From positions 16,793 to 80,792 of IMG/VR virus record IMGVR_UViG_3300034378_000186: DNA of 64,000 nt; one strand, written 5' to 3'. This stretch comes from a virus. Numbering within the stretch: the first letter of the stretch is position 1; each line of letters opens with the position of its first letter. Positions 1 through 64,000 of this stretch are shown here, piece by piece. The position numbers and the translations under genes were made by a program. The notes below the pieces were generated by a model. The model was not told the origin of the DNA. It saw only the letters and a program-made list of their open reading frames with translations, and did not search any database.

Positions 1-23
1 TAATTAATGGAATTTTTTCGCGA

Positions 24-521
24 ATGAATTTTCAGGATGAAATCAGACAAAAAAATCTTGAAAGGGTTAATAGTATTTATTATCAGTTTATAGAAGATGA
101 TCTGAAAAAATCCTTGTCTACTTCTACTACTTTTGGAGAATCAAAAGATATTTTAGGGAAGGATATAATCAAATCTTTAAATTCTGAATTGGAAAATAAA
201 GAAATTGATTTGAATGTGGAAAAAAATAAGATCCAGAAATCCATAAATGGAATTGGAATTCTCCCTAATTGTTACCCTGAAAATTATATATCTGAAAACT
301 GGAAGGGTCAAATTGATGTTCCCTTTAATATGTATTCATATAGTCAAATTTATTCAGAGGGGAATGATAAGGCCAATATGATGAAATCTTTTAATGATTC
401 TTTGAAGAGTTTTATATCTGATACTATTAACAATAAAAAATTGGAGATTGTAATTAGTCATATCCCGGAGGATAAGAATTATAATTTACCAATGGGATTA
501 GTTAAAAAATTAAATCTGTAA
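24..521 (+). CDS. Hypothetical phage protein, possibly head-associated
   Basis: 165-aa ORF co-oriented with head genes; contains LKKS, IIKS and IQKS, matching the putative protease cleavage motif. Confidence 0.5.
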   Translation: MNFQDEIRQKNLERVNSIYYQFIEDDLKKSLSTSTTFGESKDILGKDIIKSLNSELENKEIDLNVEKNKIQKSINGIGILPNCYPENYISENWKGQIDVPFNMYSYSQIYSEGNDKANMMKSFNDSLKSFISDTINNKKLEIVISHIPEDKNYNLPMGLVKKLNL

Positions 522-525
522 TACC

Positions 526-3399
526 ATGATAGAATTAATAAAAAAAGCTATAGGTCCAATTTCTAAACAAGATAAGATTGATGAATATCTTAAATTGGAA
601 AAGGAATTGGAATTAAATAAAGCTGAAATAGATCAATTGGCTGAAAGGTATAATAGATTTAATAAGGAATATCAGAATGGATTAGAACAAAATGGGGAAG
701 ATGAAATTATTAAAAGTAAACTTCAAAAAAGACATGATACTTTTCTTTCTGAATATTTAATAGATCTGGGAAAGGTTAAAAAGAAAAAGGAAAAAATTGA
801 TAAAATGATGGGACGCCTAATCAAAGGTGAATCTGATATTATTAGTGAAATTAAAGAAGAAAGAAGGGAACAGGCCTTTATGAATATTAAAGGAATGTAT
901 AAAGGCGGAAAAATCAGTGCAAGTAAATATAACCAAATATGTAAGGCAATGAATTCAGGGGTTACTATGTATAGTGATGTTCTGGTTTTTAATAATAAGG
1001 GTGAACTACTGCTACTAAAAAGAAATGAGAATGCTTCTTATGAACCTGGAGTTTATTGTTTGCCTGGTGGTCATGTTGATCCAGGGGAATCACATGAACA
1101 GGCTGGTTATAGAGAATTGATGGAAGAAACTTATTTAACTCCTGGAGATTTAGATCATATAGGGGAATTGAAAAATAAAGATGTTCATATTTGTTATTAC
1201 AGATGTGATTTATTTGATAATGTGTATGATGCTGGAGATCCAGTAATCACCCTACAACATGACGAACATACTGATTTTGAATGGGTGAATCCTTTTGAAT
1301 TAAGGGATTATAAAATGATCAAAGATTCTCAAAATGTTGTATTTGATATTTTATATCCTCATCATAAGGAGGTTGTTAAAATAACTAAATCTTTCCTTAC
1401 AGGGGAAGTTAATGAAGATATTTATTTAAGGACTTTAGAAAAGGCAGGATATAAGGATAAGATTGAGGCAATCAAAAAAATGAAAGATCCTGATAATATT
1501 TCAGGAGGGGTGGCAGATGGTAAAACTATAAAAGATGTAATGGATAAATATAATCTTTCAGAAGATGATGTAAAAAAGATTTGTGAGGAAGGCACCAAAC
1601 ATGAAATGGAACATACTGATGATGAGAATATAGCAAGGGAGATTGCCAGGGATCATATTTGGGAAGATAAGGACTATTATAAAAAACTAAAAAAAATTGA
1701 AAAATCTGACAATAATTCTAATCCAATAGAAAATACTGTAAAGGAAAGTTTAAAGGTTTTGGTTGTATGTCACAATCAAGGGGTGATACCTCAATCAGTT
1801 TTAGAAAAGGCAATTCAAAATGCTGATGAGATTTTAAAAAGTAATGATTGGACAATTGAAGAATTGGAAGATCAAATGGAAAAAGAGGGATTGTTTGAAA
1901 AAGCAATTACTATTCAGGAAGATGACATCATTGAACAGGATTCAGTATATGATGAATTTGATTTATATAAAGCCCTTGATACTACTAAACTTGTTTCAAA
2001 AAAGGTTAATATCCAAAGGAAAGATGGAACTTCCTATATGGCTATTCGTTGGGTGAATCCTGATACAGGGGAATCTTATAAATTTTATGGAACACCTCCA
2101 GATCAGGTAGAATCTGTGGAACAACTTCAACAATTGATAGATTCAGATATGCCTAATGTCAAGAAATATAAAATGATGATCGATGCAGGTATTTATAATA
2201 AACATATGCTGGCAAGGTTAATTAATACTACTCCTTCTAATGCATATCAATATCTCAAACAATCAGATTTTACAGGGGATCAAATTAAAAAATTTTCAGC
2301 AGAAAATATGGGAAGTGGTATTGTTCCCCCTGCAGAAATAAATGAAGAAACTGGAGAGATTGAAACAGATCCAGATCTTGCCAGTCAAATTGAACAGGAA
2401 ATCCAGGCTTTAATTGAGGCTGATGGTTTGAATTTTGATGATTCAGATCTACATAAAATAAATCCTCAAACAGGTAAAGATGTAGTTGATACTGTAATGG
2501 ATAAGTTTGTGGATATGGTTGCTAAAAAAGAAGCAAAACTTGCAATGTTTTATGGTACTGGTGGAGTTGGTAAAACTTATGGGGTGAAACAGGTTCTTAC
2601 TAATCCTGAAACAATCAATGGAGATACAGGTGAACCATTTGGTAACAAATTGGTAGAATATGAGGCAGAACTTCAACCAAATGAAGATCAATATGATTTC
2701 ATTAAAATTACCGGAAAAGTTTCTCCTTCTAAACTTTATAAAACATTATATGAACATAATGGGAAACTCCTTATGATTGATGATGCTGATGCAGTACTGG
2801 AGGATGGAACAGCAATTGATATGTTAAAGGGTGCCACTGATACTACTTTGGAAGAAATTTCATGGGATGGTCAACCTATTAAATTAACTGATGGATCTGG
2901 TAATGTTCCTATTAGGTTTAAATTTACAGGGGGTGTGGTAATCATATCAAATCTTTCAGAAAAGAAATTAAGGGAATATGCTCAACCACTTTTGGAATCT
3001 AGGGTACTTTCCTTGGATGTTTCCAGGACGATGGAAGAAACCATTGATAAACTGGATAGGATTAAAGATAAAATGCCATTTGAGGATCGTGATGGTAATC
3101 CAATTGAGGTATCTCAAAAACATAAAGATGTTGCAATTGAATTCATTAAAAAATATAAGAACCATATGCCTGTTGTTCAGGTAAATGGTAGGACATTAGG
3201 AAAACTTGCTCTGATTCATAAAAGAGAATCAAGGAATTATAAAACTGATGTAGATTTTTATAAATCTTATGCTGCCAGATCTTTAATGAATGTTAAAGAT
3301 CACCAAATTAAGGCATTCCATAAAAACAGATTATTGGATGAGGTTAAACAAAGAAAGCAACAAAAATTATTGGTTGATTCTATAAATAATAAAATGTAA
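526..3399 (+). CDS. Multidomain protein: Nudix hydrolase + DUF5661-like motif + C-terminal P-loop/AAA ATPase; putative capsid cargo polyprotein
   Basis: Nudix box GGHVDPGESHEQAGYRELMEET; EHTDDENIAREIARDHIWEDKDYYKKL motif; Walker A GTGGVGKT (2554-2577); Walker B LLMIDDAD. Confidence 0.75.
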   Translation: MIELIKKAIGPISKQDKIDEYLKLEKELELNKAEIDQLAERYNRFNKEYQNGLEQNGEDEIIKSKLQKRHDTFLSEYLIDLGKVKKKKEKIDKMMGRLIKGESDIISEIKEERREQAFMNIKGMYKGGKISASKYNQICKAMNSGVTMYSDVLVFNNKGELLLLKRNENASYEPGVYCLPGGHVDPGESHEQAGYRELMEETYLTPGDLDHIGELKNKDVHICYYRCDLFDNVYDAGDPVITLQHDEHTDFEWVNPFELRDYKMIKDSQNVVFDILYPHHKEVVKITKSFLTGEVNEDIYLRTLEKAGYKDKIEAIKKMKDPDNISGGVADGKTIKDVMDKYNLSEDDVKKICEEGTKHEMEHTDDENIAREIARDHIWEDKDYYKKLKKIEKSDNNSNPIENTVKESLKVLVVCHNQGVIPQSVLEKAIQNADEILKSNDWTIEELEDQMEKEGLFEKAITIQEDDIIEQDSVYDEFDLYKALDTTKLVSKKVNIQRKDGTSYMAIRWVNPDTGESYKFYGTPPDQVESVEQLQQLIDSDMPNVKKYKMMIDAGIYNKHMLARLINTTPSNAYQYLKQSDFTGDQIKKFSAENMGSGIVPPAEINEETGEIETDPDLASQIEQEIQALIEADGLNFDDSDLHKINPQTGKDVVDTVMDKFVDMVAKKEAKLAMFYGTGGVGKTYGVKQVLTNPETINGDTGEPFGNKLVEYEAELQPNEDQYDFIKITGKVSPSKLYKTLYEHNGKLLMIDDADAVLEDGTAIDMLKGATDTTLEEISWDGQPIKLTDGSGNVPIRFKFTGGVVIISNLSEKKLREYAQPLLESRVLSLDVSRTMEETIDKLDRIKDKMPFEDRDGNPIEVSQKHKDVAIEFIKKYKNHMPVVQVNGRTLGKLALIHKRESRNYKTDVDFYKSYAARSLMNVKDHQIKAFHKNRLLDEVKQRKQQKLLVDSINNKM

Positions 3400-3403
3400 A
3401 GTT

Positions 3404-3541
3404 ATGTACGAACATGCATTTCAACACATGACAGATCAGGAGCTTAGAAATATATATTTCACTATGCTCAAGACTAACTCTGTTCATTCCTGGTCATTTA
3501 AAGAAATAACCAAAGAGATGGAGAAAAGGGTACTTCAATAA
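3404..3541 (+). CDS. Small hypothetical protein (45 aa, not in ORF track)
   Basis: ATG...TAA frame MYEHAFQHMTDQELRN...KRVLQ fills the intergenic gap. Confidence 0.5.
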   Translation: MYEHAFQHMTDQELRNIYFTMLKTNSVHSWSFKEITKEMEKRVLQ

Positions 3542-3549
3542 TTAAATCA

Positions 3550-4632
3550 TTGGTGAATAAATTATTTAGAATAAGTAAATTTGATATGGAAAATACTAAA
3601 GATCAAGAATTTGGTTTACCAGATACAGCAGTTGATATTCTGAATAAAGGATTACAAGACGGGGTTTTAAAAGAGGATATTATATTTAAAGGTAGGGTAG
3701 AAATAGGAAAAGTTAGGAATTGGGGTGGAAGGGAAATGAAAAAAGTTGCTGAAGGAAAATGGGTACCTGTTAAAGAAGGGAAGAAAGGAAAGAAAGAGGA
3801 AGATTCAAAGAAAACAGATCAACCTAAAAAAGAACTTCATGAACATGCTCAATCTGCATCTGAGGGAGCTTTACAATCTGCAGCAAAAAATGCAAAGGAT
3901 TCTGAAGTGAGAACTGCTGCTAATACAGAACTGGATAGAAGGGATAAACAAGAAAAGGTTGAATTTGATGAATCTAAAAAAGATGAAGATTCTGTATTAT
4001 CTACTAAAGTAAAAGAATACAGGAACAAAATAAAAGGATGGTCTGATAAACAGAAAAGTTTTTTTAAAGAGGGTCATCATAAACCAGGATCTGAGACAAG
4101 AAGAGGGTTAGCTAAATTATTAAAAGATAAGGGAGCAGGTATTGTTAAAGCTGTAAAACATGAAATTGATGATTTCAAAATGGCAGGGATAGCAATTGGT
4201 AAAATGTTCAGTGGTAAAAAACCGGATAAGAAAGAAATGAAAGCTTTAAAAACTGCTGGAAAACATTTGGCTTTGACAGTGGGTACTATTGCTTTGACTG
4301 GTGGAACTGGTCATTTAATCCATAAAGGAGCTGCTGGAGCTTTAAAAGGATTATTCACTCATTATATGGAACATGTGGGGGCTACTACTTTAGGAAGGGC
4401 TTTAATATTTGCGAGTGATGATCAGGATTTTCCTGAAGAAGAATATAATGCTGAAGAAATGTTTACTCAATTATTAATGGGGTTTGCAGAATATTTAGAG
4501 AATTCAGATATACCAATTGATGAATGGGTTAATATAATTGGACAAAATGAAGAGAGTGAAGATGAAGCTGCATTAATGGAAGCTTTGGAAGGGGAAGAGG
4601 AAGATACTACATTAGAAAAAGAAAAATTATAA
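3550..4632 (+). CDS. Hypothetical protein, probable internal head/cargo protein (ATG start probably 3586)
   Basis: IFKGRVEIGKVRNWGGREMKKVAEGKWVPV segment, Gly/Ala-rich helices, acidic tail; directly upstream of the prohead protease. Confidence 0.5.
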   Translation: MVNKLFRISKFDMENTKDQEFGLPDTAVDILNKGLQDGVLKEDIIFKGRVEIGKVRNWGGREMKKVAEGKWVPVKEGKKGKKEEDSKKTDQPKKELHEHAQSASEGALQSAAKNAKDSEVRTAANTELDRRDKQEKVEFDESKKDEDSVLSTKVKEYRNKIKGWSDKQKSFFKEGHHKPGSETRRGLAKLLKDKGAGIVKAVKHEIDDFKMAGIAIGKMFSGKKPDKKEMKALKTAGKHLALTVGTIALTGGTGHLIHKGAAGALKGLFTHYMEHVGATTLGRALIFASDDQDFPEEEYNAEEMFTQLLMGFAEYLENSDIPIDEWVNIIGQNEESEDEAALMEALEGEEEDTTLEKEKL

Positions 4633-4634
4633 AT

Positions 4635-5492
4635 ATGAAAACAATAGGAAAAGACGATTTTAATTTCTTTATCCCTGTTGAATTTGAAAAAGCAGGTAAA
4701 ACTGATAAAGATGGATTACCTGAAAAATTATTTATCAAAGGTGTTGCAAGTACCAGTGATGAAGATTCAGATAGAGAAACCCTTGAACCAAGTGGATATG
4801 ATTTAAATAGGTTCCTTAGGTATGGATTTTTAAATCTGGAACATAAGGCAAAGCAAGATCATAGTTTTATTGTGGGTGAACCAGTTGATGCTAAAGTTGT
4901 AAATAATGAACTTGTTTTAAAGGGATTATTATATAAATCTAATCCAAAGGCTGTTTCGATATGGAAAACTGCTGAAATGTTAAAATCTGAAGGATCAAAA
5001 AGGAAATTAGGGTTTTCAATTGAGGGGAAAGCAATAGAAAGAGATCCTTCTAATCCAAGAAGAATAACTAAAGCTGAAATTACCCATTGTGCCATTACTG
5101 CTTCTCCTAAAAATGTAAATACATTTCTGGATATTATGAAGGGGGAATATGAAGAAGCATTCATAAATCAGGAGTTTGATGATTCAGCAGATGGAGGGGC
5201 TGTTTATTTATTAGATCTAACAAAACCTGATGGTACCAGGATTATAGTTGATAAAGAATTCAATATTACTGTAAATAAGGCCATGAATGCAGGTCATCAA
5301 ACTGGTAGAGAATTAACAGGTAAAAATACAAATGGGGCGGCTTTAAAGACTGAATCCCTGGATAAGAAGATGAGAAATCTTCAATATGAATTTAAAGAGG
5401 CAATTGTAAAAATTGCTGATCAACATAAGAAAAAACCATTTAATGATGAAATTTTGAAAAAAATTAAAAATAATATTAAAAAGTTTTTTTAA
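4635..5492 (+). CDS. Prohead (capsid maturation) protease
   Basis: IKGVAST-DEDSD-E, FLNLEH, LGFSIEG (catalytic Ser), CAITASPKN; upstream of scaffold and capsid genes. Confidence 0.88.
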   Translation: MKTIGKDDFNFFIPVEFEKAGKTDKDGLPEKLFIKGVASTSDEDSDRETLEPSGYDLNRFLRYGFLNLEHKAKQDHSFIVGEPVDAKVVNNELVLKGLLYKSNPKAVSIWKTAEMLKSEGSKRKLGFSIEGKAIERDPSNPRRITKAEITHCAITASPKNVNTFLDIMKGEYEEAFINQEFDDSADGGAVYLLDLTKPDGTRIIVDKEFNITVNKAMNAGHQTGRELTGKNTNGAALKTESLDKKMRNLQYEFKEAIVKIADQHKKKPFNDEILKKIKNNIKKFF

Positions 5493-5563
5493 TTAAGTAA
5501 AAAATGTTTATTTTTATGGTTAAAGATATTTTTTAAGAATATTTGTAACTAAAATTTTAGAAA

Positions 5564-6283
5564 ATGAAAAACGATAATAATAAAATCGAGAATCCGGAAC
5601 TCATAAAAGCTCTCCAAACTATATTTTCTGAAGATGAATTAAAAGAAATGGAAGCTGATCTTTCCAAGGCTGAAAAAGCTGAAGTAGAAGTAGAAATTAA
5701 TTCAGAAGAAGAGGAAGATGATGATATGGAGAAGGCTTATAAAAAAGCTGAGGCAGAAGCTGAAGAGCTTGAAAAAGCTTTGAAAGCTAAATCTGATGAA
5801 TTGGCTGGATTAAAGGAAAAAATGAAAAAGGGTTGTGATGCGAAAATTGAAAAAGCTGAAAAAGAAGATATTTCTTTTGAAGTAAATGATGACTTGAAAA
5901 AGGCATTAGAAGAATCAACTGCAAGGAATGCTGAAATTCTTAAATCTGTTCAGGACCTCCGTGAGGAAAATCAACAGATGAAAGAAGAACTTCAAAAAAT
6001 TGGTAATCAACCCCAGGGGAGAAAAGGTTATCAAAATTTGAATGTTATTGAAAAGGCTGATGGATCAATACAGGATGAAGATTCTGGTAAAACTATTCTT
6101 TCAGTTAAAAAGAACAAAGGTCAGGTTGAAAAACTAATGGACACTGTTATTAAAAAAGCTGAAGATCCTGAATTGAAAACAAAATGGGAAAATGAACTTA
6201 TCGGTTTTAATGCCGGTTCAGCTCCTTTCTCAAAATCTCTGCAAAATGAGATTGAAAAAGAGGGTGTTATTTTAACTGCTTAA
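5564..6283 (+). CDS. Scaffold-like acidic coiled-coil protein
   Basis: Lies between protease and capsid; E/K-rich with many hydrophobic-x-K-A/S motifs. Confidence 0.7.
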   Translation: MKNDNNKIENPELIKALQTIFSEDELKEMEADLSKAEKAEVEVEINSEEEEDDDMEKAYKKAEAEAEELEKALKAKSDELAGLKEKMKKGCDAKIEKAEKEDISFEVNDDLKKALEESTARNAEILKSVQDLREENQQMKEELQKIGNQPQGRKGYQNLNVIEKADGSIQDEDSGKTILSVKKNKGQVEKLMDTVIKKAEDPELKTKWENELIGFNAGSAPFSKSLQNEIEKEGVILTA

Positions 6284-6355
6284 TATATAAATATATATAA
6301 GTAGGAACGATATACTAATTTTTATAAAATATTCGTAATTAAAATTTTTAACAAA

Positions 6356-7864
6356 ATGGAACCAAATTTAGATATTTATAATTTCAACAATGTTGAAACC
6401 GGTGCTTTCCAACAGGATAAAGTATTTGATCTCATGAAGGCTATGAATGCAGGAGATCAAACCGGTCGTGATCTTGATGGTGTTGACACTGCTGGTGCAG
6501 CACTGAAAACTGAATCCCTTGATCCAACACTGAGGGTATTAACTAACCGTGATAAGCATATCGTTTTCTGGAAGTCAATTCCGAAACAAAAGGCTTACAA
6601 TACCGTTGAAGAATACAACCAATTGGTTGATTATGGCCTGGAGACAGGAATCTTCAATGGTGAAGGTGAAACTCCTCAGTTTACAGATTCTATCTACCGT
6701 AGGGAATCTGTACTGATTAAGTATATGGGAATCTCTGGTGAGGTTACTCATCCATATACATTGGTCAACCTTGGTTCAGGTGTTGGGAATGCCCTAGCAA
6801 AAGAGGTTCAGAATAAGACACAATTCCTGCTTCGTGCCATAAATCAGTCACTTCCTACTGGAGACAGTGAAATGGTTGATAATGAATTTGACGGAGTTTT
6901 CAAACAACATTACGTTGGTGTAACCGGTGGTCTGGCTGTAAACTGGGATGGTTATTTTAATGACAGTACTGTAATCGATAACAGGGGTGAAGCTCTGAAC
7001 GATGATCAGGTTGAGGATGGTACTCAGGCTGTTGTTAATGACAACTTTGGTATGGTCAGTAAAATTCTTGCGAATCCTATTGTTTTCAATGACTATGTGA
7101 AGAGATTCCACGAAAGCAAGCGTGTGAATGTTGGTCAGCCTGGAGCAGTTCAGGGAGCAACAATGGGTCAATCAGTCAACAAAATTACCACTCAGTTTGG
7201 TGATGTTGATATTATGAATGACATTTTCTTTGATCGTGCAAGATTGATCGGTAAAGTATATAATGCCGGTGCAACTGGCGGAGGAAAAGCTCCTGCAGCT
7301 ATTACTCCAGATGGATCTACTCCTGTAGCTGTTGTCACTGACGCTGCCACTAAATTTACTGATGGTGCAGGTGATTACTTCTATGCTGTTACATCCAAAA
7401 ACAGATATGGAGAATCTGCAATGACTATCCTGGACACTACAGCAATTTCTGTATCGGCTACTCAGTCTGTAAATTTGAAATTCACAATTACAAACAATTC
7501 TTTCCCTGCAGAAAGTTTTGTTATCTACAGAACTCAGAAAGATGCTGCTGATTATACAACTGCCCTATTCTATCCAATTCTCACAGTAAGTATTGCCCAA
7601 CATACTTCAGGTTATGATGGTGGTGCTGCTGGACTGGTAAGGGACAGAAACAGATTTTTACCAAATACAACCAGTGCTTTGATCTTTGATCCAACTGAGG
7701 AAATCCTTTGTTTCAAGCAATTGGCCCCAATGATGAGAATGGATCTGGCTCGTACCAGTCCTTCCTTCAGGTTTATGGTCCTTTGCTATGGTACTCCATT
7801 ACTTGGAATACCTAAACGGGTTTCAAGGATCGTCAACATTGGTAGAACGATAACTACTTCTTAA
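6356..7864 (+). CDS. Major capsid protein (SPO1/Twort-like)
   Basis: 502 aa; AALKTESLD, AYNTVEEYNQ, EFDG, KQLAPMMRMDLA...FMVLCYGTP motifs; distinct C-ending codon bias; followed by a terminator. Confidence 0.92.
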   Translation: MEPNLDIYNFNNVETGAFQQDKVFDLMKAMNAGDQTGRDLDGVDTAGAALKTESLDPTLRVLTNRDKHIVFWKSIPKQKAYNTVEEYNQLVDYGLETGIFNGEGETPQFTDSIYRRESVLIKYMGISGEVTHPYTLVNLGSGVGNALAKEVQNKTQFLLRAINQSLPTGDSEMVDNEFDGVFKQHYVGVTGGLAVNWDGYFNDSTVIDNRGEALNDDQVEDGTQAVVNDNFGMVSKILANPIVFNDYVKRFHESKRVNVGQPGAVQGATMGQSVNKITTQFGDVDIMNDIFFDRARLIGKVYNAGATGGGKAPAAITPDGSTPVAVVTDAATKFTDGAGDYFYAVTSKNRYGESAMTILDTTAISVSATQSVNLKFTITNNSFPAESFVIYRTQKDAADYTTALFYPILTVSIAQHTSGYDGGAAGLVRDRNRFLPNTTSALIFDPTEEILCFKQLAPMMRMDLARTSPSFRFMVLCYGTPLLGIPKRVSRIVNIGRTITTS

Positions 7865-7888
7865 TCTACTGAATTCTCCTGTAATCCC

Positions 7889-7919
7889 AAGGGCGGGCAA
7901 TAACTGCTCGCCCTTTTTT
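7889..7919 (+). terminator. Rho-independent terminator after the capsid gene
   Basis: AAGGGCGGGCA-ataac-TGCTCGCCCTT hairpin followed by a T run. Confidence 0.85.
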
Positions 7920-7966
7920 ATGAATTGAAACATTTAAAATTAAATATTAATTAAAATTCGATAATT

Positions 7967-8482
7967 ATGAAAATTATCTCAACAAAAGAAAACCATAGGG
8001 GAAAAGATATTAGAATCCTCAATGAAAAGGTTAAATTTGATACTAAGTTAGAGGCTGATGTTAGTGATAAACTTGGTAAACAAATAATTAAAGAATTACC
8101 TGAAGTTTTCTACGAAAAGGGTAAAGCCCCTTCAAAAGTAGAAGCTAAAAATTCTGAAGAATTGGATAAGGCAAATAAAGAATTGGAAGTGGAAATGAAG
8201 AAAAAAGATGAAAAGATTGCCGACCTGGAAGCTCAATTGGAAGAAAAAGAAAAAGGGAATGCCAATACAGAAATTGCTCCTGAAGATATGAATATCATTT
8301 ATGATGTTTGTATGACAGAAGAGCAAAAACTGAAGGAAACCTGTGAAAGTTTAAAATTCCCTAATAAAGAATGGAAAAAACTTGACCACAAAAGATTAGC
8401 TTTCTATGTGATCAATAAAACCATGAATAAAGAAGAAAATCCAGGGGAAGAAGAAACAACAGAAGAACAACCTAAAGAATAA
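7967..8482 (+). CDS. Hypothetical protein downstream of capsid
   Basis: 171-aa K/E-rich ORF in head operon. Confidence 0.55.
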   Translation: MKIISTKENHRGKDIRILNEKVKFDTKLEADVSDKLGKQIIKELPEVFYEKGKAPSKVEAKNSEELDKANKELEVEMKKKDEKIADLEAQLEEKEKGNANTEIAPEDMNIIYDVCMTEEQKLKETCESLKFPNKEWKKLDHKRLAFYVINKTMNKEENPGEEETTEEQPKE

Positions 8483-8486
8483 GTGA

Positions 8487-9281
8487 ATGCCTTCGTTAAC
8501 TCTGACAGCAGTATATGAGAAAAATAAGGGACTTATTTTCTCTCCTGAAGAATTGTTTAATATCTATTTTTATGGTATAAACATTCAAAGTAAAGATTGT
8601 ACTGAATTGTCAGATGAAACGATTAAGTTTTACTTAAGGACTGCTCAAGGGGAAATTGAAAAATCTCTTGGAATAAGGCTGTTTACAGAACTGATTTCAG
8701 AAAATTATGATTATTTTCGTGATGATTACGAAAACAATTTCCCTTTTATAAGAACCTCCCTTCCTGTTAGAGATACAAAAACTCTAATAGGAAGGTTAAA
8801 TGGGGTTGAACAGATCAGGTACCCAGAACAATGGTTAGCTGAGAAATTTTATAGATCAGGATTACCCTATAGACAATTTGGGGTAGTTCCAAATGGATCT
8901 GTTATTAATGCAGATGCAGATGTTATTTTAACAGGAGTCAGTAGTTATTATGGATTAAGATCTTATCCTCAGATACCTAATTATTGGTTTGTTCAGTTTA
9001 TTACTGGATTTGAACCAGGAAAAGTACCTGAGGAGTTAATGAATATTATAGGAATGTGGGCAGCAATACCAATACTTGCAATTGCAGGTGATTTAATATT
9101 AGGAGCTGGTATTGCAAGTCAAAGTTTAAGTATAGATGGGTTGAGTCAATCAATTAGTTCAACTTCATCTGCTACTAATGCTGGATATGGGGCAAGAATA
9201 GTGGAATATAGGAAAACCGTAAAAGAATCCCTTTCCAGATGGAAAAGGGCCTACTCAGGAGTTAGATTTGCGTCACTTTAA
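8487..9281 (+). CDS. Head completion / neck (adaptor) protein
   Basis: GAGIASQSLSIDGLSQSISSTSSATNAGYGARI motif typical of SPO1/Twort-like neck proteins; synteny. Confidence 0.75.
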   Translation: MPSLTLTAVYEKNKGLIFSPEELFNIYFYGINIQSKDCTELSDETIKFYLRTAQGEIEKSLGIRLFTELISENYDYFRDDYENNFPFIRTSLPVRDTKTLIGRLNGVEQIRYPEQWLAEKFYRSGLPYRQFGVVPNGSVINADADVILTGVSSYYGLRSYPQIPNYWFVQFITGFEPGKVPEELMNIIGMWAAIPILAIAGDLILGAGIASQSLSIDGLSQSISSTSSATNAGYGARIVEYRKTVKESLSRWKRAYSGVRFASL

Positions 9282-9292
9282 AATTATATATT

Positions 9293-9739
9293 ATGAAAAC
9301 TTTAGAAATTTTTTTATTTAGTATCTTACAGGTAGATACTACAACTGCTTTGAAAGATATGTCTTTCAAAGAATTGTTTTTTGGAGATCAATTAAGTGGA
9401 ACACTTATTCTTTTTTCATATTTCTTGTTTTTCCTTGGGATTGTGTTAACAATGTTTTTGGATGTTAGATTGGCAGCAATCAATACTAAAAGGAAAAAGG
9501 GGGTTTGGAAATTTACCTGGAAATATTGGTGGAAGGATAATAGCACCCGGTTTATTTTTAATATATTGGTAGGGGTGATTGGTTTATATGTTCTTCTTAG
9601 ATTTCCAAATCAGTTTATGGAAAAGAGTTTTGAAATTTGGATGCCTTTAGTAGCAGGAGCAGGTTTAGATCTATTTATTATAGTTCTAAGAAGGTTCACC
9701 AATATAAATATTTTCAATAATAAGCAAGTTTCAAAATAA
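9293..9739 (+). CDS. Membrane protein with about 3 TM helices (holin-like candidate)
   Basis: Three hydrophobic stretches with basic loops. Confidence 0.5.
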   Translation: MKTLEIFLFSILQVDTTTALKDMSFKELFFGDQLSGTLILFSYFLFFLGIVLTMFLDVRLAAINTKRKKGVWKFTWKYWWKDNSTRFIFNILVGVIGLYVLLRFPNQFMEKSFEIWMPLVAGAGLDLFIIVLRRFTNINIFNNKQVSK

Positions 9740-10578
9740 TGTCAAAGGCTATTACAAAATCAGCTCCACCCAACTTAGTTGGGCAACCAAGTGTTAAGTT
9801 TGATCTTGATACTTTTGAAGCTGCTTTGTGGAATAAAGGATATGATATTATTCTTGAAAAGGCTGTTAGATGTCCTTGTCAGGATAGGGATGCTGCGGCT
9901 AAATTAACTTGTCATAATTGCCTGGGAACTGGATGGGTGTTTTTAAATGCTCTTCAAACTAAGGCAATTATAACAGGTATAAATAAAACAACTGCTTATA
10001 AAAATTGGTCACAGGAACTTTTAGGAACTGTTGCTGTTACAACAAGGGCTGTTGAAAAATTGGGTTTTATGGATAGGATCACTTTAATTAATGATACTAA
10101 TACCTATAATACTTCTATTTATTCTGAAATATTAAGGGTGAGAGATGTTGCAGGAACTCCTTTTGTATTTCTGAGTTATAAACCTTATGAACTGGAAAAA
10201 ATGAAGGTTTATGCTTTCCAAGGGGATGAATTACCTCTTATAAAACTTCCTGTTTCAGGATATTCGATAAGTTCAAATAATCCTTATGTATTGGAATTTT
10301 CTTATGATTTTTCAACTATAGGATCTTTTAATGGGATAATTAGTGTTACTTATGAGCATGAAATTCAATATCATATTTTGGATTTGCCTCATGATGTTAG
10401 AAATTCAACAACAGTTAATGCTTGTGGGCAGGAAAGGCAAATTGAATACCCTATTAATGCGATAGCCAGGAAAGCCCATAATGTATTTGAAAAAGCTGAT
10501 AGGGATGGAACAGGATTAATTAATAATTCAGATCCAAACTTTGAAGGACCTGAAATTGATGATAATTGTAAAACATAA
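9739..10578 (+). CDS. Neck / head-closure protein
   Basis: EKAVRCPC...CHNCLGTGW motif, LGFMDRITL; synteny with Twort-like neck genes. Confidence 0.7.
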   Translation: MSKAITKSAPPNLVGQPSVKFDLDTFEAALWNKGYDIILEKAVRCPCQDRDAAAKLTCHNCLGTGWVFLNALQTKAIITGINKTTAYKNWSQELLGTVAVTTRAVEKLGFMDRITLINDTNTYNTSIYSEILRVRDVAGTPFVFLSYKPYELEKMKVYAFQGDELPLIKLPVSGYSISSNNPYVLEFSYDFSTIGSFNGIISVTYEHEIQYHILDLPHDVRNSTTVNACGQERQIEYPINAIARKAHNVFEKADRDGTGLINNSDPNFEGPEIDDNCKT

Positions 10579-10583
10579 AAAAA

Positions 10584-13500
10584 ATGAAAAGAATATTATT
10601 TGGTATATTGTTGATTCTATTAGGGGTGTTAGTTAATGCCCAAGATCAACCAGTTTTGGCTTTACCAAACAGAGGTGCCCCTTCTAATTCTGATGTGTAT
10701 TATTTAAGTAGTGCAGCAGGGACAGATTATAAGATTCAACATTCTGATATCTGGAATGATATTTATCAAAATTATGTTTTGAGATTAACAGATACAGGGG
10801 TAATTGATACTTCCTATTATATAATGATAAACAACGGAACTAAAACTTATAAGGTGAAATATAAGGTATTGGTTTCAGATCTTGATACAGTATTGTATGC
10901 TTATTTTGCTGGATATGCTTATTTTGCTGGATATGCTTATAATGTAGATACTGCTCAGGATAATATGTTTGTAAAAGATACAATGTTTATAAATTATGGT
11001 AGGTTACTTGATATTAAAGATTCAATAGATGTTGGATATTATATTGAAAGTGATTTTGTATTAAGTGATAACTTTTTCACAAATGGGGATTTTAAATTTA
11101 ATGATTCTTCTTGGTGGAATGGAACAGGGAATCAGGTGTTTAAGATATATGATGAAAGGGCAAATTATTTTCAGGATGGTTCTCAAGGTTTTCAAACAAA
11201 TCAATTTTCATTAGTAGATATTGATATAACAAAAGAACATTATTTTAGTTTTGAAATGGGTGGGGTTTCAAATGATCCTTTGACTTTACAATTTTTGGAT
11301 AAAGATAACAATGTTTTATTTACTAAAGTTATTCCTACTGCTTATACAGGGATTTTTGATACAATTTTGACTGTGACTGCAGATATTGAAGTAATGAATA
11401 TTCAAGGGTTTTCAAGTCCTGGAGCAAGTTTTTGGTTTGATAATTTTTATTTAAGTGAAAGAAGTTATAAACCAATTCTGAAATATGATACAACGGTAGT
11501 TTTTGAAAATATTCAATTTCAAAATTTACGATTGGATGAATTATTATCAAGTAGGGTTGGATATTTAGGTGATGCAATAGTAAGGGATACGATATTTTCA
11601 AAATTAGATATTGGAGGATTTAAACCTATTATTCCTTTAAATGAATCAAATTTTGATTCAGTGGGATTGTGGGATGTGGCAGGAGGTATTATAAGTGGGG
11701 GTAAATTTCAGAATGTTGCAAATCCTCTTACTATTTATGCAAATTATCCTGTTGATTTACAAGCAGGAGATTCAGTATATGTTGAAATTTATTTTGATGT
11801 AAAAGATGGATTTGGAGGGGGAAGTATACAAGTAAGTTTTAATACAGATTCTTTAGATACTATTTTTATTCCAGATAATTGGCATACAAATTATAAATGG
11901 GTTACAAGATTTCATACTTTAAATTCTCCTTCTACTCAATTTTCTTTTTCAGGAGTAAGGGAAGAATCATCTATTATGAATTTAGGTATTGATAGAATTA
12001 TAGTTGGTAAATATGAACAGGGTGCTGTTAGAGATTTGGCTTTTGATAAACCAATTGGATTAAAAAATGTTATTGTTCATAGTGATCAAATTTCAAGTAT
12101 TGAGGCGGAAAAGGTTGATGGTAAAGTAGATAGTTCTTATTATTCAGATATTGCAGGAGAATTATTAAATGGCCTTAAAGATGATACAGTTTTTACAAAT
12201 TATATTTTCCCTTATCAATCTGGAACTTCTTTAGAAATTGGTCATGATACTACTGAAACTGAAGTTTTATTTTCTGATAAATTATTGTTAAAAGGAGATA
12301 GAACTTTAGGAGATACAACAATTCAATTTAAAGTTACTGAAATTGAAACTGATTATACTGGACTAGAGATGTATGGTTGGATCTATGAGAATTGGTCAGG
12401 GAATGATGATCTTCATAAGTTTTTTGAGTGGGATGGTTATTATCATACTCTGATGATTGGTCACGAGGGGAATGATAGACAGTACTTAGATGTATCGGAG
12501 TTTGACTTATTGATGGGTGGACAAGATAACTCAATAGATCTTGGTGGATATAGTATGAGCTTAGGTGGTAAATCTAATAATATAACTACTGGATATTATA
12601 GAATCTCTATAGGTGGTAATAGTAATTCACTTTCAGGATCAACTACTTTTGATGCAGGGGCGATTATAATCGGAGGTTATGATAATGACTTGAATGGGAA
12701 TTCTGAATCTCCAATAATCATAGGTGGTAATACCAATACTTTAGGGAATGGTAATGATTACTCCATGATTTTGAATGGAAAAGATAATACAATCTCTGGA
12801 GATTTTAATACTTATAATACTATCATATCAGGAGAAGGTAATATACTTAGTGGAACTTATAACATAGTAGGAGGTTATTATAATTCAATATCTGGTAATT
12901 ATAATATTTCTACGGGTGGTGGTAATTCACTTGGTAGTAATTGCGACAATTCAATAGCAGTAGGGGAATATGTCAATATTGATAATTCGTATATTGGTAG
13001 TGCAGGATTTGGAGAAGAGATATTTATAGACGGAGAAGGTAACCTTGTTTCAGGTTACTATAATAGTATTACCGCTGATTATTCAGCCATAGCAGGTGGT
13101 AGTGAATCGAGTATTAGTAGTTTTGGGTCTAATTGTTTTATTGGTGGAGGTTATGATGCCAGTATTCAAGGAGGGTCTAATTGTTTTATTGGTGGAGGTT
13201 ATGATGCCAGTATTCAAGGAGGTTCTGGTAATTTTATAATAGGAGGAGAGGAGTTGCAAGTTCAAAATTCTAATAGTAACTATTCAGGAGTGATAGGAGG
13301 TTATCAAAATGTTTTGGATGATTGTGAGAATTCAATAATACTTGGAGGACAGGGGAATAATATAGGTAATGGTACTTATGAAGCTTTTTTGGGAGGTGGT
13401 TATAATAATGATATTGGGGGTAGTTCAGGATCTAATAGATCTGTAATACTTGGGGGAGATGAAAATCAATTAAATGGCGGGGGAAAATCTGCTATGATTG

Positions 13501-14378
13501 CTACCGAATCAAGTATTTTCTCTAAAGGTAATTATTCTTTAATGGGGGCTACTTCTAATTCTGAAATGAGTTTTAATAATGGCGGCGGCGGTTGTATTAT
13601 ATTAGGAGGAGATTATAATTATATGGGGGCGTCAGGAACTTATGATATTTCAGGAGGGGTAATGTTAGGAGGAGATTCTAATTATTATGAGAACGGAAAT
13701 TATGGGGCAATAATTGGAGGATTAAATCATGTTATTGATTCAGGGCAAAGTATAATTTTATTAGGGGGTACAGATTTAATAGGTCATTCTAATAATACAA
13801 CAATTACTGGAAAATATAATAATCAAGGCCAATATTTAAGTGATAGTGTTTTGTTTGTGGTTGGTAATGGAACAGCTTTTGATATGAGATCAGATGTTTT
13901 TTGGGTAAATGAAAATGGTCATGGTTATATTAATGGTAAATTGAATTTTGGAGCTAAAGATTCTGCTAATATATATTTTCGTGAGGTGGGAGATGGAACA
14001 GATACTTTATATGTAAATTGTTATTCAGGGGTTGTAAAAATTGGGAATAATTCTTTGATTGTTGATCAATCAGGGAATGTTAATATATCTGGTAATTTAA
14101 CTGTAAATGGTACTACAATAGGTGTTGATACAAGTTCTTTTTCAGAAACGTTACCACAAATTAACGGATTAAGGTATAAACAGAAATCTTCAGGTATTAC
14201 TACAACTTTATGGGCAAGTCCTCTTGAGGGTGATTTGATAGTAATTTTTAACAGGGGTGGAGGAAGTAATACTATTAACGGTAATGGAAATAATATAGAA
14301 GGCAGTGCTACTACCTCTTTAAATAATGGGGAAACTCTTCATTTAAGATTTATTGATGGTGAATGGTTAATCGAATAA
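10584..14378 (+). CDS. Large fibre/adhesin-like protein with N-terminal signal peptide and Gly-Asn-rich beta-roll repeats
   Basis: MKRILFGILLILLGVLVNA-Q signal; many IGGxxN repeats; LFVVGNGT...RSD motif; C-terminal 83-aa domain shared with 15208-16674. Confidence 0.65.
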   Translation: MKRILFGILLILLGVLVNAQDQPVLALPNRGAPSNSDVYYLSSAAGTDYKIQHSDIWNDIYQNYVLRLTDTGVIDTSYYIMINNGTKTYKVKYKVLVSDLDTVLYAYFAGYAYFAGYAYNVDTAQDNMFVKDTMFINYGRLLDIKDSIDVGYYIESDFVLSDNFFTNGDFKFNDSSWWNGTGNQVFKIYDERANYFQDGSQGFQTNQFSLVDIDITKEHYFSFEMGGVSNDPLTLQFLDKDNNVLFTKVIPTAYTGIFDTILTVTADIEVMNIQGFSSPGASFWFDNFYLSERSYKPILKYDTTVVFENIQFQNLRLDELLSSRVGYLGDAIVRDTIFSKLDIGGFKPIIPLNESNFDSVGLWDVAGGIISGGKFQNVANPLTIYANYPVDLQAGDSVYVEIYFDVKDGFGGGSIQVSFNTDSLDTIFIPDNWHTNYKWVTRFHTLNSPSTQFSFSGVREESSIMNLGIDRIIVGKYEQGAVRDLAFDKPIGLKNVIVHSDQISSIEAEKVDGKVDSSYYSDIAGELLNGLKDDTVFTNYIFPYQSGTSLEIGHDTTETEVLFSDKLLLKGDRTLGDTTIQFKVTEIETDYTGLEMYGWIYENWSGNDDLHKFFEWDGYYHTLMIGHEGNDRQYLDVSEFDLLMGGQDNSIDLGGYSMSLGGKSNNITTGYYRISIGGNSNSLSGSTTFDAGAIIIGGYDNDLNGNSESPIIIGGNTNTLGNGNDYSMILNGKDNTISGDFNTYNTIISGEGNILSGTYNIVGGYYNSISGNYNISTGGGNSLGSNCDNSIAVGEYVNIDNSYIGSAGFGEEIFIDGEGNLVSGYYNSITADYSAIAGGSESSISSFGSNCFIGGGYDASIQGGSNCFIGGGYDASIQGGSGNFIIGGEELQVQNSNSNYSGVIGGYQNVLDDCENSIILGGQGNNIGNGTYEAFLGGGYNNDIGGSSGSNRSVILGGDENQLNGGGKSAMIATESSIFSKGNYSLMGATSNSEMSFNNGGGGCIILGGDYNYMGASGTYDISGGVMLGGDSNYYENGNYGAIIGGLNHVIDSGQSIILLGGTDLIGHSNNTTITGKYNNQGQYLSDSVLFVVGNGTAFDMRSDVFWVNENGHGYINGKLNFGAKDSANIYFREVGDGTDTLYVNCYSGVVKIGNNSLIVDQSGNVNISGNLTVNGTTIGVDTSSFSETLPQINGLRYKQKSSGITTTLWASPLEGDLIVIFNRGGGSNTINGNGNNIEGSATTSLNNGETLHLRFIDGEWLIE
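10896..10940 (+). repeat. 18-bp perfect tandem repeat x2.5 (YAYFAG YAYFAG YAY)
   Basis: TATGCTTATTTTGCTGGA repeated in frame. Confidence 0.9.
13125..13222 (+). repeat. 48-bp perfect tandem duplication (SNCFIGGGYDASIQGG x2)
   Basis: Identical 48-nt units at 13125-13172 and 13173-13220. Confidence 0.92.
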
Positions 14379-14388
14379 ATTAGAAATT

Positions 14389-14772
14389 ATGTCTTTAATA
14401 AGTAGATCAATATCAGTTGGAGCAAGAGGTTGTAATTTTAAAACTTTAAAAGAAGTTTGTGATTCCATTACAGATAGTGGACCAACTAAGCCTTGTGAAA
14501 TTATTGGATATACAGAAGTATTTACTGAAGATCCTTTTACTATTCCTGCTCATACTGTTTTGAATTTAAGGAATTTTATTTTAACTCCAAATAACAATTC
14601 TGCAGATTTTATAACTATGAGTGATGCCTCTGTTATAAGATTTGCAAAAAGAATTGATGCTCCTACAACATCTGGAGCTGCTGTTCTTTTGAATGGATTT
14701 ATAACAGGAAATGTTGCTATAATTAATCTTAAAGCAAGATATGCAAAATGGTGTGATGGAGGTTATATTTAA
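14389..14772 (+). CDS. Hypothetical protein, possibly a truncated beta-helix/fibre N-terminus
   Basis: VGARGCNFKTLKEVCDSITD resembles the cap preceding parallel beta-helices; ORF is only 127 aa. Confidence 0.4.
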   Translation: MSLISRSISVGARGCNFKTLKEVCDSITDSGPTKPCEIIGYTEVFTEDPFTIPAHTVLNLRNFILTPNNNSADFITMSDASVIRFAKRIDAPTTSGAAVLLNGFITGNVAIINLKARYAKWCDGGYI

Positions 14773-14793
14773 TAACTAAAAAATAAAAATATT

Positions 14794-15204
14794 ATGAAAA
14801 AATTTGTTATATTGTTTATGTTTTCAATTATTTGTATGATTGGAAAAGCTCAAACTCCAATGATAATTGATGTTTCAAATTTATCTGGGGCTGATACAAC
14901 AAAGAAGATTACTTTTTCAACAAGCGGTCCTTTTACTATTCAGGTAGAAAGTCAGGGATTAACAGGAACATTAAATGGGGTTTTTACTATTTATCAAAGA
15001 GTGAAAGGGTCAAGAAGGTGGAATCCTATTAATGTTCCAGGAAATCCTAAAACAATAGATGCTGCTGATGATAGTTGGCAGTTTGAAGATAAAGTTGGAA
15101 ATTCTACTTCTGAATATTTAATTAGATATGAAAAGAATGAAACAACTGGAGGGTATTTGATTGTAAATATTCAAGAATTATCAGTACGAACCTCAAATAG
15201 ATAA
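14794..15204 (+). CDS. Small beta-rich protein with signal peptide
   Basis: MKKFVILFMFSIICMIGKA-Q. Confidence 0.6.
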   Translation: MKKFVILFMFSIICMIGKAQTPMIIDVSNLSGADTTKKITFSTSGPFTIQVESQGLTGTLNGVFTIYQRVKGSRRWNPINVPGNPKTIDAADDSWQFEDKVGNSTSEYLIRYEKNETTGGYLIVNIQELSVRTSNR

Positions 15205-15207
15205 ATT

Positions 15208-16674
15208 ATGAAAAGAATATTGTTTTTGTTGATATTATATCTACCATTATTTTTATATGGTCAAGATTATAGCGATAATAAGGTTATTGATATTAATCCT
15301 GGAGGTGGAGGAGGTCCTGACAGCACGTGGGTAACCATAACTACTGACACATTAAAAGTTAATGAACACCTGGAAGTCAGTGGAACTGCCACAATAGCAG
15401 AAATGGAAGTGACCGGCGCATCGTCGGTCGACGCCAACTTCTCGATTACCGGGGAGAACTATATGAGCCTCGACTATTGGTTAGAGAGCGCATTGCCGAG
15501 TTCCTCCAGTGGACCGAAATCCTTTATCGCGTCCAAGACAGACGGGGGTGGCAACCCTTATCTGTGGCACGTACAAGACCTTGGCACGTATAAGATACTG
15601 GACGAGTACTACTTAGAGGTGGAAGGTGCCGGTCTGGTGAAGTACTTCACACCAACAGGCACGAACGACCTGGCGGAGTTCGAGCTGTACTGCACGTACC
15701 AGATGGCCAAGGGACAGCCTGCGTACATATACGACCCTAGCGACAACGGACTGGACATACAGTACCCGTCGGCGACTGGCAAAAGTTACAACAGACTGCC
15801 GTGGATCGGCGTGTCAACGGACGGGGACGACGCTCCACGAATTAGGATAGATAGCGGAACGCTGTTCAGCCAGATGGGAATAAAGAACTTCAGCATAGAC
15901 GTGTTCGGTGACATAACGATACACTCGTACGGCGCGGAGATGGACTTCGCCAACGTCTACATCAAGAAGAACGCCAAGATAACGATAAGTGGCTCGGGCA
16001 AGTTCAAGTTCTACCGGCTCAAGACCTATTCCTCGACCGGGATAAGCAGGATGAACATAAAAAACATGGCTAACATGTACATAACTTACTTCTTGACCGT
16101 CGGCCCCAGCGGCATAGACTTGCAGATAGAGGACGGCGGGGTGCTCGACATAGGCAAGGGCGACGACAAAGTGGAGATTCACGTGGGATACAACTTAGGA
16201 ACGCCACAGAACGACGCGAGGCTCAGCGTCGCGGATTACAACAACATAGACTCGGTGGTCGTCCACGGGGACAGGTGCATAGTGGAATTAACGAACTGCG
16301 ACGCACTGGACATCAGACCCACAGCGGACGCAACGACTGTGATAGGAAACGGCAACGTCGTGAACGACGGAGGAACTAACAGCGTAATCCTGGAGGACAT
16401 CGCTGATGGCAAGATGCCGGCCGACACGTCTTCGCTGGGCGAGACCATACCCCGCATGAACGAGCTGGTGTACAAGCAGAAGGGCAACGGTATAACCACC
16501 ACGCTCTGGGCGAGTCCCGAGGAGGGTGACAACCTTGTGATAATAAACAGGGGCGGTGGCAGCAACACGATTTCGGGAAACGGGAACAACATCGAGGGGT
16601 CGGCGACCACGACGATTAACGACGACGAGAGCTTCAGCCTCGTGTACATTAACGGCGAGTGGCTGATATATTAA
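15208..16674 (+). CDS. Signal-peptide fibre-like protein with foreign high-GC body
   Basis: MKRILFLLILYLPLFLYG-Q; GC jumps after the GGGGG linker; C-terminal domain 58/83 identical to the 10584 protein. Confidence 0.65.
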   Translation: MKRILFLLILYLPLFLYGQDYSDNKVIDINPGGGGGPDSTWVTITTDTLKVNEHLEVSGTATIAEMEVTGASSVDANFSITGENYMSLDYWLESALPSSSSGPKSFIASKTDGGGNPYLWHVQDLGTYKILDEYYLEVEGAGLVKYFTPTGTNDLAEFELYCTYQMAKGQPAYIYDPSDNGLDIQYPSATGKSYNRLPWIGVSTDGDDAPRIRIDSGTLFSQMGIKNFSIDVFGDITIHSYGAEMDFANVYIKKNAKITISGSGKFKFYRLKTYSSTGISRMNIKNMANMYITYFLTVGPSGIDLQIEDGGVLDIGKGDDKVEIHVGYNLGTPQNDARLSVADYNNIDSVVVHGDRCIVELTNCDALDIRPTADATTVIGNGNVVNDGGTNSVILEDIADGKMPADTSSLGETIPRMNELVYKQKGNGITTTLWASPEEGDNLVIINRGGGSNTISGNGNNIEGSATTTINDDESFSLVYINGEWLIY

Positions 16675-16722
16675 AAAACTTTATTAAAAATTAAATAATT
16701 ACTAATTTAAACATAACAGAAA

Positions 16723-17289
16723 ATGAAATCAATTAAATTATTTATTATCGCATTAATTAGTTTGGTAACTTTTACAGTCGAAGCCCAAATGAGCGATAGT
16801 GCAATGGCTGTTTATGATTCTGCAGTTTGTCAGGATGCAATTAGTGATATTGGTAATCCTACATGTGCTAAATATGTAGATTATTTATATTATAATTGGA
16901 AAGGAGATGTAAATGATTTTGATTCTCTTGAACAAATTAATTTTTGTACAGTAACAGGTACTTTAGTAACTGTTTATGGTGCTGATACTGTTGCATTAAT
17001 TATTACATGTCAAATAACTCAGGGTACTCCTGCAAGATTATTTAATATGAGTTTTAGTAAAAATAAAAGGAATGTTATGAATTTTGCAGAATTATTTACT
17101 TATTTTATTGATTATTCACAAACAGGTTTAGATAAGGATTCTTTAATAGGAGAAAATGTTTATGGGTATGAGGTAGAGAATGGTAGAAAAAGAACAGGTA
17201 CATTAGTATATATAAATACTGAGGAAAAATATGGAGTAATTGAAAGAGGGAATAGAACCTACAAATGCAATTTATTTACTATCCACTAA
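16723..17289 (+). CDS. Hypothetical protein with signal peptide
   Basis: MKSIKLFIIALISLVTFTVEA-Q. Confidence 0.6.
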   Translation: MKSIKLFIIALISLVTFTVEAQMSDSAMAVYDSAVCQDAISDIGNPTCAKYVDYLYYNWKGDVNDFDSLEQINFCTVTGTLVTVYGADTVALIITCQITQGTPARLFNMSFSKNKRNVMNFAELFTYFIDYSQTGLDKDSLIGENVYGYEVENGRKRTGTLVYINTEEKYGVIERGNRTYKCNLFTIH

Positions 17290-17495
17290 TGAGGTGGATA
17301 GTAATAATATTGGTTCTTTGTTTCTGTTCTTGTGTTAATCAATATCATGTTTTTCATGTGAATAGAAAATTCAGTGGTGAGGTTGAATATATTTTTATGA
17401 AAGGTAGGAAATCGATCACTGTAAAAACTGATACAATGCCTTATAAGAAAAATGAATTGATAACTTTAAGGCAAATCAAAAAGTTGGAAAAATGA
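17289..17495 (+). CDS. Putative small lipoprotein (start at 17289, TAATG-coupled)
   Basis: MRWIVIILVLCFCS-C lipobox-like N-terminus. Confidence 0.5.
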   Translation: MRWIVIILVLCFCSCVNQYHVFHVNRKFSGEVEYIFMKGRKSITVKTDTMPYKKNELITLRQIKKLEK

Positions 17496-17590
17496 AACCT
17501 CCTAAAAAAGGAAAAATAGTAACAGGGGTAACGTTATTTAATATTTTACTTATTGCTGCTGTAACGGTGATAGGAGGTTTATTTATATGA
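17492..17590 (+). CDS. Small single-TM protein whose last 8 codons (19609-19636) were displaced by TnpB element 1
   Basis: ATGA-coupled start; joining 17586 to 19609 gives MKPPKKGK...GGLFIERRVSDAV-stop (40 aa). Confidence 0.6.
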   Translation: MKPPKKGKIVTGVTLFNILLIAAVTVIGGLFI

Positions 17591-17695
17591 CGGAGCGTAA
17601 AACCAATTCATCGCTTTAGCGTGGATTGGATGTAAGCGACTTACTCTTCACTTACATTTTGTAATTTTGTAAAAGTTTAGACTATTTAATAATAT

Positions 17696-19603
17696 ATGCT
17701 TAAAGGATTAAAATATCGCATTTACCCAACCAACTCACAAAAAGAGTTAATAGCCAAACATATTGGTAGTAGTCGTTTTGTGTATAACCTTGCATTAGAA
17801 ACAAAAAATACAGCATATTTAGGTTCTAAACATAACTTTTCTCCTTTTGATTTAATTAAGCAACTATCTGAACTTAAAAAAGAATATCCTTGGCTTAAAG
17901 AGGTTAATAGCCAATCTTTACAGCAAGCTATCCAAAATATGGATATTGCTTTTAAGAAATTCTTTAAAGGGGCTGGTTTTCCTAAATTCAAGTCAAAGCA
18001 TAGAGGAAAACAATCTTTTTCTATTCCACAAAATGTAATAGTAGAAAATGAAAAGTTAATTATTCCTAAATTCAAGGAAGGAATCGAAATTGTTTTGCAC
18101 AGACCTATTGAAGGAACAATCAAAAGTGCAACTATTAGTATTACTTCAACAGGGAAATACTTTGTTTCAATATTAGTTGAAACCAGTAAAGAGAAACCAA
18201 GTAAAGCACCTATTAAAGAAAAAACAACTATTGGTATTAAGTTAGGCGTATTCCCAAATATGTTTTCTACAAATAATTTTTCCGTTAGCCCATTGGCTAA
18301 TAGACGATGCGGAACTTCCAGTTCCTCTACTGGCAGCAGTGCAACTCTCCCAAACAGCAATGATTTCTCCTGTTTCCTTGCTTCTTTGAATGACTTTCTT
18401 CTTGGAAGCCGCCCAAGCAGCTTGATGCAGTTTGGATATATGCTCGGCACTACGTTTTGCCCCCTTATTGGCTTTAGATATTTTTCTTCTTGTTTCAGCA
18501 GAGTGCGTTTTTCCAAAAAAGCCATTAAATTCTCCAACTCTGGTTTTAGCGCGGTTAGAAATAGCAGCACATTCGGATTGAGTTCTTTTTCTCCCCAAAG
18601 TGCTTCTATGGGGTACGGTGCAAATATTATAGCCGAATTTCTTTTCGTTACTCCTAAAGAAGGAAATCCAAAAGCATTCTCTATCTTGAAGGCTTGCGTA
18701 ATCCTCGACAACTTCGATGATTTGGAAATCAAAAGCATCCCATCCGTACTTAGCAATAGCCTTGTAAAATGGAAAGTTGCTTTGCAAGTTCCTTTTTCTT
18801 CTGTGTTCAGCAAATCTAAGTTTGATATTGACGGATTGCCCAATGTAGCATTTACCGTTGATTGTGTTTCTGAAGATGTAAACTCCAGATACAGATGGGA
18901 TGTCTTTGAACCTTGTTTGCATATTGCAAAGATACAAAAAGAAAACGATTTAAAACCTAATTGTTCAAAAAAAGACTTAGGAATAAAATCGTTTTTAGTT
19001 ACTTCTGATGGAGAAGAAATTGATAATCCCAAATACTTACGAAAAGCACAGAGTAGATTAAAATATGTACAACGTAAATATTCAAATAACAAAGGCAAGC
19101 GCACTAAGAAAAAACTTGCTAAGCTACACGAAAAAGTAGCTAACCAAAGAAAAGATTTTCTACATAAAACCTCAACTAAACTGATTCGTGAGAACCAAAC
19201 GATAGCCATTGAGGATTTAGCGGTTGCTAACATGGTCAAGAACCATAATCTTGCACAGGCAATTAGTGATGTTAGTTGGTCAACCTTTGTTTCAATGTTG
19301 GAATACAAAGCTGATTGGTATGGTAAAAATATCTTACAAATAGGACGTTTTGCACCATCATCAAAGACTTGTTCTTGCTGTGGGTATATCAATAAAGAAC
19401 TAACACTAAAAGACCGTGAATGGACTTGTCCTAAGTGTAATTCTGTACTTGACCGTGATGTGAATGCTGCTGTTAACATTAAATCATTTGCATTAAAAAA
19501 TATCTTATCTGGAACGGATAGGAAAACTCGGAACGAACTGCCTCGGTTACGAGGAGTGTTGACTTCCGAAGCCCAACCCATCGGCTCTGCCGTGGGTGGG
19601 TAG
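17696..19603 (+). CDS. tnpB: TnpB RNA-guided nuclease (390 aa native) with a 245-codon in-frame insertion splitting RuvC-I
   Basis: N-terminal KYRIYPT...RFVYN; TTIGI / DLGIK split; IAIEDL; CSCCG...CPKC zinc finger; DRDVNAA. Confidence 0.92.
   Translation: MLKGLKYRIYPTNSQKELIAKHIGSSRFVYNLALETKNTAYLGSKHNFSPFDLIKQLSELKKEYPWLKEVNSQSLQQAIQNMDIAFKKFFKGAGFPKFKSKHRGKQSFSIPQNVIVENEKLIIPKFKEGIEIVLHRPIEGTIKSATISITSTGKYFVSILVETSKEKPSKAPIKEKTTIGIKLGVFPNMFSTNNFSVSPLANRRCGTSSSSTGSSATLPNSNDFSCFLASLNDFLLGSRPSSLMQFGYMLGTTFCPLIGFRYFSSCFSRVRFSKKAIKFSNSGFSAVRNSSTFGLSSFSPQSASMGYGANIIAEFLFVTPKEGNPKAFSILKACVILDNFDDLEIKSIPSVLSNSLVKWKVALQVPFSSVFSKSKFDIDGLPNVAFTVDCVSEDVNSRYRWDVFEPCLHIAKIQKENDLKPNCSKKDLGIKSFLVTSDGEEIDNPKYLRKAQSRLKYVQRKYSNNKGKRTKKKLAKLHEKVANQRKDFLHKTSTKLIRENQTIAIEDLAVANMVKNHNLAQAISDVSWSTFVSMLEYKADWYGKNILQIGRFAPSSKTCSCCGYINKELTLKDREWTCPKCNSVLDRDVNAAVNIKSFALKNILSGTDRKTRNELPRLRGVLTSEAQPIGSAVGG
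18242..18922 (-). CDS. GIY-YIG homing endonuclease with NUMOD3-like and C-terminal HTH-like DNA-binding modules (ATG at 18922)
   Basis: GVYIFRNTINGKCYIGQS, LRFAEH, DRECFWI, GYN; FFGKTHSAETRRKIS; C-terminal VIQ...WESCTAAS...WEY. Confidence 0.92.
   Translation of the reverse strand: MQTRFKDIPSVSGVYIFRNTINGKCYIGQSVNIKLRFAEHRRKRNLQSNFPFYKAIAKYGWDAFDFQIIEVVEDYASLQDRECFWISFFRSNEKKFGYNICTVPHRSTLGRKRTQSECAAISNRAKTRVGEFNGFFGKTHSAETRRKISKANKGAKRSAEHISKLHQAAWAASKKKVIQRSKETGEIIAVWESCTAASRGTGSSASSISQWANGKIICRKHIWEYA
18927..18934 (-). promoter_or_regulatory. Bacteroidota -7 promoter element TATCTTTG for the GIY-YIG gene
   Basis: Matches TAnnTTTG, 4 nt upstream of ATG, inside the 735-bp insert. Confidence 0.7.
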
Positions 19604-19628
19604 TTCACTGAACGTAGGGTTTCAGATG
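19490..19628 (+). ncRNA. Predicted omegaRNA of element 1 (5' end approximate); guide TGAACGTAGGGTTTCAGATG (19609-19628)
   Basis: TnpB omegaRNAs overlap the tnpB 3' end and right end and take their guide from the flank; right-end hairpin and TCAC terminus seen. Confidence 0.65.
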
Positions 19629-19671
19629 CAGTTTAGGATTAAAAAAAATAAATCTAATTCTTAATTAAAAG

Positions 19672-20070
19672 ATGATTGATATGACTCCAGAAGACAGACG
19701 ATGGTTAGAAGAAATGGTAGGAAGAATTTCGGATAACATCGAAAACAATAAAGAAAATATTGATTTAAGAATCTTAGGGTTGTCTGGAGAGATGAAGAGT
19801 AATTTTAACTTGACCAATTTTCAACTTGAGGAGATAAAGAAACAGGTTATATTGACAAACAGTAGGGTTAATAAATTGGAAGAAAAGGAGAAAGGATCTT
19901 ATCCAAGATTGGTTGCTGTTGAAAAAGAAATGAAAGGGATATTAAAAGAAACTGAAGAAGTTAGATTTTTTAATCGTCATCCGAGATTTTTAAAATTAAT
20001 TCTTTGGTTGATAGGGTTAATATCTGCCGGATCTTTTGCTTTACAGATTATTCAGAAACTTATAAAATAA
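19672..20070 (+). CDS. Coiled-coil protein with C-terminal TM helix (lysis-associated candidate)
   Basis: C-terminal LKLILWLIGLISAGSFALQII; directly upstream of the amidase. Confidence 0.5.
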   Translation: MIDMTPEDRRWLEEMVGRISDNIENNKENIDLRILGLSGEMKSNFNLTNFQLEEIKKQVILTNSRVNKLEEKEKGSYPRLVAVEKEMKGILKETEEVRFFNRHPRFLKLILWLIGLISAGSFALQIIQKLIK

Positions 20071-20076
20071 GTAATT

Positions 20077-20772
20077 ATGGATCTAACTAAATACAAAAAT
20101 GTTCCAAGGGAATATCTAAAAGGAGATTCTAGGACTTGTCAGATCATAGATAATGGTCATGGAGGCATGAAAGATTATAAAAGATATGATTCTCCTTTAG
20201 CTTATTTAACTCCTGAAATATATGGTAAAAAGGCAAATCATTATACCCATATATTTTTCGAGGGGACATGGAATAGGATTGTAGCTCTGGAAATTGCAAA
20301 AGTCTTATATGATATGAAATTGAATTATAAGATTATTGTTCCAGAGGAAGAAGATGTTTATTTATCAGAAAGATGCAGGAGGGCAAATGAATTTGCAAGT
20401 CAACATCTGAATCTTAAAACATTCTTTCATTCTATTCATGGTAATGCTTTTGGTTTAGAATCTGTAAAAGGTATTGAAGTTTACACTTCTATTGGTACCA
20501 CAAAATCGGATGAAATTGCTACTATTTTCTATGAAAAATATAATGGTTATATTGGTTGGAATATGAGATCTGATTGGTCTGATGGTGATGCAGATAAGGA
20601 AGCAAAATTTACTGTACTTACTCAAACCAATATGCCTGCTATTTTAAGTGAACTTGGTTTTTATACTAATCCTGATGAATGTTTGGAAATGTTACAAACC
20701 AAAAATATTAAATTGATTGCAGAAACTATCGGTAAGGCACATAAGGAGCTTGAGGATAATAAAATATTGTGA
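20077..20772 (+). CDS. Endolysin, N-acetylmuramoyl-L-alanine amidase (Amidase_3 type)
   Basis: IIDNGHGG, E-WN, LSERCRRAN, SIHGNA, PAILSELGFYTN. Confidence 0.9.
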   Translation: MDLTKYKNVPREYLKGDSRTCQIIDNGHGGMKDYKRYDSPLAYLTPEIYGKKANHYTHIFFEGTWNRIVALEIAKVLYDMKLNYKIIVPEEEDVYLSERCRRANEFASQHLNLKTFFHSIHGNAFGLESVKGIEVYTSIGTTKSDEIATIFYEKYNGYIGWNMRSDWSDGDADKEAKFTVLTQTNMPAILSELGFYTNPDECLEMLQTKNIKLIAETIGKAHKELEDNKIL

Positions 20773-20822
20773 AATTTTTCTTATATTTATAAATTAAAAT
20801 CGGTTTTTAAAAAACTAAAATT

Positions 20823-21041
20823 ATGCAAGATTTTGAAAAAGAATTAAAACTGCGCAGAATTCAAGAAAGGGATCATATTGAAAAATCAACAGAAGAAAAT
20901 CTGTATGAAAATCAAGCAAAAGCCCGTAAAATTCAAGATCAAAAAATTCATGCTTTGAATGTAATTCAAAAGGCTGTGAATGAGGGAGAACTTGAAAAGG
21001 ATGTTTTTATGAAGGCAGTTGGGAAAGTTGTTAATAATTAA
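20823..21041 (+). CDS. Small protein with repeated putative protease motifs
   Basis: IEKS, IQKA and FMKA within 72 aa. Confidence 0.5.
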   Translation: MQDFEKELKLRRIQERDHIEKSTEENLYENQAKARKIQDQKIHALNVIQKAVNEGELEKDVFMKAVGKVVNN

Positions 21042-21814
21042 TGGTACCAATTACTTTGGACATATCGGAAACGATCCAAGAGTTTTCCATGAATCAGGAA
21101 CAAGCTCAAGGGTTAGCTTCTTTTTTGATTGAATCTATTGCAACTGAATATATGGATGCTTGGGAAAAGACGGTTGATAGTGAATTGACTCAAACTCAAG
21201 ATGTTTATAAATCTGCAATGAAGGTTGAATATCCAGATTATAAATCATGTGTATTTATATTGGAAGGGAAAGGAGATCGAAAGATGGCTTTAATGCTTGA
21301 AATGGGGGTAAGTCCTTTTGATATGAAGGATGGGTTTTCCAGAAGTTCAAAGAGAAAGAAAAGTAAAACAAGGCCCGGAGGTTGGTTTTTACATGTTCCA
21401 TTTAGATTGGCAACGGCTCAGGCTTTAGCAACAAGTAATATTTTTTCAGGGCAAATGCCAAAACCAATTGAAAATCTTGCTAAGAATTTACCTGGAAAAA
21501 GTCAGTTAAAGATAGCTGATATTCCTGAAGAATTTCAAATAAAAGGTATGAGGAAAGAGATCGTAACTAAAGATACGATTTTTCCTGCTTATGTTCATAA
21601 ATCAACCATGTATGAAGGAATTCAACATTCACCTAAACAAAATCATGGTCAATATGTGAAATTTAGAACTGTAGCTAATACTGAAGGACAAGAAATGGCC
21701 TGGGTTCATCCAGGATTTAAAGAATATAATTTAATGGGAAAGGCAATGGAAAAAATTAAATTGCCTATTTTATTTAGTCGTTCAATTGATCAATATTTAC
21801 AGGGAACACAATAA
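21041..21814 (+). CDS. Neck/tail completion protein
   Basis: LEMGVSPFDMK, GGWFLHVPFR, YVKFRTV, WVHPG; synteny. Confidence 0.7.
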   Translation: MVPITLDISETIQEFSMNQEQAQGLASFLIESIATEYMDAWEKTVDSELTQTQDVYKSAMKVEYPDYKSCVFILEGKGDRKMALMLEMGVSPFDMKDGFSRSSKRKKSKTRPGGWFLHVPFRLATAQALATSNIFSGQMPKPIENLAKNLPGKSQLKIADIPEEFQIKGMRKEIVTKDTIFPAYVHKSTMYEGIQHSPKQNHGQYVKFRTVANTEGQEMAWVHPGFKEYNLMGKAMEKIKLPILFSRSIDQYLQGTQ

Positions 21815-22506
21815 TGATAATTGTACCTCAGATAAAAATAGAAAAAGTATTGGAAACATTAATCAAGTTTGTGGTTGATGATTACAATAATAAGATTTTT
21901 GCTACTCTTGAAACTGAGGCTTGGTTGTATAGGGTGTTTCATGGATTGAAGGTAAGAGAATTTGATTATTATATTCAGTCAATTGAAATGCTGGTAAATA
22001 GAGGTGAAAATAGTCCAAGGAGATTGGAAATAAGAAGAGATTTCGATCCTGAAAGGGCTACTCTTCCTACTATATTTATAAATACTCCAAGTGAAACACA
22101 ACAGGGAGAAAATACTGTTGGGATGGGATTAGGTTCAACTACTGAGTTTTTTAATAATAATGATGGAACTCAAACAGAAACTTATTCAAGACATTTCAAA
22201 GGTATTTATGAATTAATGATTACAAGTAATAATAAGGATGAGGCTGAATTATTATATAGATTTCTTCAGGCTGTTTTTATTGCTGCTGCAGATACTTTAA
22301 GTTTTACATTTGCAGGAACATTTGAATGGTCAGGAAAACAATTAATGTCAAATCCGGAGTTGATAGAAACTCCATTATCGATTAGAGTTTTAACAATAAC
22401 AATATATAATGAAATTAGGGTACCAAGATTAATGACGAGTTCTTATGGGGATGATGTTGAATTCACTGGAACTCCTCTTGATCCTGATGCTATTCCTTCA
22501 CCATAA
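21814..22506 (+). CDS. Tail terminator/completion-like protein
   Basis: Position before sheath; LPTIFINTPSE and YELMITSNN pattern. Confidence 0.55.
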   Translation: MIIVPQIKIEKVLETLIKFVVDDYNNKIFATLETEAWLYRVFHGLKVREFDYYIQSIEMLVNRGENSPRRLEIRRDFDPERATLPTIFINTPSETQQGENTVGMGLGSTTEFFNNNDGTQTETYSRHFKGIYELMITSNNKDEAELLYRFLQAVFIAAADTLSFTFAGTFEWSGKQLMSNPELIETPLSIRVLTITIYNEIRVPRLMTSSYGDDVEFTGTPLDPDAIPSP

Positions 22507-22518
22507 AAAATAAATATC

Positions 22519-22794
22519 ATGGCAGATCCAAAATCACCAAAAGAAAAAACTAAGGCAGAACAGGAAAAAATAATGAAAGAAAATAAGAGTTCTGATTCTG
22601 GGGAAGGTGTTAATATAACTCCTCCAAAACAAAAAACTCAATTTAGTGCTGATGAGATCGGTAATAAATTGCAATTAAATGTTTATCTTAGAGAATTTAT
22701 AAAAAGAAAATATTCCAAAGGTCAACATAAAAATAAGTCTTACAAAATGGATGACTGGAAAAAAATGTTGAAAAAAGATGGTTTAGATTTATAA
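22519..22794 (+). CDS. Small basic hypothetical protein
   Basis: 91-aa ORF immediately before sheath. Confidence 0.5.
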   Translation: MADPKSPKEKTKAEQEKIMKENKSSDSGEGVNITPPKQKTQFSADEIGNKLQLNVYLREFIKRKYSKGQHKNKSYKMDDWKKMLKKDGLDL

Positions 22795-22858
22795 AAAGTG
22801 ATATTTTTTTATTACTTTTATATATTATATTTTCGGTTTTTATTCAATTTTGAAAGAT

Positions 22859-24499
22859 ATGCCAACAATTCAATATTTTAACGGAAAAAGGGTTGTCCTT
22901 CCAGGTGTTTATTCAACAATTAAATCTGGTGTTCAAAACCCTCCTGAAGTTTCAGATTATAGCAAAATTCTTGTTATTGATACTGGTTCTCAAGCCGGTT
23001 ATGGAGGTGGTTCAGGAATAAATGGAGCTATAAATAATGGATTGGATTCTGTTTATGAATTCCGTGATCTTGCAACATATAGAGAGTTTCTTAAAGGGGG
23101 AATCCTTTGGAAATGTGCAGAAGGATTGTTTAAACCTGACGGAGGAGATCCAGGAGCTTCAGTTGTTTATCATGTGAAAGCTGCAACTACCGAAAAATCT
23201 TCAATGGACTTTTCTCCAACTGGAGGTGGTGACAATGGAGGTGTTTTCAATATTTCTCCAAAAGATGAGGGTGTTGGGGCTAATGGTGTTTTAGATGCTG
23301 GAAATAATGACAACCTTTATAAAGGGTTTGCTTATTCAATTGAAGCAGGAATCAAAGATACGAATAAATGGATTTTCAAATTATGGAGAGGTTCCTATAC
23401 AGGTCTTCATACAGATAGTATTCCTTATGATGAGGTTGCTCAGGCTGATGCTTTTCCTATATTAATAACTCAATCTCCTGAATTTGATAATGTTCAGGAA
23501 TTGATTGATTGGGCAAATTCTGATGCTAATTTTGGAGATTATTTTATTTTAAATACTGGAACTGTTACTGGAACAGGTGCAGTAGTAGAAGGAGATATTC
23601 CTTCAGGTTATCAGGTTTCTGCTGGAGGTACTGAAACTTATGATGTTGCAGATTTAACTGCTGTTTTAGAAGCAATTAAAGATATTCAATATACTCATAT
23701 TCTTTGTGATAAGTGGGGTAAAGATGATTATGATGGGGCAACTGTAGGGGCAATTGTTTCTCATATTGAAACAGATGCTAAATTTAGCAAATATATGTTT
23801 TATGGTGGAGGTAAAGATAAAACTGAATTTACTCAGGCTGATGGTTCAATTGCTCAAGCTGCATTCTTTGATACTAAAAGAGTTTTGGTTGTTCATGGGG
23901 ATGCTAAAAAAGCAAGTACTGCAGTTGCAGAAGGATTCAGAAGATGGCCTACAGTTTACAAATCTGCTGTTTGTGTGGGTAAAATTGCCGGTCTTGCTCC
24001 TCAGGTTCCAGGTACCTTTAAATCAATTGCAATTGATGGGGAATACCACAACCTTACTGATCTTGAGAAAGAAAGAGCATTGGAAGGTGGAGTTTTTGCA
24101 ACATATTTTGATGCAGATTTTAATAACTTTGTTATGCTCCAGGCAATTAATTCGATTCAAAATAACATCAATTTAATTCTTCCTAATGGTGATTCATTTG
24201 AACATCAGATTGAAAGGATTAAAACTCAATTGAATACTGATCTTAGTGTCAACGCTAAAAAACAGTTATTGGGTCAACCTAATGGTGTTAACAGAAATAC
24301 TTTGAATGAAACCATTGTTAAAAACTGGACTGAAGGTTTCTTGGAAACTAAAAAAGCAACAGATAGTCAGGATAATTTGATTATCCGTTATCAATCTGTT
24401 ACTGTTACCAGGGATCAAGACACTTATAAAGTTACTTATGAGTTCGAACCTAATGGACCAATTAACAAGTTATTATTCACTGGATTTATAATTGATTAA
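22859..24499 (+). CDS. Tail sheath protein (ATG at 22859)
   Basis: FNGKRVVLPGVYS N-terminus; size about 546 aa; C-terminal VTYEFEPNGPINKL; precedes tube. Confidence 0.88.
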   Translation: MPTIQYFNGKRVVLPGVYSTIKSGVQNPPEVSDYSKILVIDTGSQAGYGGGSGINGAINNGLDSVYEFRDLATYREFLKGGILWKCAEGLFKPDGGDPGASVVYHVKAATTEKSSMDFSPTGGGDNGGVFNISPKDEGVGANGVLDAGNNDNLYKGFAYSIEAGIKDTNKWIFKLWRGSYTGLHTDSIPYDEVAQADAFPILITQSPEFDNVQELIDWANSDANFGDYFILNTGTVTGTGAVVEGDIPSGYQVSAGGTETYDVADLTAVLEAIKDIQYTHILCDKWGKDDYDGATVGAIVSHIETDAKFSKYMFYGGGKDKTEFTQADGSIAQAAFFDTKRVLVVHGDAKKASTAVAEGFRRWPTVYKSAVCVGKIAGLAPQVPGTFKSIAIDGEYHNLTDLEKERALEGGVFATYFDADFNNFVMLQAINSIQNNINLILPNGDSFEHQIERIKTQLNTDLSVNAKKQLLGQPNGVNRNTLNETIVKNWTEGFLETKKATDSQDNLIIRYQSVTVTRDQDTYKVTYEFEPNGPINKLLFTGFIID

Positions 24500-24526
24500 A
24501 ACATTCGATAATATAATTTAGAAAAA

Positions 24527-25018
24527 ATGGCTCAAGATACAGATACTAGAACGTTAACTGCTCCTTTGGCAATTATCAAAATAAACAGAGAATCCAGTGG
24601 ATTCATGAGAAATGTCCGTGTTACTGAAACTATACAGCGTGCAGATGTAAAAGGTATCAGTAATCTTTTGACACGGGAAGTTCCTGCTGTTGGTATTACT
24701 TGTTCGCTTTCCTGTGATTTCTTCTTTATTAGTCTGAAGAGACCTGAAATGAGGAAGTTCTTAATGAGAGATCAGGGGAAAGATATTCTTGTGAATACTT
24801 TGATATTAGGAGAAGTTCCGACGGAAATTCAGATCTTAAGAAAGGTTGGTGTTTTTGATCAATCAGGAGAATTAGTGATAGATCTGGACACTCCAAAAAC
24901 AATTGCTTCAATTAATGATTTCTACGCTGAAACTCAGAATTTCGATATTACTGAAAATCAGGTTTCTGGCGCAAATATATCAGGAAGATATTTAACTCCA
25001 GTTTTCTTTAACGAGTAA
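24527..25018 (+). CDS. Tail tube protein
   Basis: Follows sheath; 163 aa; ends GRYLTP like Twort-type tube proteins. Confidence 0.8.
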   Translation: MAQDTDTRTLTAPLAIIKINRESSGFMRNVRVTETIQRADVKGISNLLTREVPAVGITCSLSCDFFFISLKRPEMRKFLMRDQGKDILVNTLILGEVPTEIQILRKVGVFDQSGELVIDLDTPKTIASINDFYAETQNFDITENQVSGANISGRYLTPVFFNE

Positions 25019-25043
25019 AAAATAAAATAAACAATATTAGGTT

Positions 25044-25424
25044 ATGAATAAAAAAGTAGAACTTTCGATTAAAAACAACAGTTATGTTGTTGATTTCCCT
25101 AATGCAGGTCAATTAGTTGATATTGAATTTTTAAAATCCACTCTAAGTAAAGGTATGTATGGAAGTATGATGGCAAGTAGAACTGTGGACAGTAATTTTG
25201 CTTTAGATGTTATCGATACTGATGCTTATATGAGGATTCTGGTTCCAAGTTTAATAAAAGATTTAAAAATTGATTCAATTAAAGAATTATCTATTGAGGA
25301 TATGATGGAATTGATTAAAGCTTTTAAAAATGATTTGGTACCTTTTATCAAGCAATGGAGAGACCTAATAAGGGAACATTATGAAGAATTGGTAAAAGAA
25401 ACAAATCCAGAACCAGAAGGTTAA
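25044..25424 (+). CDS. Putative tail assembly chaperone
   Basis: Between tube and tape measure. Confidence 0.6.
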   Translation: MNKKVELSIKNNSYVVDFPNAGQLVDIEFLKSTLSKGMYGSMMASRTVDSNFALDVIDTDAYMRILVPSLIKDLKIDSIKELSIEDMMELIKAFKNDLVPFIKQWRDLIREHYEELVKETNPEPEG

Positions 25425-25445
25425 TATTCAGTAAAATGAATCAGG

Positions 25446-25832
25446 ATGTGTTTTTTAAGAATATTCGGTAAAAAAAAGAAGAGCCAGGAGTATGAAATAA
25501 AAGGTATTTTAGATAAAAATCAGTTTATAAATTTCATATATAAATGGAATGTTGATAATCCTATAGACAGGTGGTGGAGAGAAAAACACGGAATTGCTTT
25601 CAATTCACCTGAACATAGGATTTCTTGTTTTATAGATCAATTTATGGAATATCAGGAAGATAAGATCTATGATCAGATATTTGATAAAATTAAGGATGGT
25701 CGATATGATCCTAAGAAAAGTAATTACTTAAAAGAACAAAAGGAGAAAGCTCAAGAATTAACTAATGAGGATTATATTAACGCATTTTTAAAAGCAGAGG
25801 ATAAAAAAATAAATAAAAATAAAGATGGCTGA
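25446..25832 (+). CDS. Putative second tail assembly chaperone / hypothetical
   Basis: Synteny; WNVDNPIDRWWREKHGIAF motif. Confidence 0.45.
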   Translation: MCFLRIFGKKKKSQEYEIKGILDKNQFINFIYKWNVDNPIDRWWREKHGIAFNSPEHRISCFIDQFMEYQEDKIYDQIFDKIKDGRYDPKKSNYLKEQKEKAQELTNEDYINAFLKAEDKKINKNKDG

Positions 25833-27675
25833 TGATAAGCAAATAAGGGTTGGTATTGATGATAGTGGAGTAAAATCCTATATTAGCAATATAAGACAAC
25901 AAAACGAATCTCTTGCTAGACAGGTTGAAGAAACCTCCAGGAAGATGATTCGTGATGCAAGGGCTTATACAACATCTGCCGCTGAAGTAAATAGATTTTT
26001 AAAAGAAAGAATTTCTCTACTTGAAAAAGAGGGTAGATTAAGAGAACAATATAATAGGGAAGAACTTAAGGGGGCACTTTCCGGTGGTCAAATTTCTCAA
26101 CCAACTTATGAAAGAAGAATGAGTGAAATGTCCTTTGAAAGGGGACAAGAAAAATTATTGGTTCAGGAATTAAAGGCTATTAGAGAAGCAATTCTTAAAA
26201 CATCTAAGGATGAAATTATTTCAGATCGTGTTAATGTTGAGAAACAAGTAGCACAATCTGGATCTGTTGGAATGTTAAGACCTGGTGGAGATGAATATCA
26301 AATATTAAAGGAAACTTATCAACAGGCAGAATTAGAAAAATTAAAAGATTCAGAAGTAGTTCAACAAGGTGGTAGAAGGGCAATGTACGGAGGAGGGCAA
26401 CAAGTTCCTGCATGGATGAATAATTTGGAACAATATTCTACTTTTGCTGGACTTACAACAGGAATTGTTTCTGGAGCTTCAAGGTGGGCACAAAGAGAAA
26501 GGGTTGGAACATCTCAAAGTGTATTTGAAAAAAAAGCAGAAGATTTTCAAGATGTTATAAAAGATGTTGAAGTTGAGGCTACTGCTGCAGGATTCGGGGG
26601 AAGTCTTCCTATTGGGGTTCCTTTAGCTTTAATTGCTGCAGGTCTTGCAGTTGGATTTTCTACTACTCATGCTGCTGAACAGAATATGAGGGAAGCTGCA
26701 AGGGGTGGATTTGGAAGAGGGAAATCTTTTATAGGGGCTGGATTAACTTCTTCTGAATGGGGTAGGGAAGCTTCACTTTTGGCAACTGCTGGAGGTGTTG
26801 GTTCTGGATCTTTTCAAGCTGGAGAATTGGGTCAATTATATGCAATAACAAGAGGTAGTCCTGTTGGAGCAGGTCAACTTGGTCAATTAATGAGATTTAA
26901 GGAATTTTCAAGGGCATATGGAAAAGATTTTTCTACTATAGCAGCTTATAGTCAACTTGAAGCTGATTTGGTTGGGGATACTTGGTGGTATATATCAGGA
27001 AAGAAAAAGGGGCAAATAGGAAAGTTTGTTCCTTCTGAGTTTGGTATTGATGTAAATGCAATGCCTGAATATTTAGGTATGTTGTCAAATCTTATGATGG
27101 AGGATTATACTCAAACTGGAAATATAAGGGCTGGATCTGCTCAATCTTTGATGATGAATATGATGAGAACTGGGGCAAGAGGGGGGTTCCTTCAACATTT
27201 AATGCAAAGTTTTCAAGCTGGTAATATGAGGTCTCAGAATCCTCTAATTCAATCTATTCAATTTGAAGCTGCCAGAGCTGTTGCCGGAGAAGATGCAAGT
27301 TATTGGGATGTTCAAAAAATAATGGCAGATCCTTTGAATACAGATTATCAAAGGGAATTGTTAAAAAGATACAGAGAAGTTTCCGGTGGAGGAGAAATGT
27401 ATGAAAAGGTTTTGGCTGATGTATATGGAATTAATCCAAATGCTGCAGAAGAATTATCAAAACTTAAAATAAAAACTAAATATTCTGATGAATGGTTTCA
27501 AAAACAACAAGAAATATTAGGAACTATTGCAGGATCAAGAATGTATACAGGATCTTTAACAGAATTGGAAGCAAGATTTAGAGAAGGGAAAGAAGATCTT
27601 TTTGTTGGGGCTATTCAAAAATTATCAGATCAAATAAATAATTTGGCTAAAAAAATTGAAAGGATGGGTTTATAA
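25825..27675 (+). CDS. Tape measure-like protein (616 aa)
   Basis: Helical Gly/Ala/Met-rich with a central hydrophobic segment; position after chaperones. Confidence 0.7.
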   Translation: MADDKQIRVGIDDSGVKSYISNIRQQNESLARQVEETSRKMIRDARAYTTSAAEVNRFLKERISLLEKEGRLREQYNREELKGALSGGQISQPTYERRMSEMSFERGQEKLLVQELKAIREAILKTSKDEIISDRVNVEKQVAQSGSVGMLRPGGDEYQILKETYQQAELEKLKDSEVVQQGGRRAMYGGGQQVPAWMNNLEQYSTFAGLTTGIVSGASRWAQRERVGTSQSVFEKKAEDFQDVIKDVEVEATAAGFGGSLPIGVPLALIAAGLAVGFSTTHAAEQNMREAARGGFGRGKSFIGAGLTSSEWGREASLLATAGGVGSGSFQAGELGQLYAITRGSPVGAGQLGQLMRFKEFSRAYGKDFSTIAAYSQLEADLVGDTWWYISGKKKGQIGKFVPSEFGIDVNAMPEYLGMLSNLMMEDYTQTGNIRAGSAQSLMMNMMRTGARGGFLQHLMQSFQAGNMRSQNPLIQSIQFEAARAVAGEDASYWDVQKIMADPLNTDYQRELLKRYREVSGGGEMYEKVLADVYGINPNAAEELSKLKIKTKYSDEWFQKQQEILGTIAGSRMYTGSLTELEARFREGKEDLFVGAIQKLSDQINNLAKKIERMGL

Positions 27676-30491
27676 TGGCTGATAAATTATTAACTCCAAG
27701 ATATTATAAATATTATAGGTATATCATTAAAGAACAGATTACTGTTCAAGAATTAGTTGATAGACCTAATGGAGTTTTTGAATCTTTTAAGAATGATATA
27801 AAGGCTCTTTTGGATTATTTTGTAGAATTAGATTATGGGAAAGAGGGTATAATAAAAGAAAGTAATTCTGATCGAATAAAATCTATGTATAATGAAAATC
27901 AAAAAAGATGGTTTGATCAGGAATATAGAGCAGGAAGGTATGGAAATATAATTGTATTACCAAACTCCTTTTTATGGGTTTCTCATTCCAGGGTAACAAG
28001 TTCCTTGGCTGTTCAATATGGAGAAAATCTTTTTATTGAAACTACAGATCTTAATTATTTTTGGGCAGAAACTCAAAAATTAATAAATGATAACGTAGAT
28101 TATTTTCCTATTCAAGGGGTTGGAGGTAGTAGATTATTTAATACTGAAAAATTTAATGTTATTCAAACAGAAGAAGAAGTTTCTGTTAAATGGTTTACTC
28201 CTTCTGATATAGGTTATTTTCCAAGAGAATTGAATGGAGTTATTCAAAGTTTATCTACTAATTCAATTATGGGAGGAGGGGGTAATTTTCAAATGAAATT
28301 ATCAGAGGTGGAAAAAATTTTTGGTATTTTTCTGGGCTCATCTGTAACTACAAAAAATCTTGAATATGATGCAAGAAATGAACCTATTTATAATAAATTT
28401 ATTCCTTTTTCTTATGCTAATGATATAGATTCTTTAGATACAAAAAGATCAGCTTCCATTTCTACAGGGGATAAAGGATTTTTAGAATTTCCTTCCGGAG
28501 ATACAATAGTTAAAAATAATTTGGGTTTTATAGAAGGATCGATGGGGAAGGGTGATATTGTATTTATAAAATTTGAAAAACTTGTTTTAGAAGATGGGGA
28601 AGATGATTTAGTTTGTTCAAAAGAAGGATCTATAAAGATATGGGATATGATTGGTGTTATAGATACTGTTTCTGTTAATTATAATGCTGAATCTAATAAC
28701 TATGAAATAACTGTATCAGGTAGAGATGTAATGGGAATATTAGAAGATGATGCAAGTTATTTTTATCCATTGGCTTTTGCAAAAACAGATAAGACAGAAT
28801 TGAATCTTCAAGATAGTTCAAATATATTTAAAAGAGCAGTAATAGGGGAAAATCAAGATGGAGGGTATGATGAATTTTTTACTAAAGAAAGAAGGTCTAT
28901 TAGAGATTCTATCGGATTTGTAATAAATACTTTATCTAATCTTAGAATTGGAAATTGGTGTCAAATTGGGTATTATTATGATAAAGATAATAATACTATA
29001 AATACAGTAGATAGTAGGATAGGGAAAAGAAGAACCAAAAAATTAGCAATAACTGGTACAAGTAATAATGTTGCTTATAATGATATTAATAGAGAAGATC
29101 CTGTTGAAGATTCTTTTACTGCAGGAGTTGCAAATATAGATTATGTTGAGCTTCAGGGAATATGGGGGATTGTTGATTTTGTTATTGATCCTAAACTTGA
29201 AAATAGAAGGATAGTTAACAATATGTTGGTAAAATCAGAAGGAACTTTAATAAGTCATATGAATGAGATTTGCCAAAAACCTTTTGTTGAATTTTTCGGA
29301 GATACGTATGGAGATAAATTTGTTTTTACAGCTCGTCAACCTCCTTTTAATAAACAAGGGGTTAGATCTTTTTTAAATCAACAATCTTATATTACTATTC
29401 CACCTGAAAAAGTTTATGGTTTTAATATCGAATGGGAGACAGAATTTTATAGCTGGTATGAAATTCAATATAATGATAATTTCCTGGGATATGATAAAGC
29501 TACTGTTTTAGGATATATTCCTATTGCATATTTTTCTGAATTTGCAGAAGATTATGGTAATAGTAGATATTTGATTTCAGATTCTTATGTTAGTAAGAAA
29601 GCTTTATCTCAAAAAGATAAAGATGTAATTGTAGATCCTCAAAGAGAAGCTATTTTAAATGATTTATTTTATGTTATTGAAAGCACCCTTTATCTTCCAT
29701 TTACCAGGAGAGGAACAATTACAATAGTTGGGGATAGGAGAATTAAAAAAGGAACATTTATAAAATATGAATATACTAATGAAGTTTTTTATGTAGAGGG
29801 TGTTTCTCATTCTTATACAGTTAATATGAATGCTATAGAGAGGGTTACAACTTTACAGGTTTCAAGAGGTATGTTTTGGGAGAATATATTTGATGAGAGA
29901 TATAATTATTTTAATATTGCAAATATAGATGCTTTAAAAAATGATTACAAAAAATTGTTTGATTATAAGGAAAAGAAACCTAATAAAAAAGTAACTATTG
30001 GAGATTCTAAATTTGCATTTGATAAATATATTTTAACTGATAATGATAAGCAAAAATTAAATAAACAGGTTATTCCAAGATTAAAGGAAGATCCTGAGCT
30101 TAAAATAAGTATTGAGGGTCATACTGATTGGGTTGGATCTGACGAATATAATATTGAGTTAGGATTAAATAGGGCAAAGGCTGTTTATAATTATTTTGTT
30201 GAACAGGGAATTGATAAGGGTAGAATGAGAATAAAAACATTTGGAGAAAGTAAACCTATTGCTTCAAATGAAACTGATGCAGGAAGAGCTCAAAATAGAA
30301 GAACTGAAGTAATTTTTATTGAACCTAAAAATTCTTCTCCAAGTGATGATAAATATTCAAAATCAGGAAAGAAAACTGAATCTTCTCAACCTATTTTAAA
30401 TTATGATGTTTATATATATTTTAGAAAAAGAGCTGAAACTTATGTTGCATATACTAAGGGTGCTATAAAACAAAAAGGAAGGGTTTTATAA
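27675..30491 (+). CDS. Baseplate hub-like protein with C-terminal OmpA-like peptidoglycan-binding domain
   Basis: VSGRD, PFVEFFGDTYG, RRGTITIVGDRRIKKG...FYVEGVSH hub-type motifs; FAFDK...IEGHTD-VGSDEYN-ELG--RA...GESKP...NRRTEV OmpA_C motif. Confidence 0.8.
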   Translation: MADKLLTPRYYKYYRYIIKEQITVQELVDRPNGVFESFKNDIKALLDYFVELDYGKEGIIKESNSDRIKSMYNENQKRWFDQEYRAGRYGNIIVLPNSFLWVSHSRVTSSLAVQYGENLFIETTDLNYFWAETQKLINDNVDYFPIQGVGGSRLFNTEKFNVIQTEEEVSVKWFTPSDIGYFPRELNGVIQSLSTNSIMGGGGNFQMKLSEVEKIFGIFLGSSVTTKNLEYDARNEPIYNKFIPFSYANDIDSLDTKRSASISTGDKGFLEFPSGDTIVKNNLGFIEGSMGKGDIVFIKFEKLVLEDGEDDLVCSKEGSIKIWDMIGVIDTVSVNYNAESNNYEITVSGRDVMGILEDDASYFYPLAFAKTDKTELNLQDSSNIFKRAVIGENQDGGYDEFFTKERRSIRDSIGFVINTLSNLRIGNWCQIGYYYDKDNNTINTVDSRIGKRRTKKLAITGTSNNVAYNDINREDPVEDSFTAGVANIDYVELQGIWGIVDFVIDPKLENRRIVNNMLVKSEGTLISHMNEICQKPFVEFFGDTYGDKFVFTARQPPFNKQGVRSFLNQQSYITIPPEKVYGFNIEWETEFYSWYEIQYNDNFLGYDKATVLGYIPIAYFSEFAEDYGNSRYLISDSYVSKKALSQKDKDVIVDPQREAILNDLFYVIESTLYLPFTRRGTITIVGDRRIKKGTFIKYEYTNEVFYVEGVSHSYTVNMNAIERVTTLQVSRGMFWENIFDERYNYFNIANIDALKNDYKKLFDYKEKKPNKKVTIGDSKFAFDKYILTDNDKQKLNKQVIPRLKEDPELKISIEGHTDWVGSDEYNIELGLNRAKAVYNYFVEQGIDKGRMRIKTFGESKPIASNETDAGRAQNRRTEVIFIEPKNSSPSDDKYSKSGKKTESSQPILNYDVYIYFRKRAETYVAYTKGAIKQKGRVL

Positions 30492-31387
30492 TGATTAATC
30501 ATTGGAAATCTGGTAAAAAAAATAGGGGTAAGGCTTTTATAGGTATTGCTCATATAATTATTCCTAAAGGAATATCCGGAGAAAATAGAGCTAAATTTAT
30601 TGAAGATTCTTTAAGGGAAAATAAAGTATCTATTTTGGTTGAGAATGGAGGGGGTATTGCTCATGATTGTCCTATTACTTCAGAATGTTTAAATAATATC
30701 GATTTCCCTCTTGGTTATGGTCAATTAGGATCTCCTGTTTTATTTTATTTACATCCATTAAGCAATATGCCTATTGTTTTTGGAACACTTACTCAGGATC
30801 AAGATCTTAATTTTATTACAGAGGGTGATAGAACTTTAAGAGGGGATTTTTTACCATATAATTCATTTGCTGAAGTTATTGCTAAAGGGAAGGATGGAAA
30901 AGTACAAATTAATGTTTATTCAGATCATGATACAGGAGGGGAGATTTTTATTAATGCTTCAACAAAAAATCAAAAAGGGAAATTAAAGATAAATATAATT
31001 GGTGAGTCAGATATATTTACAAAGGATAAATGTAGTATTACAAGTAAACAAGAAATATTTGTAAAGGTAACAGATCCGGAAGAAGGGGAAGATTTTGATG
31101 ATAACGTTGATGATCCGGAGAAATTTAGCTCCATGAAAATAACCCCTGAAAAGATAGTTTTTAATGATGCTGCTAAAGAAAGTTATATACCTGACATAAA
31201 TAAGTTGGTTGACAAAATAAATGCCTTAGAGGAAGATTTAAATGCCTTAAAACAGGCCTTTAATACTTGGGTACCTGTTGTCATGGATGGTGGAGCTGTT
31301 TTAAAGGCAGCAACTGCAACATGGGCAGCAGAATCATTTTTACCAACTGAGGTTGATGATATTAAAGATGAGAAACTTGAAAATTAG
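30491..31387 (+). CDS. Baseplate spike / gpV-like protein
   Basis: Follows hub; beta-repeat C-terminal half; WVPVVMDGGAVLK. Confidence 0.6.
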   Translation: MINHWKSGKKNRGKAFIGIAHIIIPKGISGENRAKFIEDSLRENKVSILVENGGGIAHDCPITSECLNNIDFPLGYGQLGSPVLFYLHPLSNMPIVFGTLTQDQDLNFITEGDRTLRGDFLPYNSFAEVIAKGKDGKVQINVYSDHDTGGEIFINASTKNQKGKLKINIIGESDIFTKDKCSITSKQEIFVKVTDPEEGEDFDDNVDDPEKFSSMKITPEKIVFNDAAKESYIPDINKLVDKINALEEDLNALKQAFNTWVPVVMDGGAVLKAATATWAAESFLPTEVDDIKDEKLEN

Positions 31388-31392
31388 ATATT

Positions 31393-31617
31393 ATGGCACT
31401 GGATAAATCAAGATTAGCAGATAATATTGAGGATGCAATTACAGATATTGATCCTGCAGAACCTGATTTTCATAGACAAATTGCAGAGGCAATTGCTGAT
31501 ACAGTTATTGATGAATTTAAAGATCATGGTGATGTAACTGTTGCTTCAGGAATACCTGTTCAAGTTGGAGCAGCGACAGGAGCAACAACTGCTCCAGGAA
31601 CAGGAGGTATAAGTTGA
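31393..31617 (+). CDS. Small spike-tip-like protein
   Basis: 74 aa ending GATTAPGTGGIS, after the spike gene. Confidence 0.5.
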   Translation: MALDKSRLADNIEDAITDIDPAEPDFHRQIAEAIADTVIDEFKDHGDVTVASGIPVQVGAATGATTAPGTGGIS

Positions 31618-31658
31618 TTTTTATATGTCGTGAATTTTTATTATTTTTATAGATTGTA

Positions 31659-32492
31659 ATGGCTGATATTGAAAACATAATAAGTAGGTATAATCAAGAG
31701 ATTTCTAATATAGGAAGAGCTGGTTTACATGCTTTATTCCCAAGAGATATAGAATTTTATTCTATGGCTTTGGAATTGGTTGATATTGCAGGGAATTCTA
31801 TTGATTATTTTGTTTTTCCTATTATGCCATCTCAAATTAGAAAAAGTGAAGCTAACAGGAATACAGTTAAAAAAACGGCAAAGGCTACTGTTATTTTAGG
31901 ATCTAAATATTTTACTCCTTCTCAAATTACAATGACTGGTAATTTTGGAAGAACTTTTAAGATATTAATTGGTAAACAACCTATTGTATTTAAAGGGTTA
32001 AGATTTAGTAGAAAATCAGGAGTTAATAAAGCTAGTGATTTAGAAACTTCAGGATTGGCAAAAATAAAGGCAGTTATTCCAGAATTTAATGTCAATATAA
32101 AAACTGGATATGGGTGTATAAAGATTCTTCAATCTATGATTGATAAAGCTAGAGGGACAGATGCAGATGGAAATCCATTTAAACTTTATTTATATAATCA
32201 AGCATTAGGAGAATCATATTGGGTAGTTCCAAATAAACAACCATTAATATTATCTCAGGATGAAAATCAACAGAATATGATTTGGAATTATTCTTTAGAT
32301 ATGATAATAGTTTCTGAGGATATTAGTGGGGAAATAGGGGAAAGTTCGTTATTAAATTTGTTAGGTCGTCCTGTTATCCAGAGAATTGTTAATCAAGTAG
32401 GAAGGGATGTTTTTAATTTTGTTTCAAAGAAAAATATTTCAGATGTGATTCCTAAGAAATTATCTACAGCTATAAAATCTTCTAAAAAATAA
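31659..32492 (+). CDS. Baseplate / tube initiator-like protein
   Basis: YFVFPIMPSQI, ITMTGNFG, IWNYSL; synteny. Confidence 0.55.
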   Translation: MADIENIISRYNQEISNIGRAGLHALFPRDIEFYSMALELVDIAGNSIDYFVFPIMPSQIRKSEANRNTVKKTAKATVILGSKYFTPSQITMTGNFGRTFKILIGKQPIVFKGLRFSRKSGVNKASDLETSGLAKIKAVIPEFNVNIKTGYGCIKILQSMIDKARGTDADGNPFKLYLYNQALGESYWVVPNKQPLILSQDENQQNMIWNYSLDMIIVSEDISGEIGESSLLNLLGRPVIQRIVNQVGRDVFNFVSKKNISDVIPKKLSTAIKSSKK

Positions 32493-33418
32493 TGGAGACA
32501 ATATTTGAAAAATATCGTAATATAACAGGAATAGATATTTCTGCTTATTTATTGACTTTTACTTTCTTTATTCAAGAAAGGTACCCAAATATTGTTAGTT
32601 ATTATACTAAAGATACTCAATTAAAATCAAAGGATGTTGAACAATTAGAAGATCTCTATAAAGATTCAGGGATTATTTTAAAATCATTTGAAACTTACAA
32701 AACTAAATTAAGTGAATTATTTGAATTTTGGGATTTACTTGATAGATGTGAAACAATAAATAATACCTTGGAGACAATTATAAATAGTCAAAGGTGGTTT
32801 AGAAGCAATAAATCTTTAACTTTTGATGGAAAATTCCAAAGGGATTATGTTTTAAAACAGGGTCAAACTTTAAGTAATTTAGCTGGTAATTTAGGATATA
32901 CTCAGGAGAATAATGATTGGGTTGATATTGCTCTTAGAAATAATTTACCTGAAGAGGAATATAATGTAGAAGGTGGAGCAATATTAAAAATTACTTTTCA
33001 AAATAATATCTCTGTTACTATTAATAGTGTTATTGATGCTGTTACAGGAGAAAGTATATATGGTAAGGATGTTGATAGATCTTTTGTAATGGAGCAAGAT
33101 GAAAACGGGGATTGGGATTTGAAAGTATTAAATTACAAAGATACAATTTATCAAACATACAATATTCTTTTAAAAACATTTAGAGGTAGTGTTCCAGAAT
33201 TTCCTAACGATGGGATTGAAAAAGATATTCTTGGGGGTAATGTTAATTCTGTTCAATACCCTGTTTTAGCAAGACAATTATCTGATTTGTTTTCAAAAGA
33301 TGATTCTTTTAGGAATTTTAAAATTTTAAAGATTGACCCTAAACAGGATCATATAGAAATTGATGTTGAAGTTGAAACATATTTGGGATTAGTTCTTAAT
33401 CAAACATTAGTGGTATGA
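32492..33418 (+). CDS. Baseplate wedge protein with LysM-like and gp25-like regions
   Basis: YVLKQGQTLSNLA...WVDIALRNNL; RGSVPEFPNDGI. Confidence 0.65.
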   Translation: METIFEKYRNITGIDISAYLLTFTFFIQERYPNIVSYYTKDTQLKSKDVEQLEDLYKDSGIILKSFETYKTKLSELFEFWDLLDRCETINNTLETIINSQRWFRSNKSLTFDGKFQRDYVLKQGQTLSNLAGNLGYTQENNDWVDIALRNNLPEEEYNVEGGAILKITFQNNISVTINSVIDAVTGESIYGKDVDRSFVMEQDENGDWDLKVLNYKDTIYQTYNILLKTFRGSVPEFPNDGIEKDILGGNVNSVQYPVLARQLSDLFSKDDSFRNFKILKIDPKQDHIEIDVEVETYLGLVLNQTLVV

Positions 33419-34596
33419 AAACAACTGTTTTAACAAATAATGAATTGAAACAGATTATTACTGAAATCTTTTTCAATAAACAAACAAAGGCTACAAAGAT
33501 AACAGATGAATCTGTAAATAATGCAATATTTTTTGCTTCAGGTAGAGTGGGACAAAAAGCAATGAAGGATATTGCAGTTATTGAATCTATGATATTTCCT
33601 GTTTCAGCTCAAGGAAGTTATTTAGATCAATCTGCAGCTTTATTCGGAGGTATTGAAAGATATGGAGCCTCAGGAAGTAGTACTTATATTTTAGTTATTG
33701 CTGATAATGGAACTTTATATCCACAAGCTTCAACTCAATTTAAAGCTACAAATGGACAAACATTTGAATTAGTGGAAGATTTAATTGTTGAAGAAAATGG
33801 TTTTGCTTATGGGAAAATAAGAAGTACTGGGATTGGTAAATTAACAAATTCAGAAGCAAATACGATTACGAAAGTAGATCCTGCTCCTGCCGGTCATATT
33901 GCTCTTACAAATGAATTTACAGCAACAGGGGGTAGAGATATTGAAACAGATGAAGATTTAAGAAATAGAATATTTTCTCACAACAATAAGATTTCACAAA
34001 AAACATTACAATATTTATCTGAGATATTTAGGCAGACAAATGAGGATGTTTTATTTATTCAGAATTTGGGGTTTGATGAGCAGGGGTTGTTAAATATTTC
34101 AGTTGTATTACAAAATGGTGCAGATCTTACAGAAAATGAAAGAAATAGTCTTTTAGATGCTTCCCAGGGGTATTTTGCATTAACTGATATAAATGTATTT
34201 GGGGATGATCTTGGAATCAAATTAGTAAATCCAACTTGGTATGAAGTTGGGGGTAATACTGGAATTGATTTTAGGGTTGAGATTTATTCTAATTTTGACA
34301 TTGATCAAGTAAGAAAAAATATTCAAATAGCAATGTCCAGATATTTTGATATAAGATATTGGACTGAAGATAGAAAGGTTGAATGGGATGATTTACTTCA
34401 GATTGTAAAACAAACTGAGGGGGTGAAATATGTTCCAGATGATTTCTTTAAACCTTCTGTTGATGAAATAGTTCCTTTAAACGAACTTCCTAGAATTAAG
34501 AAATTTGTGATGAGGGATATTGATGGTAATTTGATAAGTGACAATCAGGGAGTATTAACTCCAATTTTTTATCCATTAGAACAATTAGAATCATAA
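33415..34596 (+). CDS. Baseplate J-like protein
   Basis: AQGSYLD, ATGGRDIETDEDLRNRI, QTEGVKYV. Confidence 0.88.
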   Translation: MKTTVLTNNELKQIITEIFFNKQTKATKITDESVNNAIFFASGRVGQKAMKDIAVIESMIFPVSAQGSYLDQSAALFGGIERYGASGSSTYILVIADNGTLYPQASTQFKATNGQTFELVEDLIVEENGFAYGKIRSTGIGKLTNSEANTITKVDPAPAGHIALTNEFTATGGRDIETDEDLRNRIFSHNNKISQKTLQYLSEIFRQTNEDVLFIQNLGFDEQGLLNISVVLQNGADLTENERNSLLDASQGYFALTDINVFGDDLGIKLVNPTWYEVGGNTGIDFRVEIYSNFDIDQVRKNIQIAMSRYFDIRYWTEDRKVEWDDLLQIVKQTEGVKYVPDDFFKPSVDEIVPLNELPRIKKFVMRDIDGNLISDNQGVLTPIFYPLEQLES

Positions 34597-36632
34597 TGGC
34601 AATTGTAACGAAAACAGACATACCAGATGGAGCGATTTTAGAAATAAATTCTGTATTTAATCAAATTACAGTACAAAGTTTATTTGGTTTTTTAAATGAC
34701 AATGCTTCAACCTATTATAATCAAGAATTCTGTTATTCTGTGGATGGTGGAACTTCATTTACATCTTATGTTGCTTTAACTGAATCAAATATAAGAAATG
34801 TTAATGCAAATCCTGCAAGTGATCTGGTTGTAAGATATAAGTATGTTCAAATTGCCAGTCCTGTGATAAATCAGGATATTGTTATAAAAGGTATTTATAG
34901 TGATTTAGTATATCCTTATTTTGAGAATTCTCTGTTTAAAGAATTCTTTGATTTTAATGATCATAATGTTTTGAATTGGGCTTTAAATGTTCTTGAGAAA
35001 TTATATGATCGTGGAATTACTCCTTTTTATGTTGATAGAAATAAAGGAGAGAATATATTTCAAGATGAAGATTATATAAGTATCTGGGTGACAATTTGTC
35101 ATTTTTATGCGATCTTAGTAATATACGGAAGGCAGTATTTAAATATAAGGGATAATGTAATTCTTTTAAGATTTTTCTTTGATTTCATTGGATTGTTTTA
35201 TAATGCAAATAATACATTGGAAGAACTTCAATATTTATTTGATAATTATATCCAGGAATTTAAAGATCGTGGAACAAATAAAATTCATGTTTTTAGGGAT
35301 TCAGATACAGAACCAAGTGGAGAATTATTAAGGTTGATAGATTATTTATATCCTGATGAATTTATATTTGCTCACTGTAAACCTGAAGCTGTAGGATGGA
35401 ATATTGGGAATTCTTCTCCTTGTTATAGGGGTACTGAAAGTATAATCAATGCAATTAAGGGGTATGAATTTACTGATTTTGTGGAAGATCCTTCTAAATA
35501 TCCTTTAGAAAATGATCAATATATTACCACTAATCATATTACAAATGGGGTTGATTTTGTAGATTCAAATATGGATGGATTAGCAGATGATTGGGTTGGT
35601 TCCGGATCTGGAAATACATATTCAATTGTTTCAGGTAATGGTTTTTCTGTAAAAGCTCAAAGGGTAGATTATCCTGGATTTTTACCTTCGTTTTTTGGAG
35701 TAATTCAAAATAATGTAGTTAATGCAGGATTTAAAGCAAAATTGAAATTTAAATATCGTTCTGATTCTCTTGTTCAGATAAAATTTGGATCTGTAACTGT
35801 GGCAAGTTATCCAGTTAATGAAGGGGAAGCTAAAAGTGTTGAATTTGAATTTGTTCCCACAATGACAGGATCTATTTCTTTGGGAGCATTAAATGATATT
35901 GGTTATGCTGAATTTGGAGATATTTCACTTAATTGTGGATTGTTTATACAAGATATTCCGGATGGGGATTTCTCTGGAGTTTCAGAGGTAGAAGATGATA
36001 CTAAGAAAATAATTGTGTCACCTGAATTAAATTATGAGGTGAGTTTTAGAATAAAGAAAAATGATTCATTTGATAATGTTTCATTTGGAGTTCAGGCTTA
36101 TGATGCTCAGGAAAATGCAATAAATTTGGTTTCAGTTATTGATGGATCTTCTTCTAATGATTTTTTTGTATCTAAAAATGTTACAAAAGTTACATCAGAA
36201 GAATATTGGGTAAGAGGGGTTATTTATAATAAAGATCAACCTGATGTTTCAGCAAATGATGCTTTATTAAATGTGGGATATGGAAAGAATTTAAGAATGG
36301 GTGAAAAAGTTGCTTTTATTATACCAAGAATAAGAATTAATGGTGATTTAGGTCCAAATCTTGCTTGCATTAGAGATATAAAAATAAGACCTGCAAATTT
36401 ACCATTTTCTTTAGGATATTTAGGAGCTAAAAATTTTATTATAAATTGGGTTTTAAATAGAAGTGGGATTCCAAATGATAAGGTATCTCAGATAGTGAAA
36501 CAATATTTAATACCATATAATAGCGTATATTTTCCAATTTATTTAACTGTAGAAAATTTAGGAACACAATTCTTAAAGTTGAATTCTGGAGGATATTTAT
36601 TATTAAATACTGGTGGTCGAATAATACTTTAA
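34596..36632 (+). CDS. Baseplate wedge / tail protein with internal carbohydrate-binding-like segment
   Basis: Follows baseplate J; FKDRGT and YLIPYN motifs; central DGLADDW beta-sandwich-like stretch. Confidence 0.55.
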   Translation: MAIVTKTDIPDGAILEINSVFNQITVQSLFGFLNDNASTYYNQEFCYSVDGGTSFTSYVALTESNIRNVNANPASDLVVRYKYVQIASPVINQDIVIKGIYSDLVYPYFENSLFKEFFDFNDHNVLNWALNVLEKLYDRGITPFYVDRNKGENIFQDEDYISIWVTICHFYAILVIYGRQYLNIRDNVILLRFFFDFIGLFYNANNTLEELQYLFDNYIQEFKDRGTNKIHVFRDSDTEPSGELLRLIDYLYPDEFIFAHCKPEAVGWNIGNSSPCYRGTESIINAIKGYEFTDFVEDPSKYPLENDQYITTNHITNGVDFVDSNMDGLADDWVGSGSGNTYSIVSGNGFSVKAQRVDYPGFLPSFFGVIQNNVVNAGFKAKLKFKYRSDSLVQIKFGSVTVASYPVNEGEAKSVEFEFVPTMTGSISLGALNDIGYAEFGDISLNCGLFIQDIPDGDFSGVSEVEDDTKKIIVSPELNYEVSFRIKKNDSFDNVSFGVQAYDAQENAINLVSVIDGSSSNDFFVSKNVTKVTSEEYWVRGVIYNKDQPDVSANDALLNVGYGKNLRMGEKVAFIIPRIRINGDLGPNLACIRDIKIRPANLPFSLGYLGAKNFIINWVLNRSGIPNDKVSQIVKQYLIPYNSVYFPIYLTVENLGTQFLKLNSGGYLLLNTGGRIIL

Positions 36633-36643
36633 AAATAGAAATT

Positions 36644-38836
36644 ATGTCAGGAAAAACAGGACAAGTTAATATTCAGAGAAATCTTTTTTTAGAAAAAGAA
36701 GAAGTTTCTGCGATGCAAGATTTTATGATTAGAAATATTCCATTGTTTTTGTTTGAAAACAGTACTCAGTCTTATGGTATTGTGGAAAATCAGGCTATTA
36801 GTGGAAATGATTTTTTGATTGAAGTTGGAACTAATGCCGGAACAATAAAATGTCAATATGATAGTTATGCAATTGACAATGATATGTTCTTGATGTTTCT
36901 GCAGCAATTCGATAATTTCCCTATTCCTGCACAAGATCTTTATTATTGGATAAGGGTAAGTCATGAAGATTATAGAGCTGAACCTGGAGAAGTATCTGTA
37001 ACTATTGATGGTCAAGTTACTGGGGTTGGAACAACGTTTACAGAATTATTAAGAGGTCAAAATGCTAAGGCCCCTACAAGGATAAGATTTTATAAAGAAG
37101 ATGATGAGGGTAATGAAATTTCTGTTTCAAATCAGGCTACTTATGAAGTTATTTCTATAAACAGCGATACAAGTATGATTATATCAGGAGAATTTATTCC
37201 TGAGTCTGGAGTGAAATTTGTAGTAGTAGGAGCTTATACGCTTGGAACAATTTTATCTTCTGAACAAAAAGAGGGTTTATATAAATATGATTGGTGTAAG
37301 GTTGAAGCTATTCAGGAAGTTGATTTGAATACTCCTCCTACAGATCCTGGGAATGGATATGTTGAAAATAAGACATTTTATATTGCAAGGGTAAGATGGA
37401 GTAGTGAAACTGGAGTAACAATTAAAGATAAAAGGGAAGATTATTGGAGGTTGAATTTTGGAGAAATTATTGTTGATACTAAGGCGGAAAGGGATGCAAG
37501 TAATTTAACCAATCTCAATATATATGATTGGATGAATAAACTTGAAACATATAATATGTTAAATCAAGCTTTAAAATTATATGAAGAATCTGATAATTCT
37601 ATTATTTCAGGATGTATTGAAAATGGAGGTACTATATCTGAAGGTTTGGTAGTTCTTGATGGGGAATTATTAAAGGTAGATTCTCATACAAAATCAGGTA
37701 CCTATTTTGAGAAAGTAACTGTTTCAGATCTTCCAAGGGCAACAGTAACAGCAGCAAGTGGAAATTTAAAATTTGATGATAATTCATTTAAAACTGGAGT
37801 AAGAAGGGTTGAATTAACTCAAGTGGTTAGAAAGGGGGTTTTCGATGTTTCATCTATTATTACTCCTCCAGATGAAGAATGGAGAAGACTTTGTTCTTTC
37901 CCCGAAGATTATATTGGGATGTTTGGACTTAGATTTGAAAGACTTCTTCCTATAATAGGGACTATTTCAACAGATGTTTTAATTACTGTTCAACAAATAT
38001 CTGGATCTCCTTCTGTTGTAATTACAGCAACAGGATTATTAGGGGTTGGAGCTTTTAAAGTGGTTCAAGAAAGTGGAGAACTTCATATTGAACTTTTATT
38101 TTCTTTTGTAGAATCTAATTCTAAATTAGAATTATATCCAATATTTAGTTCAATAAATGATATTACTTTATATGAGGGGGAATTACCTGTAGGAAATCAA
38201 CCAGGAGAAATAGTTATATATATATCTGATAATGAAGATTCTTTTGTTCATTCAGGAGATATTTCAGGGAGAAACATTAATGCAAATTTAAATGTAACTG
38301 GAGAAAAATTTGTTGCAAATGATCCTGAAGGAGTTAATTGGGGGGATGGTTATGATTTAAGACAAGATTTATCGGGTCCTTGGATTGATCAACCTATCAC
38401 TTTAGCAGGTTCAGATACGGGTGGAACTTATTTATTTGATCTTTCTGCTGATTCGGTAAACTTTCATTGGAAAAGGGTTGGGGGGAATATGGTGTTTATT
38501 CAATGTAAAATATCAAATGTTGAATTCCCAGCTACACCAGATGCAGGAGGATTAAAAATAAAAGATTTACCTTTCACTGCTGCATTTGGATGTTATGGAA
38601 CTTTCACTCATCGATGTTTAAATTTTGATGAGCATCCTATTGTTCCTGGTAGAGTTAGAATGGAGGCAGGATGGGATTATATAGTTTTATTAAAACAGGC
38701 TTTACATAGTAGTAATTTAAGTTGGAATGATGGTTATAGATTTGATTCCTTACCAAGTATAACGGTTGCAACTCATACTAATTATCCTACAAGATTTGAT
38801 ATTCAGTTTGGATTTTTTGTAGCAATTAATAGTTAG
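36644..38836 (+). CDS. Tail fibre / baseplate-attached structural protein
   Basis: RNLFLEKEE N-terminus, GQVTGVGTTFT, C-terminal WKRVGGNMVFI fibre-type domain. Confidence 0.6.
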   Translation: MSGKTGQVNIQRNLFLEKEEVSAMQDFMIRNIPLFLFENSTQSYGIVENQAISGNDFLIEVGTNAGTIKCQYDSYAIDNDMFLMFLQQFDNFPIPAQDLYYWIRVSHEDYRAEPGEVSVTIDGQVTGVGTTFTELLRGQNAKAPTRIRFYKEDDEGNEISVSNQATYEVISINSDTSMIISGEFIPESGVKFVVVGAYTLGTILSSEQKEGLYKYDWCKVEAIQEVDLNTPPTDPGNGYVENKTFYIARVRWSSETGVTIKDKREDYWRLNFGEIIVDTKAERDASNLTNLNIYDWMNKLETYNMLNQALKLYEESDNSIISGCIENGGTISEGLVVLDGELLKVDSHTKSGTYFEKVTVSDLPRATVTAASGNLKFDDNSFKTGVRRVELTQVVRKGVFDVSSIITPPDEEWRRLCSFPEDYIGMFGLRFERLLPIIGTISTDVLITVQQISGSPSVVITATGLLGVGAFKVVQESGELHIELLFSFVESNSKLELYPIFSSINDITLYEGELPVGNQPGEIVIYISDNEDSFVHSGDISGRNINANLNVTGEKFVANDPEGVNWGDGYDLRQDLSGPWIDQPITLAGSDTGGTYLFDLSADSVNFHWKRVGGNMVFIQCKISNVEFPATPDAGGLKIKDLPFTAAFGCYGTFTHRCLNFDEHPIVPGRVRMEAGWDYIVLLKQALHSSNLSWNDGYRFDSLPSITVATHTNYPTRFDIQFGFFVAINS

Positions 38837-38854
38837 TTATAAAAATAAATAAAG

Positions 38855-39436
38855 ATGAAAATATATTATACAACATCAGTTGGAACAGATGAAGAACAGA
38901 AGAATGCAAAACTTTCTTTAGGAGGTTTTAGATCTTCTTCAGTGGTTCCTAATTTAAGAATAGGAAATCTTTTTGGGGATATATCTGAGTATACAATTCA
39001 GATAGATCGTGATCAATATATTGCCCTGATGATAAGAAATGAAACAGAGGCGGATATAACAAATCTAAAGCTACATTTTGAATATCCAATAGACGATGAA
39101 GATAATAATATTTCTGATACTTTATTTAAAATTGGAGCTGTTGAGCCTGGTGATGTTGATGGAGAAGAATATATTGAAAGATTACAAGATTTTTATTCAG
39201 CTCCTTATTCAGTAGATTTTCATGAGGCAGATGGAATTGCAAATCAGGTCCTTTTAGGGGATCTTGCAAATAATACTTCCTTTGGATTATTTTTTTGTAG
39301 ATCTTTAAAAAAAGATAAAATTTTGGAGGATTATCAAAATATGATTGAGAAGGATGAACCTGATAATTCTAATATTTATAGACAAAATGAACTACCTACA
39401 AAAGATGAAATCAAAATTGTTTTAAACTGGGATTAA
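38855..39436 (+). CDS. Hypothetical structural protein
   Basis: SLGGFRSSS-VPN...NLFGDIS; last gene of tail operon. Confidence 0.5.
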   Translation: MKIYYTTSVGTDEEQKNAKLSLGGFRSSSVVPNLRIGNLFGDISEYTIQIDRDQYIALMIRNETEADITNLKLHFEYPIDDEDNNISDTLFKIGAVEPGDVDGEEYIERLQDFYSAPYSVDFHEADGIANQVLLGDLANNTSFGLFFCRSLKKDKILEDYQNMIEKDEPDNSNIYRQNELPTKDEIKIVLNWD

Positions 39437-39446
39437 AAAAGGTAGT

Positions 39447-39484
39447 ATATAATTTTTATATGTGGGTTTTTTTATGTATATTTG
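39447..39484 (+). promoter_or_regulatory. Phage promoter: ATATAA-ttt-TTATAT palindrome + TATATTTG
   Basis: Same motif and spacing at 47941, 51777 and 59679. Confidence 0.75.
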
Positions 39485-39496
39485 CTGTTATAATCA

Positions 39497-40033
39497 GTGG
39501 GTTATAATAGTTTTTTTGTGATTGATGAATTTTTAAAATATTACGAGGGGATTTACAGGAATGCTACAAACATGAATATTGATGTTTTTAGGAATCCCAA
39601 AAATAGGAAACTTGTTAGTAATCTTCTGGAAAGATTAAATAATTTATACCCAAGCATAGATGGTAAATTTCTTTTTGATTTTATAATACTTCAATTTAAT
39701 CATTATGAAAATTTTATATTGGCAAGAGGTAAAAATCGTTTACAGCTTTCATGGTTGGTTGGGGATAAAGCAATAGAAAGGTGGAAAAATAAAAGTGAGA
39801 ATTGGAATTATTTTAATAGGGAGTTTTGCAAAAAATATAGGATTAAGGCTCCTGAAAAAAAATATCAGGTAAATGAAGAAGGTAGAAAAGAATTTAGAAG
39901 CAGAGAAAGGAAAAGATTTTATAACACTGAAAGGGGATTAATTCATTGTATGGAATTAGAATTATTTGAAAGTCTGAATAGTCAGTGTTTAGAATGTAAT
40001 TATAAGAATATTTGCAATGGAAAAAGTAATTGA
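39497..40033 (+). CDS. Hypothetical protein
   Basis: 178-aa ORF after promoter; C-terminal Cys cluster. Confidence 0.55.
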   Translation: MGYNSFFVIDEFLKYYEGIYRNATNMNIDVFRNPKNRKLVSNLLERLNNLYPSIDGKFLFDFIILQFNHYENFILARGKNRLQLSWLVGDKAIERWKNKSENWNYFNREFCKKYRIKAPEKKYQVNEEGRKEFRSRERKRFYNTERGLIHCMELELFESLNSQCLECNYKNICNGKSN

Positions 40034-40433
40034 TAAATGTTCTAAATGTGGAAATAAAAGGGTAATTGTTAATAAGAAATATTATTTGTGTGATGAATGT
40101 AATTACTTTAGACTCCATGGGGAAACGAAATATGATTCATTTCGTAGAAAACAGAGGGAACAGAATAAGAAGAGGAAGCATAAGAAAACCGGGGAATGGG
40201 AATTGTTCATGGAAATATGGGCAGAAAGAGAACATAAATGCCATAATTGTGGGATAAGAATTTTTGTACCAAAACCAATAAATTTTATGCATAAGAAAAG
40301 TAAAGGGGCTTCTCCAAGTTTAAGACTGAAAAAAAGTAATATAGAAATTGTTTGTAGGGATTGTCATTATGCGTATGATTTTCAGGGGATGGATAAGTAT
40401 AACGAAAGAAAAGATTTATATGACGGAGCGTAA
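40017..40433 (+). CDS. HNH/zinc-finger endonuclease-like protein
   Basis: CSKCG, CDEC, CHNCG...NFMHKKSKG...NIEIVCRDCHYAYD. Confidence 0.7.
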   Translation: MEKVIDKCSKCGNKRVIVNKKYYLCDECNYFRLHGETKYDSFRRKQREQNKKRKHKKTGEWELFMEIWAEREHKCHNCGIRIFVPKPINFMHKKSKGASPSLRLKKSNIEIVCRDCHYAYDFQGMDKYNERKDLYDGA

Positions 40434-40470
40434 AACCAATTCATCGCTTTAGCGTGGGTGGGTAATTCAC
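40420..40470 (+). mobile_element. 51-bp minimal IS200/IS605 derivative of family 1 (left end fused to right end)
   Basis: 40414-40457 identical to 17581-17624 (44 bp, including TTTAT); ends GGGTGGGTAATTCAC; removal restores DLYR-stop with TAATG coupling. Confidence 0.9.
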
Positions 40471-40477
40471 ATAGATA

Positions 40478-41029
40478 ATGGATAGAAAAAAGATAAAAAA
40501 GGTCACTGATCAATATGATGCTTTAATAGGAGAAGGATTTCCTATTTCTCCTGTTGCAAAATCAGAAGTGGAAATAATTAAAGAATTAAGGGAAATATTT
40601 AAGAAAGTAAATTTTCATAATATAGTTTCAATCCTTGATGGATATAAAGATAAAGCTGATGAGGAAATCTCAAATGATTTATTGGAATTTAATACTAATT
40701 TTGAAAGTAATGTAAATGAAAATGAGGAAGAACCTCAGGAAGGTAGGGGTACTTCTGGTGGAAATATATTCACCAGGGTATTTATTAGAATTTTAGGAGG
40801 CCTGTATGAATTATCCTATATTTATAGTGTGGATAGGGAAAATAAATATGAAAATGAAGATAATTGTTATGTTTATTATATTATTCTGAATGAAATAGAA
40901 GATACAGGTAACAGATCTCTTTTTTATGCAAATAAGAGATTTAAGTTTTATAATGAGGAAGAAAGGGATGATGTTTATAATAGGATAGATAGAAATATCT
41001 CTTCAGAAAGAAACATCAAAATAATTTAA
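40478..41029 (+). CDS. Hypothetical protein
   Basis: 183-aa ORF in operon. Confidence 0.55.
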   Translation: MDRKKIKKVTDQYDALIGEGFPISPVAKSEVEIIKELREIFKKVNFHNIVSILDGYKDKADEEISNDLLEFNTNFESNVNENEEEPQEGRGTSGGNIFTRVFIRILGGLYELSYIYSVDRENKYENEDNCYVYYIILNEIEDTGNRSLFYANKRFKFYNEEERDDVYNRIDRNISSERNIKII

Positions 41030-41040
41030 AATCGATAGTT

Positions 41041-41259
41041 ATGGGAAATATTATAAAAGAAAATTTGAATCTAACAGGGATGGTAAAATTTCTGAATGAA
41101 AAATTTGGGAATAAAAAAACAGGAAAGAAATTTACTACTCAGGATGTTCAGCAATATATTGAATTAGGATCTCTTCCTAAATATCTTGGATTGTATGATA
41201 TTGAAAGGGTAAAAGGGATTCATTCAGTAAAATTATATAATATTATTAAAAGAAATTAA
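41041..41259 (+). CDS. Small putative DNA-binding protein
   Basis: 72 aa basic; FTTQDVQQYIELGSLP resembles an HTH/excisionase-like motif. Confidence 0.45.
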   Translation: MGNIIKENLNLTGMVKFLNEKFGNKKTGKKFTTQDVQQYIELGSLPKYLGLYDIERVKGIHSVKLYNIIKRN

Positions 41260-41305
41260 TATAAACTACCCATCGGCTAAAGACCGAATGGGTTTTAGAC
41301 AATAA

Positions 41306-42394
41306 CTAAGAATGCAAAGAGCAATACATAATCTGTCTTTCAGGCGTGTTTATAGCCGCCCCAAGCAAAGAGATAACCTTAGAAGCATTAAAATCTGCAT
41401 CAATGGTATCTACTTCACAATTTGTGTTGGTGCATTTAAACACCTTGTTGGTTCGTTTTCCAATATGTTTACAAGAGCTGCACGTCTGCGAAGTATAGGC
41501 AGGTGGTACAACGATGCATTTCACACCATTAAGCAAAGCTTTGTATTCAATATACTGTCTAAGCATAGAGAAATTCCATTTACCAAGTTTAGTCCGAAAC
41601 TTCTTGTTTCTTTTTTTACTTGTAAATCGGATTCCAGTAAGGTCTTCAATAGCGATTCCCTTGCCTTGCTCCTTAGCAGATTGAACAATAGATTTTGCGA
41701 TAGTGTGATTAACAATTTGGGCGTGCGTTTTCTCCCTTCCCGAAAGCCTTTTCAAAAGTCGTTTAGAACTTCTTGTGCATTTGGACTGGATAGAACTCCG
41801 AACCTTTTGACGTTTTTCCTTATACCTATTAAGGGAGTTGTTGGTGTGTTTCTCACCATCACTTGTTTCAACAATAGATGTGATGCCGAAATCCACTCCC
41901 GTAAATTCGGAAACATCTTTAATATCTACATCTGGAATATCAACACATTGAAACAAGAAAAATTTCCCTTTCCTGTAGATAAGGTCGGCCTCCCCTTTTA
42001 TGTATGGAAGATACTTTTTGTTGAAACATTTAAAAGGTATTTTTTGTCTGCCACCAATACACCATATAGAAACAATGTCTTTTTTGTAGGTAAGAATCCT
42101 ACTGTCATAAGTAATTGCTCCAAAAGGCTTGAAAACACGTTTTTTCTTCCTATCAAGTTTATAAGCATCGTTCACTTTTGCGATGGCACGAACAATTACT
42201 TGTGCAGAAAGATTAGAGTTTTCCTTGATTTGATGGTAAACAAGTTTATGTATTTTGAACTGATTAAAAACTTTGTTTTCCCAAGCTATATTAGAAATAG
42301 CGTTGCAACTTTTATTCACCGATTTAATGGTGTTAAGGAGCATCTGTTTATGTTCTTCCGTGGGTTCAAGTTTTATTTTAAGAGTCAAAACCAT
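41306..42394 (-). CDS. tnpB: TnpB RNA-guided nuclease, catalytic triad intact (ATG at 42394)
   Basis: LTLKIKLEP N-terminus; GVDFG, IAIEDL, AYTSQTCSSC, FKC...C, DADFNAS. Confidence 0.92.
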   Translation of the reverse strand: MVLTLKIKLEPTEEHKQMLLNTIKSVNKSCNAISNIAWENKVFNQFKIHKLVYHQIKENSNLSAQVIVRAIAKVNDAYKLDRKKKRVFKPFGAITYDSRILTYKKDIVSIWCIGGRQKIPFKCFNKKYLPYIKGEADLIYRKGKFFLFQCVDIPDVDIKDVSEFTGVDFGITSIVETSDGEKHTNNSLNRYKEKRQKVRSSIQSKCTRSSKRLLKRLSGREKTHAQIVNHTIAKSIVQSAKEQGKGIAIEDLTGIRFTSKKRNKKFRTKLGKWNFSMLRQYIEYKALLNGVKCIVVPPAYTSQTCSSCKHIGKRTNKVFKCTNTNCEVDTIDADFNASKVISLLGAAINTPERQIMYCSLHS

Positions 42395-42398
42395 AAGG

Positions 42399-42406
42399 CA
42401 AATATA
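42399..42406 (-). promoter_or_regulatory. Bacteroidota -7 element TATATTTG for tnpB2
   Basis: Matches TAnnTTTG, 4 nt before ATG. Confidence 0.7.
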
Positions 42407-42504
42407 CAAAATATTTCTATATTTGAAAATTATTATTTAACCAAAGGGAGAGCCACTTTCCTCCCATCGACACTTTGTGACCAATGGGTTTCCGTGGCAG
42501 TTTT

Positions 42505-43122
42505 ATGAAATTTGAGGCTAATTTTTTAACATTTGACCTGGAAACAGGGGGTTTAAAATCTGAAGAAAACCCTGTTTTGGAAGTTGCATTTTTTGCAATG
42601 GATAAAGATCTTAATGAGATCGATAGTTATAATAGTTTGATAAAACCTTATGGTAAACTAAAAATCACAGATGGTGCTTTAAAGGCCAATGGATTAAATT
42701 TAGAAACATTGGAAGAGAAAGGGAAAGAATGTAAAGAAGTAGCAGAAGATTTAGTTCAATTTTTTATAAAACATAAAAAAAGGAAAACATTACCTATTTT
42801 ATGTGGGCATAACATTGAACATTTTGATATTCCTTTTTTGGACCAATTTATGAATTTTTGTGGTAAAGATATTTCAAAGTTGGTTAATAATGATTTTATA
42901 ATTGACACATTATGGTGGAGTAGAATAAGATGGGTTGAATCCATTAATTATAAATTGGTAACCTGTTGTGATAATGCAGGGATAGAATTAATAAATGCTC
43001 ATAGGGCTGTTGCTGATACTAAAGCAAATCAAGAATTAGTTAGGTATTTTCTGAATAGTTTAAGATCTGGTCAATCATCAACAGTAATAGAAAAAAGATT
43101 TAGGGAAGAATTTGAATTTTAA
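42505..43122 (+). CDS. DEDDh 3'-5' exonuclease (DnaQ/epsilon-like)
   Basis: FDLETGG, CGHNIEHFDIPFL, IDTL, AHRAVADT. Confidence 0.9.
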   Translation: MKFEANFLTFDLETGGLKSEENPVLEVAFFAMDKDLNEIDSYNSLIKPYGKLKITDGALKANGLNLETLEEKGKECKEVAEDLVQFFIKHKKRKTLPILCGHNIEHFDIPFLDQFMNFCGKDISKLVNNDFIIDTLWWSRIRWVESINYKLVTCCDNAGIELINAHRAVADTKANQELVRYFLNSLRSGQSSTVIEKRFREEFEF

Positions 43123-43125
43123 TAT

Positions 43126-43176
43126 ATAAACTACCCATCGGCTAAAGACCGAATGGGTTTCCTTGCCGAAAATACT
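43126..43176 (-). mobile_element. 51-bp minimal IS200/IS605 derivative of family 2
   Basis: First 35 bp identical to 41261-41295; abuts ATGAA (TAM TTCAT on minus strand) of the terminase start. Confidence 0.88.
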
Positions 43177-44844
43177 ATGAATCAGGACGAATCAACTATA
43201 GCATTAACAAGAAAAGAATTGAGTAATATCCTGGAATATACTTATAATTTAATTGATTTTTTACCTGATGAAGCTTTAAGTGAATTATTAGAAGGGGATG
43301 ATAAGAATGTTGATAATTTGGTAGATGATATAATGAAAGCAATTCATGAGGTATTCCATTATAATAATCATACTATCAGGAATTTTGGAGGGTTGGAACA
43401 TTTTGAAAAAAGTTTTGATGATGGATTAAAAATACTTTCTTATAATTATTTTAAAACTACAATGCTACCTAATTTTGAGCAGGGATGGAGAAATCTTGAA
43501 TGGGGGAATTTAATTCAATTATTCCCTTGGGCTGCATTTTTAGCTGCTCGTGGTCATGGTAAATCATTTGAGTTTTGTTTTGCAGCTCCATTATGGAGAA
43601 TGTGGAGATATAGAAGGCCTGGATTTTTACAGAAGGATACGATTGATAATAAGAATTCAAAAGAAACTGTAATAATTACAAATGAATCAAAACTGGCAAG
43701 AAAACACATGGAAAAAGTTAATGAGGAAATCAGAATGAATGATTTGCTTTCCAGCGTTATGATACCAGATAAAATGACAGATCTTGGAAAAGATAAGATA
43801 ATAAGTAGATCTGGATCATCTTTAGAATTCAGAACGTATCAGGGATTTATAAGGGGTCTTCATGTTGGTTGTGTATTTGTGGATGACTTTTTAGATGAAA
43901 GCTGTTTATATTCTGAAGATCAGAGATTAAAATTTCATGAGATATTTTATGGGGCAATAAAATCAATTGTGGAACCATACGGATATTTGATTGTTTCTGG
44001 AACACCATTTCATGAAGAAGATTTATATGCAAAACTGAAAACAGATCCAATATTTAAGGTTTTTGAATATCCTGCTATTATGCCTGATGGAACTTTATTG
44101 GCTCCGGATAGATTCAATTACAAATTATTAATGGATCTGAAAAAATCTTTAGGTTCAATTGTATTTACAAGGGAATATTTGGTTAAGCCTGTTAGTGATA
44201 GTTCTTCATTGTTTCCATGGGAATTTCTTAATAAATCTTTTATTGGAATGGAAAATATCTCCCTGGTAGATAATATCGAATCTTTTCCTATTAAAATGAA
44301 AAGGGTGGTGATGGGGTGTGACTTTGCCATTTCTGGTAAAATAGGGGCTGATTACTCAGTTTTTTCAGTGTGGGGTATAGATAATGATAATAATTACTAT
44401 TTATTGCACGTATGGAGAAAACAGGGGGCTTCACATAGGGAACAGGTTGATGTTATAGTAAGATTAAATCAAATGTTTAAATGCAATAAGATTAAAGCTG
44501 AAAATAATGGATTTCAAAGGATTATTGCAGAACTGGTAAAAGAGAGAGGGGTTAGAAATATTGAACCTTTTGAAACTACAGCAAAAGTAAAGAAAAATTC
44601 ATACGAGGGATTACCTTCTTTGTCAGCCATGTTTGAAAGAGGAGAAATAAAGATACCATATAAAGACGGAAAAACCAGGGAGACAGCTTTATGGTTATGT
44701 GGGGAATTTAATTCGATAACGTTTTTAGAAGATACAGGTAAATTAGAAAGTGCAGGAGGGACAGATGATGGAGCAATGTCTACCTTTTTTGCAATAACAG
44801 AACTAAGGGAGAAAAAGTCCGGTTTTCGGGTTCATCATATTTAA
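43177..44844 (+). CDS. terL: Terminase large subunit (native ATG at 43177)
   Basis: AARGHGKS Walker A, VFVDD Walker B, SGTP, FTREYL, GCDFA...ADYS, DDGAMS. Confidence 0.92.
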   Translation: MNQDESTIALTRKELSNILEYTYNLIDFLPDEALSELLEGDDKNVDNLVDDIMKAIHEVFHYNNHTIRNFGGLEHFEKSFDDGLKILSYNYFKTTMLPNFEQGWRNLEWGNLIQLFPWAAFLAARGHGKSFEFCFAAPLWRMWRYRRPGFLQKDTIDNKNSKETVIITNESKLARKHMEKVNEEIRMNDLLSSVMIPDKMTDLGKDKIISRSGSSLEFRTYQGFIRGLHVGCVFVDDFLDESCLYSEDQRLKFHEIFYGAIKSIVEPYGYLIVSGTPFHEEDLYAKLKTDPIFKVFEYPAIMPDGTLLAPDRFNYKLLMDLKKSLGSIVFTREYLVKPVSDSSSLFPWEFLNKSFIGMENISLVDNIESFPIKMKRVVMGCDFAISGKIGADYSVFSVWGIDNDNNYYLLHVWRKQGASHREQVDVIVRLNQMFKCNKIKAENNGFQRIIAELVKERGVRNIEPFETTAKVKKNSYEGLPSLSAMFERGEIKIPYKDGKTRETALWLCGEFNSITFLEDTGKLESAGGTDDGAMSTFFAITELREKKSGFRVHHI

Positions 44845-44891
44845 TTTTTTGGTATATTTAATTGGTTACAGGTAATAATAATATTTGAAAA

Positions 44892-46301
44892 ATGGGAGAA
44901 TTTTTGACTTCAGATTTCCTTTCGGAATTTTTAAAATTATGTTTTTTAAAGAGTTCAGTAATTGAAATAGCAAAAAGGTTTTTAAAATATCAATATATCC
45001 CTTCTGAATTGGAAGAGGTAAAATTGATATATAAATCCATAACCACTTATTATGACGTGAATAATAAGTTACCTTCCTATGGTTATGTAAGTCAACAGTA
45101 TTCAAATAATATAAAAGTACAGGAATATCTTCAAAAAATAAAGGCCACAAAAACTCCAAATATAGATCAGGTATTATTGCAATTGGAAGATTATATTAAA
45201 AAGGTAAGATTTCAGTTATTATATGAGGAAGTAAAAGAATTATACAATAAAGATAAACAGGATGATGCAATTGAATTAAGTGCTAAAGAAAGTGAGGAGA
45301 TTGTTAGATTTAATCTGAAGATGGAGAGTGGTAGGTTTATGAAAGTTTTTGAGGATTTTGAAGAAACTTTGAAGGATAAACAGATGAAAAGTCAGAGTGG
45401 AGATTTTGATCATGATAAAGTCCCTACTGGAATAACTTTATTAGATGAAGAAATTCATGGAGGTATTGATGTAACTGACACCATGTGTTTTTTAGGTAGA
45501 AGTGGGGAAGGGAAATCTACTTTATTAAAATATATAGGGGTTTATGCTTGTAGATTGGGGTATGATGTTTTACATATTCAAGCTGAGGGAAGCAAAGATG
45601 AGGCTTTTGATAAATATACTCAGGCTTGGTCTGCTTTAAATTATACCACTATTAAATATGGTAATTTGAATTCTGAAATGCTTAATAGGGTTAATAAGGT
45701 TGTTCAGGGGATGAAAGCCAGGGAAAAAGATATATATATTTATGCTTTTGAGATGTTTGATGAGGCAACCTGTGTTGATGTAAGGAATCTTATTTTGGAA
45801 TATGAAAAGATAAAAGGAAAATTTCCAGATCTTATAATTCTTGATTCTTTAGATTTGATTCATCCTGGTGATGGATTAAAATATGGGGTTGATACTAATT
45901 CAATAAAATATAAAAAAGAAAATACCAGTAAAAAGATTAAGAATATGGCTACTGAATTTAGGACCAGATTTGTAACTGCAGATCAGGCTGATAATGTTCC
46001 AAAAGATCAATGGAATGATCCTGAATTTATAATGACCAGAAATAATATTAGTGGGGCGAAAAATTTGGCAAATGCCTTTAGTTATTTTATTACAATAAAT
46101 AGAACTGAATCTGAGGCAGAATCAGAAGTATTAAGATTGTATTTTGATAAATTGAGAAATTATTTTCCTCAAAATAGAATTTTAAGGGTTGCAACTAATT
46201 TTGCCCATGGCAGGTTTTATGATCCTCAGGAAACAAAGAAAATGAATATGGGTAGAGTTTCACCTAATGGTCCAAGGGTAAAAAGTTTAAGAGATGATTA
46301 A
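44892..46301 (+). CDS. DnaB-like replicative helicase
   Basis: VPTGITLLD, GRSGEGKST, LIILDSLD, FVTADQ, DKLRN. Confidence 0.88.
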   Translation: MGEFLTSDFLSEFLKLCFLKSSVIEIAKRFLKYQYIPSELEEVKLIYKSITTYYDVNNKLPSYGYVSQQYSNNIKVQEYLQKIKATKTPNIDQVLLQLEDYIKKVRFQLLYEEVKELYNKDKQDDAIELSAKESEEIVRFNLKMESGRFMKVFEDFEETLKDKQMKSQSGDFDHDKVPTGITLLDEEIHGGIDVTDTMCFLGRSGEGKSTLLKYIGVYACRLGYDVLHIQAEGSKDEAFDKYTQAWSALNYTTIKYGNLNSEMLNRVNKVVQGMKAREKDIYIYAFEMFDEATCVDVRNLILEYEKIKGKFPDLIILDSLDLIHPGDGLKYGVDTNSIKYKKENTSKKIKNMATEFRTRFVTADQADNVPKDQWNDPEFIMTRNNISGAKNLANAFSYFITINRTESEAESEVLRLYFDKLRNYFPQNRILRVATNFAHGRFYDPQETKKMNMGRVSPNGPRVKSLRDD

Positions 46302-47274
46302 TCCAGATAAAATAAAAGAAGAATTAAATTTGAAACCTTTTGGAGCAAAAGGATGGTGGGGTAATAAGAATTTAAAATGTCTTAAATGTGGAAGAGGTGA
46401 TAAACTTGGAATTAAGTTTACAGATAAAGGAGGGGTAGTTCATTGTTTTTATGAAATAGGAGAAGGGGTTTCTATTTACAAATATTTGAGGGAAATTGGA
46501 AGGGATGATTTAATATTAACTGAACCTAAAATAAGAAAGGCTGAATTTAAAATTGAAGATCTAAAAAAAGAAAAAGAATTAGATCTGGAATTACCAGAGA
46601 AAAAATTACCAAGGGGATTTAAAAGGATTTATTTTGATGGATATTTAGATGATAGGGGATTTGAACCTCATCAATATAATCAGTTTAATATTGGGATTAG
46701 TACAGATTATTTGTTAAAAGGATATTTAGTGTTTTTATTAAAACAGGAAGATAAAGTTGTAGGATGGGTTGCCAGAAGTAAAATGGAAAAGGAATGGCAT
46801 GAGGAAAATTTAAAAAAATTTAAAGAGGGGGAAGAAGGTTTAGTATTAAGATATAGAAATAGTAAGAATACAGATTTTAATAAAATATTAGGAGGGTTTG
46901 ATGAAATAACGGAAAACACAGAAGAAATTTGGATCGTAGAAGGAATATTTGATAAATCAAATTTGGATAATATTTATGGGTTGAATTCCCAGGAAAAAAT
47001 AAAGTGTTGTTTTACATTTGGAAATAGGGTTACAGATCATCACCTGAGATTATTAAAGAAAAAAACCAATGTTAAGAAAATTATAATGTTGTATGATTTT
47101 GGAACCACAAAACAAACAAAGAAACATAGCCTTCAGTTATCAAAGAATTTTGAGGTGATGATTGGTGAGTTTAAAGATGAAAATGTTGATGCAGGGAATG
47201 CTGATCGTGAATATATGGATGAAATATTTTTAAATGTCAAAAATTATTTTTATTTTTATAAAAATAGAATTTAG
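46294..47274 (+). CDS. DNA primase (Zn finger + TOPRIM)
   Basis: CLKCG...HCF, YLDDRG, GWVAR, RYRNS, IVEGIFD, MLYD. Confidence 0.85.
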   Translation: MINPDKIKEELNLKPFGAKGWWGNKNLKCLKCGRGDKLGIKFTDKGGVVHCFYEIGEGVSIYKYLREIGRDDLILTEPKIRKAEFKIEDLKKEKELDLELPEKKLPRGFKRIYFDGYLDDRGFEPHQYNQFNIGISTDYLLKGYLVFLLKQEDKVVGWVARSKMEKEWHEENLKKFKEGEEGLVLRYRNSKNTDFNKILGGFDEITENTEEIWIVEGIFDKSNLDNIYGLNSQEKIKCCFTFGNRVTDHHLRLLKKKTNVKKIIMLYDFGTTKQTKKHSLQLSKNFEVMIGEFKDENVDAGNADREYMDEIFLNVKNYFYFYKNRI

Positions 47275-47301
47275 GTAAAAGTAATTTTAAAAACATTCGT
47301 T

Positions 47302-47805
47302 TTGGGTAAATCTCGGGATATTTCTATTCATGATTATTATTCATTGTTACAGATTGAATATTTGAATTATTTATGCAGGTATAAGATATATAAAAGAGAA
47401 GAAGATATTAAAAAATTCAGTGATATTTGTATAAAAAAAAGGGAAAAGATTGAAAGCATAAGTAAAAAAAACAATCTTCTTTCCATATTTAATTCAGAAG
47501 AATACAAGAAAAAATATATTGAAAAGTTTTTAAATGAATGGGGATTACCTAATTTTCACTATAGGGATGATTATCAAAAAAAGGTTAAGGGTCATTGGGA
47601 TAAAGTTTATTTCTTATTTAGAGGGGGGAAAGTTGAAGTAAAAATTGGGGGTTCTATTATTTTAGCTACTATTAAATATTTAGATTATGAATCTGATTAT
47701 ATAGATTTAGTAGTAGAAGAAGAAGAAAGAAAATATCAGCATAAAACATATATTAATAATATTCGCAGGGTTTTACCAGATGATTTTTTTAAAACTTTCT
47801 TATAA
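47302..47805 (+). CDS. Hypothetical protein
   Basis: 167-aa ORF with TTG start. Confidence 0.55.
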   Translation: MGKSRDISIHDYYSLLQIEYLNYLCRYKIYKREEDIKKFSDICIKKREKIESISKKNNLLSIFNSEEYKKKYIEKFLNEWGLPNFHYRDDYQKKVKGHWDKVYFLFRGGKVEVKIGGSIILATIKYLDYESDYIDLVVEEEERKYQHKTYINNIRRVLPDDFFKTFL

Positions 47806-47909
47806 TAGATAATTATTCAGAACCTAAAATAATTGACTCAAAAAGCTCTGGAGTCACTGATAATATTAGTTTTCAGAAGTTTCAATCCAAAAAAGACTAT
47901 TTATAATTG

Positions 47910-47978
47910 ATATAAATTGCATTTTTTTCAAAAAAATGCCATATAATTTTTATATATAAAGAAAAATTAGTATATTTG
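47910..47978 (+). promoter_or_regulatory. Phage promoter: ATATAAATTG box + palindrome (47941-47955) + TATATTTG (47971-47978)
   Basis: Conserved motif and spacing across four intergenic regions. Confidence 0.75.
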
Positions 47979-48012
47979 TAATTGATAAGTCTAACAAATA
48001 AAAATTAAAATT

Positions 48013-48327
48013 ATGAAAACAGAAAAGGAAAATAAAAAGAAAAACCAGATTGATTATGAAAATCATGACAGAGGCCAAACAGGCATAGATGAAAATCATT
48101 ATTCAAAGGAACAACAGGAAGAAATAGACCAGATGGTCAATCAAATACTGAAAAATAATTCTAATAAGGATATGGAATTTCAATTATGGAATGAATTTCT
48201 TACTTTGATTACTTGTTCAGTATTCAAAATAGATCCTTCAGAACTTGGAAAAGGCAGGACAGGTTATATTGCTGAGGAAGTTTCAGAAAGGAAAGAAGGA
48301 GGATTTGGTTCAACAGGAGAAAAATAA
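48013..48327 (+). CDS. Chimeric small protein: portal-like fragment + dUTPase motif V tail
   Basis: SNKDMEFQLWNEFLTLITCSVFKIDPSELG resembles a conserved portal segment; SERKEGGFGSTG matches the dUTPase C-terminal motif. Confidence 0.6.
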   Translation: MKTEKENKKKNQIDYENHDRGQTGIDENHYSKEQQEEIDQMVNQILKNNSNKDMEFQLWNEFLTLITCSVFKIDPSELGKGRTGYIAEEVSERKEGGFGSTGEK

Positions 48328-48330
48328 AAT

Positions 48331-51300
48331 ATGGAAGAATTAACAGGGTATTTAAAGGAGAATAATATTGATTTTAAAGAGTTTTCTAATGAAGAAATTC
48401 TAATCAATGATGAGGTTTATTTTTTAGTAAAACCGGTTGATGGATTATTATTTGATGATAAGTTTTCATTAATTGGAGTAAATGGAGAAGATGTAGATCA
48501 TTATATTTTCAAATTTGGGGGTAGATGGTATCATACACCAAAAGATTCAAAAGATAAACCTAAACTAAATCCTGTTAAGTATATTGGAAAGGTAAAAAAT
48601 GAACTTGGAGGATTTTCATTTTTAGGAGTTCATGGAGGATATGAATTAATGAATGGTTCCAGGGAATATGATGAATGGTGCAAAAAAGCTAAATTTATGG
48701 ATGTTTTAGTATTAGGTATATGTGAAAAAAATACCCTTGCTGGAACATTACCTTTTCAATTATCCTGTGTAAAAAATGAAATAAGGCCAATAATTGGAGC
48801 AACCTATACAGTTGATAGGAATGATTTTAGATATGATATTAAGGTATATGTAAAGGATGAAAAAGGCTGGGAAAACATTTTATTGATAAATAAGGAAGTT
48901 AAGATTGAAAATAATGGATATATAAAGGAGAAGGATTTCTTTAAATTATCAGAGGGGTTGGTTATTGTGGTAGATCCAAAATCAATGAATTATGATGATG
49001 TTTTTCCATTAGATCTTGGAATGGATGTTTATTATCAGATTGATACTTGTGAATATGTGAATAATGACAGGGATAAGGAATATTTGCTGAATATGAAAAA
49101 ATTCATTGAAAGTAATATGAAGCCTGTACTTATTTCAGATGCATATTATCTGGATAAAGAAGATAGTTCTATTAAAAAGAAATTAAATTTGATGGATGCC
49201 AGGAATGAGTATGAATCTAATAATCAGCATTTCAAATCAATGGATGATTTATTTTTTGAATGGGTTAAATTATTTAAAAATAGTGATAATAGATGTGAAA
49301 CCATATTTTCAGATGCAATGGATAACCTGGAAAAAGTGGTTGAAGAATGTCAATTTAAAATAGAAACAGGAAAAAAACATCTTCCTAAATATAGGATGAC
49401 TCCAGAAGAAAAATTATTATTTAAAGATAATGAACAATTATTTTGGAGATTAATTGAGGATGGATTACATAAAAAAGCCCCTGGAAATAAAATGGATGAA
49501 TATATTGATAGGGTGGAAAAAGAATTTATTGTAATTAAAAAAGGGAATGTAATTGATTATTTTTTGATCTTATGGGATATTGTAAAATGGTCCAAGGATA
49601 ATGATATTGCTGTTGGAATTGGAAGGGGGTCTGCTGGGGGTAGTTTAATTGCATATTTATTAGGTATAACTGAGATAGATCCTATTAAATTTAATTTACT
49701 TTTTGAGAGGTTTCTAAACGAGGGTAGGGTTGGAAAATCTCTTCCTGATATTGATGTTGATTTTGAGGGTTTAAGAAGAAATGAAGTAAAAGCATATATG
49801 GAGCAAAGATATGGTGTAAATCAAGTTTGTTCAGTGGGGACTTATGGAACTTTTCAAATTAAGGCTTTCCTTAAAGATTATGCCAGGATGATAAATTTTT
49901 CTTATGATGAAACAAATCATGTTACCAAAGAATTAAAATTGGAAAAAGGGAAAATTGAAGAATTATTCCAACATGCTTCCAAAAATTCCAGGATAAAAAG
50001 TTTTGTTCAGAAGAATATTGAAATGATAAATGATCTTAAATTAGTTCATGGTCAACCTAAAAATGAAAGTATTCACGCCTGTGCCACTTTAATTGTTCCC
50101 AGGGAGAAAGATATATTTAGATGGCTTCCAGTTAAGTGGGGGGAAAGAGATGGGGAAAAAATGTTAGTTTCTGAATGGGAAGGTGGTCAATTATCAGATG
50201 CAGGATTTTTAAAAGAGGATATTTTAGGAATTTTAGAATTGGATAAATTTGCAAGTATTGTTAAATCAATTAAAAGGGTTGAAGATAAATTCATAGATCT
50301 TTATAAGTTTGAATATGAAGATGATGATGTTTTTGAATATTTTAGGAAGGGGTGGAATAAAGATACTTTTCAATTTGGAACAAAAGGACTGATCGAATAT
50401 TGTAAACAATTACAACCTGAAGATATTGAAGATCTTATTGCAATAAATGCTTTATATAGGCCTGGTGCAATGGAGTCAAATTTTCATAATGAATATGTTT
50501 TAAGGAAACATGGTCAAAGGGAAGTTGATTATATGTGGGGGTGTGAAGAAATTACAAAAGATACTTATGGATTGGTTATTTATCAGGAACAGATAATGCA
50601 GATATGTCAAAAATTAGGGGGATTTAATTTAGTTGAGGCAGATGATATTAGAAAAATTATTAGTAGTAGTAGATCAAGTAAAGAAAAATTGGGATATTAT
50701 AAAGGTAAATTTCTGGATAATGCAATTAAAATAGGATGTCCTAAAAAAGAAGCTGAAGATATATGGGTTAAATTAGGAAGGTTTGCTTCGTATGGTTTTA
50801 ATAGATCTCATGCTGCTGCTTATACTTTAATGGGGTATATAAGTCAATGGTTTAAGGTTCATTATCCTGTTCATTTTTGGGAGACAGCATTCTCATTTGC
50901 AAAAGATAAAGATATTTCCGGATATATTTCAGAGATCTATAAAATTGGAGATATAAATGTGGTTCCTCCAGATATAAATGTTTCAGAAATAAATTTTGTG
51001 GCAGATCATGAAAAAGGAAATATTACATGGGGATTATTATCTATAAAACAGTTTGGAGATGTGATTGTGGAAGAATTAATGAAATATAGATCTGAGGGGA
51101 AATATTTCTCATTTGAAGAATTTTTATCCAGGCATAATTTTAAAGGTAGTAAAGTAGATAAATCTGTAATTGAAAATTTGGTAATATCAGGAGTTTTTGA
51201 TGATCTGGAAGGAATTAAGAATCCTAAAGATAGAATGAAATTGATTGATTTTTATAGAAAGGAAAGGAAGGTGAAGATTGATAAGGATAAGGATTTATTT

Positions 51301-51735
51301 AGCACTAATAAGAAATTTTTAAGTGAAAATTGGTGGTGGATATTACAACAAAAATTAATATCAGGGTTTGCAATATTTCCTTATCAGACATTAACTGAAG
51401 AATTTTTGGATTGTGATTATGATTATGTAGATCCTGATTCGTTTATATTTGAAATCTGGAATGCTCCAAACAATTTAGCCAAAATAGGAGGGTATGTAGA
51501 AGAAGTAATTATAAGGGAAAGTAAAAATGGATATTATGCCAATATCACCTTGGAATGTAATTATGAATTTATTATAGTTGTAATTTGGGCAGAACAGTGG
51601 GAGGTATTGAGTGAATATTTGGAAGAATGTGAGAAGAAAATAATTTTGTTTTCAGGGGAAATAAATCATGATTCATATAAACATAAAAATGTCCTAACAT
51701 TAAACAATGACAGTGAAATAAGGATATTAGAATAA
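48331..51735 (+). CDS. dnaE: DNA polymerase III alpha subunit (family C), phage encoded
   Basis: GRGSAGGSL, LFERFLN-GR...PDIDVD, ALYRPG, IYQEQIM, YGFNRSHA, PPDINVS. Confidence 0.95.
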   Translation: MEELTGYLKENNIDFKEFSNEEILINDEVYFLVKPVDGLLFDDKFSLIGVNGEDVDHYIFKFGGRWYHTPKDSKDKPKLNPVKYIGKVKNELGGFSFLGVHGGYELMNGSREYDEWCKKAKFMDVLVLGICEKNTLAGTLPFQLSCVKNEIRPIIGATYTVDRNDFRYDIKVYVKDEKGWENILLINKEVKIENNGYIKEKDFFKLSEGLVIVVDPKSMNYDDVFPLDLGMDVYYQIDTCEYVNNDRDKEYLLNMKKFIESNMKPVLISDAYYLDKEDSSIKKKLNLMDARNEYESNNQHFKSMDDLFFEWVKLFKNSDNRCETIFSDAMDNLEKVVEECQFKIETGKKHLPKYRMTPEEKLLFKDNEQLFWRLIEDGLHKKAPGNKMDEYIDRVEKEFIVIKKGNVIDYFLILWDIVKWSKDNDIAVGIGRGSAGGSLIAYLLGITEIDPIKFNLLFERFLNEGRVGKSLPDIDVDFEGLRRNEVKAYMEQRYGVNQVCSVGTYGTFQIKAFLKDYARMINFSYDETNHVTKELKLEKGKIEELFQHASKNSRIKSFVQKNIEMINDLKLVHGQPKNESIHACATLIVPREKDIFRWLPVKWGERDGEKMLVSEWEGGQLSDAGFLKEDILGILELDKFASIVKSIKRVEDKFIDLYKFEYEDDDVFEYFRKGWNKDTFQFGTKGLIEYCKQLQPEDIEDLIAINALYRPGAMESNFHNEYVLRKHGQREVDYMWGCEEITKDTYGLVIYQEQIMQICQKLGGFNLVEADDIRKIISSSRSSKEKLGYYKGKFLDNAIKIGCPKKEAEDIWVKLGRFASYGFNRSHAAAYTLMGYISQWFKVHYPVHFWETAFSFAKDKDISGYISEIYKIGDINVVPPDINVSEINFVADHEKGNITWGLLSIKQFGDVIVEELMKYRSEGKYFSFEEFLSRHNFKGSKVDKSVIENLVISGVFDDLEGIKNPKDRMKLIDFYRKERKVKIDKDKDLFSTNKKFLSENWWWILQQKLISGFAIFPYQTLTEEFLDCDYDYVDPDSFIFEIWNAPNNLAKIGGYVEEVIIRESKNGYYANITLECNYEFIIVVIWAEQWEVLSEYLEECEKKIILFSGEINHDSYKHKNVLTLNNDSEIRILE

Positions 51736-51744
51736 TTGGAATCA

Positions 51745-51814
51745 ATATAAATTGAGGAAAATTTAAAAAAGATTGAATATAATTTTTATATGTGAAATAA
51801 TTCACTTAATTTTA
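51745..51814 (+). promoter_or_regulatory. Phage promoter variant: ATATAAATTG + palindrome (51777-51791) + TAATTTTA
   Basis: Same spacing as the other copies; -7 element has one mismatch. Confidence 0.6.
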
Positions 51815-51821
51815 ATACTTT

Positions 51822-52136
51822 ATGGGGTTAGGAATAAAATATAGAGGGAATAGGGAAAATACCAGAGTAATCATTGAAAAGGATGAAAATGGTAATATAT
51901 TAATAGGTCAATTGTTTTTAATAAAGAATTCAGAAAATAAATATTTTAAGGGATGGAAAACAATAAGAAAAGGGAAAAAGAAAAGATTGATCTATACTCA
52001 GGTTATTTTAAGTGAAGAATCGTTTATGAAAGCTGTCCCTTTATTTTTTAGTAATAGTATAAAAGAATTTAGTGAAATGAAATATTTATACGAACAGGGA
52101 TTACTACAATTAAAATTTGATTATGGAAAAGAATAA
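51822..52136 (+). CDS. Hypothetical protein
   Basis: 104-aa ORF after promoter. Confidence 0.5.
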   Translation: MGLGIKYRGNRENTRVIIEKDENGNILIGQLFLIKNSENKYFKGWKTIRKGKKKRLIYTQVILSEESFMKAVPLFFSNSIKEFSEMKYLYEQGLLQLKFDYGKE

Positions 52137-52695
52137 AGCTCAGAAAACTGAACATGTATTGATTCATACTGAAAAAAGTGTAATTAAAATTATATTTGGA
52201 GAATTTGATAAAGAGGTGGATGTGGATAAATTAACCTCAATAGATTATTCAAATATTTATGCAGAAGCCATTACTTCAGCTGCCTTATTAAATAAGGTAG
52301 GTCTTTTGAAGGCACAAGCTCAGGAAGAATGTGAACATAAGAAATTGGAATTGGCCATTTATGATGCTGAAAGAAGAAAGGAAAAAAGAAGGGAAGCAGT
52401 TGATAATTCTGGTAAATTTAAGGTTGGGGAAGAATGGGTTAAATTGACTGTGGATTCCCTAAATGAAGCAATGGTATTGGATGAGGGGTATCAGATTAAG
52501 AAAAAAAATGTAATTACTGCAGAAAAGAATTTTAATTTTGTAGATGCAATATATTGGGCTGTTCAGTCCAAAGATAAGAAATTGAACGTAATGATACAGG
52601 GAGTAACTCCTGAAGAATTGGCAAATGAAATTGTCGAAGGAAAAATAAATACACTGTATATCAGTAAACATAAGAAAACTTTAACTAACAATTAA
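52126..52695 (+). CDS. Putative UvsY-like recombination mediator
   Basis: Helical; LTSIDYSNIYAE; adjacent to SSB, RecA and SbcCD. Confidence 0.45.
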   Translation, partial: EKNKAQKTEHVLIHTEKSVIKIIFGEFDKEVDVDKLTSIDYSNIYAEAITSAALLNKVGLLKAQAQEECEHKKLELAIYDAERRKEKRREAVDNSGKFKVGEEWVKLTVDSLNEAMVLDEGYQIKKKNVITAEKNFNFVDAIYWAVQSKDKKLNVMIQGVTPEELANEIVEGKINTLYISKHKKTLTNN

Positions 52696-52719
52696 TATTA
52701 ATATTTAAAATGTAAAATT

Positions 52720-54159
52720 ATGAGTTTTGACAGAAACAAATTTAAAGGTGCTAAAATTAGCAGTTTAAAAGAAACCAGGAAAAAGGCAGAGGCCAAAAGT
52801 AGGAGCAAGTTCTCTACAAATTTTCATAATATTGAAGAAGGAAAGAATATTTTTAGAATTGCTCCTCCTCATGACCCTAACGATCCTCCATTTCAAGCTT
52901 TAAGAACTGCCTATTTGAAATGTGAACTTCCTAAAAGAGATTCTGAAGGTAATGAACTGGAAGAAACTGAAATTAGGAAAAAAAGAATTTTTATTGCAAC
53001 AGTTCATGGGAATCTTCCTAAAGATCCTATTGAACTATACATTGATTATGTCTTTAAAAAGGCTAAAGATGAAATTCAGGATAAGGATGAAAGACAGAAA
53101 TTCCTTTATCCTGTTACCGGTTATATTGATAAGAAAGGAAAATGGACTCCTGGTATTAGACCTTCAACAAATTATGTTGCATGGTCCTGGAAAGATGGAA
53201 AATTGGGACAGATTGAATTCTATCCAAAAATTGTAAAAAAAATGGAAGAATTGAATGTTAATGAGAAATCAAATGAACCTATTGCCATTGATATTTTTAG
53301 TGATCCTGATGATGGGGTAAGCCTCATTATTGATTATGATCCTTCAGATAAATCTGATAAACATAAGGTCAATAAAATGGAATATGATTTCAATGACTTT
53401 ATTAAGGAGTATGATTCTGAAGAAGAAGCTTTAAAAGAATGGAAAGCTGCCAGGAAAAAAGAACAGTTATCAGATGAACAATTAAAAGAATTGGATGATA
53501 AAAAACCTTTAAAAGAATTGTTCGTAGGATCTTACACCAAAAGAGATTTTGAACTTGCAATTGGCGGTTTAAAAATCTTTGATGAAGAAAATGAGTATGA
53601 TATTTTTGAAAATGAAGAATTCATTGCAGAACTGAATGAAATCGAAGAACAAGTTCCTGAAAAATCCAAATATGGATTAGATAGGGAAAAAGAAGAAAAA
53701 GAGAAAAATCCTATCCTGGATGAGGATAAAAACAAAAAAGCTATTGAGACCAAGAAAAAGGTTGAGGCTGGAGAATCAACAAAAGGAGAGGATTATTCAG
53801 AACCTGCATGGAATAAGATCAAAATGAAGAAGAAAATCATGGCTTATATCCTGGAAAATTATGATGAAGAAATTGAAATTCCAAAAACAGTTTTGGATGA
53901 TAAGGAAATAATGATTGAATGGTGTAAATTGATTGATGATGAAGAAGAATTACCATTTGATGATTATGCAGAAAACCAGGAACCTGTTGATGAAGATACT
54001 AAAAAAGAAGAAACTTCTGAGGAAAAAGAGGAAGAAAAGGAGGAGGAAAAATCAGAATCCAATGATGTTGAGGCAAAATCAGAAGATGAGGTTGATCCTG
54101 AAGTTCAGGCCAAAATTGATAAGCTTAAGAAAAAGGCTGGTCAAAAGAAATCAGATTAA
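52720..54159 (+). CDS. Putative gp32-like single-stranded DNA binding protein with long acidic tail
   Basis: EGKNIFRIAPP, KDPIELY, FSDPDDG-SLII; very acidic C-terminus. Confidence 0.6.
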   Translation: MSFDRNKFKGAKISSLKETRKKAEAKSRSKFSTNFHNIEEGKNIFRIAPPHDPNDPPFQALRTAYLKCELPKRDSEGNELEETEIRKKRIFIATVHGNLPKDPIELYIDYVFKKAKDEIQDKDERQKFLYPVTGYIDKKGKWTPGIRPSTNYVAWSWKDGKLGQIEFYPKIVKKMEELNVNEKSNEPIAIDIFSDPDDGVSLIIDYDPSDKSDKHKVNKMEYDFNDFIKEYDSEEEALKEWKAARKKEQLSDEQLKELDDKKPLKELFVGSYTKRDFELAIGGLKIFDEENEYDIFENEEFIAELNEIEEQVPEKSKYGLDREKEEKEKNPILDEDKNKKAIETKKKVEAGESTKGEDYSEPAWNKIKMKKKIMAYILENYDEEIEIPKTVLDDKEIMIEWCKLIDDEEELPFDDYAENQEPVDEDTKKEETSEEKEEEKEEEKSESNDVEAKSEDEVDPEVQAKIDKLKKKAGQKKSD

Positions 54160-54187
54160 GTTTGTGTGTTTTATATTAATATCCATT

Positions 54188-54217
54188 AGGGTTGGGGGTT
54201 TCCATTCCCCCTTCCCT
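54188..54217 (+). terminator. Possible terminator/stabilising hairpin
   Basis: AGGGTTGGGGG-tttccatt-CCCCCTTCCCT, GC-rich in an AT-rich gap; weak T tract. Confidence 0.45.
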
Positions 54218-54233
54218 TCTTAAAATTAAATCT

Positions 54234-55271
54234 ATGAAAAATATTTTGGGATTACTATCAACAGATTGGCACCTTAAGGATGAAAATACAGAACTAATTA
54301 AAGATCTGATTATTCAAAAATGTAAAAAAGCCAAAGAATTAAAAATTAAAAATCTTTTCTGTTTGGGGGATGTTTTAAATAGTAGGATTGCCCAAAGACA
54401 AAAGGTGTTATTGGCTTTTAAAGAAATTTTGGATATAATAAATGATTATGGATTGGAATTATATGTAATCCCAGGTAATCATGATAAAACAAATTATTCA
54501 TCCTATAAATCATTCTTAAATCCTTACGAAGGTCATCCAGCCTTAAAATTAATGAGTGAGGGTGATAAATTGGATATTATAGAAGGGATAAGAATTCATT
54601 TTATGCCATACCTGGAGGAAAATATGTGGCTGGAAGAATTTAAACCTGATCTATTGTCAAATATAAAGAATGTTTTACTGACACACATGGCATTTGAGGG
54701 TAGTGTTAATAATGATGGAAGTCTTGTTAGTACTCCCTTAAAGCCAAAATTATTTAAGAAATTTGATTTGGTGTTATCAGGTCATTATCATGATGAACAA
54801 ACTTTGGCTCCAAATATGTATCATATTCCTTCAATTTGCCAGGGTAATTTTGGAGAAGATGAAGTAAAAGGATTCACAATATTGTATGATGATCTGACTT
54901 TTGAAATTGTAAAATCTGATTTCCCTATTTATAAAAAAATATCTATTGATATTAACAAAATATCATCAAATGAGATTGTAAAAATGGCTGAAAAAGAAAC
55001 CAAAAATCTAAAAGATAATATTAGGTTTGAGTTTTCAGGGGATGAGGCAAAATTGAAGAATATAGATAAAAATTTCCTGAATATGATGGGGGTGGATGTT
55101 AAGATCAAAATTGCTTCAGTTGAAATAAAGGAATCGATAAAAAAAGTTAATCTGGAAAAAATCAATAAATCCCAATTATTGGATGAATTTAAAGATTTTT
55201 GTGAACAGGAAAAATTGGATTATGAAGAAGGTGTTGAATTGTTAAATGTGAACTACCCACCCACGCCATAG
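54234..55271 (+). CDS. SbcD/Mre11-like nuclease; native last 14 aa replaced by a MITE-derived tail
   Basis: TDWH, LGDVL, GNHD, SGHYH; ATG at 54234. Confidence 0.88.
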   Translation: MKNILGLLSTDWHLKDENTELIKDLIIQKCKKAKELKIKNLFCLGDVLNSRIAQRQKVLLAFKEILDIINDYGLELYVIPGNHDKTNYSSYKSFLNPYEGHPALKLMSEGDKLDIIEGIRIHFMPYLEENMWLEEFKPDLLSNIKNVLLTHMAFEGSVNNDGSLVSTPLKPKLFKKFDLVLSGHYHDEQTLAPNMYHIPSICQGNFGEDEVKGFTILYDDLTFEIVKSDFPIYKKISIDINKISSNEIVKMAEKETKNLKDNIRFEFSGDEAKLKNIDKNFLNMMGVDVKIKIASVEIKESIKKVNLEKINKSQLLDEFKDFCEQEKLDYEEGVELLNVNYPPTP

Positions 55272-55365
55272 GCGATGGGTTGGGCTTCAAGGTTCATAGA
55301 CTTAACCAACGTTAACGCCTCCACTTGTTTTTATTTATACTCCGATTGCGTCCCAAAACCAGAGT
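55228..55365 (-). ncRNA. Predicted stand-alone omegaRNA; guide ATTTAACAATTCAACACCTT
   Basis: TATATTTG -7 element at 55370-55377 (minus) directly upstream of about 115 nt ending in the right-end hairpin. Confidence 0.55.
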
Positions 55366-55461
55366 TATACAAATATACAACAATTATTTCAAAATATCAA
55401 GCGGAAAAAGAGGTCGCTTACATCCAAACCACTAAAGATGGTTTGGTTTTACGCTTCATTT
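55248..55461 (-). mobile_element. 214-bp non-coding family-1 IS200/IS605 MITE: left end + promoter + omegaRNA-like scaffold + right end
   Basis: Minus strand: TTTAT|AAATGAAGCGTAAAACC...TTGGATGTAAGCGAC (like element 1 left end) and GAAGCCCAACCCATCGCCTATGGCGTGGGTGGGTAGTTCAC (like right end); removal restores the sbcD frame to TAG at 55504-55506. Confidence 0.9.
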
Positions 55462-55509
55462 ATAAAAGTAAAGATAAAAAGGATTGGAGATAACTTAAAA
55501 AATTAGATT

Positions 55510-56487
55510 ATGGATGTTAAAAAAACTGTTTCTGAAATTCAAAAAAAATATGGTAAGGGAGCAATAAAACAATTGGGAGTAGAAGAAATTGTAGATGTTC
55601 CTAAATTCTCCTCAGGGAGTAAGAAACTTGATAAGGCTCTTGGTGGAGGTATTCCTTATGGAATGATTGTTGAATTTATGGGTTGGGAATCATCCGGGAA
55701 AAGTAGTATTTCTTTGATTGCAATTAAAGAGGTTCAATATGATGGTAAATTATGTGGGTATATTGATGTTGAACATACTTTTGATCCTGTATATGCAAAA
55801 TCTCTTGGGGTTGATGTTGAATCATTATATTTAAGTCAACCGGATTGTGGTGAGGAAGCTGCAGATATTACAGAGATGTTAATTAAATCTGGAGAATTTG
55901 GATTGATTGTAATTGATTCAGTTGCTGCAATGACTCCAAGGGCAGAAATTGAGGGGGATTTTGGTGATTCTAAAATGGGATTACACGCAAGATTAATGAG
56001 TCAAACTATGAGAAAATTGGTTGCTTCCTGTAAAAGACATGGAACAACAGTTTTATTTATAAATCAATTCAGGGAGAAGATTGGAGTAATGTATGGAGAT
56101 TCAAAAGTAACAACTGGAGGGAATGCTCTGAAATTTTTTGCTGCTCAAAGACTTGAAATTATAAAATCCAAAAATATTAATGAGGGTGATGATATTGTAG
56201 GGTATATTAACAGGATCAAGGTTAAAAAGAATAAAGTGGGAACTCCATTTAAGGAAGCTGAGGTGATATTTATGCTTGGTAAAGGATTTGATGAGGAGTA
56301 TAGTGAAATGAAGGAACTGATAGAAGAATGTATTGAAAATGGAGTTATTGAAAAAGCAGGAGGGGGTTGGATGAGTTTTAATGAATTTAAACTTGGTCAG
56401 GGAGATAAAAATGTCATTAAATTGTTAAATGATAATCCAGAATTAGTAGAAGAATTACAAAATAAATTACAGGAAGTATGTTCGTAA
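55510..56487 (+). CDS. recA: RecA recombinase
   Basis: GWESSGKS, IDSVAAMTPRAEIEG, ARLMSQ, FINQFREKIG, TTGGNALKF, KNKV. Confidence 0.95.
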   Translation: MDVKKTVSEIQKKYGKGAIKQLGVEEIVDVPKFSSGSKKLDKALGGGIPYGMIVEFMGWESSGKSSISLIAIKEVQYDGKLCGYIDVEHTFDPVYAKSLGVDVESLYLSQPDCGEEAADITEMLIKSGEFGLIVIDSVAAMTPRAEIEGDFGDSKMGLHARLMSQTMRKLVASCKRHGTTVLFINQFREKIGVMYGDSKVTTGGNALKFFAAQRLEIIKSKNINEGDDIVGYINRIKVKKNKVGTPFKEAEVIFMLGKGFDEEYSEMKELIEECIENGVIEKAGGGWMSFNEFKLGQGDKNVIKLLNDNPELVEELQNKLQEVCS

Positions 56488-58475
56488 AAAGAATTTATCT
56501 TGAAAATTTCCTCTCTTTTGCTGAGGAAGAATATGAATTTGATAGGGGTAAACCATTGTTAATTCAAGGGAAAAATTTTTCTAAAAAAGGGCAGGAAAGT
56601 AATGGAAGTGGAAAATCTGCACTTCAGGCAGCTTTAGAATATTCCATTATGAAAACCACCAGTAGAAAAACCAGGGATGTAGAATTGATTAGAAGGGGGT
56701 GTGATAAAGCAAAAATTGAATGCACCATTGTAGATCCTGTAAATAATGAGGAGATGATTATTCAAAGGATTATTCCTAAATCCGGTAGTTCTTCCTGTGG
56801 AATTACTATAAATGATGTTCCTGTTAAAAATTTGACCAATGTAATAGATGCAGATAAATTCATTATAAATTGGTTGGGGATAACTAAAGAAGATCTTCAG
56901 AATTATTATATCTTGAATAAAGAAAGGTATTTGTCTTTCTTTTATTCCAGTAATACTAAAAAATTGGAATTAATAAGCAGGATGTATGATTTTAGTTTTA
57001 TAAACAATTCCATTCAGGATCTTAAAGGGAAGGTTGATAATGAGGAGATTAAAAAAAGAGAAGTAGAACTGGAGATGGAGAAATTGGAAGGGAAAATTGA
57101 ATCTTTAAATGAAGCATTATCCAATATAAATAATGGTGAATTTGAGGAGAATAAAAAAGCCAGAATTGAGAAATGTAATGAGGATATTAAAAAGGCTTTG
57201 CTTTTGATTGATAAAGATAAGGCAGATATTATTGATTTGGATATTTATAAAACTGAAAAAAAGGAAGAAATTGAAAAACTTCAAGAAGAACATAAAAAAA
57301 TAGATCCTGAAAAATTTAAAGGGGACACTTCAGAAATTATAGAAAAGGCTAAAAAATTAGACGGAGAAATAAAAGGATTAAAGGAATCTATTGAAAAAAT
57401 GAATCCTACAAAAGAGGTATTTGTTCAAGAACTTAAAAAATTGAATCAAGAATTTACAGATATAGAAAAAACATTGATGGGGGTGATTGAATGTCCAAAA
57501 TGTAAAAATCAGTTTTTATTAAAAAAAGAGGGGGTTAATATTTCAGATCTAAAAGAAAGAAAAAAAGAATTAATAAAGGAGGTAAAAGAAACAGAAAAGG
57601 ATATTGATGAAACCGATGAATTGATTTTAGAATTAAAAGGTAAAAAACGGGAAAAGGAAAAAAGTTTATCAGATTGTGTGGAAGAGAAAAGAAAAATTGA
57701 GAAGAAGTATGATGATGCTGTTAGAAAGAAAAGGGATGTTTCCCATAAAATGGAAGAAATAGATTTAGAAATAAATCGAACTGAAACAAAAATAAAAGCT
57801 ATTGAAGAGAACTCAGAGAATACTAAGGAAGGGATAAAACAAATTAGGGAAAAAATTAATTTGATTGAAAATGAGGAAAATGATAATTCTCATGCTGAGT
57901 CCTTGAAAAAACAAATCAAAGAGATAAAAGTAAAACAAGACGATGAGGTAAATAAATTTCATGAAGTGAATAATGAAATAACCAGGTTAAATGTTTGGTC
58001 TTTTTATTTTCAAAAATTCAAAATGTCTCTATCAAATAAGATCTTGGATATTATTCAGACCAAAATAAATGGTTGTTTGGTGGATATGAATAGTGATATA
58101 AGATTGAAATTAGAGGGATTTAAACAGAAGGCAGATGGAACACTTAAGGAGGAAATCACCCCTATGATAATAGATAATGGAGATATTGTTTCATTTAATT
58201 CACTTTCAGGGGGTGAAAGGGCAAGGGTAGAATATTCCTGTGTTGTGGCTATTCAAGATCTTATAAATTCAACACATGAAAAAGGGGGTCTGGATATTAT
58301 ATGGACTGATGAAATTGCAGAAGGATTGGATGCTTTAGGAGTAAGAAATGTTCTTGTTTCCCTGGAAGCTTTTAATAAAACAATATTGGTTACTACTCAT
58401 ACAGCAATTGATGAATTGTATGATAATACCCTGTTAGTAAAGAATGAAAATTATATAAGTAAAATTGTAAAATAA
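56478..58475 (+). CDS. SbcC/Rad50-like ATPase
   Basis: SNGSGKS, CPKC zinc hook in coiled coil, LSGGE signature, WTDE, TTH. Confidence 0.9.
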   Translation: MFVKRIYLENFLSFAEEEYEFDRGKPLLIQGKNFSKKGQESNGSGKSALQAALEYSIMKTTSRKTRDVELIRRGCDKAKIECTIVDPVNNEEMIIQRIIPKSGSSSCGITINDVPVKNLTNVIDADKFIINWLGITKEDLQNYYILNKERYLSFFYSSNTKKLELISRMYDFSFINNSIQDLKGKVDNEEIKKREVELEMEKLEGKIESLNEALSNINNGEFEENKKARIEKCNEDIKKALLLIDKDKADIIDLDIYKTEKKEEIEKLQEEHKKIDPEKFKGDTSEIIEKAKKLDGEIKGLKESIEKMNPTKEVFVQELKKLNQEFTDIEKTLMGVIECPKCKNQFLLKKEGVNISDLKERKKELIKEVKETEKDIDETDELILELKGKKREKEKSLSDCVEEKRKIEKKYDDAVRKKRDVSHKMEEIDLEINRTETKIKAIEENSENTKEGIKQIREKINLIENEENDNSHAESLKKQIKEIKVKQDDEVNKFHEVNNEITRLNVWSFYFQKFKMSLSNKILDIIQTKINGCLVDMNSDIRLKLEGFKQKADGTLKEEITPMIIDNGDIVSFNSLSGGERARVEYSCVVAIQDLINSTHEKGGLDIIWTDEIAEGLDALGVRNVLVSLEAFNKTILVTTHTAIDELYDNTLLVKNENYISKIVK

Positions 58476-59005
58476 TGGCATACAGAATCAGAGGTGGAAT
58501 TGATGTAGGAAAAGATGGTTTTATCAGTATTAAAATTGATGACAATATTTTTTGTTATCCAATTCCTTTAATAGGAAAAGAAATTGATGTTAATAAATTA
58601 AATAAGGTTTTTGAAAGGATAAAAAATGAAATAGCTATAGTTGGAGCAGATATTCATTTTTTCTTGGAATATGCCCAAGCAATATATGGTAGTTCTGCCT
58701 CAGCCACTTTTACATTCGGTAGGGTTTATGGGTATTTGGAAGCATTTTTAGTAGCAAATCATATTCCATATACAATAGTGAAACCAAGAAAATGGCAAAG
58801 TTTTTGCTGGGAAGGAATCCCAATTCAAAAGAAACCTTCTAAATCTGGGAAAACAATGGTAAATGATACTAAAAAAATGAGTTTGATGGCCATTAAAAGA
58901 TTGATGCCTGATATGGATTTGAGGGCAAATGAAAGGTGTAAGATTCCTCATGATGGAAAGGTGGATAGTTTATTGATTATGTATTATTGTGATAAAACTA
59001 TATAA
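58475..59005 (+). CDS. RuvC-like Holliday junction resolvase
   Basis: GIDVGKDG, FLE, FTFGRVYG, PRKWQ, DGKVDSLLI. Confidence 0.85.
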   Translation: MAYRIRGGIDVGKDGFISIKIDDNIFCYPIPLIGKEIDVNKLNKVFERIKNEIAIVGADIHFFLEYAQAIYGSSASATFTFGRVYGYLEAFLVANHIPYTIVKPRKWQSFCWEGIPIQKKPSKSGKTMVNDTKKMSLMAIKRLMPDMDLRANERCKIPHDGKVDSLLIMYYCDKTI

Positions 59006-59007
59006 TC

Positions 59008-59328
59008 ATGGGAAAGTTTAATTGTAAAGATTGTGGTAAAGAAACTATATTCGATCGATACAGAACCAGTATAGTTAATGGAAATCCTGTTTATAAGGAC
59101 AAAAATGGACGGGATTTAAAGTGTAGTAGTTGTAGTAGTAGTAACTTGGAATTTATTAAAGACCCTGATGGAGGATTATGTACCAATTTTGGGAGGTTTA
59201 ATTCTATGAGTGCAGATGATAAGAAAAGGATGTTGAAGAAAAGGGCAGATGATAATTTTAAGGGAAGTGTAAAGGAACAACATGATCATATACATAAAAC
59301 TGCAGTAAAGAAAATGTTAAATAAATAG
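59008..59328 (+). CDS. Zinc-ribbon protein (FmdB-like)
   Basis: FNCKDCG...CSSCSS. Confidence 0.55.
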   Translation: MGKFNCKDCGKETIFDRYRTSIVNGNPVYKDKNGRDLKCSSCSSSNLEFIKDPDGGLCTNFGRFNSMSADDKKRMLKKRADDNFKGSVKEQHDHIHKTAVKKMLNK

Positions 59329-59330
59329 AT

Positions 59331-59630
59331 ATGGAAGATTTAGTAAAAAAGTATTATGATCAATTGGTATCTTTATCTGAATGGGGGTATCATATTGTTT
59401 TTTTCCCTGAATTGAATTTGATCTTTAATGTAAGTTTTTTTACAGCCAGTCAGGTAAGTAATTCAGTTGATTATCATAAATTGAAAGGGCAGGATATAAC
59501 CACTTATGTGGAACATTTTGAGGCCAATATTAAGGATAAACAGTTATTTGCAACAAAACTGATGTCTTTAAATACCAGGGAAATGACTTTTCACCAGAGT
59601 TATAAATTTATTAGTTTTTCAGCTATGTAA
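59331..59630 (+). CDS. Hypothetical protein
   Basis: 99-aa ORF. Confidence 0.5.
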   Translation: MEDLVKKYYDQLVSLSEWGYHIVFFPELNLIFNVSFFTASQVSNSVDYHKLKGQDITTYVEHFEANIKDKQLFATKLMSLNTREMTFHQSYKFISFSAM

Positions 59631-59646
59631 TGTTTTATTTGAATAA

Positions 59647-59716
59647 ATATAAATTGCATTTTTATTGAAAAAACTCATATATAATTTTTATATGTTAAAT
59701 AATTTATATATATTTG
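59647..59716 (+). promoter_or_regulatory. Phage promoter: ATATAAATTG + palindrome (59679-59693) + TATATTTG (59709-59716)
   Basis: Conserved motif and spacing. Confidence 0.75.
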
Positions 59717-59753
59717 TATTGGGTATTAATTCTAACAATTAAAATATACAAAA

Positions 59754-60005
59754 ATGGAAACAATTAATTGGAACATCGCAAAAACCAAATCCCATGATGC
59801 TTCTGGGATTACAAACCCTGAAAAATATGAATGGTACAACCACAGGGGTATTTATTTTCCTGTTATCAAATGTCTAAATTGTGGAAAATATCATTTTTCA
59901 AAAATCTCTTATTTGTGTCCAGATTGTGAGGAAGAGGGTTATTTTATTGATCCTGCAGGAACAATTTATTATGAAGCTCCTGAAGAATTTATAGATTTTG
60001 TTTAG
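59754..60005 (+). CDS. Small zinc-finger protein
   Basis: CLNCG...CPDC. Confidence 0.55.
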   Translation: METINWNIAKTKSHDASGITNPEKYEWYNHRGIYFPVIKCLNCGKYHFSKISYLCPDCEEEGYFIDPAGTIYYEAPEEFIDFV

Positions 60006-60043
60006 GCCTATATTTAATCAGTAATCAGTAAAACTAATATATT

Positions 60044-60445
60044 ATGGAAACAATAGAATTTGATTTCAAATATAAAATCTTTAATAAAACCCTGAAGGTT
60101 TCTCATAATAAATACAGTGGGAATTATGAGGTAGAAACTTTATTGATAATTCCAAAAGGGGAAGGATGTGTTGATAAGGTAATGAAATTATTGGAAAGGG
60201 ATAAACCTTTTGATACTAAAATAAAGAAACATGGAGGGAAATTTATGAATCTGAAATCATGTGTTTTAACAAGTTTTGGATTTGATCTGCAGAATGATAA
60301 AATCCCTGGAGAAAATTATTTTGAACTTCTTCCAATGTATTGGGAAAATGAGGATGAATTTGAGATTCAGGGTGTTTCCAGAATACCATTAACAAATCCT
60401 CCTATTGGAGATGAAAAAATAACAAGAATTAGAAAATTAAAATAA
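60044..60445 (+). CDS. Hypothetical protein
   Basis: 133-aa ORF. Confidence 0.5.
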   Translation: METIEFDFKYKIFNKTLKVSHNKYSGNYEVETLLIIPKGEGCVDKVMKLLERDKPFDTKIKKHGGKFMNLKSCVLTSFGFDLQNDKIPGENYFELLPMYWENEDEFEIQGVSRIPLTNPPIGDEKITRIRKLK

Positions 60446-60640
60446 ATGAAGTATTCAGAAGATCAAAAAGCAAAATTATCAAATGTTGTAATATTTGGGC
60501 AGGTTCCAAATGACTGGTTGGTTTATAATGCTTTTAATTACCAGTTGAACCATAATGAAAACTTCAAATCAAATGAGGTATTTAAAACTTTATATGATAG
60601 ACAGGTTTTCAATTTTGTTTCTCAGCCGGTAATGTCATAA
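60446..60640 (+). CDS. Hypothetical protein
   Basis: 64-aa ORF abutting the previous stop. Confidence 0.45.
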   Translation: MKYSEDQKAKLSNVVIFGQVPNDWLVYNAFNYQLNHNENFKSNEVFKTLYDRQVFNFVSQPVMS

Positions 60641-60665
60641 TGGGTGGTTCCATTTTGTTAAAATT

Positions 60666-60689
60666 CCAGGACTTCGGTCCTGGTTTTTT
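60666..60689 (+). terminator. Rho-independent terminator with UUCG tetraloop
   Basis: CCAGGAC-TTCG-GTCCTGG-TTTTTT. Confidence 0.9.
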
Positions 60690-60724
60690 GCATTACTACT
60701 ACTACAATTTTTAATACTAAATAT

Positions 60725-61060
60725 ATGGAAAGAAAAGATAAAAAGGAAAGGGAATTGTTTTTGAGAACAAAATCTCTAAATTCTCAGATTGAAAAAGAGA
60801 AAAAATTGGAAAATGAACTTGGAGATTTGAAAGTGGATATTGAAGAAAAAAAGAAGGAATTAAAGGATTTTATTAGTATATTAGAAGGGCAATATGAACC
60901 TAAAGATGGTCCAAATAATATATTGATAGGAGATGAATTAAATCTTTTTTTCAATTACCATAAAAATTCAGGTTCAGTGTTTGATATTGTAATTTCTAAA
61001 CAAATAAAAGTGAAAGATGAAGCCAACAAAAAGAATCCTCCAGGTAGAACAAAAAAATAG
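60725..61060 (+). CDS. Hypothetical coiled-coil protein
   Basis: 111-aa ORF. Confidence 0.5.
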   Translation: MERKDKKERELFLRTKSLNSQIEKEKKLENELGDLKVDIEEKKKELKDFISILEGQYEPKDGPNNILIGDELNLFFNYHKNSGSVFDIVISKQIKVKDEANKKNPPGRTKK

Positions 61061-62054
61061 TTTATTCAAGTTAATTAATTTGATAGGTTCCTGGAGTGCC
61101 TCAGTTTTTTCAGTGATATTTTCATTGTCAATTGTAAGGGAATATACTAAACAGGAAGATAATGTTTTACTGATTTTAGTTCTTATACTGTTTACAATAT
61201 TATTTCTGATATTCAATGAATATGTGAAGGTAAGAGAGCTGAGGAAATTATTTTCAAAAAAGGAAGGTAGTAAATTTATCATAATTGCTACCTTTATTAT
61301 TTCCCTTATTATGTCCAGTACAGGAATATATTTATGGACAAATAAAGGGAATATAATGACCAATGAAACTACTACTTTTAATGATCAGGAGACAGAGAAT
61401 ATTGTGAATAAATATGTTTCTCAAATTGACAGTTTAAGGGTTTTATCTTTTGAGGGTTCTAATGAATTCAAAAGGTTAGATCAGGAATTAGATTTCTGGA
61501 TGAATAGGAGAGCTGCAGACTTGAAAGACAGGGCTGTTATCACAGAAAATATTTCCAGGGTACAGAAAGAATTAAGTGAATACAGAAAAGATTTTGATCA
61601 GAATCAAAAGGAAAGAATCCTTCTACTACAAAACAAAAAGGATGTAGAACTAAAGAAATTGGAAGGAAATGTTAAAATTCAATCCAGAAGAATTGTAAGG
61701 CATAATTTTATTACTTGGATATTTTTGATAATGATTGTTATGACAGAATTATTGATAATATTCCTTGCTAAAGAATTCGGGTATTTCATATCTGAAGAAG
61801 AAAAATTTATGAAAAAGGATATTGTTAAAAAATTCATAATTCAATATAAAATCCTGACAGAAAATCTTCTTAAAAAGGATATGATAAATGTAAACGATGT
61901 TAAGAGTTCTGAATTCAATCCAAAGAAAGGAAATTTTGAATATATGACAAAAATTATGTCCCTTTATGTGGAATTGAATATAAATAGTGGGAAATCCCTT
62001 AAGGAAGCTCAGAAGGTGTTATGTGAATATTATGATCACTTATTAAAACTATAA
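61017..62054 (+). CDS. Membrane protein: 3 TM + coiled coil + TM
   Basis: Hydrophobic helices flanking a long helical soluble region. Confidence 0.6.
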   Translation: MKPTKRILQVEQKNSLFKLINLIGSWSASVFSVIFSLSIVREYTKQEDNVLLILVLILFTILFLIFNEYVKVRELRKLFSKKEGSKFIIIATFIISLIMSSTGIYLWTNKGNIMTNETTTFNDQETENIVNKYVSQIDSLRVLSFEGSNEFKRLDQELDFWMNRRAADLKDRAVITENISRVQKELSEYRKDFDQNQKERILLLQNKKDVELKKLEGNVKIQSRRIVRHNFITWIFLIMIVMTELLIIFLAKEFGYFISEEEKFMKKDIVKKFIIQYKILTENLLKKDMINVNDVKSSEFNPKKGNFEYMTKIMSLYVELNINSGKSLKEAQKVLCEYYDHLLKL

Positions 62055-62055
62055 T

Positions 62056-62173
62056 ATGGAAACAATAAGGGGAAGGATGTGTTGATATTGAAAATATTAG
62101 ACCCTGAGGATTTAATAAAATTTTTTAATGGATTTGATATTGTAAAAGGTTTTATTCAAAAAATAGAATTGTG
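62056..62173 (+). pseudogene. Degraded remnant related to the 5' part of ORF 60044
   Basis: ATGGAAACAATA and AAGGGGAAGGATGTGTTGATA both match the 60044 gene (60044-60055; 60156-60176) with about 100 bp deleted between them; frameshifted. Confidence 0.5.
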
Positions 62174-62395
62174 ATGGAAATAGGAGATAAAGATATTGAT
62201 CAATTAAACATGAGAGCAACTGCCAAGGGTAAGAATCTTATTGTAGATCTGGGAAATAATACTTTTGTAAGTTATATAGGATATTCCAGAAAAATCAGAA
62301 TTGTGAAGGATTCTGAGGTTAAAGAAGAATTTGAAGTTGAAGAGGGATATACAGTAAGAGAATTTGTTGAATACATTACCTGTAAAATGAGGTAA
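62174..62395 (+). CDS. Hypothetical protein
   Basis: About 73-aa ORF; last gene with phage-like composition. Confidence 0.5.
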   Translation: MEIGDKDIDQLNMRATAKGKNLIVDLGNNTFVSYIGYSRKIRIVKDSEVKEEFEVEEGYTVREFVEYITCKMR

Positions 62396-62430
62396 ATAAG
62401 GCCCTGTATTTAATTTTTATATCGGACGAG

Positions 62431-62512
62431 TGTATGGCAAGTAAGCCATGCACCAAATTTGAATTAAAACAATAACCTGACTGGCTTATTTGCTATACAT
62501 AATGTTGTGGGC
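62431..62512 (+). other. attC-like imperfect inverted repeat ending in GTTGTGGGC
   Basis: TGTATGGCAAGTAAGCCA (62431-62448) pairs with TGGCTTATTTGCTATACA (62482-62499), followed by a GTT core at 62504. Confidence 0.5.
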
Positions 62513-62667
62513 AAGTGTAGAAAAGACCACCGAACATTGATAAACAGATTAGAAAATTGAGAAAACAGAAAGAAATATAGTAGCACTGATTGAAAGATAT
62601 TGCAAGAAAAAATTAGTTTTTGCCCGCCCGCTTCTGCCCTTCGGGACAGTTGGGGAAGCCCACGCAC

Positions 62668-62730
62668 ATTGCACACATTTGCAAATCGCACAGGCTGACG
62701 CACAGACCAAAATTTGCAAAAGAGTGCAAT
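62668..62730 (+). repeat. Hairpin in hsdM leader (ATTGCAC..TTTGCAAA / TTTGCAAA..GTGCAAT)
   Basis: Nested inverted repeats in a GC-richer non-coding leader. Confidence 0.6.
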
Positions 62731-62801
62731 TTTTGCCATCGCACAGACAGAAACGGAATCTATTTCTGTAAATTTATGGCTTTAAAAAGAAAATAAAATA
62801 T

Positions 62802-64000
62802 ATGGCGAAGAAAAACGGAAACAATAACGAAGAACCTTTAGAAAAACAACTCTGGAAAGCTGCCAATAAACTAAGGAAAAACATTGATGCTGCTGAATAT
62901 AAACACGTTGTTTTAGGATTAATTTTCCTTAAGTACATCTCAGATGCATTTACAAAACTGTATAAAAAATTAGAAACCGGAGAAGGAGAATATGCTGGAG
63001 CAGACCCGGAAGATAAAGACGAATACAAGACAGAAAATGTATTTTTTGTACCTGAAAAAGCCCGATGGAATTCTTTTTTGTCAAAAGCAAAACAACCGAC
63101 AATTGGGAAATCAGTTGACGAAGCAATGGATGCCATCGAAAAAGAAAATCCTTCCTTGAAAGGAGTTTTACCAAAAGTTTATGCTCGCCAAAACCTTGAT
63201 CCAACCAGTTTAGGAGAATTGTTCGATGAAATAGGTAAAATTCAATTAAAAGCGACTAAAGAAAGAAACGGTGATGTCTTAGGTCATGTGTTTGAATACT
63301 TTCTTGGAGAATTTGCCCTTGCAGAAGGTAAACAAGGTGGGCAATTTTATACGCCCCGAAGTATTGTAGAATTGTTGATTAAAATGTTAGAACCATACCA
63401 TGGAAGGGTTTTCGACCCCTGCTGTGGTTCTGGTGGTATGTTTGTACAATCCGAAGAGTTTGTAAAGCAGCATAGTGGAAAAATCAATGACATTTCTATT
63501 TACGGACAGGAAAGTAACCAAACCACTTGGCGATTGGCAAAAATGAACCTCGCCATTCGTGGTATTGACAATTCACAAGTAAAATGGAACAACGAAGGTT
63601 CATTTTTAAATGATGCACATAAAGATTTAAAAGCCGATTACATTATTGCCAACCCACCGTTTAACGTGAGCGATTGGAGCGGTGATTTACTGCGTACTGA
63701 TGGCCGTTGGAAATATGGCACACCACCCACAGGCAATGCCAACTACGCATGGATTCAACATTTCATGTACCATTTGGCACCAAGCGGACAAGCAGGTTTC
63801 GTATTGGCCAAAGGAGCTTTGACTTCTAAAAGTGGCGGTGAAGGCGATATTAGAAAAGAACTGGTTGAAGCCAATTTAATTGATTGTATTGTAAACCTGC
63901 CTGCTAAATTGTTTCTAAACACCCAAATCCCTGCATCGCTTTGGTTTATGCGCCGGAACAGGACGAATGGCAAATTTAGAGACCGCAGTGGTGAGATTCT
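62802..64000 (+). CDS. hsdM: Type I restriction-modification methyltransferase subunit M, truncated by window end (absent from ORF track)
   Basis: [69 protein letters not shown]. Confidence 0.95.

Follow-up and report, generated by a model that had tools for sequence, protein, structure and literature searches.

The interrupted tnpB gene and its element

The window analysed here, a stretch of 64,000 nt taken from the IMG/VR virus record IMGVR_UViG_3300034378_000186, carries a tnpB open reading frame of 635 aa on the plus strand at positions 17696–19603. Its N-terminal half (17696–18238, plus strand, 181 aa) comprises the HTH_OrfB_IS605 domain and the WED/REC region (PF12323, E = 2.7e-15), is 75–88% identical to uninterrupted homologues and ends at position 18238 with the residues TTIGI. 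There follows an insert of 735 bp (18239–18973), corresponding to 245 codons without a stop in the tnpB frame, after which the gene resumes at position 18974 with GAC TTA GGA (DLG). The C-terminal half (18974–19603, plus strand, 209 aa) contains the RuvC residues D427, E506 and D588 together with the TNB zinc finger (PF01385, E = 7.2e-22; PF07282, E = 1.2e-23). The insertion site lies between GI and DLG of RuvC motif I, at the codon of the catalytic aspartate. The domain set of TnpB is complete, as PF12323, PF01385 and PF07282 all match, and the RuvC-I strand is broken by the insert; the catalytic residues D427, E506 and D588 are invariant in 38 sequences. On re-examination, everything that a preliminary description had stated about the sequence of tnpB, the 735-bp insert and the frame was found to hold.

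The borders of the insert are exact, since in 22 IMG/VR and five genomic loci, whose TnpB proteins are 76–88% identical, the end of the N-terminal half (residue 181) and the beginning of the C-terminal half (residue 1) abut without any gap. In these homologues the uninterrupted junction consists of ...ATTGGTATT followed directly by GACTTAGGAATT..., and the uninterrupted tnpB sequence ...ACTATTGGTATTGACTTAGGAATTAAA... is the presumed target of the endonuclease described below.

The gene belongs to a complete IS200/605-family tnpB-only element (17587–19608, plus strand), composed of a left-end hairpin, tnpB and a right end, whose limits are the positions where 12 homologous loci stop aligning. 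The element measures 2,022 bp, of which 1,287 bp remain once the insert is taken out. Just 5′ of its left end lies the putative target-adjacent motif TTTAT (17582–17586, plus strand); in most of 12 aligned loci, similarity begins after TTTAT(A). Derivative mini-elements are also present, and the junction of TTTAT with ATGACGGAGC recurs at the mini-element at 40415–40429. All homologous loci have in common the right border ...GGGTAGTTCAC, which closes a conserved block (19556–19608, plus strand) overlapping the 3′ end of tnpB; this block is near-invariant in 13 loci and similarity drops sharply after TTCAC. Considering the biology of IS200/605 elements, we presume that the block supplies the omegaRNA scaffold with its 3′ part and the right-end hairpin, the guide starting from position 19609; it matches no family in Rfam. 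A tnpA gene was not found in the 80.8-kb record. An endolysin gene is located ~470 nt downstream of the tnpB stop.

A second tnpB of the same phage is split at the RuvC-II glutamate by a different nuclease gene. A split tnpB (L086) is found at the start of the phage record, and Rfam searches at a permissive threshold gave no match at either interrupted tnpB.

The endonuclease gene inside the insert

The minus strand of the insert contains a homing endonuclease gene (HEG) of the GIY-YIG and NUMOD3 type at 18242–18937 (PF01541, E = 2e-10; PF07460, E = 4.9e-9, with two NUMOD3 stretches), and just 39 nt of the insert (3 + 36) lie outside the ORF. The gene ends with a TAA stop at 18242–18244 and would encode 231 aa from a TTG start or 226 aa from the ATG at 18922, the latter being the more likely start. 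The plus-strand His codon (CAT) that is the reverse complement of this ATG is kept in all the composite proteins presented in the following section. The product matches the homing endonucleases of PHROG 314 over residues 17–230 (E = 1.5e-37), and in the alignment with the I-TevI catalytic domain (1LN0) the motifs SGVY (GIY), YIG, Arg, RECFWI (Glu) and GYNI (Asn) are all in place. The catalytic residues are intact and the endonuclease is predicted to be active.

Two short motifs had been pointed out in the preliminary description. The motif TATCTTTG (18927–18934, minus strand), regarded there as the endonuclease's own promoter, is indeed located 4 nt upstream of the ATG and fits the Bacteroidota −7 box TAnnTTTG, which is also found directly before the tnpB starts in homologues. 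However, TAnnTTTG is not enriched in the window; since its count is at chance level (100 occurrences seen, 99 expected), it is the position of the motif that argues for a promoter. Likewise, TTAGG does occur at both junctions (18242–18246 and 18977–18981), but the other composites read GIKLN and the repeat is not conserved. Because the other composites lack it and the TAA stop of the endonuclease falls within its left copy, the repeat is probably a coincidence. A target-site duplication was also considered and discarded, for these two reasons and because homing by a HEG produces none.

Recurrence and movement of the insert

Insertions elsewhere at the same codon were looked for and were found in eight further TnpB proteins of 634–663 aa (P0235–P0237, P0241–P0243, P0246 and P0247), each of which has a homologous 245-aa in-frame insert. 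These composites come from independent assemblies in Logan, ENA and NCBI, and the presence of the same architecture in independent assemblies excludes an assembly chimera. Their inserts form three lineages, 58–60% and about 80% identical, and in all composites the insert begins with K and ends with KK, followed by D. The antisense of the composites' inserts is codon-compatible with the HEG of the window at 82%, as compared to 22–25% in the shuffled control and in the wrong registers. This compatibility, deduced from the proteins, suggests that the other composites encode the same HEG on the antisense strand.

Comparison of the composites with each other and with uninterrupted alleles points to movement of the insert. 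The inserts of P0235 and P0241 are identical at 245 of 245 positions, while the identity of the surrounding TnpB is 63% (residues 1–90), 90% (91–181), 76% (427–530) and 66% (531–635). On the other hand, P0236 and P0241 have a common backbone and different insert variants, and P0240 represents an empty-site allele, 96% identical to the N-terminal half of the filled P0242. At the level of sequence, this combination of filled and empty alleles with mosaic flanks is the signature of active homing, and the mosaic flanks are consistent with co-conversion. The recurrent inserts, the identical inserts in diverged backbones and the empty allele bear out the earlier proposal that a HEG invaded tnpB at the RuvC-I aspartate codon as a "parasite of a parasite"; the further suggestion made there, a takeover of the RNA-guided nuclease's role by the protein-guided one, is speculative.

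A census of the HEG clade yielded one further close member only, P0121. Therefore, at least four of the five protein clusters of the clade are in-frame composites, a proportion carrying some ascertainment bias, which the census limits without removing, as the protein search returns only composites called as one long ORF. When scanned with an alignment of the insert peptides, neither IMG/VR nor the genome collection disclosed a composite beyond the present record. The HEG alignment retrieved only distant GIY-YIG genes from the metagenome collection, among the matches listed, and a search of IMG/VR with the HEG alone gave one distant match. An exhaustive HMMER search of the 50%-identity representatives with the 245-aa insert peptide gave just two weak matches (P0238 and P0239), which look like antisense translations and were set aside. 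In the literature searched, we found neither a HEG inside tnpB nor conserved antisense ORFs of tnpB.

The TnpB halves of the composites have 0–3 private changes at otherwise invariant columns, as compared to 0–9 (mostly 0–2) in uninterrupted genes, and thus give no sign of decay. All nine composites retain D427, E506, D588 and the zinc-finger ligands. Furthermore, the 12 codons extending from the HEG start to the 3′ junction (...NDLxPxxxKK/DLG) are conserved across the composites.

Open reading frames across the insert

The HEG contains no TTA, CTA or TCA codon, where 9.8 would be expected, and for this reason the tnpB frame remains open. None of 2000 simulations conditioned on the endonuclease protein sequence and on the phage codon usage produced such a codon-aligned antisense frame without stops (0 observed, 9.8 expected), which puts the probability of such a frame arising by luck at <5e-4 per copy; a calculation from codon frequencies gives ~4e-6. 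The +1 frame of the HEG is also devoid of stops, against 6.8 expected from the genome codon usage or 2.8 from within-gene permutation (P = 0.009). Seven control endonuclease genes have instead 5–24 stops in the codon-aligned antisense frame and 6–23 in the +1 frame. Overall, the insert can be read without a stop in three frames, that of tnpB and two on the minus strand.

The open +1 frame of the HEG is part of an antisense ORF of 628 codons (17722–19608, minus strand), which runs through the C-terminal half of tnpB, the HEG +1 frame and the N-terminal half of tnpB, and in which a Pfam search identified no domain. Within tnpB, this antisense frame has a single stop where 9.0 are expected, and none of 3000 within-gene codon permutations gave a number as low; the frame is likewise depleted of stops in 19 homologues (0–6, about 9 expected). 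The window is otherwise made of plus-strand genes, the sole other minus-strand gene of at least 150 aa being tnpB2 (41312–42508), which has a full-length open frame on the plus strand (0 stops, 21 expected). The 21 tnpB2 homologues examined all keep this antisense frame free of stops along the full length of the gene as well (22 sequences in the aligned family). These open frames most plausibly reflect selection.

Proposed explanation and alternatives

In our judgement, the explanation that best accounts for the sequences, and which we hold to be probable, is that of an antisense HEG specialised on tnpB, which homes and whose read-through by translating ribosomes has been selected. A free-standing, I-TevI-like GIY-YIG/NUMOD3 HEG would have specialised on the DNA of RuvC motif I (GI/DLG), in a tnpB-only IS200/605 element common in Bacteroidota phages. 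Placed antisense to tnpB and provided with its own start signals, the HEG would most likely spread by cleaving tnpB alleles that lack it, repair of the break then copying it in. It would not be removed from RNA or protein; its codon choice would keep the antisense strand stop-free and in frame, and tnpB would be translated straight through as a 635-aa protein, while the HEG +1 frame, kept open as well, would preserve the long antisense frame of the TnpB family.

As to the reason for keeping these frames open, we infer either ribosome transit (anti-polarity) or a retained function of TnpB. In the case of ribosome transit, the selected trait would be uninterrupted translation over the 2-kb element in either direction, which would spare the omegaRNA and the flanking phage genes, among them the downstream endolysin gene, the effects of transcriptional polarity. 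Ribosome transit is supported by tnpB2, the only other minus-strand gene of this size, which has an open antisense frame too, and by the endolysin gene just downstream of the composite element. The anti-polarity reason is nevertheless weak on the orientation test, as no correlation was seen between the openness of the antisense frames and the way the element is oriented with respect to neighbouring phage genes.

Retention of TnpB activity by the read-through protein is possible but less likely. According to this alternative, which we consider rather unlikely, the protein would be a working or repurposed TnpB, in which the 245-aa antisense-encoded peptide is tolerated as an insertion domain, or a nuclease-dead omegaRNA-guided binder like the TldRs; in the former case, the HEG would spare its host gene as an intein or intron does, although no splicing would take place. 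This would agree with the intact catalytic residues and zinc-finger ligands of the nine composites, with halves free of excess private substitutions, with a frame that is open in three insert lineages and with the conserved 12-codon stretch that leads from the HEG start to the 3′ junction. However, the insert breaks the first RuvC β-strand right before the catalytic Asp, where an insertion is expected to damage the nuclease, and the intact halves may simply have been invaded recently, given that the inserts move between intact alleles; moreover, the open +1 frame of the HEG and the open antisense frame of tnpB2 are left unexplained. An AlphaFold2 model of the composite had low confidence in the insert and in the whole RuvC half (mean pLDDT 46.6), but the RuvC half of the uninterrupted control P0001, modelled with the same 38-sequence alignment, failed as well, so that the models are silent on tolerance of the insert. 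A retained TnpB function of the composite is speculative. The stop-depleted frames could also belong to a real overlapping antisense gene, a minus-strand ORF of 628 codons here and of about 390 in uninterrupted relatives, preserved by the HEG alongside tnpB. The 19 stop-depleted homologues and the tnpB2-family frame, open over the whole gene in 22 of 22 sequences, fit with such a gene, yet we deem it improbable: many members of the tnpB1 family have 2–6 stops, the two TnpB families use different antisense frames, the product has no Pfam domain and a composition resembling antisense translation, the variability of third codon positions is ordinary (0.41), and a real protein would have to tolerate the 245-aa insertion too.

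A HEG that lies within a coding gene is normally carried by an intron or an intein, and the bypass element of T4 gene 60 has been associated with a mobile endonuclease gene (bioRxiv 10.1101/2022.08.31.505936). The insert might accordingly be lost from the RNA or the protein, as an intron that escaped recognition or in the manner of an intein, or be bypassed in translation; tnpB would then be restored and the open frame would be incidental. We regard this as very improbable. The 3 + 36 nt outside the HEG ORF are too small for a ribozyme, as the preliminary description had remarked, and Rfam gave no match on either strand of 17300–20000 at E up to 1. Its statement that intein ends are missing is likewise upheld, in that Pfam detects no Hint/intein domain in the 635-aa product the junction residues (K...K/D) are unlike those of an intein, and the nuclease is encoded by the other strand. 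Furthermore, a spliced element needs neither a length that is a multiple of three nor an open frame, while all nine composites have both. Finally, a one-off insertion that turned tnpB into a pseudogene, or an assembly chimera, with a frame open by luck or compositional bias, is hardly credible, although composites are scarce, with nine distinct proteins for thousands of homologues that are uninterrupted, and none turned up in IMG/VR or the genome collection besides the present record. The same architecture recurs in independent assemblies from three sources, identical inserts sit in diverged backbones, and an open frame has a chance of <5e-4 per copy, with 5–24 stops in the control HEGs. Unless the composite proteins are artefacts, their sequences already refute this last possibility.

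Comparison with known systems

One precedent for a free-standing HEG is reportedly mobE of Aeromonas phage Aeh1, inserted into nrdA near the active site with neither intron nor intein ("genes in pieces"). There, nrdA is said to be split into two separately translated polypeptides, with mobE in the sense direction. The likeness lies in the free-standing HEG placed in a conserved, active-site-proximal part of a phage gene; in contrast to Aeh1, the tnpB described here is a single ORF, open through an antisense HEG, and it is the split tnpB L086 that is the closer analogue of the Aeh1 case, for which a review exists (PMC2988022). With SegA–G of the T-even phages and I-TevI, the present endonuclease shares the catalytic domain (GIY, YIG, Arg, Glu and Asn), the NUMOD3 repeats and the residence in phages, as well as presence/absence polymorphism and mosaic flanks. 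However, the Seg genes are intergenic and I-TevI resides in a self-splicing intron, whereas the HEG in tnpB is antisense within a coding sequence, has no intron and is read through by the host frame.

Inteins and group I introns sit at conserved catalytic motifs (PMC2814812). The present HEG resembles them in targeting the most conserved catalytic-site coding DNA of its host gene, as is typical of homing elements, but here there is no splicing machinery and the cost of the insertion is apparently handled by open frames. IStrons, in which a group I intron and a tnpB element of the IS200/605 type are fused (bioRxiv 10.1101/2023.11.20.567912), are similar in being nested selfish elements in which TnpB/omegaRNA is joined by a second mobility or neutralising module. 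In IStrons, on the other hand, the transposon travels within the intron, whose splicing makes the insertion harmless, tnpB itself is uninterrupted and no protein homing endonuclease is involved.

Implications

The stop-free, in-frame antisense layout in three diverged insert lineages would be a clear case of selection on synonymous sites keeping open frames that look non-coding. If this is true, the synonymous sites of the HEG would be shaped so that ribosomes can read through both the host frame and the conserved antisense frame of the host element, and the two TnpB families and the HEG of these phages would be crossable by ribosomes in either direction. We suggest, tentatively, that introns, inteins, splitting and bypass are thereby joined by a further arrangement in which a HEG can persist within a protein-coding gene, the selfish genes being "translationally transparent" on both strands. 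Anti-polarity, if it is the reason, might represent a general design rule for mobile elements in phage operons. Should the read-through TnpB still bind omegaRNA or DNA, the site would tolerate an insertion of 245 residues, which would be of interest to protein engineers.

Cas12 descends from TnpB, which itself behaves as a homing nuclease guided by RNA. A protein-guided HEG on the catalytic codon of TnpB would create a layered conflict between two homing systems, and TnpB genes would be a battleground in which the catalytic codons of RNA-guided nucleases serve protein-guided ones as homing sites.

A homing endonuclease gene nested antisense within tnpB1

The window covers 64 kb at the 3′ end of an IMG/VR virus record of 80.8 kb. 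On its plus strand, which holds nearly all genes, lies the tnpB1 ORF (17696–19603, +), encoding 635 aa. The product carries an N-terminal HTH_OrfB_IS605 domain (residues 1–41), an OrfB_IS605/RuvC domain (residues 427–516) and a TNB domain (residues 528–595), and Pfam recognises no domain in residues 182–426. The corresponding 735-bp insert harbours, on the opposite strand (18242–18937, −), the gene of a GIY-YIG and NUMOD3 protein which matches PHROG 314 "homing endonuclease" (E = 1.5e-37). Alignment to the I-TevI catalytic domain shows that the GIY, YIG, Arg, Glu and Asn positions are all kept. The codons of this homing endonuclease gene (HEG) coincide exactly with tnpB codons in the antisense register, its TAA stop being insert codon 2 (TTA on the plus strand).

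A search with the C half of the protein matched 53 IMG/VR and 80 genomic loci. In all close homologues (22 viral and 5 genomic, 76–88% identical), residue 181 of the N half abuts residue 1 of the C half, and the uninterrupted junction reads TTIGI/DLGIK in protein and ...ATTGGTATT/GACTTAGGAATT... in DNA. Because these residues are adjacent, deleting 18239–18973 restores a canonical 390-aa TnpB, as the preliminary description had proposed. Comparison places an intact GIY-YIG HEG, in antisense, at the RuvC-I aspartate codon. The same description had seen no room for a ribozyme and no intein ends, and both points hold: the HEG ORF leaves just 3 nt of the insert at one end and 36 nt at the other, and Rfam finds no ribozyme, which argues against an intron-borne HEG. 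The wrong strand of the nuclease and the lack of a Hint domain argue against an intein-borne one. The nearest genomic tnpB1 copies belong to Bacteroidota/Chitinophagales metagenome-assembled genomes; this fits the TAnnTTTG motifs found immediately 5′ of the tnpB and endonuclease starts, a motif that shows no enrichment across the window as a whole.

The host element and its derivatives

Flank alignment of 13 loci sets the ends of the tnpB1 element at 17587 (left, TTTAT/ATGACGGAGCG...) and 19608 (right, ...GGGTAGTTCAC/), the latter 5 nt beyond the tnpB1 stop codon. Between its left-end hairpin and tnpB (17640–17695), the window's element is about 40 nt shorter than most homologues. In the others, the usual TAnnTTTG box lies within the missing block (TTTAGACAAATA…TTGTA); a TAATTTTG is still present at 17662–17669.

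Two miniature derivatives, both preceded by TTTAT, were found. At 40420–40470, the left-end hairpin is joined directly to the right-end terminus (…AGCGTGGGTGGGTAATTCAC) in a 51-bp fusion, and 40414–40457, made up of 38 bases from the start of the fusion and the 6 flanking bases with TTTAT, is 100% identical to the left end at 17581–17624. The second, a MITE-like element of 214 bp without tnpB (55248–55461, −), keeps the left end and promoter box (TATATTTG) of the parent element together with its right-end block, the putative omegaRNA 3′ part. Upstream of the window, the same record (C1) contains a further tnpB (L086) and the 3′ remnant of a tnpB1-like gene with no N-terminal part (L087, C1:9009–9314; C-half residues 107–209, 62% identical). 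No TnpA gene is present in the 80.8-kb record.

Recurrence of the composite and mobility of its insert

When the 245-residue insert peptide alone was used to query a collection of 5.8 billion proteins, three proteins of 634–636 aa were retrieved, all of which combine the three TnpB domains with a homologous insert of full length (58–60% identity). Their 90% clusters add P0241, P0242, P0243, P0246 and P0247, so that nine distinct composites, the window included, are known from Logan, ENA and NCBI assemblies. The insertion is thus not the one-off accident that the preliminary description had considered, eight other composites sharing it; the same architecture in independent assemblies also rules out an assembly chimera. 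In 9/9 the insert lies between GI/GV and DLG and retains the His codon whose reverse complement is the endonuclease ATG. Read in antisense, the insert peptides of the other composites are 82% codon-compatible with the window HEG, against 22–25% for a shuffled-sequence control and wrong registers; the gene on their opposite strand is therefore the same. Evidently, gene callers favour the long read-through ORF and drop the endonuclease gene antisense to it. A census of the HEG clade yielded one further close relative only, P0121 (65% identical, on a 974-bp contig), beyond which matches drop to about 35% identity.

Endonuclease-driven homing with co-conversion classically leaves three marks, all present here: filled beside empty alleles, the same insert in diverged hosts, and raised identity next to the insert. 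The inserts of composites P0235 and P0241 differ at none of their 245 residues, and TnpB identity between the two proteins is 63% over residues 1–90, 90% over 91–181, 76% over 427–530 and 66% over 531–635. P0236 and P0241 share a common backbone (N half 100% identical) and differ in their insert variants, and the uninterrupted allele P0240 (…TTVGIDLGIKTYLVSSDG…) shares 96% identity with the N half of composite P0242. No other composite is as close to the window's backbone as uninterrupted genes are (in parts up to 90% identical), and the inserts of those composites share about 60% identity with that of the window. These comparisons show that the HEG insert recurs and moves among tnpB alleles. 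By sequence and population features, the window endonuclease qualifies as a free-standing I-TevI/Seg-type HEG; its cleavage activity is predicted, and it would cut empty tnpB alleles.

Reading frames kept open across tnpB1, the HEG and tnpB2

In this phage, TTA makes up 49% of Leu codons and TCA 27% of Ser codons; the HEG, with 7 Leu and 23 Ser codons, contains no TTA, CTA or TCA. Across it, the tnpB frame has 0 stops against 9.8 expected when synonymous codons are resampled from genome usage (0/2000 simulations reached zero). Its +1 frame is likewise stop-free, with 6.8 expected from genome usage and 2.8 after permutation of its own codons (P = 0.009). In the same two frames, seven control genes (five further GIY-YIG genes, taken from related loci, and two further nuclease genes of the phage) contain 5–24 and 6–23 stops. 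By this comparison, selection acts on the HEG to hold two additional frames open.

The +1 frame joins tnpB's own antisense frame in an ORF of 628 codons (17722–19608, −), whose tnpB1 part has 1 stop against 9.0 expected (matched by 0/3000 permutations). This antisense frame is stop-depleted in 19/19 homologues of the tnpB1 family (0–6 stops, about 9 expected), while ordinary genes of the phage have 5–7 stops per 100 codons in every antisense frame. Its longest open run at loci L009–L030 spans 113–395 codons.

The second TnpB-family gene, tnpB2 (41306–42409, −; 367 aa, 27% identical to tnpB1), is a parallel case: TTA, CTA and TCA are absent from it although 21 such codons would be expected, hence an ORF of 398 codons (41312–42508, +) crosses the gene and reaches into the start of the following one (42484). 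In 21/21 IMG/VR homologues (L064–L085; 64–79% identical, GC 31–38%), this antisense frame, as aligned, is free of stops along the full gene. Within their synonymous sets, TTA, CTA and TCA reach shares of 2.4%, 0% and 2.4% in the tnpB2 family, and of 39%, 12.5% and 29% in the tnpB1 family, whose stop-depleted antisense frame is offset by one base from that of tnpB2. Since third-position variability in the tnpB2 family is ordinary (0.41), stop avoidance fits better than a conserved second protein. We found no literature report on an open antisense frame across this family.

A second nested nuclease and neighbouring arrangements

The tnpB of L086 (C1:1–2246), truncated by the contig start, is split right after the RuvC-II glutamate (…DIIALE/) by an insert of about 1.14 kb with no Rfam match. 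The insert contains a 349-aa ORF (816–1865, sense relative to tnpB) with Cys-rich repeats and a C-terminal PD-(D/E)xK-like nuclease domain, which matches PHROG 9019 (E = 2.5e-16) and, just under the Pfam threshold, Phage_endo_I (E = 1.6e-6), and has no close relatives in IMG/VR. This tnpB is truly in pieces (270 aa + 120 aa): the 120-aa remainder lies at L086:1884–2246, followed by an HNH endonuclease ORF (2266–2850). That two tnpB genes of a single phage carry different nuclease genes, each at a different catalytic codon, favours the idea that TnpB's conserved RuvC motifs serve as homing sites.

GIY-YIG genes and tnpB elements often sit together in these phages. At L018 (872–1603, −), a full-length GIY-YIG/NUMOD3 HEG (243 aa, 39% identical) lies directly upstream of, and divergent to, an uninterrupted tnpB1 homologue, and L027 has a GIY-YIG gene near its tnpB. 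In the related phage locus L019 (3552–3851, −), the right end of a tnpB1-family element truncates a GIY-YIG gene after about 73 codons, the remnant ORF continuing into the tnpB antisense frame; this is the reverse nesting, an IS inserted into a HEG.

Discussion

Why these frames stay open may be explained by the transit of ribosomes, with the 635-aa frame presumably being translated. We favour this reading because it alone covers three facts: tnpB stays open across the insert, its antisense frame stays open through the HEG, and so does the antisense frame of tnpB2 across that gene. The composite sits immediately upstream of the lysis genes, among them that of the endolysin (20077–20772). On the other hand, at the tnpB1-family loci L009–L030 antisense openness does not correlate with the orientation of the element relative to neighbouring genes, which counts against ribosome transit. 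The main alternative is that the read-through TnpB is still functional or has been repurposed. Its intact catalytic residues and the lack of decay in both TnpB halves are compatible with this; however, recent invasion of intact alleles explains them equally well. Structure prediction is uninformative on insert tolerance, as the RuvC half fails in the uninterrupted control too.

The arrangement differs from every known way to neutralise a HEG within a gene, that is intron, intein or gene splitting. For instance, the insertion of mobE in Aeh1 nrdA splits its host gene, whereas tnpB1 remains one single open frame. Our literature search found no report of a HEG within tnpB, nor of conserved antisense frames over tnpB. 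If the translated-through design proves functional, it would be categorically new.

Follow-up and report, generated by a model that had tools for sequence, protein, structure and literature searches.

Stop-free reverse frames in tnpB-only elements of a phage genome: possible passage of ribosomes through backward-lying selfish DNA

Mycobacterial interspersed repetitive units (MIRUs) have been described as mobile DNA with start codons as insertion sites and with an ORF in the reading direction of the host genes whose stop codon and the host ATG form a 4-nt overlap, a coupling that is thought to maintain expression of the downstream gene (PMC12548453, a review). A comparable junction occurs in the stretch of viral DNA analysed here (64,000 nucleotides of IMG/VR record IMGVR_UViG_3300034378_000186, positions 16,793 to 80,792; hereafter the window), where the stop of an ORF on the reverse strand of a tnpB gene, tnpB2, overlaps the downstream start codon (42505-42508), as it does in many members of the family to which this gene belongs. 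On the other hand, MIRUs are short and protein-less, whereas the conduit proposed here runs for 360-630 codons on the strand opposite a working protein gene, and its cost is therefore paid in the codon choice of that gene; its start is, moreover, uncoupled from the upstream stop, and a nested homing-endonuclease cassette follows the same rule. IStrons, in which an IS607/IS605-type transposon is joined to a group I intron (bioRxiv 10.1101/2023.11.20.567912), share with the present elements, as proposed here, the property of being TnpB-carrying transposons that reduce the cost to the host transcripts they interrupt, but they splice RNA in the sense orientation, whereas the relief proposed here would be translational and antisense, with no intron detectable. 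A further resemblance is to the guide-RNA-bearing tnpB-only elements of the IS200/IS605 family (IS1341-type), with which the TnpB domain set, the conserved, hairpin-bearing ends, a short motif by the left end and the lack of a transposase are shared. A literature search found no paper on a conserved stop-free reverse frame or on a start-codon-complementary target motif in tnpB-only elements. Phage free-standing GIY-YIG homing endonuclease genes (Seg-type) are a known family, and the nested cassette resembles them in its GIY-YIG and NUMOD3 domains, its insertion in the most conserved DNA of its target, which codes for a catalytic site, and the signs of its homing between alleles; it differs in that it has entered another selfish gene (tnpB), and in that the cassette lies antisense within the coding region, in frame and stop-free in the frame of its target.

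The features of the tnpB2 element are as follows.

41262..42504, minus strand: tnpB-only element of family 2, running against the phage genes; limits set by the conservation of its ends and the divergence of the flanks among related loci
41306..42409, minus strand: tnpB2 (Pfam TNB/OrfB_IS605), probable ATG at 42394
41312..42508, plus strand: exact-complement frame of 398 codons across tnpB2 (ORF call and sequence)
42505..43122, plus strand: phage RNase_T-type exonuclease gene (Pfam), its start codon in the ATGAA beside the element end

Read along the plus strand, the right end of the element comes first (TAAACTAC...) and the left end adjoins ATGAA at 42505, where the TGA of the 398-codon frame (42506-42508) overlaps the exonuclease ATG. 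This reverse ORF begins some 50 nt into the element, after a stable hairpin and with no obvious ribosome-binding signal. The sequence-only reading had already noticed a full-length antisense pair at tnpB2, and this holds, with the correction that the true TnpB is the minus ORF 41306..42409, which bears the TNB domain, while the plus ORF is the antisense member. The gene appears intact, judging from the family alignment (A2), in which it keeps D168, E250, D332/D334 and the four zinc-finger cysteines, and it contains no TTA, CTA or TCA codon. The ends of families 1 and 2 alike are conserved and carry subterminal hairpins, and the flanks diverge directly beyond them in dozens of loci that differ in their neighbours. 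A search of viral contigs with the exonuclease protein found no empty site for the tnpB2 element; judged only from the conserved junctions, the target motif would be TTCAT, of which ATGAA is the reverse complement.

The family-1 element is organized differently, since it lies in the direction of the phage genes and its tnpB is itself interrupted.

17587..19608, plus strand: family-1 tnpB-only element of IS200/IS605 type, co-oriented with the phage genes (ends from 14 clade members)
17696..19603, plus strand: tnpB1 ORF (Pfam), 635 codons/aa, open across the nested insert
17722..19608, minus strand: stop-free frame of 628 codons opposite tnpB1, in the register that pairs third codon positions
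18239..18973, minus strand: antisense 735-nt (245-codon) homing-endonuclease cassette, splitting RuvC-I between its I and D codons
18242..18937, minus strand: GIY-YIG + NUMOD3 endonuclease of 231 aa (Pfam, PHROG), probable ATG at 18922

Among the 14 clade members compared, the flanks diverge directly outside the boundaries 17587..19608. TTTAT (17582-17586) stands directly 5' of the left end, which on the reverse strand is adjoined by ATAAA, and the right end reads ..TTCAC at 19608. A hairpin is visible at the right ends of both the tnpB1 and the tnpB2 element, and neither element has a transposase of its own. The Pfam domains of tnpB1 are HTH_OrfB (1-41), OrfB_IS605 (427-516) and TNB (Cas12f1-like_TNB, 528-595), and comparison of the junctions with uninterrupted homologues places the insert within the RuvC-I motif (..TTIGI / DLGIK..). 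Through the insert, the tnpB1 frame terminates 5 nt short of the right end of the element, and the next phage gene begins 69 nt past this stop. In the opposite direction, the 628-codon frame starts at a GTG formed by the last three right-end bases of the element, traverses the endonuclease gene in the +1 frame of that gene and has no match in Pfam or PHROG. Three frames are simultaneously stop-free over 18242-18937, namely plus 17696..19603, minus 17722..19608 and minus 18242..18937, as had been noticed from the letters for 18242-18922 (about 680 nt), and the remaining three hold 12-25 stops over the same interval. The accompanying statement, that antisense or overlapping ORFs above 140 aa are confined to the elements, is borne out by the ORFs of the window; of the plus strand, 95.3% lies within ORFs of at least 40 codons, with a single gap longer than 225 nt.

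The openness of these frames was compared with null expectations obtained from 500 synonymous shuffles (tnpB1) or by resampling according to host codon usage. The complement frame of tnpB2 has no stop where 21 are expected (7e-10), the complement frame of the endonuclease has none where host codon usage predicts 9.9 (Poisson 5e-5), and the antisense frame of tnpB1 has 1 stop against 12.3 expected, a count of 1 or fewer being reached in 0/500 shuffles. Codon shuffling, the check proposed with the sequence-only reading, and host codon usage between them reject chance for these three frames, for which 9-21 stops are predicted. In the +1 frame of the endonuclease, the third open frame, 0 stops compare with 2.9-6.7 expected (P about 0.05-0.001).

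The second check, on homologues, likewise went in favour of conserved openness. In all 61 non-duplicate copies of the tnpB2 family (56-79% identity), 96% or more of the gene is open in this frame, the remaining antisense frames averaging 18 and 33 stops; alignment columns 16-389 are free of the forbidden codons (TTA, CTA, TCA), and copies from MAGs retain the frame at identities as low as 40%. Openness survives synonymous divergence of 0.3-0.7. In the tnpB1 clade the reverse frame is depleted of stops relative to shuffles in 14/14 copies, despite the 1-4 stops that these copies frequently contain, and the depletion is absent in 8 low-GC outgroups; tnpB3 does not show the effect. Taken together, the homologues support the view that the open frames have been selected and are conserved among relatives.

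Direction and element ends bear on what such selection may serve. Upstream neighbours run opposite to tnpB in 37 copies and with it in 3, and thus the open reverse frame runs with the upstream genes. At the element end, the stop of this frame overlaps or abuts an ATG in 38/59 loci (31 ATGA overlaps and 7 one-base overlaps or abutments); the context of this ATG is usually ATGAA, and most of the 38 open an ORF of at least 48 codons. In the other 21/59 the frame stops short of the junction. At the opposite end, 46/62 loci have a start codon no more than 5 codons from the point where the frame opens. A generic Bacteroidota-type box (TANNTTTG) shows no enrichment across the window, with 100 found and 99 expected, the host being only presumed to belong to the Bacteroidota.

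The reading that we favour, at a probability of roughly 0.6, is that these sequences have been selected for passage of ribosomes along phage transcription through selfish DNA that lies backward. The additional open frames would not be genes; rather, selection would keep one frame of the selfish DNA clear of stops on the phage-transcribed strand, which would allow ribosomes on phage messages to traverse the parasite and reach the next phage gene. In the tnpB2 family this frame opens at a start codon close to the inner side of the right end, extends through the entire 1.2 kb and stops at or by the ATG on the outer edge of the left end. Insertion directly upstream of a start codon would sever the gene from its leader, and this cost may be offset in two ways: terminating ribosomes would be delivered to the end ATG (termination-reinitiation), and a long untranslated RNA, and hence polarity or decay, would be avoided. 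The anti-polarity design suggested from the sequence is consistent with the way in which the kept frame follows the neighbouring phage genes, and it is refined in that the stop on the end ATG in the tnpB2 family points also to termination-reinitiation at a start codon severed from its own leader.

A different beneficiary is conceivable, though unlikely: reverse translation could serve the element instead of the phage, either by shielding read-through antisense RNA that restrains tnpB or, in the tnpB1::endonuclease arrangement, by keeping ribosomes on the tnpB mRNA, with transcription then reaching the 3' guide-RNA region. It would leave the same signature, openness without selection on a peptide; it would agree with the few co-oriented copies, which likewise retain the frame; and the tnpB1 frame ends just before the right end, the expected location of the guide RNA. 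It leaves unexplained, however, both the stop on the end ATG in 38/59 loci and the 37:3 orientation bias.

That the reverse frames are real overlapping protein genes, encoding for example an accessory or regulatory factor, is improbable. The frames are full-length and conserved, they have ATG or GTG starts, and gene callers sometimes annotate them (7 database entries). On the other hand, dN/dS across 108 pairs of the tnpB2 family is 0.12 in the sense frame and 1.29 in the antisense frame, the latter near the 1.7-1.8 obtained in simulations with selection on the sense frame alone, that is, the value expected without peptide selection; unconstrained simulation accumulates about 7 antisense stops at dS 0.39. 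An AlphaFold model of the reverse frame, from a 23-sequence alignment, has a pLDDT of 30 with no residue above 50, and the reverse frames match no Pfam or PHROG family. Furthermore, the two unrelated tnpB lineages keep different antisense registers, and the stop usually falls in the ATGAA at the outer edge, which is read as target-site rather than element DNA. The original remark that the antisense peptides need have no function is in line with all of these values: it is openness that is selected, and not the peptide.

Passage of ribosomes would apply one level down as well, to the cassette nested in tnpB1. It lies backward in tnpB1, its length is a multiple of 3 nt, and it keeps clear of codons that would terminate the tnpB1 frame: the endonuclease gene is without any TTA, CTA or TCA codon. 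Being in frame and without forbidden codons, the cassette would let translation that enters tnpB1 run to the normal stop. The endonuclease is recognized by Pfam (GIY-YIG 2e-10, NUMOD3 5e-9) and PHROG (homing endonuclease, 1.5e-37). Between two alleles, P0008 and P0009, the cassette is 96% identical at the protein level and the tnpB flanks 77-79%, which indicates homing between alleles, the cassette having probably moved as a unit. The tnpB1::endonuclease architecture recurs in three further database proteins (634-636 aa), again with the frame open through the insert, and their inserts are only 58-60% identical to that of the window.

It is very unlikely that the insert serves as an additional domain of a functional 635-aa protein, or that it is excised as an intron or intein. 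The fused frame is kept in four diverged copies and the catalytic Asp of tnpB1 is retained at the downstream cassette junction. However, the first RuvC strand is split directly before this Asp, the translation of the insert is rich in Ser and Phe and matches no domain, only TnpB domains are found in the 635-aa translation, and there is no Rfam match (E up to 1), group I introns included, within 16500-21000. The difference in identity between cassette and flanks fits recent homing into once-intact genes, and not an old functional fusion.

Related genes and sense-oriented inserts served as natural controls for the rule under ribosome passage. A related GIY-YIG gene (35% identity) in a tnpB2-family copy is co-directional with the host genes, and the two frames left open by the endonuclease of the window contain 16 and 15 stops in this relative; at its locus, two overlapping ORFs cover the strand in host direction. 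Sense-oriented PD-(D/E)XK and HNH inserts break the tnpB3 frame and carry 7-24 stops per antisense frame, and distant relatives of the endonuclease are rich in stops. Close relatives for comparison were sought in viral and metagenome contigs, where none exceeded 43% identity, and no near-identical phage record was found.

As regards the 628-codon minus frame, it would be the reverse frame proper to the tnpB1 clade, useful only in a flipped element; with tnpB1 co-oriented with the phage genes in the window, it is without a role here. Most clade members sit in the orientation opposite to that of tnpB1 in the window, and in the 14 copies orientation shows no visible correlation with how intact the reverse frame is. 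The passage of this frame through the endonuclease has no replicate among database proteins of 345-1099 aa and stands as a single, weakly supported instance at the P value given above. The suggestion of a design for either orientation is weak.

In a broader sense, the chances seem to us evenly divided that this amounts to a convergent adaptation of selfish DNA in packed, one-directional genomes, which may be termed translational transparency: transposons and endonuclease cassettes would act as ribosome conduits indifferent to the peptide, the orientation of each layer choosing the open frame, and the ATGAA-complementary target motif would allow insertion at start codons at low cost. If true, it would constitute a third harm-limiting route for TnpB transposons, beside excision and IStron splicing, and explain how 1.2-kb elements can sit backward within essential phage operons. 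The synonymous codons of one gene would be under strong selection for translation of the opposite strand with no protein product at stake, a clean natural case in which to study how polarity and termination-reinitiation work where the hosts probably have no classical ribosome-binding sites. From a practical perspective, gene callers can call the reverse frame instead of tnpB, or 635-aa "TnpB" fusions, and a tnpB recoded for genome editing would forfeit the stop-free reverse frame.

The notion that the open frames are a by-product of composition, codon bias or chance is scarcely credible, for although GC skew is near zero across the elements and stops are generally rarer where third codon positions face each other (9-12 expected, vs 36-64 in other frames), shuffling and host-usage resampling reject it, openness persists through the synonymous divergence noted above, and the effect is frame- and lineage-specific, being absent in the outgroups, tnpB3, the sense-oriented inserts and the related endonuclease. 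Chance is a possible explanation only for the third frame within the endonuclease and for an ORF at one further element.

55249..55466, minus strand: family-1 protein-less miniature element (MITE) between sbcD and recA, its ends matching the family-1 ends

The ORF that crosses it (55275-55493) had been counted as a further example; its length is equalled in 6% of shuffles, within chance, and it was rejected as independent support, while its reported position is correct, beginning 3 nt past the sbcD stop.

The window, a section of an uncultivated virus contig of 80.8 kb, has a GC content of about 30% and carries all its ordinary genes on the plus strand; among cultured phages, it is the Bacteroides phages whose terminases most resemble its own (38% identity). 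The gene at 15208-16674 (488 aa), which has a weak C-terminal phage-depolymerase match, stands at 45% GC against 30% for the genome, pointing to recent acquisition. The flagged region and the second, unrelated tnpB comprise the following features:

17587-19608: tnpB-only IS200/IS605-type element (the flagged region)
17696-19603, plus: tnpB1 frame, with the three usual TnpB domains, 245 codons over normal length
18239-18973: 735-nt insert splitting the RuvC-I motif between its Ile and Asp codons, by comparison with uninterrupted homologues
within 18239-18973, minus: GIY-YIG and NUMOD3 homing-endonuclease gene
41306-42409, minus: tnpB2, the true TnpB
41312-42508, plus: exact-complement frame of tnpB2

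The sequence-only reading held that three frames are open at once across the nested element, and ORF analysis bears this out, the insert region being open in tnpB1 (plus), in the endonuclease (minus) and in a 628-codon minus frame, the third frame, whose GTG start is formed by the element's last three bases. The full-length antisense ORF claimed for tnpB2 also exists, although the strands had been swapped, TnpB being the minus ORF. The target immediately right of the insert (18974-18985, GACTTAGGAATA) recurs in degenerate form as the insert's left edge (18239-18250, AAGTTAGGCGTA), and the endonuclease TAA stop is the complement of the TTA Leu codon in this degenerate copy.

Openness exceeds chance in three of the four frames. 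The codons TTA, CTA and TCA are absent from tnpB2 (TTA supplies 48% of Leu codons in the phage's other genes), giving 0 antisense stops where 21 were expected (P ~7e-10), and from the endonuclease, where 9.9 were expected (P ~5e-5). For the tnpB1 reverse frame, on the non-coding strand, 12.3 stops were expected and 1 is present, a count of 1 or fewer arising in none of 500 shuffles. For the third frame, 0 stops across the endonuclease against 2.9-6.7 expected is only suggestive of more than chance. The ORF crossing the MITE, a family-1 miniature element without protein, had been listed with the signs of a possible design; its length falls within chance and it was rejected as independent evidence.

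Stops in the relatives' frames, which would have spoken against the proposal, were sought in the tnpB2 family and the tnpB1 clade, with an outcome that favours the finding. In all 61 non-duplicate tnpB2-family copies from viral contigs (56-79% identity) the exact-complement frame stays free of stops for 96% of the gene or more, with forbidden codons confined to tnpB's last codons or, in two copies, the first 15, while the two other antisense frames hold on average 18 and 33 stops. Copies of this family from MAGs keep the reverse frame down to 40% identity. In remoter TnpB relatives (33% identity or less) the exact-complement frame has 25 stops in Lactobacillus phage MLC-A and 10 in one faecal phage, both low-GC, and 4 in Rhodothermus phage RM378 (60% GC). 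All 14 tnpB1-clade members are stop-depleted against synonymous shuffles (each P ≤0.01), and none of 8 low-GC tnpB1 outgroups is. The tnpB1::endonuclease architecture recurs in three database proteins (634-636 aa), whose tnpB frame runs open through an insert only 58-60% identical to that of the window; between two of these fusions the insert is 96% identical and the tnpB flanks 77-79%, indicating that the cassette moves between tnpB1 alleles. In these three fusions, P0008-P0010 (fusion-protein alignment A3, columns ~558-564), HANCG or HNTCG stands in place of the window's CSCCG, and the loss of one zinc-finger cysteine pair fits a putative decay of interrupted copies.

The feature is real and selected, and the target of selection is openness rather than a peptide. 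In the tnpB2 family dN/dS is 0.12 in the sense frame, with synonymous sites changing freely, versus 1.29 in the reverse frame (108 pairs); simulated selection on the sense frame only gave reverse values of 1.7-1.8, and simulation without a ban on antisense stops gained ~7 stops at dS 0.39. The reverse-frame peptide was modelled by AlphaFold at pLDDT 30 with 0 residues above 50 (23-sequence alignment), and reverse-frame peptides had no match in Pfam or PHROGs, in line with the earlier supposition that they need no function.

Upstream neighbours are co-directional with the reverse frame at 37 loci and opposed at 3, with the same tendency in the tnpB1 clade (~13 vs 6). The reverse ORF has its start codon within 5 codons of the frame opening at 46 of 62 loci, and its stop lies on, or adjoins, an ATG at the left end's outer edge at 38 of 59, as an ATGA overlap in 31 of these (mostly ATGAA); in most of the 38 this ATG opens an ORF of at least 48 codons. 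In the window, TGA 42506-42508 overlaps the ATG at 42505 that starts an RNase_T-type exonuclease gene. ATGAA is the reverse complement of the inferred target motif TTCAT, with which a junction survey agrees, so that the element would land right before start codons, where the reverse frame ends. In two tnpB1-clade copies the reverse frame terminates at the TAA within ATAAA, which complements the TTTAT of that family; in most copies the stop comes earlier. In one tnpB2-family copy (L007/L008, = L087) the reverse ORF (659-2371, reverse orientation) passes the element end by ~600 nt into neighbouring DNA, which would make a fusion ORF. The last codon and TGA stop of a membrane-like 32-codon phage ORF (17492-17590) come from the TTTAT/tnpB1-element junction, the element starting with ATGA.

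Natural controls are provided by other insertions. One related endonuclease, at 35% identity and with the same C-terminus and an equal length, lies co-directional with host genes in a tnpB2-family target, at the same motif: at locus L074 (105-2085) this GIY-YIG gene splits tnpB at GVDF|G and is joined, in frame, to the end of the reverse ORF (464 aa). An overlapping ORF of 199 aa comes next, which leaves no gap in the coverage of the host-direction strand. This endonuclease has 16 and 15 stops in the two frames that the window's copy keeps open, and the split tnpB no longer has an intact sense frame. The database protein P0006 has the same build, and one endonuclease lineage thus attacks the RuvC-I coding site in two unrelated tnpB families. 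Further inserts lie upstream of the window, at the contig start (L069):

1-2850: third tnpB (tnpB3) with its two inserts
816-1865, tnpB3 sense direction: PD-(D/E)XK-like gene splitting tnpB3
2266-2850, tnpB3 sense direction: HNH gene, coming after tnpB3

These break the tnpB3 frame and have 7-24 stops per antisense frame. Across the controls, the frame kept open is always the one co-directional with the surrounding genes. ORFs of at least 40 codons span 95.3% of the window's plus strand, with a single gap above 225 nt; without the open frames, the longest untranslated stretches would be tnpB2 and the GIY-YIG gene, both lying antisense.

Ribosome passage is the probable purpose of these frames, at roughly 60% on sequence evidence. 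On phage transcripts, ribosomes would initiate at the reverse ORF and traverse the element, reinitiation at the overlapping ATG would express the downstream gene, and Rho-type termination and RNA decay would be avoided; for the nested cassette only this second benefit would apply, since the tnpB1 frame stops 69 nt short of the next gene. Against it stand the lack of a clear initiation signal for the reverse ORF behind the right-end hairpin, the third of copies that end away from the junction, the leaky reverse frame of the tnpB1 clade, and a 628-codon frame useless in its present orientation.

The principle of a mobile element with start-codon insertion and an ORF coupled at -4 nt is already published for MIRUs (review PMC12548453), and IStrons relieve their cost through splicing (10.1101/2023.11.20.567912). 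No paper describing stop-free reverse frames, whether in tnpB or in homing-endonuclease cassettes, came up in the literature searches. New here are a nested endonuclease cassette that keeps the tnpB1 frame open, together with its orientation control, one phage with two unrelated tnpB lineages in different registers, and dN/dS evidence for selection on openness only.

The right-end hairpins at 41262-41295 and 19568-19600 have the core CCCATCGGC in common, in otherwise unrelated tnpB families. The 12-mer TTGTATNTTTGC occurs on the minus strand at 18926-18937 and 42398-42409, a few bases 5' of the ATG of the endonuclease and tnpB2, and within the MITE with one mismatch (55369-55380). It resembles TAnnTTTG, the -7 promoter box of Bacteroidota; in its generic form this box shows no enrichment within the window. 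As a promoter box it would give nearly leaderless messages for the endonuclease and tnpB2. It is also kept 5' of tnpB in related loci.

Follow-up and report, generated by a model that had tools for sequence, protein, structure and literature searches.

The TnpB-bearing transposon described here, which we call element 2, is probably arranged so that ribosomes can cross it: on the strand opposite tnpB it keeps a stop-free frame that would act as a translated spacer, preserving translational coupling and avoiding polarity, a function that is inferred in the absence of expression or ribosome data. The window that was analyzed comprises 64,000 nucleotides of the viral record IMGVR_UViG_3300034378_000186 (positions 16,793 to 80,792), in which element 2 occupies a phage operon in reversed orientation, placed exactly between one gene's stop and the Met-Lys start of the gene that follows, so that tnpB is read in antisense on the phage mRNA. 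An earlier note had proposed that elements of this family insert in front of start codons and may hand ribosomes to the downstream gene. Our comparisons support this main interpretation, the hand-over of ribosomes being inferred from the design of the sequence.

Anatomy of element 2 and the mini element

The ends of element 2 (Table 1) were set by comparison with 75 relatives and by guide/cleavage-site covariation. Element 2 has the traits of the IS200/IS605 family, with hairpins at both ends and no terminal inverted repeats; no target duplication is present, and the rebuilt empty sites of the family (see below) are clean gene junctions. In TnpB2, the RuvC residues D168/E250/D334 and the zinc-finger cysteines C305/C308/C321/C326 are invariant in an alignment with 16 relatives. 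Element 2 is thus a TnpB-only member of the IS200/IS605 family, for which RNA-guided, TAM-dependent cleavage is inferred. No match to PF01797, the Y1 transposase TnpA, was detected in the 80.8-kb record (73% complete), so that element 2 is non-autonomous, and its mobility, via TnpA in trans or by homing, can only be inferred. A megablast search of the region against phage records returned no match.

A Bacteroidota-type TATATTTG box (complement of 42399-42406) lies directly 5' of tnpB, inside the left end, and the layout of the left end, TTCAT followed by N11-14 and the GGAAACCC hairpin, is kept among relatives. At the other side, coordinate 41261 fits the family right-end terminus ...TAGTTTA(C/T), which is backed by covariation of its last base with the pre-hairpin base, and the right-end hairpin shows significant folding (z = -2.97). 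Compensatory changes are seen at 18 of the 39 pairs in the consensus fold of the predicted guide-RNA scaffold (RNAalifold, 16 relatives). No Rfam family matched the scaffold, and the whole window gave no Rfam match at gathering scores. In TnpB systems the guide is encoded directly beyond the transposon end (PMC10691335); the 20-nt length of the guide flank in Table 1 was assumed from other TnpB systems.

The mini element carries only one hairpin. Over nucleotides 1-35 it matches the right end of element 2 exactly (repeat D16), these two being the only copies of the hairpin in the record, while its tail looks like that of the left ends in L009, L014, and other relatives. The terminase downstream of it aligned by tblastn with those of Bacteroides phages DAC16 and others at 38% identity, and the alignments begin approximately 10 residues past Met 43177, downstream of both ATG 43177 and ATG 43153. 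Sequence checks agreed with the earlier placement of element 2 against the ATGAAA start of the exonuclease gene and of the mini element directly 5' of the ATGAAT that starts the terminase gene, and the coordinates given for a 398-codon antisense ORF ending at the TGA inside the exonuclease ATGA were verified.

Table 1. Features in and around element 2, in window coordinates.
Feature	Position	Strand	Description
Upstream phage ORF	41041..41259	+	72 aa; TAA stop 1 nt before element 2
Predicted guide-encoding flank	41241..41260	-	Complementary to the upstream 72-aa gene at its 3' end; inferred from published architecture
Element 2	41261..42504	-	1,244 bp, TnpA-less, IS200/IS605 family; left end, tnpB, guide-RNA region and right end
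Right end of element 2	41261..41305	-	Hairpin 41270-41296; terminus ...GGGTAGTTTAT; plus strand ATAAAC
Predicted guide-RNA (omega RNA) scaffold	41261..41440	-	Covers tnpB 3' end and right end; expression inferred
Antisense ORF	41312..42508	+	398 codons, codon-aligned with tnpB2; runs through left end; stop TGA 42506-42508 in ATGA
tnpB2	42394..41306	-	362 aa; Pfam Cas12f1-like_TNB (2.9e-18), OrfB_IS605
Left end of element 2	42395..42504	-	110 nt; subterminal hairpin ~42462-42489
ATGAA	42505..42509	+	Exonuclease start codon and two bases; complement of the TTCAT target/TAM
Exonuclease gene	42505..43122	+	RNase T/DnaQ-like 3'-5', 205 aa; Pfam RNase_T (6e-16)
Mini element	43126..43176	-	51 bp, gene-less; one hairpin (element 2 right end) fused to a left-end-type tail
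Large terminase gene	43177..44844	+	Pfam Terminase_6C; alternative in-frame ATG 43153 within mini element

Stop-free frame and insertion sites

Because the antisense ORF is codon-aligned with tnpB, tnpB must do without TTA, CTA, and TCA codons. From phage codon usage, 19.8 antisense stops would be expected in tnpB2, compared with the 0 observed (P(0) = 4e-12). General codon bias was considered as the source of the open frame and rejected, since the clade shows normal usage of the other codons ending in A and control TnpBs contain stops. The aligned antisense frame is free of stops in 21/21 viral relatives (65-79% amino acid identity), in which the other two antisense frames contain 11-21 and 31-51 stops. 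Among 58 genomic relatives from many phyla (35-70% identity), 33 have no stop and 16 have a single one; the stop-free frame is kept by most relatives and lost by a minority. The control L033, with 26 stops in the aligned frame, is located at a gene start although its frame is fully broken, indicating that the frame is not indispensable. Distant TnpBs of another clade contain 21-38 antisense stops at low GC. In a separate observation, another TnpB clade represented in the window keeps a different antisense frame open.

The open frame continues beyond tnpB into the non-coding left end, which is stop-free in the tnpB-aligned frame in 38/58 relatives, against 3/58 and 10/58 for the other two frames. 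Among distinct left-end lengths, 20 are 2 mod 3 vs 5 and 9 in the other classes, revealing a conserved phase. The antisense ORF of element 2 reaches the exonuclease start with a -4 overlap (42505-42508). Of 47 loci, 23 likewise end the frame at the host start in an xTGA overlap; the end point falls within -4 to +4 nt of that start in 29 loci and far from it in 10. RNA structure around the exonuclease start was not unusual (z = -0.28), and occlusion of this start by a hairpin was dropped as unsupported at the locus.

Directly 5' of the left end, TTCAT (in a few cases TTCAC) was present in nearly all relatives with a recognizable left end. At both ends the cleavage site covaries with the bases 5' of the hairpin, as befits a family that reads its target by pairing with those bases: before the left hairpin, A accompanies TCAT and G accompanies TCAC (7/8), and on the right, AAAG goes with TTAC (25) and AAAA with TTAT (5), with 4 exceptions. 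Use of this motif as a TAM by TnpB is inferred; TTCAT is the published TAM of the ISGst5 IscB, and TTTAT that of the ISGst2 TnpB2 (Meers et al. 2023, bioRxiv 10.1101/2023.03.14.532601).

The empty sites of the 47 loci were rebuilt by in-silico excision, because a search for phage relatives through the exonuclease found none; the two predicted empty sites that were searched for had no exact match in viral contigs. Under a loose criterion, by which the target ATG or GTG opens an ORF of at least 50 codons, 35/47 loci lay at gene starts, compared with 27.8% of 637 background ATGAA sites, and under a strict one 25/47 did so, compared with 10.0% of the same background. The gene-start sites were mostly operon junctions, and the rebuilt sites included 14 ATGA/GTGA stop-start overlaps and several more adjacent stops; in 10 of these 14 overlaps, the right end restores the upstream stop at the same position. 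The remaining 12/47 elements lie away from gene starts, yet mostly with the frame kept. The enrichment at starts may stem from selection after insertion, that is, survival of harmless insertions, rather than from targeting. The earlier note's assignment of TTCAT as the target was thus borne out, including by the covariation of its last base with the pre-hairpin base, as were its predictions that insertions would be enriched at start codons and that the antisense frame would be open across the clade, with its end on or beside the start codon of the host gene. Two sequence-based outcomes that would have refuted the note, insertion indifferent to gene starts and antisense frames that are usually broken, were not seen.

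Proposed translation across the element and competing explanations

In the mechanism that we propose, selection would hold the antisense frame open for translation itself and not for its product. Continuous translation by ribosomes traversing the 1.2-kb insert would leave no long naked RNA exposed to Rho-type polarity or decay; such relief of polarity, like antisense translation, is inferred. The crossing ribosomes could melt the left-end hairpin, terminate on top of the start codon, and re-initiate there, a step that is likewise inferred; translational coupling peaks in efficiency at spacings of -4 to +3 nt (PMC12548453). At the opposite boundary, the right-end terminus, which reads RTAA on the host strand, returns a stop codon to upstream genes that formerly used an ATGA overlap. 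The antisense ORF starts ~50 nt past the upstream stop, behind the right-end hairpin, and because coupling is already weak at a distance of ~50 nt (PMC12548453), entry into this ORF would require separate initiation.

The frame might instead serve only against polarity, with ribosomes covering the read-through RNA against Rho termination and decay, the ATGA end arising as a by-product of the TCA in the target, and the downstream gene initiating alone. That the entire 1.2 kb is open, when a short terminal ORF would suffice for coupling alone, fits this explanation, as do six loci in which the frame ends 23-31 nt before the start and the remainder is still open. Any end point within the left end would then do equally well, however, whereas left-end phase is conserved, so that the frame meets the target TGA in 23/47 loci across 20 left-end lengths, and left ends that have lost the phase often carry a stop at the junction, as TGATG, TAATG, or TAGATG. 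We consider protection from polarity alone improbable, albeit not negligible. A further possibility is that the element supplies a new in-frame start, extending the downstream proteins by 7-8 residues. The earlier note had pointed to in-frame ATGs in both left ends, and these are indeed present, at 42484, 21 nt upstream of the exonuclease start, and at 43153, 24 nt upstream of the terminase start; their conservation did not hold, as an in-frame upstream ATG occurs at 21-27 nt in 10/47 relatives and is missing in 37/47. The ATG derives from the CCCAT hairpin arm and lies inside the hairpin stem, and its frame follows from the general conservation of the left-end phase, leaving a new start barely conceivable as the explanation.

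A functional antisense protein, that is, a true overlapping gene encoding for example a regulator or a transposition cofactor, would account for a long ORF conserved across phyla, and the ATG of the ORF, 47-56 nt from the right end, is conserved in the close clade. Conservation of this start codon does not extend to distant relatives, however, and the product has no Pfam match. Antisense protein identity was 0.40 at a sense identity of 0.63, merely what TnpB imposes (0.404 observed vs 0.356 with synonymous codons redrawn at random), and the observed/expected antisense codon identity declines to 1.0-1.25 at 58-70% sense identity, nearing expectation at conserved residues. The other TnpB clade in the window keeps a different frame open, which argues for openness rather than a product. 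With no amino acid conservation beyond the constraint of the sense gene, an antisense protein was rejected as very unlikely. It could also be argued that no adaptation is involved, TTCAT sites in compact genomes being harmless only at gene starts and the open frame resulting from an unrelated codon bias; 10% of background ATGAA sites are already gene-start-like, and purifying selection against intragenic insertions must contribute. The bias is nevertheless specific to the three stop-mirroring codons and to the frame, reaches the non-coding left end with its conserved phase, and is missing in L033 and in other TnpB clades with matching base composition, so that absence of adaptation appears scarcely plausible.

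Relation to known mobile elements

Element 2 resembles other TnpB-only elements of the IS200/IS605 family (IS1341-type; OMEGA systems such as ISDra2 and ISGst) in its RuvC/zinc-finger TnpB, its subterminal hairpins, its insertion 3' of a pentanucleotide without duplication, and its guide-RNA scaffold over the 3' end and right end. The literature that we searched on TnpB elements contained no description of a full-length stop-free antisense frame or an in-phase left end, nor of start-codon docking or a stop-supplying right end. The nearest precedent for a read-through TnpB element is provided by MIRUs (mycobacterial interspersed repetitive units), mobile repeats that insert at start codons and contain an internal ORF coupled to the host gene at -4 nt spacing (PMC12548453), a docking that has been interpreted as minimizing the effect on expression (review PMC12548453). 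Element 2 shares with them an internal ORF, in host orientation, with a -4 overlap with the host start, exact in 23/47 relatives. MIRUs, unlike element 2, are short and gene-less, with no known nuclease and an unrelated sequence, whereas element 2 has a 400-codon frame over the other strand of a working gene, in a 1.2-kb transposon occurring in many phyla and in phages. Element 2 therefore works like MIRUs without being a member, and common descent is not expected because it is an IS605-type transposon. The mini element, gene-less and with the family hairpin and TTCAT docking, is comparable to PATEs and other MITE-like IS200/IS605 derivatives, although, unlike typical PATEs, it has a single hairpin (the right-end hairpin joined to a left-end tail), is much shorter, and lacks a guide-RNA scaffold. 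IStrons are IS607/IS605 elements fused to group I introns, which carry TnpB and remove themselves from RNA by splicing. Like them, element 2 bears TnpB and would lower the cost to the interrupted host gene; unlike them, it matched no intron model, is not removed from the RNA, and seems to be crossed by ribosomes, translation being inferred.

A wider reading, on which we are evenly divided, is that a large TnpB clade in bacteria and phages consists of widespread "operon-transparent" selfish elements, in which three matched features have evolved that permit residence inside essential operons without polar effects: a target complementary to the start codon (TTCAT, with TTCAC in its place where starts are GTG), a right end readable as a stop codon, and a mirror frame that stays stop-free from one end of the element to the other. 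The second TnpB clade, using another frame, and a GIY-YIG homing endonuclease cassette, both in the window, may have acquired this arrangement independently. A search for relatives of this endonuclease gave a single distant match, and its insert, compared with Rfam, yielded only a chance miRNA match and no intron model.

Cas12 descends from TnpB elements, which rank among the most abundant prokaryotic genes. If the proposed read-through is correct, it would constitute a third route to harmlessness for these elements, beside splicing in IStrons and intergenic landing. The signature, consisting of an in-phase left end and the absence of TTA, CTA, and TCA codons, could be traced through the entire TnpB tree. 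Annotators would also be warned against taking the longer, antisense ORF for the gene, and a design rule would be suggested for placing cargo in operons without polar effects. The tolerance of such elements between essential phage genes would be explained, and an element built for ribosomes to read through on its opposite strand would bear on how TnpB elements persist at low cost.

An open frame opposite tnpB2

Because the long ORF antisense to tnpB2, the gene of element 2, is codon-aligned with tnpB, it can stay open only if tnpB lacks TTA, CTA and TCA codons. tnpB2 contains none, against 19.8 expected (P = 4e-12) from the phage's own codon usage, in which TTA makes up 49% of Leu and TCA 26% of Ser codons. 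The coordinates of the earlier note were all correct on re-check against the sequence, and the check it had proposed, whether the antisense frame is usually intact among relatives, came out in its favor: the aligned frame had zero stops in 21/21 relatives on viral contigs (65-79% identity; 11-21 and 31-51 stops in the other two antisense frames), and among relatives from species-representative genomes (78 loci, 35-70% identity, many phyla; n = 58 for this count) it had zero stops in 33 and one stop in 16.

In 26 close-clade tnpB genes, CTA was absent among ~790 Leu and ~560 TCN-Ser codons, and TTA and TCA together amounted to only ~1-2 per gene; since the gene bodies are stop-free, these are inferred to sit in the C-terminal tail, within a conserved TCA GGT TTA just upstream of the antisense ORF start (placement not tabulated). 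A-ending codons other than the stop-mirroring ones were common in this clade. Low-G+C (0.25-0.35) TnpBs from a different, distant clade, a negative control, carried 21-38 antisense stops. In a second one, a 56% relative from a Saprospiraceae MAG (L033; 34% G+C), the antisense frame is broken by 26 stops and the left end is out of phase; this element nevertheless stands at a gene start after TTCAT and is a natural loss-of-trait control.

Conservation of the antisense amino-acid sequence was rejected, as its identity was 40% where TnpB identity was 63%, and redrawing synonymous codons at random gave 35.6% against the 40.4% observed; a Pfam search with the 398-codon ORF returned no match. With the product unconserved and the frame open, selection acts on the lack of stops, that is, on translation itself or something linked to translation.

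Features of element 2, element 1 and their surroundings in the window
Feature	Position	Strand	Remarks
72-aa ORF	41041-41259		upstream neighbor of tnpB2
Element 2	41261-42504	minus	1,244 bp
tnpB2, 362 aa	42394-41306	minus	Pfam Cas12f1-like_TNB (2.9e-18) and OrfB_IS605
Antisense ORF, 398 codons	41312-42508	plus	opposite tnpB2
RNase T-type exonuclease gene	42505-43122		downstream neighbor of tnpB2
Element 1	17587-19608	plus	second IS605-type element; target TTTAT (17582-17586)
Element 1 antisense ORF, 628 codons	17722-19608		shifted frame, unlike that of element 2
Cassette in TnpB1, 735 nt (245 codons)	18239-18973		splits IGI from DLGIK in the RuvC-I motif, exactly in frame
GIY-YIG/NUMOD3 homing endonuclease	18937-18242	minus	encoded by the cassette
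Mini copy, element-1 family	40420-40470		51 bp, one hairpin, after TTTAT
Gene-less derivative, element-1 family	55247-55465 (approx.)		~200 bp, reverse orientation
Tandem duplication, 48 bp, perfect	13125-13220		within 1,264-aa ORF 10584-14378

Element borders, insertion sites and the end of the frame

The family right end terminates in ...GGGTAGTTTA(C/T), which places the right end of element 2 at 41261. At nearly every locus whose left end can be recognized, that end starts right after TTCAT, and 11-14 nt then lead to a GGAAACCC-type hairpin foot. The final base of the right end covaries with the one that precedes the right hairpin (AAAG-TTAC 25 times, AAAA-TTAT 5 times, 4 exceptions), and elements following TTCAC have G, not A, before the left hairpin in 7/8; these two covariations, one per end, support the exact borders. 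The final 180 nt share a conserved fold with compensatory changes in 18/39 pairs, as would be expected of a guide-RNA scaffold, the RuvC and zinc-finger residues are invariant among TnpB relatives, and no Y1 transposase was found in the record. Together, these features identify element 2 as a non-autonomous IS200/IS605 element. TTCAT has already been published as the TAM of ISGst5 IscB.

Empty sites were rebuilt at 47 loci by removing each element in silico, with 637 other ATGAA sites from the same sequences as background. The ATG/GTG of the target complement began an ORF of 50 codons or more in 35/47 (background 27.8%, p = 4e-11) and was the first possible start in 25/47 (background 10.0%, p = 2e-13), so that the enrichment at gene starts that the earlier note had proposed to look for is present; targeting and survival of harmless insertions cannot be separated here. 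Its suggestion that an in-frame upstream ATG is a kept feature failed: only 10/47 loci carry an ATG 21-27 nt ahead of the host gene and in its frame. This ATG derives from a CCCAT hairpin arm, its phase following from the generally conserved phase of the left end, and we regard it as incidental.

At the rebuilt sites, a co-oriented upstream gene usually ends only a few bases from the start, its stop being the TGA of an ATGA/GTGA overlap in 14 loci. The element's right end reads RTAA on the host strand; in 10 of these 14 it puts a stop back where the old one was, and in 2 others the new stop lies one codon further on. The empty sites of the window read ...AAT TAA T/ATGAAA and ...TAA TAT/ATGAAT.

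The left ends were stop-free in the tnpB-aligned antisense frame at 38/58 loci (3/58 and 10/58 in the other two frames), and of the distinct left-end lengths 20 fall in the 2 mod 3 class and 5 and 9 in the other two, from which the non-coding left end is inferred to evolve like coding sequence. Among the 47 loci having both ends, the stop of the frame falls in an xTGA overlap with the target-complement ATG/GTG at 23. At 3 it forms TGATG or TAATG, at 3 more it lies at 0, +1 or +4 nt, at 6 it comes 23-31 nt upstream and at 10 far away; at the remaining 2 the frame stays open into the following gene, in phase with it. Translational coupling is reported in a review to be most efficient at -4 to +3 nt (PMC12548453).

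Eight relatives (L016, L028, L048, L058, L073, and also L066, L074, L086) follow TTCAC, CTCAC or GTCAC in place of TTCAT, which on the host strand is GTGAA, GTGAG or GTGAC, a GTG start overlapping TGA. An A->G change before the left hairpin matches the changed target. Three of the eight (L058, L066, L086) stand before ORFs of 205-498 codons, although two of the three are high-GC and chance long ORFs are possible. These targets may track host start-codon usage.

Element 1 and the phage background

Element 1, whose right end is ...GGGTAGTTCAC, has only 0-6 stops in its antisense frame among close relatives (61-84% identity) and 8-24 among more distant low-GC ones; the few stops in this shifted frame suggest, at sequence level, an independent origin of the same open-frame trait. 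Relatives lack the cassette of TnpB1, and no group I intron model matched the cassette. Three of six frames are open across it: that of the endonuclease, that of TnpB1, which is codon-aligned antisense to the endonuclease, and the long antisense ORF. The element-1 mini copy, equal in length to the family-2 mini element, provides the stop codon of ORF 40017-40433; once the copy is taken out, the rebuilt sequence closes with TAATG, a stop overlapping the start of the following gene (ATG 40478). ORF 54192-55271 now stops 8 codons into the right end of the gene-less derivative; at the rebuilt site it would extend by another 19 codons, to just before ATG 55510.

The record (80.8 kb, viral, estimated completeness 73%) has its closest terminase match in Bacteroides thetaiotaomicron phages (38% identity). 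The window has 31.6% G+C, with nearly all long ORFs on the plus strand. TATATAAT...TATATTTG blocks recur in it and resemble Bacteroidota promoters; intergenic TATATAATTTTTATATGT...TATATTTG blocks (39432-39484, 47922-47987, 51762-51814, 59660-59725) are probably Bacteroidota-type (TAnnTTTG) phage promoters.

Proposed translation across the element

Our best reading, made without expression data, is that ribosomes translate phage read-through mRNA across element 2 and terminate on the downstream start codon. Against it stand the antisense ORF's own start, ~50 nt past the upstream stop, the locus L033, which manages without an open frame, and the unremarkable structure at the start codon. Literature searches found no paper describing the open antisense frame for TnpB, and the nearest precedent is the MIRUs. 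If read-through mRNA is indeed translated in this way, translation across element 2 would preserve coupling to the downstream gene and avoid a 1.2-kb untranslated stretch.

What the first reader, a model, noticed from the sequence alone, without database searches (positions are those of the whole stretch)
55228..55466. Protein-less guide cassette: promoter fused directly to an omegaRNA scaffold inside a 214-bp MITE in sbcD
Seen (minus strand): TTTAT TAM, family-1 left end, TATATTTG promoter, about 115 nt with no tnpB, right-end hairpin ending TTCAC, then flank ATTTAACAATTCAACACCTT. The scaffold differs from element 1 upstream of the shared GAAGCCCAACCCATCG stem, so it derives from a relative. 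Excision restores sbcD ...LLNIKVKIKRIGDNLKN-stop, 3 nt before recA. Inference: retaining just the promoter and RNA suggests a stand-alone guide that borrows TnpB in trans to cut MITE-free sbcD alleles, for example in co-infecting relatives. The only same-family TnpB in the window is the interrupted one.
Basis: partly seen in the sequence, partly recalled or inferred. Interest (0 to 1): 0.75.

Follow-up and report, generated by a model that had tools for sequence, protein, structure and literature searches.

The report
Gene-less TnpB guide-RNA mini-transposon in phage
A 214-base jumping element in the tail of a phage's sbcD gene has lost its nuclease gene but keeps both transposon ends, a promoter and the complete guide-RNA scaffold of a TnpB nuclease; it is a well-supported new example of a kind of element already described in bacteria.

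Summary
Window 55248-55461 (minus strand) is a 214-bp protein-less IS200/IS605 derivative (PATE/MITE). It has a TTTAT 5' flank, a left-end hairpin, a TTG-N20-TATATTTG promoter-like box, a 116-nt tract and a right-end hairpin ending GTTCAC. Removing it restores sbcD in frame, with the stop 3 nt before recA.

The 116-nt tract is colinear with the last 37 codons plus right end of a tnpB subfamily (about 50% identical to the phage's interrupted TnpB). A covariance model built only from 16 tnpB 3' ends hits it full length (109 bits, E 3e-22). It keeps 30 of 32 covarying pairs despite 21-26 substitutions. Its length equals the 116-nt functional omegaRNA scaffold of ISDra2.

It belongs to a promoter-bearing, gene-less family found in other phage contigs, including three copies in one complete 93-kb phage that has no tnpB with this scaffold.

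Expression, TnpB loading and cleavage could not be tested, and no empty site was found.

The concept is published (Meers 2023; Altae-Tran 2021 as summarised in PMC10691335). This scan has also reported the same kind of element on other DNA (for example e1-5950208, e1-5389476). Verdict: real, a new member of a known kind, of moderate interest.

The parts
55462..55466 (-). TTTAT transposon-adjacent motif (TAM) immediately 5' of the left end
   Evidence: The same TTTAT flanks element 1 (17582-17586), the mini element at 40415-40419, two elements upstream of the window and six family members in other phage contigs.
55413..55461 (-). Left end (49 nt) with a subterminal hairpin at 55446-55424
   Evidence: 87% identical to the left end of the gene-less element at G000 16547-16611 and 78% to the element-1 left end. 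The ssDNA fold has a 9-bp stem, z -2.5.
55370..55400 (-). Promoter-like module: TTG (55400-55398), 20-nt spacer, TATATTTG -7 box (55377-55370). The predicted start is A at 55365.
   Evidence: The -7 box TAnnTTTG spans -12 to -5 in flavobacteria (PMC9723704). The GTATATTT(G/T)TAT-AAC module is conserved next to the scaffold in 8 other gene-less copies. It is absent 2-12 nt upstream of 59 tnpB-linked scaffolds.
55248..55363 (-). 116-nt omegaRNA-scaffold homologue, including the right-end hairpin (55288-55248) and ending GTTCAC
   Evidence: Colinear with tnpB 3' ends, 72-82% identity. CM R2, built without it, gives 109 bits, E 2.9e-22, model positions 1-116. The consensus has 5 helices and 32 pairs, 12 of them with compensatory changes. 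30 of 32 pairs are kept, with at most 9 of 20000 simulations reaching that value. The right-end ssDNA hairpin has z -4.1.
55228..55247 (-). Predicted guide segment: right flank ATTTAACAATTCAACACCTT, antisense to the sbcD 3' end
   Evidence: Its position directly 3' of the right end is shown. The guide role is inferred from established TnpB biology (PMC10097598, PMC10055086). No second TTTAT plus guide-like site exists in the phage record.
54192..55271 (+). sbcD-like nuclease gene (Metallophos). Its last 14 codons are replaced by 7 element-derived codons.
   Evidence: Homology to distant sbcD relatives ends exactly at ...ELL, which is the insertion point.
55462..55506 (+). Displaced original sbcD tail (IKVKIKRIGDNLKN-stop), 3 nt before the recA start at 55510
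   Evidence: In relatives the sbcD tail of 7-10 aa abuts or overlaps recA with no 214-bp insert.
17587..19608 (+). Element 1: a tnpB element of a related subfamily, interrupted at 18241-18967 by a minus-strand GIY-YIG gene. Its 3' end has the same RNA architecture.
   Evidence: CM R2 gives 81.7 bits at 19503-19608. Its TnpB is about 50% identical to the subfamily whose scaffold the MITE carries.
40420..40470 (+). 51-nt mini derivative: the start of the left end fused to the right-end hairpin, without a scaffold
   Evidence: CM R2 gives only 23.9 bits.

Best explanation
Window 55248-55461 is a non-autonomous IS200/IS605 element (PATE/MITE type) of a lineage that has lost tnpB. It kept, or gained, a promoter placed so that transcription starts about 2 nt before the 116-nt TnpB guide-RNA (omegaRNA) scaffold.

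Shown: both transposon ends, the TTTAT target motif, the promoter motif, and homology and structure conservation of the scaffold. Also shown: membership of a dispersed gene-less family, and insertion into the 3' end of sbcD.

Inferred: the RNA is made from this promoter, reads through the right end into about 16-20 nt of flanking DNA, and is loaded by a TnpB supplied in trans. That TnpB most likely comes from the Bacteroidota host or from another element, and its subfamily is only about 50% identical to the phage's own broken TnpB. The complex would cut TTTAT+ATTTAACAATTCAACACC sites, meaning sbcD alleles that lack the element. Such alleles arise after TnpA excision or sit in a co-infecting relative. 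Recombination would then copy the element back in. A Y1 TnpA supplied in trans would move it.
For: - Boundaries and restored frame.
- Hairpins at both ends as ssDNA.
- TTTAT at 5 copies in this phage and 6 in other contigs.
- The scaffold is colinear with tnpB 3' ends and carries an in-frame stop.
- The covariation-supported structure has 97.7% of cells paired, against 88% when shuffled and 26-44% when slid. Twelve pairs show compensatory changes.
- A CM built without the MITE hits it full length at 109 bits, the best hit in the phage.
- 30 of 32 pairs are kept despite 21-26 substitutions, reached in at most 9 of 20000 simulations.
- The length equals the 116-nt functional ISDra2 scaffold, and a loop-to-3'-end pseudoknot is pairable at nearly the same place: PMC10097598.
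- The promoter geometry matches the flavobacterial sigmaA -7 box.
- The promoter module sits next to the scaffold in 8 other gene-less copies and never upstream of a tnpB. A Chitinophagaceae copy has a diverged spacer but the same TTTG-N20-TAAGTTTG geometry.
- An autonomous element with the same ends, TnpA and TnpB exists in Algoriphagus.
- Trans use of stand-alone omegaRNAs is published: PMC10691335, PMC10055086.
Against: - There are no expression data.
- No TnpB with this scaffold type is present in the phage record, which is about 73% complete. The two nearest TnpB genes there are interrupted.
- No TnpA is present in the phage.
- No empty-site allele was found.
- The bare -7 motif is common in this AT-rich genome: 44-56 per strand in 64 kb, not enriched outside genes. 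The promoter call therefore rests on position and on recurrence in the family.
- Most family members are close copies, so their shared promoter may reflect common descent rather than selection.
- One helix-2 pair and one stem-1 pair are broken in this copy.
Confidence: 0.7

Rival explanations
1. Inert relic. The element is a recent internal-deletion derivative that hitch-hikes on TnpA. The scaffold and promoter motif are leftovers that are not expressed or have no partner nuclease, and they will decay.
For: No cognate TnpB or TnpA in the phage. Many other deletion derivatives with different junctions exist, including 51-54-nt minis that keep only the terminal hairpin. The bare -7 motif is frequent by chance. 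Two pairs of the scaffold are broken in this copy.
Against: Pairing is preserved through 21-26 substitutions, including compensatory changes specific to this copy and L245 in helix 3. The promoter module is conserved across diverged copies and is absent from tnpB-linked relatives. Copies without a left end still keep promoter plus scaffold.
Confidence: 0.2
2. Element co-opted for phage gene expression. The insertion matters mainly on the plus strand or as an antisense promoter. The antisense RNA over the sbcD 3' end would tune sbcD/recA. Alternatively, the nearly stop-free reverse frame (ORF 55275-55493) would let ribosomes cross from sbcD to recA.
For: The promoter fires antisense into sbcD. 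One reverse frame has a single stop. A 72-codon ORF starts 3 nt after the new sbcD stop and ends 17 nt before the recA ATG. Eight of the nine gene-less copies examined have 0-1 stops in one reverse frame.
Against: For this element alone the stop-poor frame is not unusual: 1040 of 5000 shuffles do as well. This reading does not explain conservation of the RNA structure or the placement of the promoter exactly at the scaffold edge.
Confidence: 0.06
3. Decoy RNA. The scaffold RNA titrates a host TnpB or, through its right-end hairpin, a TnpA, instead of guiding cleavage.
For: Gomes-Filho et al. 2015 (PMC4615843) speculated that PATE-derived RNAs with right-end-like hairpins might compete for TnpA. 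The cassettes are multi-copy in phages that lack a matching TnpB.
Against: There is no evidence that host TnpB or TnpA harms phages. The intact ends and TTTAT flanks fit an ordinary mobile element. The guide-adjacent architecture is fully retained.
Confidence: 0.04

Closest known systems
PATE-like minimal IS200/IS605 elements that encode omegaRNAs (Geobacillus stearothermophilus ISGst families; Meers et al. 2023, PMC10055086)
   Same: Gene-less. Keeps the left and right ends of an IS200/IS605 family and carries the omegaRNA. It is presumed to need TnpA and TnpB from other elements in trans.
   Different: It sits in a phage genome (Bacteroidota-type phage), inside the 3' end of sbcD. It has a Bacteroidota-type promoter module abutting the scaffold that its tnpB-bearing relatives lack. 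No tnpB with this scaffold type is in the same (incomplete) record.
Stand-alone omegaRNAs of OMEGA systems (Altae-Tran et al. 2021, as summarised in PMC10691335)
   Same: Mobilised guide-RNA loci without effector or transposase. They were shown to work in trans with compatible effectors.
   Different: [quoted passage not shown] Here the matching effector is not in the phage record, and function is untested.
ISDra2 TnpB omegaRNA (Nakagawa et al. 2023, PMC10097598)
   Same: Derived from the tnpB 3' end plus the right end. It has a 116-nt functional scaffold with several stems and a pseudoknot between a 5' loop and nucleotides -5 to -3, and the guide is the flanking DNA.
   Different: There is no detectable sequence similarity and the TAM differs (TTTAT versus TTGAT). 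Here the pseudoknot is only pairable, not proven. The RNA would be a primary transcript rather than one processed from tnpB mRNA.
PATE-derived ncRNA VNG_R0052 and sotRNAs of Halobacterium (Gomes-Filho et al. 2015, PMC4615843)
   Same: A fused LE+RE element without a gene is transcribed as a small RNA.
   Different: Those are archaeal, no promoter was identified, and the work predates the guide-RNA interpretation.

Membership tests
IS200/IS605 non-autonomous element (PATE/MITE) | Distinct left and right ends, each with a subterminal hairpin, and no terminal inverted repeats | tested here: met
   ssDNA folds of both ends give z -2.5 and -4.1. The ends are homologous to those of tnpB elements.
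IS200/IS605 non-autonomous element (PATE/MITE) | Insertion directly 3' of a conserved short motif (TAM), without target duplication | tested here: met
   TTTAT precedes all 5 copies with left ends in this phage and 6 family copies elsewhere. The flanks show no duplication.
IS200/IS605 non-autonomous element (PATE/MITE) | Precise excision regenerates the uninterrupted target | tested here: inconclusive
   In-silico excision restores the sbcD frame and the juxtaposition of sbcD stop and recA start. Distant relatives have no insert there. No exact empty site was found.
IS200/IS605 non-autonomous element (PATE/MITE) | No transposase or nuclease gene inside | tested here: met
   There are 4-6 stops in each forward frame, and only the last 37 codons of tnpB are recognisable, with an in-frame stop.
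IS200/IS605 non-autonomous element (PATE/MITE) | Mobilised by a Y1 TnpA in trans | not testable with these tools
   No Y1_Tnp is in the phage record. An Algoriphagus element with the same ends carries TnpA.
TnpB omegaRNA | Sequence derived from the tnpB 3' end plus right end, ending at the transposon boundary | tested here: met
   Colinear with 16 or more tnpB 3' ends. CM R2 gives 109 bits over the full length.
TnpB omegaRNA | Conserved secondary structure supported by covariation | tested here: met
   12 of 32 pairs have compensatory changes and the controls are far lower. This copy keeps 30 of 32 pairs.
TnpB omegaRNA | Pseudoknot between a 5' loop and the last nucleotides of the scaffold | tested here: inconclusive
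   The GGA/GAA loop of stem 1 can pair with UUC at -5 to -3 in all 19 sequences, but without covariation.
TnpB omegaRNA | Transcribed and bound by TnpB, and directs TAM-dependent cleavage | not testable with these tools
   No sequencing run was listed and no biochemical tool is available.
Curated Rfam families (e.g. IS605-orfB motifs, HgcC) | Match at or near the gathering score | tested here: not met
   There were 0 matches at gathering score in the window. At E up to 10 on 55150-55550 only two chance-level hits appeared. The scaffold type is therefore not a member of any curated family.
Bacteroidota sigmaA promoter | -7 box TAnnTTTG with an upstream TTG/TTTG at about 19-21 nt | tested here: met
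   TTG-N20-TATATTTG lies at 55400-55370. The -7 box is documented in PMC9723704; the -33 TTG and its 19-21-nt spacing rest on my own knowledge of Bacteroides promoter work. The transcription start itself is untested.

The most novel reading that the evidence does not exclude
The promoter-bearing, gene-less cassettes may be a specialised 'guide-only' lineage of phage-borne hyperparasites. They would reprogram a host-encoded TnpB during infection. The phage allele carrying the cassette would then be copied into cassette-free co-infecting genomes, or those genomes would be destroyed. Copies that have lost the left end (L220, L245) would be fixed guide genes domesticated by phages.
Probability: 0.12. 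Interest if true: 0.65.

Novelty: new member of a known kind. Interest (0 to 1): 0.35.

Why it matters
It adds a clean, well-delimited phage example to the known class of gene-less omegaRNA elements. The retained piece is exactly the 116-nt minimal scaffold, with a host-type promoter placed at its 5' edge. In the sample of scaffold copies examined, gene-less copies were about as frequent as tnpB-linked ones (52 against 59). If the RNA is active with a host TnpB, phage-borne guide cassettes could bias inheritance of phage alleles in mixed infections. The cassette also gives a compact natural template for promoter-driven omegaRNA expression in Bacteroidota. The principle itself is already published, so the gain is incremental.

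Tried and rejected
- Rfam at gathering score on the whole window and at E up to 10 on the element: no relevant family.
- Public sequencing runs for 54700-56000: none was listed, so expression could not be examined and read laying was not used.
- Empty-site search with the joined flanks in IMG/VR and in metagenome contigs: no exact match.
- A 21-nt sbcD-side flank in metagenome contigs gave six hits, all in unrelated genes.
- Phage GenBank collection with the element: only short chance-level matches.
- A first IMG/VR pattern scan was wasted on a spacer that was one N too long. It was corrected.
- Stop-poor reverse frame as an anti-polarity design: not significant for this element alone, since 1040 of 5000 shuffles do as well.
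- The idea that the promoter is simply the tnpB promoter left over after deletion: the closest full-length relative whose left end could be read (L088) has only about 32 nt without such a box between the left end and the ATG. The module was also never seen upstream of a tnpB. The origin of the module remains open.
- Element 2 (41306-42409, minus strand) as partner: its TnpB is 24% identical and the model built from the tnpB 3' ends (R2) gave no match to its 3' end. It is therefore an unlikely partner.

Full report
**Context**

The window is bases 16793-80792 of an 80.8-kb IMG/VR virus record, estimated about 73% complete. Nearly all genes lie on the plus strand. The RecA gene resembles those of Cellulophaga and Chryseobacterium phages. 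The intergenic repeats end in GTATATTTGTA-type boxes. This is therefore a phage of a Bacteroidota-type host (inference).

**The observation**

Reading the minus strand:
- TTTAT lies at 55466-55462.
- The element runs from 55461 to 55248, exactly 214 bp, ends GTTCAC, and is followed by ATTTAACAATTCAACACCTT.
- With the element in place, sbcD (Metallophos) ends VNYPPTP-stop at 55271.
- Removing 55248-55461 gives ...EEGVELLNIKVKIKRIGDNLKN-stop, with the TAG 3 nt before the recA ATG at 55510.
- All forward frames of the element have 4-6 stops.
- As single-stranded DNA, both ends fold into subterminal hairpins.

**Other copies in the phage**

The record is littered with relatives:
- Element 1 at 17587-19608, whose tnpB is interrupted by a minus-strand GIY-YIG gene.
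- A 51-nt mini element at 40420-40470.
- Upstream of the window, a second gene-less cassette with TATATTTG directly after its left end (G000 about 16558-16775).
- Also upstream, a 54-nt mini element, a tnpB C-terminal fragment with a right end (G000 about 9000-9322), and a tnpB split by a 349-aa ORF and followed by an HNH gene before its right end (G000 about 500-2955).

Every copy that has a left end is preceded by TTTAT. No Y1 transposase is present. The finding's left end is closer to that of the other gene-less cassette (87%) than to element 1 (78%).

**What the interior is**

Element positions 99-214 (window 55363-55248, 116 nt, starting TCTGG) align without gaps to the last 37 codons plus right end of many tnpB genes in IMG/VR. 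Identity is 72-82%, and nearly all alignments start at position 99. Read in the tnpB frame, the MITE gives ...SGFGTQSEYK-stop-KQVEALTLVKSMNLEAQPIAYGVGG-stop. The L036 protein ends ...SGSGIESDIKQKRSKASPLGESMTSEARPIAYGVGE. The interior is therefore a tnpB 3' end that no longer codes.

The tnpB genes with the most similar 3' ends (L092, L088) encode proteins only about 50% identical to the element-1 TnpB and 24% identical to the element-2 TnpB.

**Structure**

An alignment of 19 sequences (A2) gives a consensus of five helices and 32 pairs. Twelve pairs show compensatory double changes; for example, four of the five pairs of helix 37-41/72-76 switch between GC and AU.
- Pairing is 97.7%, against 88.4% for shuffled partners (0 of 500 shuffles reach it) and 26-44% when partners are slid by 1-3 columns.
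- A covariance model built from 16 tnpB 3' ends only, without any gene-less copy (A3, R2), finds the MITE as the best hit in the phage: 109 bits, E 2.9e-22, model positions 1-116.
- The same model scores the element-1 3' end at 81.7 bits, the G000 9-kb fragment at 56.2, the split tnpB at 34.5 and the other gene-less cassette at 24.9.
- The MITE keeps 30 of 32 pairs although it differs from its nearest tnpB-linked relatives at 21-26 positions. Random substitutions in that number reach 30 pairs in at most 9 of 20000 trials.
- No Rfam family matches.

**Comparison with a solved omegaRNA**

In ISDra2 the functional RNA is a 116-nt scaffold plus a 16-nt guide. It has four stems and a pseudoknot between nucleotides -5 to -3 and -105 to -103, and everything 5' of -116 is dispensable (PMC10097598). 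The piece retained here is also 116 nt. The GGA/GAA loop of its first hairpin (columns 11-13) can pair with UUC at -5 to -3 in all 19 sequences. There is no covariation at these positions, so this is compatible with a pseudoknot rather than proof of one. This is a resemblance in how it would work; there is no sequence similarity to ISDra2.

**The promoter**

TATATTTG (55377-55370) matches the sigmaA -7 box TAnnTTTG, which spans -12 to -5 in Flavobacterium (PMC9723704). That places the start at about 55365, 2 nt before the scaffold. A TTG lies 20 nt upstream. The sigma-70 scan reads the same site as TTGATA-17-TATATT.

The bare -7 motif is frequent in this AT-rich genome, at 44-56 per strand. 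The case therefore rests on position and recurrence:
- A pattern scan of IMG/VR and of bacterial genomes gave 118 distinct scaffolds with enough upstream sequence. Of these, 59 follow a tnpB, 52 are gene-less and 7 are partial.
- A TAnnTTT(G/T) box 2-12 nt upstream occurs in none of the 59 tnpB-linked copies and in roughly 10 of the 52 gene-less ones.
- The MITE's closest relatives (82-91% over the scaffold) are all gene-less elements sharing left end, GATTTGAC, 19 nt, GTATATTT(G/T)TATTAAC and then TCTGG. Each has different flanks and each is preceded by TTTAT.
- That module was found only next to scaffolds, never in front of a tnpB. The closest full-length relative whose left end could be read has no such box.
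- A Chitinophagaceae MAG copy has a diverged spacer but the same TTTG-N20-TAAGTTTG-N7-TCTGG layout. Copies binned with Patescibacteria carry a TATAAC-type box instead.
- Two copies (L220, L245) have lost the left end but keep promoter, scaffold and right end.

**Who supplies the proteins**

The phage record has no tnpB with this scaffold type and no tnpA. A complete 93-kb phage (G005) carries three copies of the promoter-bearing cassette at different sites. Its tnpB genes are all about 50% identical to the matching subfamily and have other scaffold types.

Bacteroidota genomes (Algoriphagus, Arachidicoccus, Chitinophagaceae and others) carry tnpB-linked copies of this scaffold. Algoriphagus has an element with the same ends, a TTTAT flank and a Y1 TnpA. 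A host-encoded TnpB and TnpA are therefore the most economical partners (inference). Cross-use of the element-1-type TnpB cannot be excluded or shown.

**Insertion site**

sbcD relatives in IMG/VR are distant (35-39% aa). Their homology nevertheless ends exactly at ...ELL, followed by a 7-10-aa tail that abuts or overlaps recA, with no insert. Exact empty sites were not found.

**What is known, and novelty**

Meers et al. [quoted passage not shown] Altae-Tran et al. report mobilised stand-alone omegaRNAs that work in trans (PMC10691335). A PATE-derived RNA is expressed in Halobacterium (PMC4615843). This scan has reported the same kind of cassette on other DNA, including phage elements with TTTAT, TATATTTG and GTTCAC (e1-5950208, e1-5389476). 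The other cassette of this same phage is noted as e1-6080961.

The finding is therefore real and well delimited, but it is a new member of a known kind. Three points add something:
- the exact match of the retained piece to the minimal scaffold;
- the lineage-appropriate promoter module that tnpB-bearing relatives lack;
- the absence of a matching nuclease gene in the carrier phages.

**Verdict**

- Observation: confirmed.
- Interpretation: partly supported. The anatomy holds, the function is untested, and the proposed partner is doubtful.
- Confidence that this is a trans-dependent guide-RNA cassette that is actually used: about 0.7. The main rival, an inert relic, stands at about 0.2.
- Interest: 0.35.

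Noticed in passing
L002:1512-1729 (G000 about 16558-16775, just upstream of the window): A second gene-less cassette: TTTAT, left-end hairpin, TATATTTG directly after the left end, a scaffold of about 150 nt of a different type, and a right end. The scaffold resembles the one behind the HNH gene at G000 about 2840-2955. CM R2 gives only 24.9 bits.
   Followed up: partly
window 40420-40470; L002:1321-1374 (minus strand): Two mini elements of 51-54 nt. Each consists of the first 20-odd nt of a left end fused to a right-end hairpin, preceded by TTTAT. The second supplies the stop codon of the ORF L002:992-1324.
   Followed up: partly
L068:1-2461 (G000 about 495-2955): A third tnpB is split after the ...IALEE motif by a 349-aa Cys-rich ORF. 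An HNH gene then sits between the tnpB end and its scaffold and right end. Whether either insert is an intron was not tested.
   Followed up: no
L069:1492-1814 (G000 about 9000-9322): A 5'-truncated tnpB (105-aa C-terminal ORF with the TNB domain) that keeps a full scaffold and right end. CM R2 gives 56 bits.
   Followed up: partly
window 41259-41295 and 43124-43160: A perfect 37-nt direct repeat containing a right-end-like hairpin that ends GGGTAGTTTAT on the minus strand. It brackets the minus-strand tnpB (41306-42409) together with the RNase_T-type exonuclease gene (42484-43122).
   Followed up: no
window 55275-55493 (+): A 72-codon ORF on the reverse strand of the MITE starts 3 nt after the new sbcD stop and ends 17 nt before the recA ATG. 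Eight of the nine gene-less copies examined have 0-1 stops in one reverse frame, but for this element alone that is not significant (1040 of 5000 shuffles).
   Followed up: partly
L220:1890-2152 (minus strand); L245:12040-12255: Copies that keep the promoter module, scaffold and right end but have no left end within 700 nt. These may be immobilised guide genes.
   Followed up: partly
L325, L326, L327 (G005, a 93-kb phage record rated 100% complete): Three promoter-bearing cassettes of this family sit at different sites in one complete phage. Its tnpB genes all have other scaffold types.
   Followed up: partly
L279, L280, L291, L292, L301, L302: Gene-less copies in contigs binned as Saccharibacteria, WWE3 or Patescibacteria. 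They carry a different left-end hairpin and a TATAAC-type -10-like box about 7 nt before TCTGG instead of the Bacteroidota box.
   Followed up: no
L311 (2.6-kb contig binned as Nealsonbacteria): A scaffold 97% identical to the one in this finding, sitting at a contig end. It may come from a related phage that was mis-binned.
   Followed up: no
window 13125-13220: A perfect 48-nt tandem duplication inside the 1264-aa ORF at 10584-14378.
   Followed up: no
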